Virus record (IMG/VR): IMGVR_UViG_2875459517_000006
Coordinates: 44,924 to 64,923 of that record
Source of the DNA: an uncultured virus (IMG/VR IMGVR_UViG_2875459517_000006)
Lineage: Duplodnaviria; Heunggongvirae; Uroviricota; Caudoviricetes
DNA length: 20,000 bases
Reading direction: 5' to 3' (one strand)
Shown here piece after piece: positions 1-20,000 of this stretch. The position numbers and the translations under genes were made by a program. Numbering within the stretch: the stretch's first letter is position 1; each line of letters begins with the position of its first letter. The notes below the pieces were generated by a model. That model searched no databases and was not told the DNA's origin. It saw only the letters and a list, made by a program, of their open reading frames with translations.

Positions 1-591
1 CTGCATCTCTCTGAACGAATCACTGACGACTTTTACGAAAAGTTGCTTGCCGAAATTATCGCGATAGCTTACGTTTTTCACAACAACACCCTCGCCCCCG
101 GCCGACTCATTCGCTAGTGCACTGCGCCCAACAAAGTTTTGTAAATGATCGAAGCCGCGATATTTACCTGCGTAAAGAATAGGGGCCAAAGTAAGACCAA
201 GCCGGAAAGCCTCTGCAACAACGGCAACATGTGAGAGATAAAGTCCCTCTTTCTTGTCGTAAATATCGAAGAGGTAAAATTCATTCTTATTAACACCGTA
301 ATCAACCTTGTGCTTAACGAGCCATTCTCCGAAGTAGATGTAATCGCTGTTGAGGTCCTCCGGGTCGATTTTCTGCGTATATTCATAGAACCCCCGTAAG
401 TTGTTCTCGCTGTCTAGCTTCCTATTACGCGAAAAAGCTTCCATCTCATATGTGTCAGGATTGAGCGTGAACGATGCATTCGCTCCGTCCAGTTTTTCGT
501 AAACAACTACGTAATCATTCTCAGTCAGAACGCCCTCAGTAGTATGATGACCAAGGCGCACGATATCCGTATACTTTTTCATTTCGCTCAT
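1..591 (-). CDS. RNA ligase, Rnl2-like nucleotidyltransferase (3' end outside window)
   Basis: Not in ORF track; hand translation from ATG at 589-591 (TGATG overlap with polymerase stop) is open to position 1: MSEMKKYTDIVRLGH...YEKLDGANASF...FSRNR...YFGEWL...FYLFDIYD...GEGVVVKN...FVKVVS. Contains nucleotidyltransferase motifs I (KxDG), III, IIIa, IV and V. Confidence 0.85.
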   Translation of the reverse strand, partial: MSEMKKYTDIVRLGHHTTEGVLTENDYVVVYEKLDGANASFTLNPDTYEMEAFSRNRKLDSENNLRGFYEYTQKIDPEDLNSDYIYFGEWLVKHKVDYGVNKNEFYLFDIYDKKEGLYLSHVAVVAEAFRLGLTLAPILYAGKYRGFDHLQNFVGRSALANESAGGEGVVVKNVSYRDNFGKQLFVKVVSDSFREMQ

Positions 592-2747
592 CAAACCGCC
601 TCCTTGTTTTTAAACCATTCGTCCACCGGAAATCCTTCGCCCCATCTTCGGCTGATTTCAATATCCGTCTTATTCGGCACATCTAGCCGCAATGTATTTA
701 GCATCACCGCCTCGAAATCCGCTACATCATCACGCGTTAAAGTTTCCGGAGCATAAACGGCAACTTCGTCGTGTACCGAGAAAGCCATCGTCCATCCCTT
801 GTGGCGGCATAGCTTCTGTAATTCGATCATCGTTAGCTTCGTCTGTATGGCCGCGCTGCCTTGGATAATCGCGTTTGTAGCTTGGCGCATTGCTCGGAAC
901 TGTGTAAATCGGTCGCGCGACTTAGCTTCCGGGAGCCTACGCTTTCGTCCGTGAAACATTTGAACGTATCCGTAACGCTTTGCAAATTGCTCGTTGCCGT
1001 CAATCCACGCCTTAACTTTCGGGTATTTCTCGTAGAACTGAGCGATAAAGTCCTTCGCTTCCTTCTCCGTTATGCCCAGCTGATCGGCAAGTGTTTTCGG
1101 GCCAGTTCCGTACATAACCGCGAGTATGCCTGTTTTCATCATCTTCCGATACTTAGAACCGTCACCGCATTCCTCAATCGGCAAGCCGAATAATTCGCTG
1201 GCAGCCGTTGAATAAAGATCGCGTCCTTCACGGTAAGCATTTACGAGGACTTCTTCGCCAGTAAAATGTGATAGAAATCTCGGTTCCTGCTGCGAGAAGT
1301 CACCGGATAAAATAACCTGACCCGGAGGAGCGACGAATAACTTACGCGCAAAGTACGGCTGGTTTTGTAGGTTCGGATTGTTCGAAGAAAAGCGTCCGGT
1401 CACGGTGCCCGTTTGATTGAAATTACCGTGAATGCGCCCGTCTGCCTTTACCTGTTGCGGCAAAGCTTCGATATACGTTCCGAGCAGCTTCGTCTTCTCG
1501 CGATAAGATAACAAGAGCTTAATTCCTTCGTGATGTGGCGCCAGTAATTTCAACGTCTTAACGTCAGTCGATTTCTTGAAACCCTTCGGCAAGTAACGGT
1601 CGAGCTTTAATTCATCGAAAAACTTTTCCGATAGCTGTGCCGGCGAATTGAAGTTAATCTCGCCGAAATGCTTACGCAAACCCTCTTCGATGTCGATCAG
1701 TTCCGCTTTCAGCTCGGCGCCTAACGTTTTAGCCTTCTCGATATCCAGTACGAAGCCAGCTGCCTCCATCTCGACCGACACACTGATCGTTGGATTCTCG
1801 ACTTGTTCGTAGTATTCGAGCAGTCCAATCTTTCGTAAGTGTTCGCGTTGGAAATTACGTAATTTGAGCGTAACGTCACCGTCCTTTGCGGCATATGCCA
1901 GCGCAACTCTTAAATCGGCGACTTCGTGAAAGCCGGCCTTACCGAATAACTCATCGTATGTCTGCGAAGGAATGCCGAGATATTTAGTAACGAGATCCTT
2001 TAGTCGATAAGATCCGCCAGTCACGCGCTCATTTTCGTTAAGAATATGCATAGCGAACTGCGTATCCCACGCTAAGCCACGCAGCGTAACGCCTTCATGT
2101 GATAACATGTGAATATCGAATTTGCCGTTATGCGCGATCTTTTTAACGGAAGCATCTTCGTAAATCGGCTTCAGCTTCTCCATGACGTAAGCGTGCGGTA
2201 GCTGTGGCGCCTCTGTAACGTGCTTAGTCGGAATGTAAGCGTGTATGTTCGACTTGACTGCACTTATCACGTTACCTACAATCCGGTCTTCCCACGTATC
2301 AGCGCCCGTCGTCTCTACGTCGAATACGATCTCTTCTTCGTCAGCCAGCAGCGCCAGAAATTCGTTGAAACGTTCGACATCCGTAATCAGCCAGTAATTA
2401 TCCGGCGTATTCTCGACCATCTGCCGCAAGGTTTCTTCGCGCTGGGCTTCTTGTAACGTCTTCCATAGCCGGAGTGCCTCCGCCTTGCTGAACGCCTTAG
2501 GATTGCCGGCCTTGTTCACGCAGTCAGCCGGATCGCGCGCTAGTTTGCCCGCATCCATGGCCGCCTTGACTTCCGTTACCCTTTTGCGATCGGCATCCGA
2601 TAGTTTCATCGCGAATATCTTCCGCCAGCTTTCCTCGATCGGCTCGGCGGTCTTGGCTTTCGCCTTCCGCTTGGCCGTCGCCTCTACTGCGTCCGATTTC
2701 GGAGCCGCCGGCTTCAGCGCGTTCATATTTAACCGTAAGCCTTCCAT
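591..2747 (-). CDS. polA: Phage DNA polymerase, family A, with 3'-5' exonuclease domain
   Basis: 718 aa; Exo I FDVETTG, Exo II HNGKFD, Exo III YAAKD, TGRFSSNNPNLQN, motif A DFSQQEPR, motif B RKMMKTGILAVMYG, IQGSAA, motif C VHDE; RBS AGGAGG upstream. Confidence 0.96.
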   Translation of the reverse strand: MEGLRLNMNALKPAAPKSDAVEATAKRKAKAKTAEPIEESWRKIFAMKLSDADRKRVTEVKAAMDAGKLARDPADCVNKAGNPKAFSKAEALRLWKTLQEAQREETLRQMVENTPDNYWLITDVERFNEFLALLADEEEIVFDVETTGADTWEDRIVGNVISAVKSNIHAYIPTKHVTEAPQLPHAYVMEKLKPIYEDASVKKIAHNGKFDIHMLSHEGVTLRGLAWDTQFAMHILNENERVTGGSYRLKDLVTKYLGIPSQTYDELFGKAGFHEVADLRVALAYAAKDGDVTLKLRNFQREHLRKIGLLEYYEQVENPTISVSVEMEAAGFVLDIEKAKTLGAELKAELIDIEEGLRKHFGEINFNSPAQLSEKFFDELKLDRYLPKGFKKSTDVKTLKLLAPHHEGIKLLLSYREKTKLLGTYIEALPQQVKADGRIHGNFNQTGTVTGRFSSNNPNLQNQPYFARKLFVAPPGQVILSGDFSQQEPRFLSHFTGEEVLVNAYREGRDLYSTAASELFGLPIEECGDGSKYRKMMKTGILAVMYGTGPKTLADQLGITEKEAKDFIAQFYEKYPKVKAWIDGNEQFAKRYGYVQMFHGRKRRLPEAKSRDRFTQFRAMRQATNAIIQGSAAIQTKLTMIELQKLCRHKGWTMAFSVHDEVAVYAPETLTRDDVADFEAVMLNTLRLDVPNKTDIEISRRWGEGFPVDEWFKNKEAV

Positions 2748-2781
2748 TCGTCGTCCTCCTTCCTCGCGTAATATATACCGC

Positions 2782-2937
2782 TTATTCGCTCATTATTACG
2801 TTAAGGCATCCGAATACAAAAACGCCTAGAACGCACGTTACAGTAGCAAACACATCCATGTTCAATACGCACTGTCCGGCAATGAATGCCATTAATACAC
2901 CGAACACAAACGCAATCGCTCTCGGTAATCTCTTCAT
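2782..2937 (-). CDS. Small membrane protein (51 aa, two hydrophobic segments)
   Basis: Hand translation MKRLPRAIAFVFGVLMAFIAGQCVLNMDVFATVTCVLGVFVFGCLNVIMSE; ATGA overlap with upstream gene, GGAGG RBS; not in ORF track. Confidence 0.65.
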   Translation of the reverse strand: MKRLPRAIAFVFGVLMAFIAGQCVLNMDVFATVTCVLGVFVFGCLNVIMSE

Positions 2938-3113
2938 AAATCGACCGCCTCCGTCCATCTTCGTTTATAGTCCGCTTCGTTATCCGCATACCATTCCGAC
3001 CAGCAAGACGGATCGCACGCATAAACCTCGAAGAGCGAATCGTAAATTGCGGATCGCCCTTCGTAAAGGTTAGCGTTACATGCGGCGCAGACGGTGGCCG
3101 GCTTAGCGGTCAA
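2934..3113 (-). CDS. Small Cys-rich (CxxC...CxxxC) phage protein
   Basis: ORF track 2934..3185; likely TTG start at 3113 (GAGG upstream, overlaps previous stop); VCAAC...ACDPSC. Confidence 0.6.
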   Translation of the reverse strand: MTAKPATVCAACNANLYEGRSAIYDSLFEVYACDPSCWSEWYADNEADYKRRWTEAVDL

Positions 3114-4383
3114 AGCGCGCCTCGACTGGCGTAATGAGTTCGACTTTAAGAAAATATCCATGCACTGTATCCACGACGGACCCACCAGAGGCTTGTTTGA
3201 GGACTTCGATAATATCCCCGTTTGCTACACGTCCAGCACACTTGTTGTCTACTACTCGCGCGATATCTCCTCTCTTATACTCGCCAACCTTACGTCCAAT
3301 CTTCGCCCACTTCGCTTCTTCGGCTTGCTTGCGCTCGATCTCGGCGACTTCCTCTTCGGTTAAAATTTCGAGCTGATCTGGCGTTGCGCATCCGGACCCT
3401 CTAAAACAGTCGCCGCCTTCGATTCGAATACGTTTGCCCCTCCTCGGATGGTCGAAATTGTTATCGGAAACCTCGTAAATCTTACCGTTCTTGAATCCGA
3501 TAAGAGGGAGCTTTCCGCCGCCTGAAAGCAACCGCACTTTAGCGCCTTTTTTAAATTTAGCGCGTGCTGCTTCGTCTTTAGCTTCGGCAACTTCTTCGTC
3601 AGTGGCGCGGACGAGTGATGCTTCTGAACGCCATTCCGTGTATTTACCGTCCATAGTTTCGACCTTAAAAGGAATGATCGCACCCGTATCTTGAATTACT
3701 TTAACGATTTCTCCTTTTTCGGTGACAATAGCCTGACCGACCACCTTCGCATAATCACCGACCTTCAGGCGCTCAGGCTTCGGCTCAACTTCTACGCTTG
3801 CGGCGCTTACTTTTCGATAGACTTCGAATTCGCAATGGTCCAGAGAGTACGTATCAAATTCGTCTCCGTCATCGTCAGTGATCTGAGGATCTCCGTGCGA
3901 ATCAACGTAATCAATTTCGTAATACTCGCCCGCGGTTAGATAAGTTCTAGGAGCCTCATCGAACTTAATATAATCGCCTTCCTGCGCTTCGCTTTTGTCA
4001 ATCCGTACGTACCCCGCTTCACCCTTCAACGTAGCCATGTCGGATTTTAGCGCTTCGATTTCGCCTTCCGCGGAGCTGACGCGTTCTTCTAAGGACGGAT
4101 CGGTGCAGGCGGCGACTTTGCGGAAGAGTTCGTAATCGTCGCCAAATCTAACCCGCCCAAAATCTACGTCGTCCAAGAATCTAACGTCGTCCGCATGGTC
4201 GGCATCATCCGTAATTTTGTAGAAAGCGCCGTAGGTAATATCGTAACCACCTTCCTCGGCCCGTACCAAATCGCCTTTCTTCGGCAAACCTTCCGCCTTC
4301 ACATATTCCGCGCCACCATACGCAACCTTCGTAATTTCACCGTTCACCATATCGAGTGTCTTAACGCCGTTTAATTTCGCCAT
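3103..4383 (-). CDS. Phage protein with about five SH3/KOW-like repeats
   Basis: Start reassigned to ATG 4383 (AAGGAGG RBS). Recurrent motifs PKKGDLVRA, AQEGDYIKF, LKVGDYAKV, FKKGAKVRL, YKRGDIARV joined by helical linkers. Confidence 0.7.
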   Translation of the reverse strand: MAKLNGVKTLDMVNGEITKVAYGGAEYVKAEGLPKKGDLVRAEEGGYDITYGAFYKITDDADHADDVRFLDDVDFGRVRFGDDYELFRKVAACTDPSLEERVSSAEGEIEALKSDMATLKGEAGYVRIDKSEAQEGDYIKFDEAPRTYLTAGEYYEIDYVDSHGDPQITDDDGDEFDTYSLDHCEFEVYRKVSAASVEVEPKPERLKVGDYAKVVGQAIVTEKGEIVKVIQDTGAIIPFKVETMDGKYTEWRSEASLVRATDEEVAEAKDEAARAKFKKGAKVRLLSGGGKLPLIGFKNGKIYEVSDNNFDHPRRGKRIRIEGGDCFRGSGCATPDQLEILTEEEVAEIERKQAEEAKWAKIGRKVGEYKRGDIARVVDNKCAGRVANGDIIEVLKQASGGSVVDTVHGYFLKVELITPVEARFDR

Positions 4384-4396
4384 CTGTTCGTCCTCC

Positions 4397-4669
4397 TTAT
4401 TCGAACCAGCAAACAATTTCTGGCTCACCGTATTTAAAATCCGCCAAGTATTCCGCATATGTCATGTATTCAAATCTGCCCGTTTCCGTCTCGAATTTCT
4501 CCACCGTATCTGTATCAATCTCGGAAACTTCCGGCACTTCACCCACCGAATAGTGATTCGGCTCGATCAAACTTAGTTGATGCGCCAATGCTTGCTCCGC
4601 TGTTTCTGCCGCAATAATGTCGTAACAACCGTCTAGGCCGACTTTGAAGAGTTTATATTTCGCCATCAT
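4397..4669 (-). CDS. Hypothetical acidic phage protein
   Basis: 90-aa ORF coupled (ATGA) to upstream gene, GGAGG RBS. Confidence 0.7.
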   Translation of the reverse strand: MMAKYKLFKVGLDGCYDIIAAETAEQALAHQLSLIEPNHYSVGEVPEVSEIDTDTVEKFETETGRFEYMTYAEYLADFKYGEPEIVCWFE

Positions 4670-5103
4670 ACAGCCTCCGATTCGTTAATTTTCGTAAGCT
4701 CTACGTCTTCACGTCGAAAGTTCAAATCCATCCGTACCCACCGCTTGCCGTCCTTCGACTGCGGCCCCCAATACTCCTTTAGCTCGCGATTCTCGAACAT
4801 CCAAACGGTGGGCGCCACTCCTGTACCGATTTCGACGCCGATAAAGTAATCGACTTCGTCAAGCATATAAGGCGTGCCGTCGTGCTTCCGCGCCTGAACG
4901 ATCCGCTTTCCGCCGCGCTTTTTACGTACGATAATCGTCTTCACCTGAAACGTTTTCCACTCGCCACTCAACGGATCTTTTGCGCTAATATCGAATGCCT
5001 CTTCCGTTTCGGACGTACTGACCGCCTGCCAGCCGCTAGCCAGCAGCGCAGCACGAGCGATCAGTTCCGAATACTTGCCGGTATCTTCTGCTTTATGCGC
5101 CAT
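4666..5103 (-). CDS. PD-(D/E)XK endonuclease (homing-endonuclease/resolvase-like)
   Basis: Start reassigned to ATG 5103 (AAAGGAGG RBS). Pattern G..SELIA...AFD...FQVKT...Y...EVDYF fits small PD-(D/E)XK nucleases. Confidence 0.75.
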   Translation of the reverse strand: MAHKAEDTGKYSELIARAALLASGWQAVSTSETEEAFDISAKDPLSGEWKTFQVKTIIVRKKRGGKRIVQARKHDGTPYMLDEVDYFIGVEIGTGVAPTVWMFENRELKEYWGPQSKDGKRWVRMDLNFRREDVELTKINESEAV

Positions 5104-5137
5104 ATAAGCGCCTCCTTTTCGTTTGGTTGGTACGTGA

Positions 5138-5893
5138 TTAGAACGGTAATTCTTCGGAAGTAGGTTCGTTAGAGTCTGTCGCACTGCCGCCCTCTAACGG
5201 AGGCAATACAGATTTCTTAACACCGTCTTTCGCTTCGTGTAGCAGCTTAACAATGTCGCTTTCTTCACGAAAGTTTGCGAGCTCTTCGTACTTGTAATCG
5301 ATGCCGATAAATGCTTTTGCTTCTTCAATGACTTCGTCAGGGAGATCACCCGTTTCCAACGAGTACGTTTTATCTGCCTGTTTAAAGTGAACCGCCTGAC
5401 CTACGAGTGTGTAATCCGGAAGGATCTTCTTCGCAGGTTTCTCGGCCTTGTCATAGTCGTCGATTAAATTGTTCGCGTGGAACTCAGCGATATCAATTAC
5501 GCGATAGGTTTTATATTTCGGATCGTAGACCGGAATCATAAAAAACATCTTACGTTGCGCACCGGCTTTGCACGAAATGCATTCAGCCTTACCTGGACGG
5601 AAATACTGCTGTAATTCTTCCGTACCTACTTTATCGTGTGGAGAGTGCAGGCATGTGTGTTTGCGGAATTTGTGATCATAACCTTTCCCCGTGTATTCTT
5701 TATTTTCGTGAACAAAGTAGATGTACCAATCGTCAGGCTGCGCGAGAATGACTAAGTTGCGTCCGTCTTTGTTGATTTCTCCATAGCTTCCAACGCGAAC
5801 ATATCGCGTAACACCTTCCGGGAATTCACTTTCGCCACTTGACGCTTTATCCCGTTCCTCTTCACGTTTCTTTAAGATATCTCGAATGCTCAT
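5138..5893 (-). CDS. Single-stranded DNA-binding protein, T4 gp32-like
   Basis: Start reassigned to ATG 5893 (AGGGGG RBS). His/Cys cluster (VHE...HTC...CISC), acidic C-terminal tail ending SEELPF, replication-module context. Confidence 0.7.
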   Translation of the reverse strand: MSIRDILKKREEERDKASSGESEFPEGVTRYVRVGSYGEINKDGRNLVILAQPDDWYIYFVHENKEYTGKGYDHKFRKHTCLHSPHDKVGTEELQQYFRPGKAECISCKAGAQRKMFFMIPVYDPKYKTYRVIDIAEFHANNLIDDYDKAEKPAKKILPDYTLVGQAVHFKQADKTYSLETGDLPDEVIEEAKAFIGIDYKYEELANFREESDIVKLLHEAKDGVKKSVLPPLEGGSATDSNEPTSEELPF

Positions 5894-5918
5894 TCGTTTT
5901 CCCCCTACGTTTTTATTA

Positions 5919-6041
5919 AGGCTTTTCGCCCTCGCAAAATGCCGGTGTCTGCGCCCGAAACGCCGCCAGCGCTTGGCAGTAGCGACGCGACACGGATTAC
6001 CTAACGGCCGCCCCGACATTCTCCGAGGGCGCGACGCGCCT
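5919..6041 (-). ncRNA. Candidate structured leader RNA upstream of SSB gene
   Basis: 5927-5945 pairs with 6013-6031 (CGCCCUCG-GAGAAUGUCGG / CCGGCAUUUUG-CGAGGGCG on the minus strand; G-U pairs valid on mRNA strand), with nested inner helices. Confidence 0.5.
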
Positions 6042-6138
6042 ATGATGCGTCGTCTTCGCCACTTTGCGTCCACATACCGAAAAGTATTAATCCGATGATG
6101 ACGGCGGCAATCGGTCCCACCCACGAAAGATCAGACAT
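6040..6138 (-). CDS. Single-TM microprotein (32 aa)
   Basis: MSDLSWVGPIAAVIIGLILFGMWTQSGEDDAS; start overlaps stop of upstream gene. Confidence 0.55.
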   Translation of the reverse strand: MSDLSWVGPIAAVIIGLILFGMWTQSGEDDAS

Positions 6139-6697
6139 ACGCCGCCACGCCTTTCTCAATCGATTCAATTTCGGATTTAATCGCGTTAGCTTTTTCGTTA
6201 ATTGACGCGTATTCAGAACGAGCAACGGCGATCTTTGCGTCAATGACTGCGATAATCTTATGTGCGCGAGCTTTTGCGCGGTTTAATTCGAGCTGCGCAA
6301 TTTCGAGGTTCTTTTCCGCAAGCTGAATCGTTAAGCTTCGTAATTCGCGTTTATGGCGGACGATAATAGCGCCTGATTTACGTTTGATTACCGTCTTCAG
6401 TTCGTCAGGCAACTCGGTAATCAGCTGTGTACCTGCGGTCGGGTTATCTTCGACTGGCGCCAAAGGATCGGCCATCTTGTAGACGGTCACTACTCGAATA
6501 CCATCGACGATCAATCGTGTTCTTGATTTAATATGATCGAACGCTTTTGTTCGATGGCCATGTTCGTTGCTGAGATCGCCTACATAGAAAGCCGTTTGCA
6601 TTAAATTCCGAATATGCCCGGCGGCTTGTGGGCGACTTATCCCTAATCGTTCTACCGCACGATCAACGGCGTGTCTTGTGACCTCGTAATGTTTCAT
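6131..6697 (-). CDS. Hypothetical protein: N-terminal HAxxRxxER (DUF4258/RelE-like) domain plus C-terminal coiled coil
   Basis: YEVTRHAVDRAVERLGI...RLIVDGIRVVTVY, then heptad-rich C-terminus. Confidence 0.65.
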   Translation of the reverse strand: MKHYEVTRHAVDRAVERLGISRPQAAGHIRNLMQTAFYVGDLSNEHGHRTKAFDHIKSRTRLIVDGIRVVTVYKMADPLAPVEDNPTAGTQLITELPDELKTVIKRKSGAIIVRHKRELRSLTIQLAEKNLEIAQLELNRAKARAHKIIAVIDAKIAVARSEYASINEKANAIKSEIESIEKGVAAYV

Positions 6698-6855
6698 CCG
6701 ACGCGCACCGCCTTAATCGGAGTAGCCGGGAGATAGTCGGCCGGATCTTCATCGTGCGGCCATGCGCCTTGGTAAATGAAATCGGTGAGTTTGCGCTCAT
6801 CTAGCGCTAAAAGCGTTTGAGATTCGTTAAATGTGGGTAAATTCGATGTATGCAT
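6694..6855 (-). CDS. Small hypothetical protein (53 aa)
   Basis: Hand translation MHTSNLPTFNESQTLLALDERKLTDFIYQGAWPHDEDPADYLPATPIKAVRVG; GGAGG RBS; ATGA overlap with next gene; not in ORF track. Confidence 0.7.
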   Translation of the reverse strand: MHTSNLPTFNESQTLLALDERKLTDFIYQGAWPHDEDPADYLPATPIKAVRVG

Positions 6856-6887
6856 AGTACGTTAGCCTCCGTTATTTTAAGGATAAT

Positions 6888-6988
6888 CGCACTAGGCCGA
6901 GGACATGTTCGCATAATTGTTCTCTTGAATTCGTTGACAATATGCAATACAATGAGGACGTAGCGAAAGTCCTTCGGGCCTAGCTGCG
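6888..6988. other. Long imperfect inverted repeat / structured intergenic element
   Basis: CGCACTAGGCCGAGGAC (6888-6904) pairs with GTCCTTCGGGCCTAGCTGCG (6969-6988); inner helix GCATAATTGTT / GACAATATGC. Confidence 0.5.
6925..6953 (+). promoter_or_regulatory. Candidate sigma-A promoter, antisense to the sigma-like gene
   Basis: TTGAAT-17 bp-TACAAT. Confidence 0.4.
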
Positions 6989-6991
6989 TAG

Positions 6992-7600
6992 TTATTGCGC
7001 GATCAAGTAGTCTCGGTAATCGCCGAACTGTTTGGTATCGAAATTGCGTGAGAGCTTTTCGAGTTTGCGTATGACTGTTGAGTGATGTAGACCCAACTTT
7101 TTCCCGATTGCCGTCGGAGTTGGCTTCTCACTCGAAAGATATGCTTCGGCGATTTGTATTGTCGTTGCGTCAGATGTAGTACCTAATAGGAAGTTGATCA
7201 GTTGCCGCTGGTCAACTTCTTTTTTTGTTGTCAAAAGTTCTTCCGGGGTTATCGTGCAGGGGACCTCGAATGTTGCCGCATCCTTATGGTCTCCTTTTGG
7301 TATAATTTCTCTTTTGTTTCTGTTTACCCGCCCCCTTAAAAAATAACGCCTCTGTAACGGAACACTTGCATTAAATAACCTTTCAAAATCATGCTCTCCG
7401 TTGTACGACTCAATGCAAGAAAGTAAGGTATCTTCATAAATCGCTCTTGCCTCATAATAATCTGCACCAATTGATTTACCGATCGTTTTGAACTTTCGGT
7501 CATTTCTTGTTATGAAGTAATCGTAAACCATCCTAAAAGCAGATTCACTTCTACTTTCTTGGTACTTTAATACTTCGCTATTCAATTGTTCTTTTCTCAA
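6992..7600 (-). CDS. Phage sigma-70-like factor / transcriptional activator
   Basis: N-terminus resembles sigma region 2 (LKYQESRSESAFRMVYDYF...EARAIYEDTLLSCIESYNGEHDFERLF); C-terminal HTH (PTAIGKKLGLHHSTVIRKLEKL); TTG start with GGGAGG RBS. Confidence 0.7.
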   Translation of the reverse strand: MRKEQLNSEVLKYQESRSESAFRMVYDYFITRNDRKFKTIGKSIGADYYEARAIYEDTLLSCIESYNGEHDFERLFNASVPLQRRYFLRGRVNRNKREIIPKGDHKDAATFEVPCTITPEELLTTKKEVDQRQLINFLLGTTSDATTIQIAEAYLSSEKPTPTAIGKKLGLHHSTVIRKLEKLSRNFDTKQFGDYRDYLIAQ

Positions 7601-7632
7601 TTTTACGTCCTCCCTTTTGCTTACATACGACT

Positions 7633-7659
7633 ATATGCACCTACTTACACAACCGCGCA
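7633..7659 (-). promoter_or_regulatory. Bipartite motif copy 1 (minus strand TGCGCGGT-N11-GTGCATAT)
   Basis: Same half-sites and spacing as the copy at 18877-18903; lies about 30 nt upstream of the sigma-like gene. Confidence 0.65.
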
Positions 7660-7798
7660 TTTTTTTGTTTGTTTTTTCTCTATGTGTAAATAATACCAAG
7701 TATTTTCTGCAATTATCTGAAAACGACACCCTATTTATATAAAAATAAGTAGCGCGGATACGACCTGAGTATCGTGTTTCGTAGAAGCTTTAGAAAAT

Positions 7799-7830
7799 TA
7801 AAAAACCCCACAACGTAATGTTGTGGGGTT
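7799..7830 (-). terminator. Rho-independent terminator of aimR-aimP
   Basis: Perfect 11-bp stem AACCCCACAAC / GTTGTGGGGTT with 5-nt loop, followed by a U-run on the minus strand, 10 nt after the aimP stop. Confidence 0.85.
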
Positions 7831-7839
7831 AATAAAGAA

Positions 7840-7971
7840 TTAAGCGCCAACCCGAATGTCGGCTACCTTATATCCTCCTTCGGTGCTAGCTTGATTCTGT
7901 GTATCATATTTAAATGCAAATCCTGCTGCCGCCATCACTACGATTAAAGTGGCTAATAATATCTTTTTCAA
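7840..7971 (-). CDS. aimP: Arbitrium-type signalling pre-pro-peptide; predicted mature peptide DIRVGA
   Basis: Hand translation MKKILLATLIVVMAAAGFAFKYDTQNQASTEGGYKVADIRVGA (43 aa, TTG start, AAAGGAGAGG RBS): basic N-terminus, hydrophobic signal peptide, polar linker, VA then C-terminal hexapeptide ending GA; directly downstream of the AimR-like gene. Confidence 0.88.
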   Translation of the reverse strand: MKKILLATLIVVMAAAGFAFKYDTQNQASTEGGYKVADIRVGA

Positions 7972-7989
7972 TTAAAACCTCTCCTTTAA

Positions 7990-9135
7990 TTAATTTTTGA
8001 ATTTTAGGAATGGTCTAAGCGCTCGTGAGTCAGCTCCTGCTTTCTCAAGCTCTTTCGCTACTAACCTTGCAAAAAAGAAGTTTTCTTGACAGAAAAAAGA
8101 CTCTAGGCAATTATACATTACATCTATTGACTTTTCCGCTGTGTTTTCGAAAAATATTATAAAATTGTCTTTATCGCCCCTCTCTAATATCGTATGTAAC
8201 TTCGCTAAAGAAATTTTCCCATTTCTCGCTTTCTGATATGCTCTCAGCCTGAAGTTAGAATCTTCATCAAGCTCAACGCCGTGAAAGACTTTAGCGAAAT
8301 CTAAATTGAACTTTGCCTCTTGGATATACTGCAAATCGCCCACTTCACGCATTAACTCGTAACTTTTCCGGAGGTTATACAAACAGACATTTTTATCATC
8401 CGGTAAGTACGACATCCCTATAACATAATATGCATCAGATTTCTTTTTCGCGGATATATTTGCATTAATAATGGATTCAGCAAAATCCCGAGCAGATTTT
8501 ACATCATTAAGTTGCAAACTAATAGGCGCTAATAATTCACAGACCCTGAACGTTAAGCATTCTTTATAAAAGGTTTCTCGCGGCCCTAGGTTTGTTATAT
8601 CCTTCTGGATTTCCGAGACTTCATTTATTATTTTTTGTATGTCACCTTCAAAATAGTTGTTATACTGTCGAATGATATTCATTAAGATCAAAAGTGGTTT
8701 ACTTGTTATATTGTGGAGTCTTTCTATTGCATCCTTCAGTTCAAAGCCGCTCAACGTTCCTACCATATAGTTATAAACAATGCGGTACACTTCCACCGTC
8801 TGTTTAAGAACTCCGTCAGTATTTTGGTGAAGTAGTAATAATCTTTTTAAAAGGGGAGCGTTTGTAGTAATTGCGGAGTATTCAAATGCATTTTTTATTG
8901 TTTCTGTCCGCGTGATATGCAAACACCATTCTGACAAAATTTCATGACTTCCCTTTCCTGTTTCTCTTGAAATCAGTTGAGCGAATTTAATAAGTTTCTT
9001 GAAACTTATTTTGCCTTTCTTGAAAAAATCCCTATATGCACTTTCACTCATTCCAACAAACTCCATAACATCCGTCTTTTTTATGTCATCGTGGTCTTCA
9101 ATAAAATCATGCACCATTTTTGTGATGTATTCCAA
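7990..9135 (-). CDS. aimR: AimR-family (RRNPP) peptide receptor / lysis-lysogeny regulator
   Basis: 381 aa; N-terminal HTH (DVMEFVGMSESAYRDFFKKGKISF), IKNAFEYS, TPR-like helices (AYYVIGMSYL...NLRKSYEL), C-terminal NFFFARLVAKELEK; followed by signal-peptide gene and terminator. Confidence 0.87.
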   Translation of the reverse strand: MEYITKMVHDFIEDHDDIKKTDVMEFVGMSESAYRDFFKKGKISFKKLIKFAQLISRETGKGSHEILSEWCLHITRTETIKNAFEYSAITTNAPLLKRLLLLHQNTDGVLKQTVEVYRIVYNYMVGTLSGFELKDAIERLHNITSKPLLILMNIIRQYNNYFEGDIQKIINEVSEIQKDITNLGPRETFYKECLTFRVCELLAPISLQLNDVKSARDFAESIINANISAKKKSDAYYVIGMSYLPDDKNVCLYNLRKSYELMREVGDLQYIQEAKFNLDFAKVFHGVELDEDSNFRLRAYQKARNGKISLAKLHTILERGDKDNFIIFFENTAEKSIDVMYNCLESFFCQENFFFARLVAKELEKAGADSRALRPFLKFKN

Positions 9136-9193
9136 GTGAGCCTACCTCCTTGATTATCTATTTAAATTCGATCAGCAACTTTTAACTAACTCA

Positions 9194-9223
9194 ATTATAA
9201 TTATTGCATTATCGATATGTCAA
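9194..9223 (-). promoter_or_regulatory. Sigma-A promoter for aimR-aimP
   Basis: Consensus hexamers TTGACA (9218-9223) -18 bp- TATAAT (9194-9199) on the minus strand, about 60 nt upstream of aimR. Confidence 0.8.
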
Positions 9224-9284
9224 TAATAATTTTCGGTAGTTTTTGTTAAAGCGATAATATAAAATATACTGGACACCTTTACGA

Positions 9285-9530
9285 ATGGAGGTGTTTATTA
9301 CGTTTAAGGTCGGCAAATGTCGGATACCCGAACTACGCAAGAAACGCGGAATTAGTTCCACTCAACTCGCAGCAATGGTCGGAGTATCAAAAACGCAAAT
9401 GTCCGATTACGTCAGCCTTCGGAATCTGCCGAGCATCGAACGAACCTACAATATCGCGATGATGCTCGGCTGTGCGCCCGAAGATCTGTACGATTGGATT
9501 GAGGTATCCGACAGCAACACGGAGGGTTAA
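9285..9530 (+). CDS. Xre/Cro-family HTH transcriptional regulator
   Basis: ELRKKRGISSTQLAAMVGVSKTQMSDYVSLRNLPSIERTYNIAMMLGC; the only credible plus-strand gene; divergent from aimR. Start uncertain (possibly ATT at 9297). Confidence 0.88.
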   Translation: MEVFITFKVGKCRIPELRKKRGISSTQLAAMVGVSKTQMSDYVSLRNLPSIERTYNIAMMLGCAPEDLYDWIEVSDSNTEG

Positions 9531-9541
9531 TACAACCTCCG
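9520..9541. terminator. Hairpin between convergent Xre and primase genes
   Basis: CGGAGGGTT-aatac-AACCTCCG; no clear U-tract. Confidence 0.3.
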
Positions 9542-9546
9542 CCGAC

Positions 9547-10542
9547 CTAAAGTACGGGAATTCCCGAACCTAAACGTAAAGAATGCTTCACGACCTCCGC
9601 ACGATCATACACGTCTCGCAACGCTTCTGTACCGCGCTTTATAAGTAGTTCATCAGCGTCTTTCACCTCCGTAATATAACCGTGCGCAAGCCGCACCTTT
9701 CCGATCAAATAACGCTCAATCTCCCGCCGTAACTTTTCGCCAGCTTTGTCGTTATCTGTAACCACCGTTAAATATTCGATAGGTGACTGCGCAATTATGT
9801 CCGCCTTTTGTAAATTAAATGTGCTGCCACCGGTTCCGATCGCCGGTATGCCCGCAGACCGCCACGCCATGGCATCGATCTCGGCCTCGCATATCACTGC
9901 GCTTTTAATCCGCTGCGCATACACGAGATCCATTCCGTAAACTAAATACCGGATAGGCATGCCGCCTTTTACGTACCAGAACGCCTTCCCCTTCGTCCCC
10001 CTATACTTAACGTTAGCCAGCCGCCCGTTAGGAAGCCGCCAAGGGATCGCGACTGCGTTACCGGCAAGTGATACGCCGGCCTCTTCTTGTACTGCGGCCG
10101 CAATGCCCCGGCCCGTTAGATAAGCGTTAGGTCCCGGCGTTGTGTCAGCGAGGACCGATTCCGCTAAAGGTTCCGGCTTCGTGACGGCCTTTAATTTCGG
10201 AAGCCGCAGCGCCATACGCCCGCCTTCAGCCGCCGGTGCATACGTTTCCAATAAGTAATCGATTGCGTCGTCTTCGGTTTCGCCGCGCAGGAAAGCGAGC
10301 AGTTTAACGAACCCACCCCGCGCAAACTCTTCGTCATAGGCGCCTGAGTCGCCCCAATAGCCGGCTTTTGCCGACGCTGTGTCTTCGAGGTATACGTAAA
10401 AGCTCGGAGTCCGATCGTATCTGAATGGACTGGCGGCCAGCAGGCGTTCATCGCCCCAAGTCGGCCGGGTCCAGTCGAATTGTTCGAGCTCATACCGAAT
10501 GTCGACGTCTACAAAACGTCCATTCAAAGTTAATATCGGCAA
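9547..10542 (-). CDS. Phage DNA primase (TOPRIM)
   Basis: YLTGRGI, IPW...NVKYR, ICEAEIDAM, TDNDKAG, KDADE; adjacent to helicase. Confidence 0.9.
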   Translation of the reverse strand: MPILTLNGRFVDVDIRYELEQFDWTRPTWGDERLLAASPFRYDRTPSFYVYLEDTASAKAGYWGDSGAYDEEFARGGFVKLLAFLRGETEDDAIDYLLETYAPAAEGGRMALRLPKLKAVTKPEPLAESVLADTTPGPNAYLTGRGIAAAVQEEAGVSLAGNAVAIPWRLPNGRLANVKYRGTKGKAFWYVKGGMPIRYLVYGMDLVYAQRIKSAVICEAEIDAMAWRSAGIPAIGTGGSTFNLQKADIIAQSPIEYLTVVTDNDKAGEKLRREIERYLIGKVRLAHGYITEVKDADELLIKRGTEALRDVYDRAEVVKHSLRLGSGIPVL

Positions 10543-10571
10543 TTCGAGACACTTCCTTTCGAGACTTGTAA

Positions 10572-10618
10572 ATTATATTACGACATTGTTACGAGAATTA
10601 CAGTCGCAATTTGTCGAA
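10572..10618. promoter_or_regulatory. Primase upstream region: -10 element and Spo0A-box-like sites
   Basis: Minus-strand TATAAT (10572-10577); TGTCGAA at 10612-10618; TGTCGTA (minus) at 10579-10585. Confidence 0.35.
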
Positions 10619-10676
10619 AATATTCAAAAATTTAGATGTAATTGTTGACAATATCATCCGTTAAATTCCAATCGCT

Positions 10677-12095
10677 CTAAAACTCGAACACGTCCGCAGC
10701 TCCGGCGCCTGTTTCCGGCTGTTTCACCACGCCGATTTGCGGCAGATAGATAATTTCTGCGACTTCCCCTTCGCCGCCATCGCGCCCTTTATTCAATCCG
10801 ATTAAGCCGCGTCCTTCTTTCGCGTTCGTGTCAACCGCAATCAATAACGCAGCATCTTCGAGCAGGGCTTTCGTTTTCTTGACGCCTTTACGTTGCGGTA
10901 AACTCAGTTCTCGCTCTCCGTCGTCGCCCGCCTTTTCGTCATCCTCATCCGCCTGTGTGAGCGCAAAGATAGTCGCTTTCGTATGCCCGGCAAGACGTCG
11001 CAATTTTTGCGAAGTATTAGCCGCATCCCCACCCGCAGTCTTTGACGTGTTGGCTTCGTAATCGAGGTAATAAAACGGATCTACGAGCACGACGTCGGCC
11101 TTCGTTTCGATAATGTCCGATTTTAGATCGCGCAATGTACGAGAGACGAAATCTTCATCGTCGACGGCTCGCACCGTAATATTACCCGGAAGGATTTCGT
11201 TGAGCCGATCGAGGAATTCCATAAAACCCGCCTCAAACTCGTCGGATAGTTTGCCCTGCCGGACATCGCGAGAATTGAATCCGCCCGGTCCTAAGTAACC
11301 GATATCACGTTCCATATTGACGCCTTCTAACGGATTATTGTCGATGCCGAATTCTCCTGAAATTGATACGTATAAGCGCACAAGCACTTCGTACCAGCCC
11401 ATTTCCATCGACCATATTAGAACGTTCGCCCCCTGCATCGCGCAGTTAATGACTTCCTCTAACGCTATGGCCGATTTACCCCGGCCCGACTTTCCGTAGA
11501 TCACGTATACGTTCGACGAAACATAGCCGCCCATCGCCTTATTGACAAAGTCGAATTTGCTGCGCCAGATCCGGAAGGATTCGCCGGCCTTACGGTTTTC
11601 ATATTCCGTTTTAAATTTGTCGATGTCTCGTTTGATATCCGTACCAACCGAATTTCGAACGTTTGTTCTCATTTTAAGACTTTCGGCCTGCCCCGTCAAC
11701 CACTCGAAGAATTTTCCCATATCACCGCTTTTTTGCGCTTCAATAAATCGTTTTTCGAGTTGCGGCTCCTGCACTTGGCGATTGGTTTCCGGATCAATAC
11801 GCCCGTTCATCAGCTCGATAAATTCGCGCTCGGCCGCCCGGTCCTTGAGATTTTTCGCAAGGTAATCGTAACTGGCTTCGATATTAAAATCCGGTTGGAA
11901 GTCCGGCACCTCATTCGCAACCATCTCGGCCGTCGGCGCTTGGCCTCGGTATTTCTCCGCGTAATCCATAACGTACCGGAAGGCCTTGCGTTCGCCCTGC
12001 GTTTGGAAGTCGGCTTCGGAAACATTAAAGCGCAACAGGGCGTTCGGATCGTTCGCCTCTATGGCCTTCGATATTAATAAAGTTCCGTAGTTCAT
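10677..12095 (-). CDS. Replicative DNA helicase, DnaB-like (SF4)
   Basis: Walker A GKSGRGKS, WSMEM, Walker B VVLVDPFY, ALTQA, EDA, NKGRDG. Confidence 0.93.
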   Translation of the reverse strand: MNYGTLLISKAIEANDPNALLRFNVSEADFQTQGERKAFRYVMDYAEKYRGQAPTAEMVANEVPDFQPDFNIEASYDYLAKNLKDRAAEREFIELMNGRIDPETNRQVQEPQLEKRFIEAQKSGDMGKFFEWLTGQAESLKMRTNVRNSVGTDIKRDIDKFKTEYENRKAGESFRIWRSKFDFVNKAMGGYVSSNVYVIYGKSGRGKSAIALEEVINCAMQGANVLIWSMEMGWYEVLVRLYVSISGEFGIDNNPLEGVNMERDIGYLGPGGFNSRDVRQGKLSDEFEAGFMEFLDRLNEILPGNITVRAVDDEDFVSRTLRDLKSDIIETKADVVLVDPFYYLDYEANTSKTAGGDAANTSQKLRRLAGHTKATIFALTQADEDDEKAGDDGERELSLPQRKGVKKTKALLEDAALLIAVDTNAKEGRGLIGLNKGRDGGEGEVAEIIYLPQIGVVKQPETGAGAADVFEF

Positions 12096-12109
12096 GGGCG
12101 TTCAGCTCC

Positions 12110-12436
12110 TTACGTAAAATGTGTGATAACGATAAGCTTCGGTTCCGCTTCAATCCCGAATTCATTGCGGATATGCGCTCGCACTCTTTCGCAAGCATTT
12201 TCGTAAATATCTCCGACTTCTATTTCTGAAAGCCTGAATCCCGTATATTCAGATGCTTTGGTCACGACCTCACCGACGACAAAATACCCGCCACTCATCC
12301 CGTCTATTAAATACGTAATCTCACCCGAGCTATCCACGCCCTCAAATTTTTCGTATTCTTCGTACTTGTATTCATCGAATTGATCGTATCCTATATCCGC
12401 GCCAATCAAAACCCAATCCGATCTCCATACGCCCAT
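12110..12436 (-). CDS. Hypothetical acidic protein
   Basis: 108-aa ORF with AAAGGAG RBS, operon context. Confidence 0.7.
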   Translation of the reverse strand: MGVWRSDWVLIGADIGYDQFDEYKYEEYEKFEGVDSSGEITYLIDGMSGGYFVVGEVVTKASEYTGFRLSEIEVGDIYENACERVRAHIRNEFGIEAEPKLIVITHFT

Positions 12437-12522
12437 TACTTCTGTTCTCCTTTCGTGGCAATTACGAACCCAGCTATACTTGCGCTAACAAAAAATATAA
12501 ACCCTATAACTAATTCCTGCAT
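12436..12522 (-). CDS. Single-TM microprotein (28 aa)
   Basis: Hand translation MQELVIGFIFFVSASIAGFVIATKGEQK; GGAGGTG RBS; abuts upstream stop and overlaps downstream start (TAATG). Confidence 0.6.
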   Translation of the reverse strand: MQELVIGFIFFVSASIAGFVIATKGEQK

Positions 12523-13035
12523 CTATTCGCCCACCTCCCGTCTCAATTTCGCCAGCACAACGTCAGCCTTCGTTTTATACTCCGCATCCCCGAACGTCTC
12601 GTACAAGCGCATGTTATCGTTGTATTCGTCCAGCAACCCGTCGATTTCCTTCGAAACCTCCTGCGCTTTCTTTTTCGACATATCACTCGCCACCTTTTTG
12701 AGTCCTTTTCCTAACTCCGCGACGCTTTCTACGCTTGGTAATGTCGGAAAAATGTCCGCAATATGAAAAGCCCCGCCCGACGGCTCCGGATAATTCGTCT
12801 CGTCGTACTCTAGAAGGTAATCTTCCGCGAACTGTTTCCGGCATACCAACCGCAGATCCGTTTCGTACGCGTCGAGGAATTCACCGTTAATCGCGTCGGT
12901 CAGTTCGAACTCGACGTATTCACTTACGCCCCACTCATCGGTTGCCTTTACTTCTCGCCAAGCATCGACGTAGAATATCCGATTTTCGTACCCGGCAACC
13001 GAGACGATATCCCCGAAGGTGAATTCCGTTTTCAT
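12523..13035 (-). CDS. Hypothetical protein (N-terminal SH3-like, C-terminal helical)
   Basis: FTFGDIVSV at N-terminus; EIDGLLDEYND near C-terminus; tight gene packing. Confidence 0.7.
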   Translation of the reverse strand: MKTEFTFGDIVSVAGYENRIFYVDAWREVKATDEWGVSEYVEFELTDAINGEFLDAYETDLRLVCRKQFAEDYLLEYDETNYPEPSGGAFHIADIFPTLPSVESVAELGKGLKKVASDMSKKKAQEVSKEIDGLLDEYNDNMRLYETFGDAEYKTKADVVLAKLRREVGE

Positions 13036-13254
13036 CTACGCATCCCTCGCAATCATTCCAGCGTTACACATCCGTAAATATTCATAACGATCTACCTTTC
13101 GAATCTTTCCGCAGTTAACGCAGCCGGTTTCATAGTAATCAACAGAATCTTCTGCTACTCCGTTATACTCATATTCAACCATTACATCGGCGACTTTCCA
13201 TTCGTGAAAACATAGCGGACGCTCCTCTTTAGATTTTCGTCCGAATAGCCTCAT
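13036..13254 (-). CDS. Small Zn-ribbon-like protein
   Basis: CFHEW...CVNCGK; GGAGG RBS. Confidence 0.65.
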   Translation of the reverse strand: MRLFGRKSKEERPLCFHEWKVADVMVEYEYNGVAEDSVDYYETGCVNCGKIRKVDRYEYLRMCNAGMIARDA

Positions 13255-13563
13255 CTACGCACCTCCTTCCTCTAGACGTTTTATATCGTTTTCAACAACT
13301 GTTAATATGACCTCGACTTTTTCCAACTCTCTATTTGCGATCAGACATCTTGCGGTCGCCTTATTAATTTCGATCACCTGTCCTGTAGGCATAGGGTATG
13401 CGGAAGGCCTGAAGTGAGGCAAAGCTTCATATACATTACGCGCCGCGGCTAAAGCCTTAGTCAGTGCTTCGGCTCTTTTCTCATTAAAATGTTCAAGTCT
13501 TTGCTGAAGCCGTACGTACTCGTCGGTCTTACCGGCTTCAACGATACTTAACGGAATATTCAT
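13255..13563 (-). CDS. Hypothetical coiled-coil protein
   Basis: 102-aa ORF with ATGA coupling. Confidence 0.65.
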   Translation of the reverse strand: MNIPLSIVEAGKTDEYVRLQQRLEHFNEKRAEALTKALAAARNVYEALPHFRPSAYPMPTGQVIEINKATARCLIANRELEKVEVILTVVENDIKRLEEGGA

Positions 13564-14342
13564 CTGCGCATCCCCCTTTTCGATTCGCCTACGAATTCAA
13601 TCTCGCGGCATAGGTCGCCCACCCGATCGGCCAGACGTCGCTCACCGAATACTTGCCAAAGTTGATCGAGCGCAATGTTGCTCGTGTAGATCGTCGGCAG
13701 CTGATTCGTTACCCTTGCGTTAATAACGGTGTGCAAATCGCCGCGGAAGCCGTCCGTTGCATCGCGAACCCCTATATCGTCCAGCACCGCAAACGGCGCC
13801 TTCTTTGCGGCCTCAAGCGCACGATAATAACGGGCGGCCGCCGGCTCTGCGACTGAATCCGGAACACGTGGACGGTTGAATTCGTTATAGTCGTTCTGCC
13901 ACGCGTTCACATCGAGGAAATACGCTGGCCGCTGCAATGGTTCGAGACCACGCCGCAGGGAGCCGCTGTAATGAACGCGCAGCCATTCGTTAAGAAGTGC
14001 GGCTGCCGTCGTCGTCTTACCGGTGCCGGGCGATTCACTTACGAGGTATAGCGACTTTATGCGGTCCGCTGCCGCTACCGAACCAGATTGCTGATCGAAT
14101 TGACGATTAAATGTAGACGCGTAAGCATAAGCCGCTTTATAAGCCTCCGCTTGATCACCACGCGCCGGCGAATTCTGTAGCGTCACGAGCCGGTACTCAC
14201 GCGGAAGCCCTGCCGCCGCCGAACGTCCTCCGTTTCCGCTTACGCCGTGCATCTGAATGAAAGCCGTACAGTGTTTCGTACAAGCCGCCGTACCTGCCCC
14301 CATGCATCCGTTAGCAAGTACGCAATTGTTTTCGTTAGTCAT
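13560..14342 (-). CDS. DnaC/IstB-like AAA+ helicase loader
   Basis: Start reassigned to ATG 14342 (AAAGGAGG RBS); N-terminal Cys cluster, Walker A SPGTGKTT, Walker B VLDDIG, PTIYTSN, RLADR, GESKR. Confidence 0.9.
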   Translation of the reverse strand: MTNENNCVLANGCMGAGTAACTKHCTAFIQMHGVSGNGGRSAAAGLPREYRLVTLQNSPARGDQAEAYKAAYAYASTFNRQFDQQSGSVAAADRIKSLYLVSESPGTGKTTTAAALLNEWLRVHYSGSLRRGLEPLQRPAYFLDVNAWQNDYNEFNRPRVPDSVAEPAAARYYRALEAAKKAPFAVLDDIGVRDATDGFRGDLHTVINARVTNQLPTIYTSNIALDQLWQVFGERRLADRVGDLCREIEFVGESKRGMRR

Positions 14343-14361
14343 ATTCGCGGACCTCCTTTCG

Positions 14362-14499
14362 TTATTGCTTTCGTTCAACGTCGCCCGTCACGTGATTATC
14401 ACGCAAACTAAATGTTTTAAGAACGTAACCTCGTCTATCTAAATACTCGATGCACGCCTGCATAATCTCGTGTTTATCCAGTTTCACATATACTTCCAT
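14362..14499 (-). CDS. Small hypothetical protein (45 aa)
   Basis: Hand translation MEVYVKLDKHEIMQACIEYLDRRGYVLKTFSLRDNHVTGDVERKQ; TAATG coupling; not in ORF track. Confidence 0.6.
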   Translation of the reverse strand: MEVYVKLDKHEIMQACIEYLDRRGYVLKTFSLRDNHVTGDVERKQ

Positions 14500-15242
14500 T
14501 AATCAACCACCCCTTCGCGTGAGTCGTCGATGATTCTAAATTCGTATTGACGCGCATATTTCAGCGGTACCCACACGCCGGATATAGGCGGCCACGCATC
14601 GTCTGAAATAACTAGCGCGGTGTCCTTAACTGCATGACCTTCAACAACGTCGCCCACACGAACCTCAGTCGGCTGCGGAGCGTTTAAGTATTCGTCTGGC
14701 ACCGCCAAGCCTAACGCACGTCTTAGCGCGATTGCTTTACCGATATGGACGTTGAAGCAGTCGTCAGGGGCGGCTTTGGCGATTCCTTTTGCGTAAACCT
14801 TCCCGGTGCGGAGGCCTTTTAATAGCGCAACAACTGCTCGTTTATCGCTATTCACTACGAACTCCACTTTACAGGTTGCGACACTCCCCGTACCCGTTAC
14901 ATATCGTACGCCATCACCGTAATTAGACAGCTTCTCAACGTCCGCCTTCGACTGCTCAACGATTTCATCACGGCGGGCTTGTGCTCGATCTTTAATCGCC
15001 TCCTGTCCGCTCTTAGCGACTTTCTTCATTTCCTCGTTGTGGAGAAACGCAGTATATTCAATTGTCTGCGGAATAACGAGGACATCTTTTCGTTCGTTTG
15101 CGTAGGCTTTTACGAATGCTTCTGAATATGGTGCCCCGATTAGAATATCGCCGAACCTCGACTTGCTTCCGATATAATCCTCGCCTACCTTTTCGAATAC
15201 TGTGCTCGCACTATCAATAGCCGTTTTATTTACGCTTTCCAT
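14499..15242 (-). CDS. Hypothetical phage protein
   Basis: Start reassigned to ATG 15242 (GAGGAGG RBS); GIAKAAPDDCFNVHIGKAIALRRA and VRVGDVV segments. Confidence 0.75.
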   Translation of the reverse strand: MESVNKTAIDSASTVFEKVGEDYIGSKSRFGDILIGAPYSEAFVKAYANERKDVLVIPQTIEYTAFLHNEEMKKVAKSGQEAIKDRAQARRDEIVEQSKADVEKLSNYGDGVRYVTGTGSVATCKVEFVVNSDKRAVVALLKGLRTGKVYAKGIAKAAPDDCFNVHIGKAIALRRALGLAVPDEYLNAPQPTEVRVGDVVEGHAVKDTALVISDDAWPPISGVWVPLKYARQYEFRIIDDSREGVVD

Positions 15243-15270
15243 TCCGTCAGCCTCCTCGTTTTTAACTTCG

Positions 15271-15651
15271 TTATTCACTTACCCGCAACCACTTTTCCGC
15301 TGTTTTGATCGCGATCTCTGCGTGCTCAATCGTCAAGGGTTCCGTTCTCTCATCCGTCATAAATACTGCGTTACCGACTCTTCCGCGCTCTTTATACCAC
15401 ATCATTACGACATAGCCGCCAAACCCTTCGTAAGTATCAGGCGCATAATTATCGTTTAAAGGTACGTATCCTATTGATCCGCAAGAATCATCGTCTCGAT
15501 CGGAATGTCCTAGTTCCTCCGATAACCTGCGCAGTTTACCCATCGTTGCACACGCCCAGTTATCCGGCGAAAACACGCCATTTTCGAAAGCGCAAACCGG
15601 ATCAGATCCGTGCCAAGTCTTGCCGCGTTCTCTACATAATCGACATACCAT
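15271..15651 (-). CDS. Cys-rich hypothetical phage protein
   Basis: CRLC...CAF...NWAC; GAGGAGG RBS. Confidence 0.7.
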   Translation of the reverse strand: MVCRLCRERGKTWHGSDPVCAFENGVFSPDNWACATMGKLRRLSEELGHSDRDDDSCGSIGYVPLNDNYAPDTYEGFGGYVVMMWYKERGRVGNAVFMTDERTEPLTIEHAEIAIKTAEKWLRVSE

Positions 15652-15669
15652 TCCGCAATCCCTCCTCGT

Positions 15670-16038
15670 TTAAAACCATGTATTATCTACGCCTTCATTG
15701 CGATCGGCTCTTTGCTGTTCGGCTGCCAGACCGCTCACCGCCCGCTGTAAATTTCGTCCCATGTACGTCTGCATAAATCCGAAGCTCAAGCCCGGATATT
15801 CAAGCGACGGTTTATATTCCGCGAAGCACAGATCGATGAATCGCTTCGTTATCTCCGGCCCATATGCGCCCGGCTTTTGTTTCGTACCGACCCAACGTCC
15901 GAGCATGCCAGCTTCGGCTTGGTAGCCGCGAAAAGGTGCGTAAGGGACGTCGTAGAGCCTTTCGTGCTCCGCTTTGAGGTACGCTTGGAAGTCGCGCGTA
16001 TTCCAATTGGCGACCGGCTTTGATTCATACGTTGTCAT
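15670..16038 (-). CDS. Hypothetical protein resembling a replication-initiator C-terminal helical domain
   Basis: 122 aa; YG.E.TKRFIDLCF..Y pattern; resemblance from recall only. Confidence 0.55.
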   Translation of the reverse strand: MTTYESKPVANWNTRDFQAYLKAEHERLYDVPYAPFRGYQAEAGMLGRWVGTKQKPGAYGPEITKRFIDLCFAEYKPSLEYPGLSFGFMQTYMGRNLQRAVSGLAAEQQRADRNEGVDNTWF

Positions 16039-16169
16039 CTTCTGACCTCCTCACGTAAGGCTTCGATTTCGTAGAGAAGGCGCCAAACGTGATGATTAAG
16101 GTGTTCGGGTACGCCGAGCTGTAGCGCTGATATTGCTTCGTTTAATTCGTACGGTGTCGGTCGTTTCAT
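16035..16169 (-). CDS. Small hypothetical protein (44 aa)
   Basis: MKRPTPYELNEAISALQLG...; AAGGAG RBS; ATGA overlaps at both ends. Confidence 0.6.
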   Translation of the reverse strand: MKRPTPYELNEAISALQLGVPEHLNHHVWRLLYEIEALREEVRR

Positions 16170-16513
16170 CGCGCGTTCACTCCTTCGATTTTGATTCCGA
16201 GAAGATTGAGCGTATTGATAACGCCATCCCTTTCGCATTCAAGGCTGAACGTAACGCCCCGGGATTGCGAAGTCCGTTGCTTTTCCTGAAGTTCGGCGAA
16301 ATACTCGCGTACCCGGTCTTCCGGCGTCGCTTCGACTTCGTATTCGTTGACTAGTGCGGCTGCAAGCGTCAAGATGTCGAGGTCATTTAGCGAATAACAG
16401 TGATCCAACCATTCGCCTGTTGCGTGATGCTCAAGTACGTCTGATTTCGACCATCCCGTAGAATAAAGATGTAGTAAGGCATCCGCCTGTTCCTTCGTGA
16501 TTGTCGGTGTCAT
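16166..16513 (-). CDS. DUF1642-like phage protein
   Basis: Start reassigned to ATG 16513 (AAAGGAGG RBS); ITKEQADAL...LAAALVNEYEVE. Confidence 0.6.
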   Translation of the reverse strand: MTPTITKEQADALLHLYSTGWSKSDVLEHHATGEWLDHCYSLNDLDILTLAAALVNEYEVEATPEDRVREYFAELQEKQRTSQSRGVTFSLECERDGVINTLNLLGIKIEGVNAR

Positions 16514-16550
16514 TTTAACGCCTCCTTTGCGATATAGTTGAGATACAACG

Positions 16551-16745
16551 TCACTCATTTGGCGCGTATGTCATATCTTCATCGTACCTTTGGTTTGCGA
16601 TATCCCAAGCTTCGTCGTAATCTAAGTTGTTAGTTTGAATAAATAAGTTCAGCAATTGAAGAATATAACTGTAATCATCCGTCAGTTTTTCAAATTCTGC
16701 TTGTTTTTCCGCGCTCAACTCATTCACCAGGATAGTTCCCTTCAT
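16551..16745 (-). CDS. Hypothetical protein
   Basis: 64 aa; AAAGGAGG RBS. Confidence 0.65.
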   Translation of the reverse strand: MKGTILVNELSAEKQAEFEKLTDDYSYILQLLNLFIQTNNLDYDEAWDIANQRYDEDMTYAPNE

Positions 16746-16957
16746 TTTAGCGCCTCCTTTGCGATTCTATTGATTTCCCTAAGAACGATATCTCCCTTAG
16801 AAATACTCGATACGGTCGCGATTGTACTAAGCGCAGGAACACAGCGCCGGAGTTCCTTATTCCGCAGTTCAAGCCGGTCATTCTTCGCCTTTAACCGCTC
16901 GTTCTCGCCAATCAAATCCGCCACAGCACAGCGTAATCGTTTAACTTCTTCGGTCAC
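16742..16957 (-). CDS. Hypothetical coiled-coil protein
   Basis: 71 aa; GTG start, AAAGGAGG RBS. Confidence 0.65.
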   Translation of the reverse strand: MTEEVKRLRCAVADLIGENERLKAKNDRLELRNKELRRCVPALSTIATVSSISKGDIVLREINRIAKEALK

Positions 16958-17163
16958 TTTAACGCCTCCTTTAGATCATCTAACAGTTCAGCTTCCGCAT
17001 ATAATTCGCTCATATTATCTACATGCTTGTAAACCAATCCGACGACACTCTCGATGCCTTCCTCTAACCAATTAATTTTTTCCTTCAATCGCTCGTTCTC
17101 GCGCTTAAGTGTTCGTAATTCATCCGCAATGTCCTCCGCTCTTCTTAAATAACCATCAGCCAT
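16954..17163 (-). CDS. Hypothetical coiled-coil protein
   Basis: 69 aa; coupled to the next gene. Confidence 0.65.
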   Translation of the reverse strand: MADGYLRRAEDIADELRTLKRENERLKEKINWLEEGIESVVGLVYKHVDNMSELYAEAELLDDLKEALK

Positions 17164-17210
17164 ATTTTATTCGACCCCATTCCGTGTATTTTCGCGTTTT
17201 ACCGCTGACC

Positions 17211-17534
17211 CTACCGATTGCCCTCGACCGCCAGTAAAGCCGCTATTTCCTCGCGAAACTCCCGTATTAATCGTGCTAATTCCGCCAGAGATGTCGCATC
17301 CGAGTCGCGCAACCGCCGATTCATTACGTCGAGTACTGCGCGTTCGACCGTTGAGTGGTACGCTACTTCGCGCCACTTTTCCTTCGGCGTCGGGTCAGCG
17401 TCCGGTTTTTCCGCAAGCTTCTTCGGCCAGTTCGGCGCTTTTGTCGGGTCGGTGAAATATCGTTCATTTACGATGATGTTAAGCGAGTCGGACGTTAGTT
17501 TGTAATCCGGTGAGATCGGGATTTCAATCGCCAT
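17211..17534 (-). CDS. Hypothetical phage protein (DUF5405-like)
   Basis: YKLTSDSLNIIV...WREVAYHST pattern; AAGGAGG RBS. Confidence 0.65.
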   Translation of the reverse strand: MAIEIPISPDYKLTSDSLNIIVNERYFTDPTKAPNWPKKLAEKPDADPTPKEKWREVAYHSTVERAVLDVMNRRLRDSDATSLAELARLIREFREEIAALLAVEGNR

Positions 17535-17688
17535 GGTTGGCGTCGCCTCCTTCGTTTATTAGTCGCAATACCTTGGCGCGCAAATCGGATGGAGTGCCGG
17601 TATATTCTCCGTCGTGATAATACTGCATTTCCGGATCTAGCTTTTTTAATCCGTCAAGAATAACGTGGAGTTCATTTTCGCTAAACAT
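17524..17688 (-). CDS. Small hypothetical protein (54 aa)
   Basis: Hand translation MFSENELHVILDGLKKLDPEMQYYHDGEYTGTPSDLRAKVLRLINEGGDANHGD; GGAAGGGTG RBS; not in ORF track. Confidence 0.6.
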   Translation of the reverse strand: MFSENELHVILDGLKKLDPEMQYYHDGEYTGTPSDLRAKVLRLINEGGDANHGD

Positions 17689-17769
17689 ATCGCACACCCT
17701 TCCGTTTATTAATAAGACCTAGCAATCGTTCGCTTACGCTCACTCTTGCGGATGTTCCTAATCGCGATA

Positions 17770-17922
17770 GAATTATTATTTAATAAGTATCTGCGCGAAA
17801 AGGTTTTAATTGAGCGCTATTATTTATCTAGTTATTAATGGCTCTAGTTAAAAGATGGTTCTAGTTAGTGTAAAGTCGAGCCGTGTATGGGTCCGCCGTG
17901 TATGGCTCGGCGTCACACGGCT
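17770..17922. repeat. Putative replication origin: iterons plus AT-rich tract
   Basis: GCCGTGTATGG twice (17880-17890, 17896-17906) and inverted CACACGGC; TCTAGTTA three times (17827, 17843, 17860); AT-rich 17770-17840; directly downstream of the initiator gene. Confidence 0.6.
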
Positions 17923-18340
17923 ACGTAAGCTCCTCCGTATCTCCATCGAATATCGCAAGCTGACTGATCGGCATGATCGTATACCTTGCGTTATCCCATC
18001 GCTGCGTCTTCGGGTCCCGCGCCTTCTGCTTTACGACTAACGGCCGCTCTTGCCATCGGTATTCGCACAGCGCTTTGATCCGCCTGTTCGCCGCAGCTCG
18101 GCTGAGATTTAGCGCGCCGGCTATCTGATCCTGCGTCGGATAACATTCACCATTAGCGTTCATGAACGAAGACAGTACGCAGAGAGTCTGCCAACGCTCC
18201 GCCCCGATGTCCGCGATAAGCCCTTTCTTGACGGCGTCGACGTACATCTTAACGAAGATGCGCGTTTCGGCCTTGCCGGACGTGACGTTGTATTCCGATT
18301 GAGATTCGACGGATACGAGTCGCTGATGTTCGTCGGTCAT
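17921..18340 (-). CDS. Winged-HTH replication initiator-like protein (N-terminal domain only)
   Basis: LCVLSSFMNANGECYPTQDQIAGALNLSRAAANRRIKAL...NARYTI, an HTH_36-type pattern. Confidence 0.8.
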   Translation of the reverse strand: MTDEHQRLVSVESQSEYNVTSGKAETRIFVKMYVDAVKKGLIADIGAERWQTLCVLSSFMNANGECYPTQDQIAGALNLSRAAANRRIKALCEYRWQERPLVVKQKARDPKTQRWDNARYTIMPISQLAIFDGDTEELT

Positions 18341-18346
18341 TCGTTA

Positions 18347-18799
18347 TCACCCCGCCTCCATTTTCGATCCCATTACCGGGAACTCTGAGTAGTCTGAAAA
18401 ATATAACGGCTGCTTCCCTCGTCCGTATCCGTTCATATCGACAACTTCGCGGAGCATGATCGAGATTTGTGAGCGCCCCTGCCATACCTCGAAAGGCAGA
18501 TACGCAACTCTTCGATTTTCTAAATCTACAATCGCGAGAACATCGTAATCACTTTCCGTGTATGGTCGGTTAGCCCCGTTCGATTTTCGGTTATCGATGA
18601 TCATACGGTACCCATCGTGGCTCATCTTCGTCTTAACCTGTATCTTTACGAACGAGCCGCCAATGTCTGCGACCAGATCGTAATGCGTCCACGGAATATC
18701 TGGACTAAGACTAACAATTTCCCTTTTCGCTAAATCAGCCCGAACAATTTCCTCCGCTGCGTAACCGTAGAAATTCCGCTTACTTATTGCGCTACCCAT
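18347..18799 (-). CDS. PD-(D/E)XK endonuclease (group I intron-associated family-like)
   Basis: G..AEE.V...YDLVAD.GG.FVKIQVKT...Y.ESDYDVLAIV; GAGGAGG RBS. Confidence 0.8.
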   Translation of the reverse strand: MGSAISKRNFYGYAAEEIVRADLAKREIVSLSPDIPWTHYDLVADIGGSFVKIQVKTKMSHDGYRMIIDNRKSNGANRPYTESDYDVLAIVDLENRRVAYLPFEVWQGRSQISIMLREVVDMNGYGRGKQPLYFSDYSEFPVMGSKMEAG

Positions 18800-18876
18800 C
18801 CGACCACCTCCTCGTTTATAACTGCGTATTCAATCTCCAAAACGGACACTTTCTGATAAACTTTTTACAACCGATA

Positions 18877-18903
18877 ATATGCACGTCAAATTAATACCGC
18901 GCA
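18877..18903 (-). promoter_or_regulatory. Bipartite motif copy 2 (minus strand TGCGCGGT-N11-GTGCATAT)
   Basis: 16/16 identity in half-sites with 7633-7659; lies between the integrase terminator and the first gene of the replication operon. Confidence 0.65.
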
Positions 18904-18912
18904 AAAATGGTC

Positions 18913-18941
18913 AAAAAAAATAACCCGGCCGTATGGCCGAG
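18913..18941 (-). terminator. Rho-independent terminator after integrase
   Basis: CGGCC-4 nt-GGCCG hairpin followed by a long U-run on the minus strand. Confidence 0.7.
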
Positions 18942-20000
18942 TCATCGTCTCCGAGTTTTTCGTTTCTTATTTTTATTTTCTTGTATCTGAAGTAACGGCG
19001 AGTGCTTGCTATGCTCCTCTGTCAGTGCCTTTTTGGATAGGTGGGTGTAGCGCATTACCATACGGAGATCGCTATGGCCGAGTATCATCTGTAAATGTCG
19101 AATGTCTCCGCCGTCTTCTAAAAACATCGTGGCGCCCGTATGGCGTATTAAATGAGGATGCACGCGCTTTTTGATGCCGGCCCTATCTGCGTAGTTATTC
19201 AGACGCTGCCTAAAATTATTAGTCGTCATCTTCTCGCCGTAGTTTGCTAGAAAAACATACTCACTATCGAATTCTTCGTTTTCTCTTATAAGTTCGCGCA
19301 GCAGTCGAAGTGTTTTATCCTCTAACGGTACGAATCTGCCTCTTCGATTCTTTACGTCTTTCCCTTCGAGGATCAACGTTTTGGAGCCGAAATCAATACT
19401 TGACTCTTTAATGGACAACACTTCGCCTACACGCATCATGGAGTCGATAAGACAGGTCAGCGCAACGTAATCTCTAAATTCAACGAAAGATCGCTGATCC
19501 ATCGCATTAAGAATCGCCCGCATTTCGTCAGGCGAAAGGATGTTTATCGGGCTCTCCGGGTTCGTGATTAACGTAACCTCTTCGAACGGGTTATCGTCGG
19601 CATACGCCTCTTTAATTGCAAAACGAAAGAACGTCCGTATGGTCTTAATATAATCGTTAACTGACCGCGGAGATAACCCTTGCGTCTTATGTTCGTCCAA
19701 TTTGAAATTATGGCCGTCGAACTTTATTTTATCGTTAATCAGCCACGATACAAATCCGCGCGCAAAGTCAACGTCAATATGGCGTATGTCTGCGGACACT
19801 CCGATCTCCTCCGCGTACTTCGTTAGATACCGACAAGCGCGCATGTACTTATCGATCGTTTCCTGAACGACGTTTTCGGCGCGCTTGGCATCGCACAGTC
19901 TATCGAATATGTATTCGAGATCGTACGTACCTTTTCGCGTTGTCTTTACCGAGGCCCTTCCGGCCTTCACACGCTTACCTTTTCGATTTTCTGAATGCAT
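18942..20000 (-). CDS. int: Tyrosine recombinase / phage integrase (start at or beyond window edge)
   Basis: Catalytic set R (MRVGE), K (KN), HxxR (HLIRH), H (LGH), Y (MRYTH); N-terminal SAM-like domain. Confidence 0.93.
   Translation of the reverse strand: MHSENRKGKRVKAGRASVKTTRKGTYDLEYIFDRLCDAKRAENVVQETIDKYMRACRYLTKYAEEIGVSADIRHIDVDFARGFVSWLINDKIKFDGHNFKLDEHKTQGLSPRSVNDYIKTIRTFFRFAIKEAYADDNPFEEVTLITNPESPINILSPDEMRAILNAMDQRSFVEFRDYVALTCLIDSMMRVGEVLSIKESSIDFGSKTLILEGKDVKNRRGRFVPLEDKTLRLLRELIRENEEFDSEYVFLANYGEKMTTNNFRQRLNNYADRAGIKKRVHPHLIRHTGATMFLEDGGDIRHLQMILGHSDLRMVMRYTHLSKKALTEEHSKHSPLLQIQENKNKKRKTRRR

Follow-up and report, generated by a model that had tools for sequence, protein, structure and literature searches.

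An arbitrium locus with the predicted peptide DIRVGA stands in front of a sigma-70-like gene in a Bacillus provirus

What does a phage peptide signal control when the gene that follows the signalling pair resembles a sigma factor? The question is raised by a locus in an IMG/VR provirus record of 64,923 bp (CheckV completeness 98%), a 65-kb integrated Bacillus siphophage of the amyloliquefaciens/velezensis-group. The window, which is the whole 20,000-nucleotide stretch analysed, also encodes an integrase, a helicase loader, DnaB, a primase and a DNA polymerase, and the locus is therefore carried, as arbitrium systems are, by a mobile element, here a provirus with an integrase and a replication module. 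The initial annotation had described five elements, namely a promoter, a receptor gene, a small signal-peptide ORF, its C-terminal hexapeptide and a terminator, all of which were recovered where it had placed them, on the minus strand (Table 1). The explanation that best accounts for the whole, with a probability of about 0.6, is a functional arbitrium lysis-lysogeny unit with an AimR-controlled phage sigma factor.

Table 1. Positions of the arbitrium locus and associated features in the window
Feature	Position	Strand	Basis or detail
202-aa sigma-70-like gene, two-domain, ECF-like; proposed arbitrium output	6992..7600	-	fold, family, synteny
TGCGCGG-N12-GTGCATAT	7633..7659	-	33 nt upstream of sigma start codon
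Leader block TTGGTATTATTTACACAT with extended -10-like TGnTATTAT	7682..7699	-	invariant between DIRVGA and DIRIGA lineages, alignment A1
Intrinsic terminator after aimP	7804..7830	-	11-bp perfect stem, 6 G-C pairs, 5-nt loop, T-run
aimP, 43-aa pre-pro-peptide, predicted mature DIRVGA	7840..7971	-	ORF; alignment with SPbeta, Wbeta and KLEB27-1 AimP
aimR, arbitrium receptor, 381 aa, HTH + TPR-like superhelix	7990..9135	-	Pfam, NCBIfam, phrog_1728, fold
A5 run directly before aimR stop	7994..7998	-	A6 in relatives, alignment A1
Degenerate copy TCCGCGA-N12-ATGCATAT inside aimR	8428..8454	-	~460 nt upstream of aimP
aimR promoter TTGACA-18-TATAAT	9194..9223	-	12/12 matches
Imperfect palindrome overlapping aimR promoter	9197-9230		inverted repeat I2, 17-nt arms, 76% complementary
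Divergent XRE/Cro-CI-type HTH gene, 81 aa	9285..9530	+	Pfam HTH_26 1.6e-9, HTH_3 1.8e-8
Second exact TGCGCGG-N12-GTGCATAT copy	18877..18903	-	between integrase gene and first replication-operon gene

The receptor gene, which begins at a TTG codon preceded by AAGGAGG, had been read as an HTH+TPR protein, and both family models and fold identify its product as AimR. PF22871 (AimR) is its sole Pfam match, at 93.9 bits against a cut-off of 26.7 and spanning positions 3-309 of the 309 in the model, whilst the NCBIfam equivalog NF038310 (lysogeny_AimR) is aligned over 6-365 of 365 at 221.1 bits, the cut-off being 70. The protein also matches phrog_1728 (E 3.5e-75) and, by sequence, AimR chains in the PDB (E 3.5e-5). 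The AF2 model (pLDDT 92.5) comprises 22 helices, with an N-terminal HTH and an all-helical TPR-like body, and the first 16 Foldseek ranks are all solved AimR structures (TM 0.63-0.77). The locus almost certainly belongs to the arbitrium systems. Its promoter fits the sigma-A consensus as claimed and is the sole 12/12 promoter among 10 promoter-like sites within 6900-9700, a region in which shuffles averaged 7.3 sites.

Placed in an AimR phylogeny (an ML tree of 50 rows), the receptor pairs with a 70% identical relative whose peptide ends in DIRIGA (support 100/100). Together with Wbeta, KLEB27-1 and phi18-2, the two fall in a clade of 25 rows (support 100/100), apart from the AimR of SPbeta, which is found in the other main branch. 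The nearest characterised receptor is that of Wbeta (wp28), a member of the same clade that is 37.5-38% identical across 98% of the length; Wbeta is a phage of the Bacillus cereus-group, and the host group of the window phage differs. The AimRs of SPbeta and phi3T, which represent clade 2 (GMPRGA/SAIRGA, aimX), share the fold of the window receptor (TM 0.75-0.77) at ~18% identity in structural alignment, and no SPbeta-like phage was reached by tblastn at E up to 10. Relatives of the receptor are already named AimR at NCBI. A genome-contig search with AimR as the query matched 61 pattern stretches and no relatives.

The small ORF begins 18 nt downstream of aimR with a TTG codon after AAAGGAGAGG and is translated as MKKILLATLIVVMAAAGFAFKYDTQNQASTEGGYKVADIRVGA; it opens with MKK and a hydrophobic stretch and closes, as had been described, with KVA-DIRVGA, the hexapeptide being encoded at 7860..7843. 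It is not unlisted, as had been supposed, since the exact 43-aa sequence is present in NCBI nr, where it was seen on 14 contigs. NCBIfam AimP_fam is aligned over 1-43 of 43 at E 6.6e-5, but at 23 bits against a 35-bit cut-off. The proposed hexapeptide boundary is supported because SPbeta AimP (...YEVA|GMPRGA) aligns with the window sequence (...YKVA|DIRVGA), such that both pro-peptides have Y-[EK]-V-A before the hexapeptide. The mature peptide is probably exactly DIRVGA. The ending ...KVADIRVGA is encoded in all five of the near-identical proviruses, and the 70% identical receptor is accompanied by an AimP ending in ...KVADIRIGA. The AimPs of KLEB27-1 and Wbeta end in ...KTADIRPGG and ...QMVEIKPGG, respectively, and EIKPGG is named as the active Wbeta pheromone in PMC8878798. 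The peptides of Wbeta (EIKPGG) and the window (DIRVGA) both follow an acidic-Ile-basic-x-Gly-Gly/Ala pattern. Given a receptor in one clade with those of Wbeta (EIKPGG) and KLEB27-1 (DIRPGG), the predicted DIRVGA is a new allele of the [DE]-I-[KR]-x-G-[GA] peptide type.

The idea of a separate specificity group thereby stands, with the receptor in the Wbeta-type clade and the peptide following the Wbeta/KLEB27-1 pattern. The peptide is without the RGA motif of the SPbeta/phi3T type (clade-2 peptides are mostly 6-aa xxxRGA). Of the two features first put forward for it, an acidic first residue and a VGA end, the latter is not unusual, as GFTVGA is a common clade-2 peptide. The string DIRVGA occurs neither in the full texts searched, outside which lies the main peptide catalogue of Stokar-Avihail et al. 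2019, nor in the 3 supplementary files of a clade-2 arbitrium survey. DIRPGG, ETRPGG and DPVPGG also gave no match in the literature full-text search, where the matches to DIRIGA were unrelated words. Both DIRVGA and the aimR-aimP-sigma layout may already be catalogued in Stokar-Avihail et al. 2019 or in bioRxiv supplements.

The resemblance to the phi3T/SPbeta layout that the initial annotation had drawn extends only as far as aimP. The order aimR-aimP-terminator is the same and the terminator has the perfect stem claimed for it, a hairpin with a T-run being present at this position in 22/22 representative leaders. Beyond it, instead of aimX, comes a 240-nt leader and then the 202-aa sigma-70-like gene. 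Nor does the locus resemble Wbeta downstream. There, aimP is followed by a small ORF and then by two further genes, one convergent and CI-like, the other Cro-like, which Kabel et al. showed to be AimX, AimC and AimL; in the window the sigma-like gene replaces these and an XRE gene lies upstream of aimR. No aimX, aimC or aimL was found downstream of aimP in the window, and the extended aimX/aimC/aimL module (Kabel et al. 2025) is absent, with no conserved leader ORF, a same-strand sigma-like gene next in line and the only opposite-strand HTH gene situated upstream of aimR.

At the sequence level the sigma assignment of the 202-aa protein is weak. Its AF2 model has a pLDDT of 79 and its top Foldseek matches are all sigma chains, although the best E is only 6.2e-4 and TM is <=0.38. 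TIGR02937 spans residues 27-183 at E 0.027 and 14.1 bits, below the cut-off of 42.9, and the best Pfam match, HTH_50, reaches 17.8 bits against 27, so that no Pfam or NCBIfam model cut-off is passed. Sigma70_r2 is matched by 1/38 members of the protein family, and in a profile search of PDB sequences the best E was 0.028. Many relatives carry the label sigma-70 family at NCBI.

Synteny ties this gene to the signalling pair. An IMG/VR search with the sigma alignment found 70 loci, 64 of them with a sigma ORF. In 57 of the 64 an AimR match lies upstream on the same strand, each time with an AimP-like ORF, and in 55 of these 57 the aimP stop is 107-283 nt upstream of the sigma start; the other seven of the 64 are without AimR upstream. 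The positive loci are redundant (21 carry ETRPGG, for example), and against the clade profile their AimR types score anywhere between 116 and 517 bits. The Bacillus phages phi18-2, 268TH007/268TH002 and vB_BauS_KLEB27-1, share the backbone of the window, in the order primase, opposite-strand XRE gene, aimR-aimP and 'sigma factor'. Their AimR alleles are 26-30% identical to that of the window, with peptides ...AINAIGG and DIRPGG, and their sigma proteins are only 27% identical or were missed by tblastn; they also possess a second small HTH gene upstream, which the window lacks. Against phi18-2, identity is 26% for aimR and 27% for sigma, compared with 68-90% for the flanking genes, a pattern in the alignments by which aimR and sigma are seen to diverge or swap together relative to their neighbours. 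Low G+C was considered as a sign of recent transfer and rejected: aimR is at 35-36% in three backbone relatives as well, so its low G+C is a property of the cassette and not of one phage. On balance, the sigma gene is favoured as the output of the arbitrium unit. By title or abstract, none of the papers found to mention both arbitrium and sigma factor deals with aimR-aimP-sigma wiring; the word 'sigma' has no mention in the Kabel et al. preprint, and AimR and sigma are both absent from the announcement of the 268TH phages.

Three places in the phage carry a lineage-specific two-part motif (Table 1): one copy lies in the leader of sigma, one beside the integrase and one within aimR, ahead of aimP. 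The genomes G000, G007 and G010 each have 3 gene-strand copies of the pattern TSCGCGR-N12-RTGCATAT, with none on the opposite strand and none in reversed-pattern controls, and the aimR-internal copy is kept at the equivalent position in G007 and G010. Exact or one-mismatch copies averaged 0.01 in 200 shuffles. The backbone relatives phi18-2, 268TH007/268TH002 and KLEB27-1 likewise have a phage-specific two-part motif in three copies; in phi18-2 and 268TH007 it is a different motif in the equivalent three kinds of place, and the integrase-proximal counterpart in phi18-2 carries the motif of phi18-2 itself. The ETRPGG-type records are less regular, with a second strict copy outside the sigma leader in only 1/4 and aimR-internal copies found only with mismatches. 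The copy in the sigma leader is a candidate promoter for the phage sigma factor itself, or a candidate AimR site, the latter because the motif changes along with AimR as well as with sigma. As a repeated, strand-specific motif that differs with the sigma allele, it is indirect evidence that the 202-aa protein directs RNA polymerase to promoters of its own. Upstream of this copy in the leader, the block at 7682..7699, with similar blocks in KLEB27-1 and phi18-2, is a candidate sigma-A promoter that AimR may activate.

By analogy with the family, the sigma-A promoter would drive early synthesis of AimR and AimP. AimP would be exported by Sec and cleaved after ...YKVA, freeing DIRVGA, which the host Opp permease would import to bind the TPR groove of AimR, whereupon AimR would cease to act on DNA. 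Peptide-free AimR would switch on the phage sigma factor, in place of aimX, and the sigma factor would in turn read the lineage-specific promoter TGCGCGG-N12-GTGCATAT. The motif before its own gene would provide self-reinforcement, and those before the integrase-proximal replication operon and in aimR upstream of aimP would bring these under the same control. Low peptide would leave sigma on and favour lytic growth, whilst high peptide would turn it off and favour lysogeny.

An alternative, and an unlikely one, accepts the arbitrium pair as real and places its output elsewhere: AimR would act on a small RNA or peptide of the leader, as with aimX, or on the XRE repressor, and the sigma gene would simply come next in the early operon and have promoters of its own. 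In the SPbeta/phi3T and 'extended' systems the output is indeed a small aimX product downstream of aimP, as described in the Kabel et al. preprint. The leader contains conserved blocks without an assigned role, and its promoter-like motifs need not depend on AimR. No conserved small ORF was found in the leader, however: even relatives that are 99% identical do not keep its small ORFs in frame. The 39-aa and 32-aa frames were both rejected as aimX for lack of conservation, the latter being broken in the loci L003 and L006. As for the repressor, the XRE gene is divergent from aimR and may repress the aimR promoter, with which a palindrome overlaps, but the gene belongs to the conserved backbone (68% identity to phi18-2 GP49), whereas aimR and sigma were swapped together. 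The adjacency of aimR, aimP and sigma in 57/64 loci across the whole range of AimR types also speaks against a mere neighbour.

No AimR operator was identified. The sole perfect 7-nt inverted repeat of the leader, TTACACA-N31-TGTGTAA, is at about chance expectation and was rejected, being broken in the 99%-identical relatives L004/L005 and in L007. The -35 region of aimR agrees with the leader block at 10/12 positions, which proved to be at noise level in a genome scan. The leader was also rejected as a copy of aimR, local alignments beating all 100 shuffles in 1/22 lineages; the matches in the best leader-versus-aimR alignments cluster near SDAYY codons. Of four sequencing runs, X23, which consists of raw RNA reads, had none on the stretch, and only fragments of relatives were present in X1 and X3.

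It is improbable that the unit is impaired in this prophage by a one-base loss, or that a homopolymer sequencing error produced the A5 run. The window AimR is without a 27-aa tail because its A-run is one base shorter than the A6 of its relatives, in which the frame extends 27 codons further, across the aimP start. The tail is present in all relatives examined; the extra A is found in 7/7 of those in alignment A1, and a near-identical sequence in run X20 has one additional base at 7993. Within the protein cluster, 13 of the 15 listed members are 408 aa long and only that of the window is 381 aa, a form seen on 1 contig, and the tail form G-[ED]-V-x-F-E-K-D-F-I-S is kept in six relatives at 35-70% identity. 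The aimR 3' end of Wbeta overlaps the aimP start, as in relatives of the window lineage, and SPbeta has no such overlap. Against impairment, the 381-aa protein covers the whole Pfam and NCBIfam models, is modelled with high confidence and ends where the solved 386-aa AimRs end. The tail may also be conserved because, in a different frame, it overlaps the ribosome site of aimP and the start of the signal peptide, and aimP itself is intact in the window. A host-type RRNPP pair (Rap-Phr, NprR-NprX or PlcR-PapR) that the phage carries as cargo, which shares the general layout of a TPR receptor with a small secreted peptide encoded after it and has a precedent in phages such as phi3T that carry Rap-Phr too (PDB titles), is refuted by the AimR membership tests: the grouping with Rap, PlcR or NprR that would have told against arbitrium was not seen, as these families give no Pfam match at E up to 1, the receptor passes the AimR equivalog cut-off, every AimR structure outranks Rap (first at rank 17, E 2.4e-3, TM <=0.55), and the receptor has an N-terminal HTH that Rap lacks.

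With an AimR-controlled sigma factor as the preferred reading, a broader proposal can be made tentatively, at somewhat less than even odds. The locus may represent a third, undescribed arbitrium output, in which an ECF-like sigma factor amplifies itself and drives the replication operon and aimP, in at least 57 IMG/VR loci whose peptides are of many kinds. Were the sigma factor to drive both the replication operon and aimP, using for the latter a promoter within aimR, one bistable circuit would couple the commitment to lysis with signal production.

By itself, the AimR-AimP pair adds an ordinary new allele to a well-known system. The interest lies in the wiring, a signalling pair that precedes a sigma-like gene with a repeated promoter-like motif, a layout common to a large group of ~55-70-kb Bacillus phages. 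Mechanistic studies of arbitrium have dealt with SPbeta-like phages and with the aimX/aimC/aimL module. These make up ~4% and ~75% of arbitrium systems, respectively, according to the Kabel et al. preprint, which leaves the remainder unexplained. DIRVGA, DIRIGA, DIRPGG, EIKPGG and ETRPGG, with their receptors, offer natural related pairs for the study of specificity and cross-talk. If AimR gates the sigma factor, the locus would provide a testable model of how a peptide signal is converted into a genome-wide transcription switch.

The receptor gene in the window encodes an AimR. Its single Pfam match is the AimR family (PF22871, 93.9 bits with the cut-off at 26.7), it scores 221 bits with the NCBIfam equivalog lysogeny_AimR (cut-off 70) and it matches PHROG 1728 with an E-value of 3.5e-75. 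Among solved structures, arbitrium receptors alone were matched significantly by its sequence (best E 3.5e-5). Similarly, an AlphaFold2 model built from 24 clade members (pLDDT 92.5) retrieved AimR entries at all of Foldseek ranks 1-16 (TM 0.63-0.77), followed by the first Rap protein at rank 17 (E 2.4e-3) and by PrgX at rank 43. The initial annotation, which proposed an arbitrium-like unit, had named a grouping with Rap, PlcR or NprR as an outcome that would refute it; since the Pfam, NCBIfam, PHROG and structural matches all point to AimR, with the AimR model cut-offs passed and AimR ranked above Rap, that outcome does not arise.

The phylogenetic placement that it had proposed as a check puts the receptor in the Wbeta-type clade. 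A maximum-likelihood tree was built from 50 AimR rows, comprising the window, five locus translations and 44 cluster representatives (proteins P0123-P0145 plus every third of P0146-P0212, rows shorter than 330 aa being left out). A 70%-identical relative is the nearest neighbour of the window (support 100/100), and these two sit in a 100/100 clade of 25 rows with Wbeta, KLEB27-1 and phi18-2; SPbeta AimR belongs to the second main branch. In a set of 50,697 phage records, the best-matching receptors (35-38% identity) are those of Wbeta-like B. cereus-group phages, and the receptors of the backbone-sharing phages 268TH002/007, phi18-2 and KLEB27-1 are 26-30% identical to that of the window.

The five elements initially described were all recovered on the minus strand, and the DIRVGA codons lie where they had been placed. 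The promoter is the sole 12-of-12 match among 10 promoter-like sites in the region 6900-9700, the gap between aimR and aimP is eighteen bases and aimP translates as MKKILLATLIVVMAAAGFAFKYDTQNQASTEGGYKVADIRVGA. The locus has every AimR/AimP family feature that was testable, and the probability that the pair belongs to the arbitrium family is put at about 0.95.

Features of the arbitrium locus and associated elements (window coordinates)
Feature	Position	Strand	Remarks
Promoter TTGACA-18-TATAAT	9223..9194	minus	12-of-12 matches
aimR, 381-aa ORF	9135..7990	minus	TTG start, AAGGAGG ahead of start
Two-part motif, degenerate copy	8454..8428	minus	inside aimR
A5 run	7998..7994	minus	aimR ends ...KFKN-stop
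aimP, 43-aa ORF	7971..7840	minus	TTG start, AAAGGAGAGG ahead of start
DIRVGA codons	7860..7843	minus	C-terminal end of aimP
Terminator	7830..7804	minus	11-bp perfect stem and T-run
Leader block TTGGTATTATTTACACAT	7699..7682	minus	upstream of two-part motif
Two-part motif TGCGCGG-N12-GTGCATAT	7659..7633	minus	sigma leader, ends 33 nt ahead of sigma start
Sigma-like 202-aa ORF	7600..6992	minus	after 240-nt leader
Two-part motif, exact second copy	18903..18877	minus	between integrase gene and first replication-operon gene
139-aa ORF	16656-17075	plus	opposite strand inside early region

The ending ...KVADIRVGA is encoded in all five 99%-identical proviruses, and AimP of the 70%-identical relative ends ...KVADIRIGA, that of KLEB27-1 ...KTADIRPGG and that of Wbeta ...QMVEIKPGG. 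In PMC8878798, EIKPGG is reported as the Wbeta pheromone and, citing Stokar-Avihail 2019, removal of its first residue is reported to abolish activity. Alignment of SPbeta AimP (...YEVA|GMPRGA) with that of the window (...YKVA|DIRVGA) supports cleavage after alanine and a six-residue product, and the mature peptide is likely to be exactly the hexapeptide DIRVGA. As peptide types track the receptor tree, DIRVGA is, judged from these alignments, a new allele of the [DE]-I-[KR]-x-G-[GA] type and no new kind of signal. The string was not found in ~8.4 million full texts or in three supplementary files of a 2026 clade-2 survey; it may be catalogued in Stokar-Avihail 2019 or in bioRxiv supplements, which lie beyond that search. 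The exact AimP sequence is present in NCBI nr on 14 contigs. Elsewhere, some precursors carry the C-terminal motif twice, as xDKVGG...xDKVGG or AYDPGxGPIGG (loci L027, L045 and L071; L030 and L043), and might thus yield two peptide copies each.

The gene following aimP encodes a sigma-like protein, probably of a two-domain, ECF-like kind. All sequence models were sub-threshold (TIGR02937 over residues 27-183, E 0.027; HTH_50, 17.8 bits), and many of its 119 relatives are named sigma-70 or sigma-24 family by NCBI or JGI. A structure model from 38 relatives (pLDDT 79) has two helical domains separated by a disordered linker; its top Foldseek matches, of which the best has an E-value of just 6.2e-4, consist entirely of sigma chains and initiation complexes, with SigH, SigB, sigma-32, SigE, SigL and SigW among them. 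Downstream of aimP the window has no convergent HTH gene, and the leader has no conserved small ORF, a 32-aa frame being broken in L003 and L006 and a 39-aa frame being variable.

Adjacency of aimR-aimP to this gene is the rule in its sigma family. When the sigma alignment was used to query IMG/VR, 70 loci were retrieved, of which 64 (all except L031 and L079-L083) contain a sigma ORF scoring 90 bits or more. An AimR clade-profile match lies upstream on the same strand in 57 of the 64, and every one of these 57 has an AimP-like ORF, its stop lying 107-283 nt ahead of the sigma start in 55 (L048, 743 nt; L059, 2,479 nt). The hexamer endings are ETRPGG (21 loci), DPVPGG (7), DIRVGA (5) and 19 others among the remaining 24; many loci are near-duplicates, so the 57 do not represent 57 independent events. 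AimR scores of 116 to 517 bits indicate that several receptor types have this common layout. The gene order is the same in annotated phi18-2, 268TH007 and KLEB27-1, in two of which the downstream gene is annotated as a sigma factor. Seven sigma loci have no AimR match in the 3 kb upstream (L032, L067, L069, L070, L073, L075 and L078) and may show what controls sigma where arbitrium is absent.

Identity to phi18-2 is 88% for DnaB, 78% for the primase, 68% for the XRE protein and 90% for the next conserved gene, falling to 26% for AimR and 27% for sigma; aimR, aimP and sigma thus form a single variable cassette, swapped as a unit within a conserved backbone. The cassette has 35-41% G+C in a flanking backbone of ~49% (within 7500-9284: aimR 35.5%, aimP 41%, sigma 41%, spacers 28-34%). 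Because phi18-2 and KLEB27-1 show the same dip, low G+C belongs to the module itself and does not signal recent transfer in this phage. The IMG/VR provirus is 64,923 bp long (CheckV completeness 98%), the window covering its bases 44,924-64,923, and integrase, helicase loader, DnaB, primase, DNA polymerase and RNA ligase genes lie on the same strand of the window. The 139-aa ORF opposite, which had no match in Pfam or PHROG, may encode either the main repressor or a cargo protein. Ahead of the divergent 81-aa XRE gene lies a promoter-like site (TTGTTA-16-TATACT, 9243-9285, plus strand) whose -10 element ends just 14 nt ahead of the ATG, so the message of this gene would be nearly leaderless, resembling those of some CI-type repressors.

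A two-part motif recurs in the sigma leader, the integrase-side spacer and aimR. Across 200 shuffled versions of the provirus, the mean number of copies with no more than one mismatch was 0.01. The broader pattern TSCGCGR-N12-RTGCATAT occurs three times in each of three phage genome records (G000, G007 and G010), in the same three places on the gene strand; the opposite strand has no copy, and the reversed pattern gave no match. Under the strict pattern, the integrase-side copy is present in four of five 99% relatives, and two have a further copy elsewhere; as a caution, only one of four ETRPGG-type records has a second strict copy, and copies inside aimR of these four are seen only with mismatches allowed. 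In phi18-2 and 268TH007 a different motif, TGTCC-N15-ACGCATC, has exactly three copies, all of them on the gene strand: in the integrase-side spacer, in the aimR 3' end ~100 nt ahead of aimP and in the sigma leader. An AimR binding site must be kept in mind as a reading of these motifs, as AimR varies in step with sigma. The asymmetry, fixed orientation and position just upstream of genes suggest a promoter, and the fact that the motif switches together with the sigma allele suggests phage sigma as its reader. The upstream block TTGGTATTATTTACACAT, which does not differ between DIRVGA and DIRIGA lineages, looks like an extended -10 element and has similar counterparts in KLEB27-1 and phi18-2. 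Separately, a palindrome, TGTTyAC-N4-GTrAACA, directly follows the aimP terminator in many sigma-linked loci (L020-L072 leaders) and also covers the aimR promoter -35 in phi18-2 (L009, ~5578-5601) and KLEB27-1 (L012, ~2237-2260); this palindrome is a potential operator of AimR or of the XRE repressors. It is absent from the DIRVGA/DIRIGA lineage, which has a different palindrome at 9197-9230.

The window aimR has five A's where seven of seven aligned relatives have six. With A6, aimR would extend 27 codons through the aimP ribosome site and start; A5 thus gives 381 instead of 408 aa and removes the overlap, which is present in Wbeta and in 47 of the 57 sigma-linked loci. Among listed members of the receptor's 90% cluster, 13 of 15 are 408 aa long (one bearing the name 'AimR family lysis-lysogeny pheromone receptor [Bacillus velezensis]'), another has 402 aa and the window's alone is 381 aa, a form seen on one contig. 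Contigs of sequencing run X20 matching the window have the extra A (393 of 411 pieces at least 99% alike). A5 would reflect a genuine loss of one base or else a homopolymer error. The 381-aa form spans the family model in full and stops at the point where solved AimRs stop, so its function is probably kept. The tail G-[ED]-V-x-F-E-K-D-F-I-S is kept in six relatives at 35-70% identity, its bearers in the clade including P0002 and P0123-P0128, and shows stronger conservation than much of the receptor. Throughout this clade the last ~25 aimR codons run, in a different frame, across the ribosome site and signal-peptide start of aimP (L002-L007, L009, L011 and L012), which may explain this conservation; the feature under selection could be either the tail or the initiation of aimP. 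In L008, a 27-kb contig from the same genome as L007, a second DIRIGA cassette has an intact aimP and an aimR broken into three frames (208, 144 and 91 aa), which points either to receptor decay with the signal gene left in place or to faulty assembly.

In the proposed circuit, the sigma-A promoter would supply AimR and pre-AimP early, AimP would be secreted and trimmed to DIRVGA, and the peptide, imported by Opp, would bind AimR and cause it to leave DNA. The steps through peptide binding are established for the arbitrium family. At this locus, free AimR would activate transcription via the leader into the sigma gene, and sigma would boost its own expression, activate the replication operon and drive additional aimP from within aimR; with abundant peptide, sigma would stay off and the phage would integrate. 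That the sigma gene is the output of the unit is judged slightly better than an even chance. In their preprint, Kabel et al. class ~4% of systems as SPbeta-like and ~75% as extended, leaving the remainder as 'other' or 'generic RP'; the window locus lacks the defining layout of both named modules. Sigma is mentioned nowhere in that preprint, and no paper retrieved for arbitrium together with sigma factors describes such wiring in its title or abstract. The AimR-AimP pair itself is a new addition to a known family; the novelty appears to lie in its sigma-linked output, which merits a bench test.
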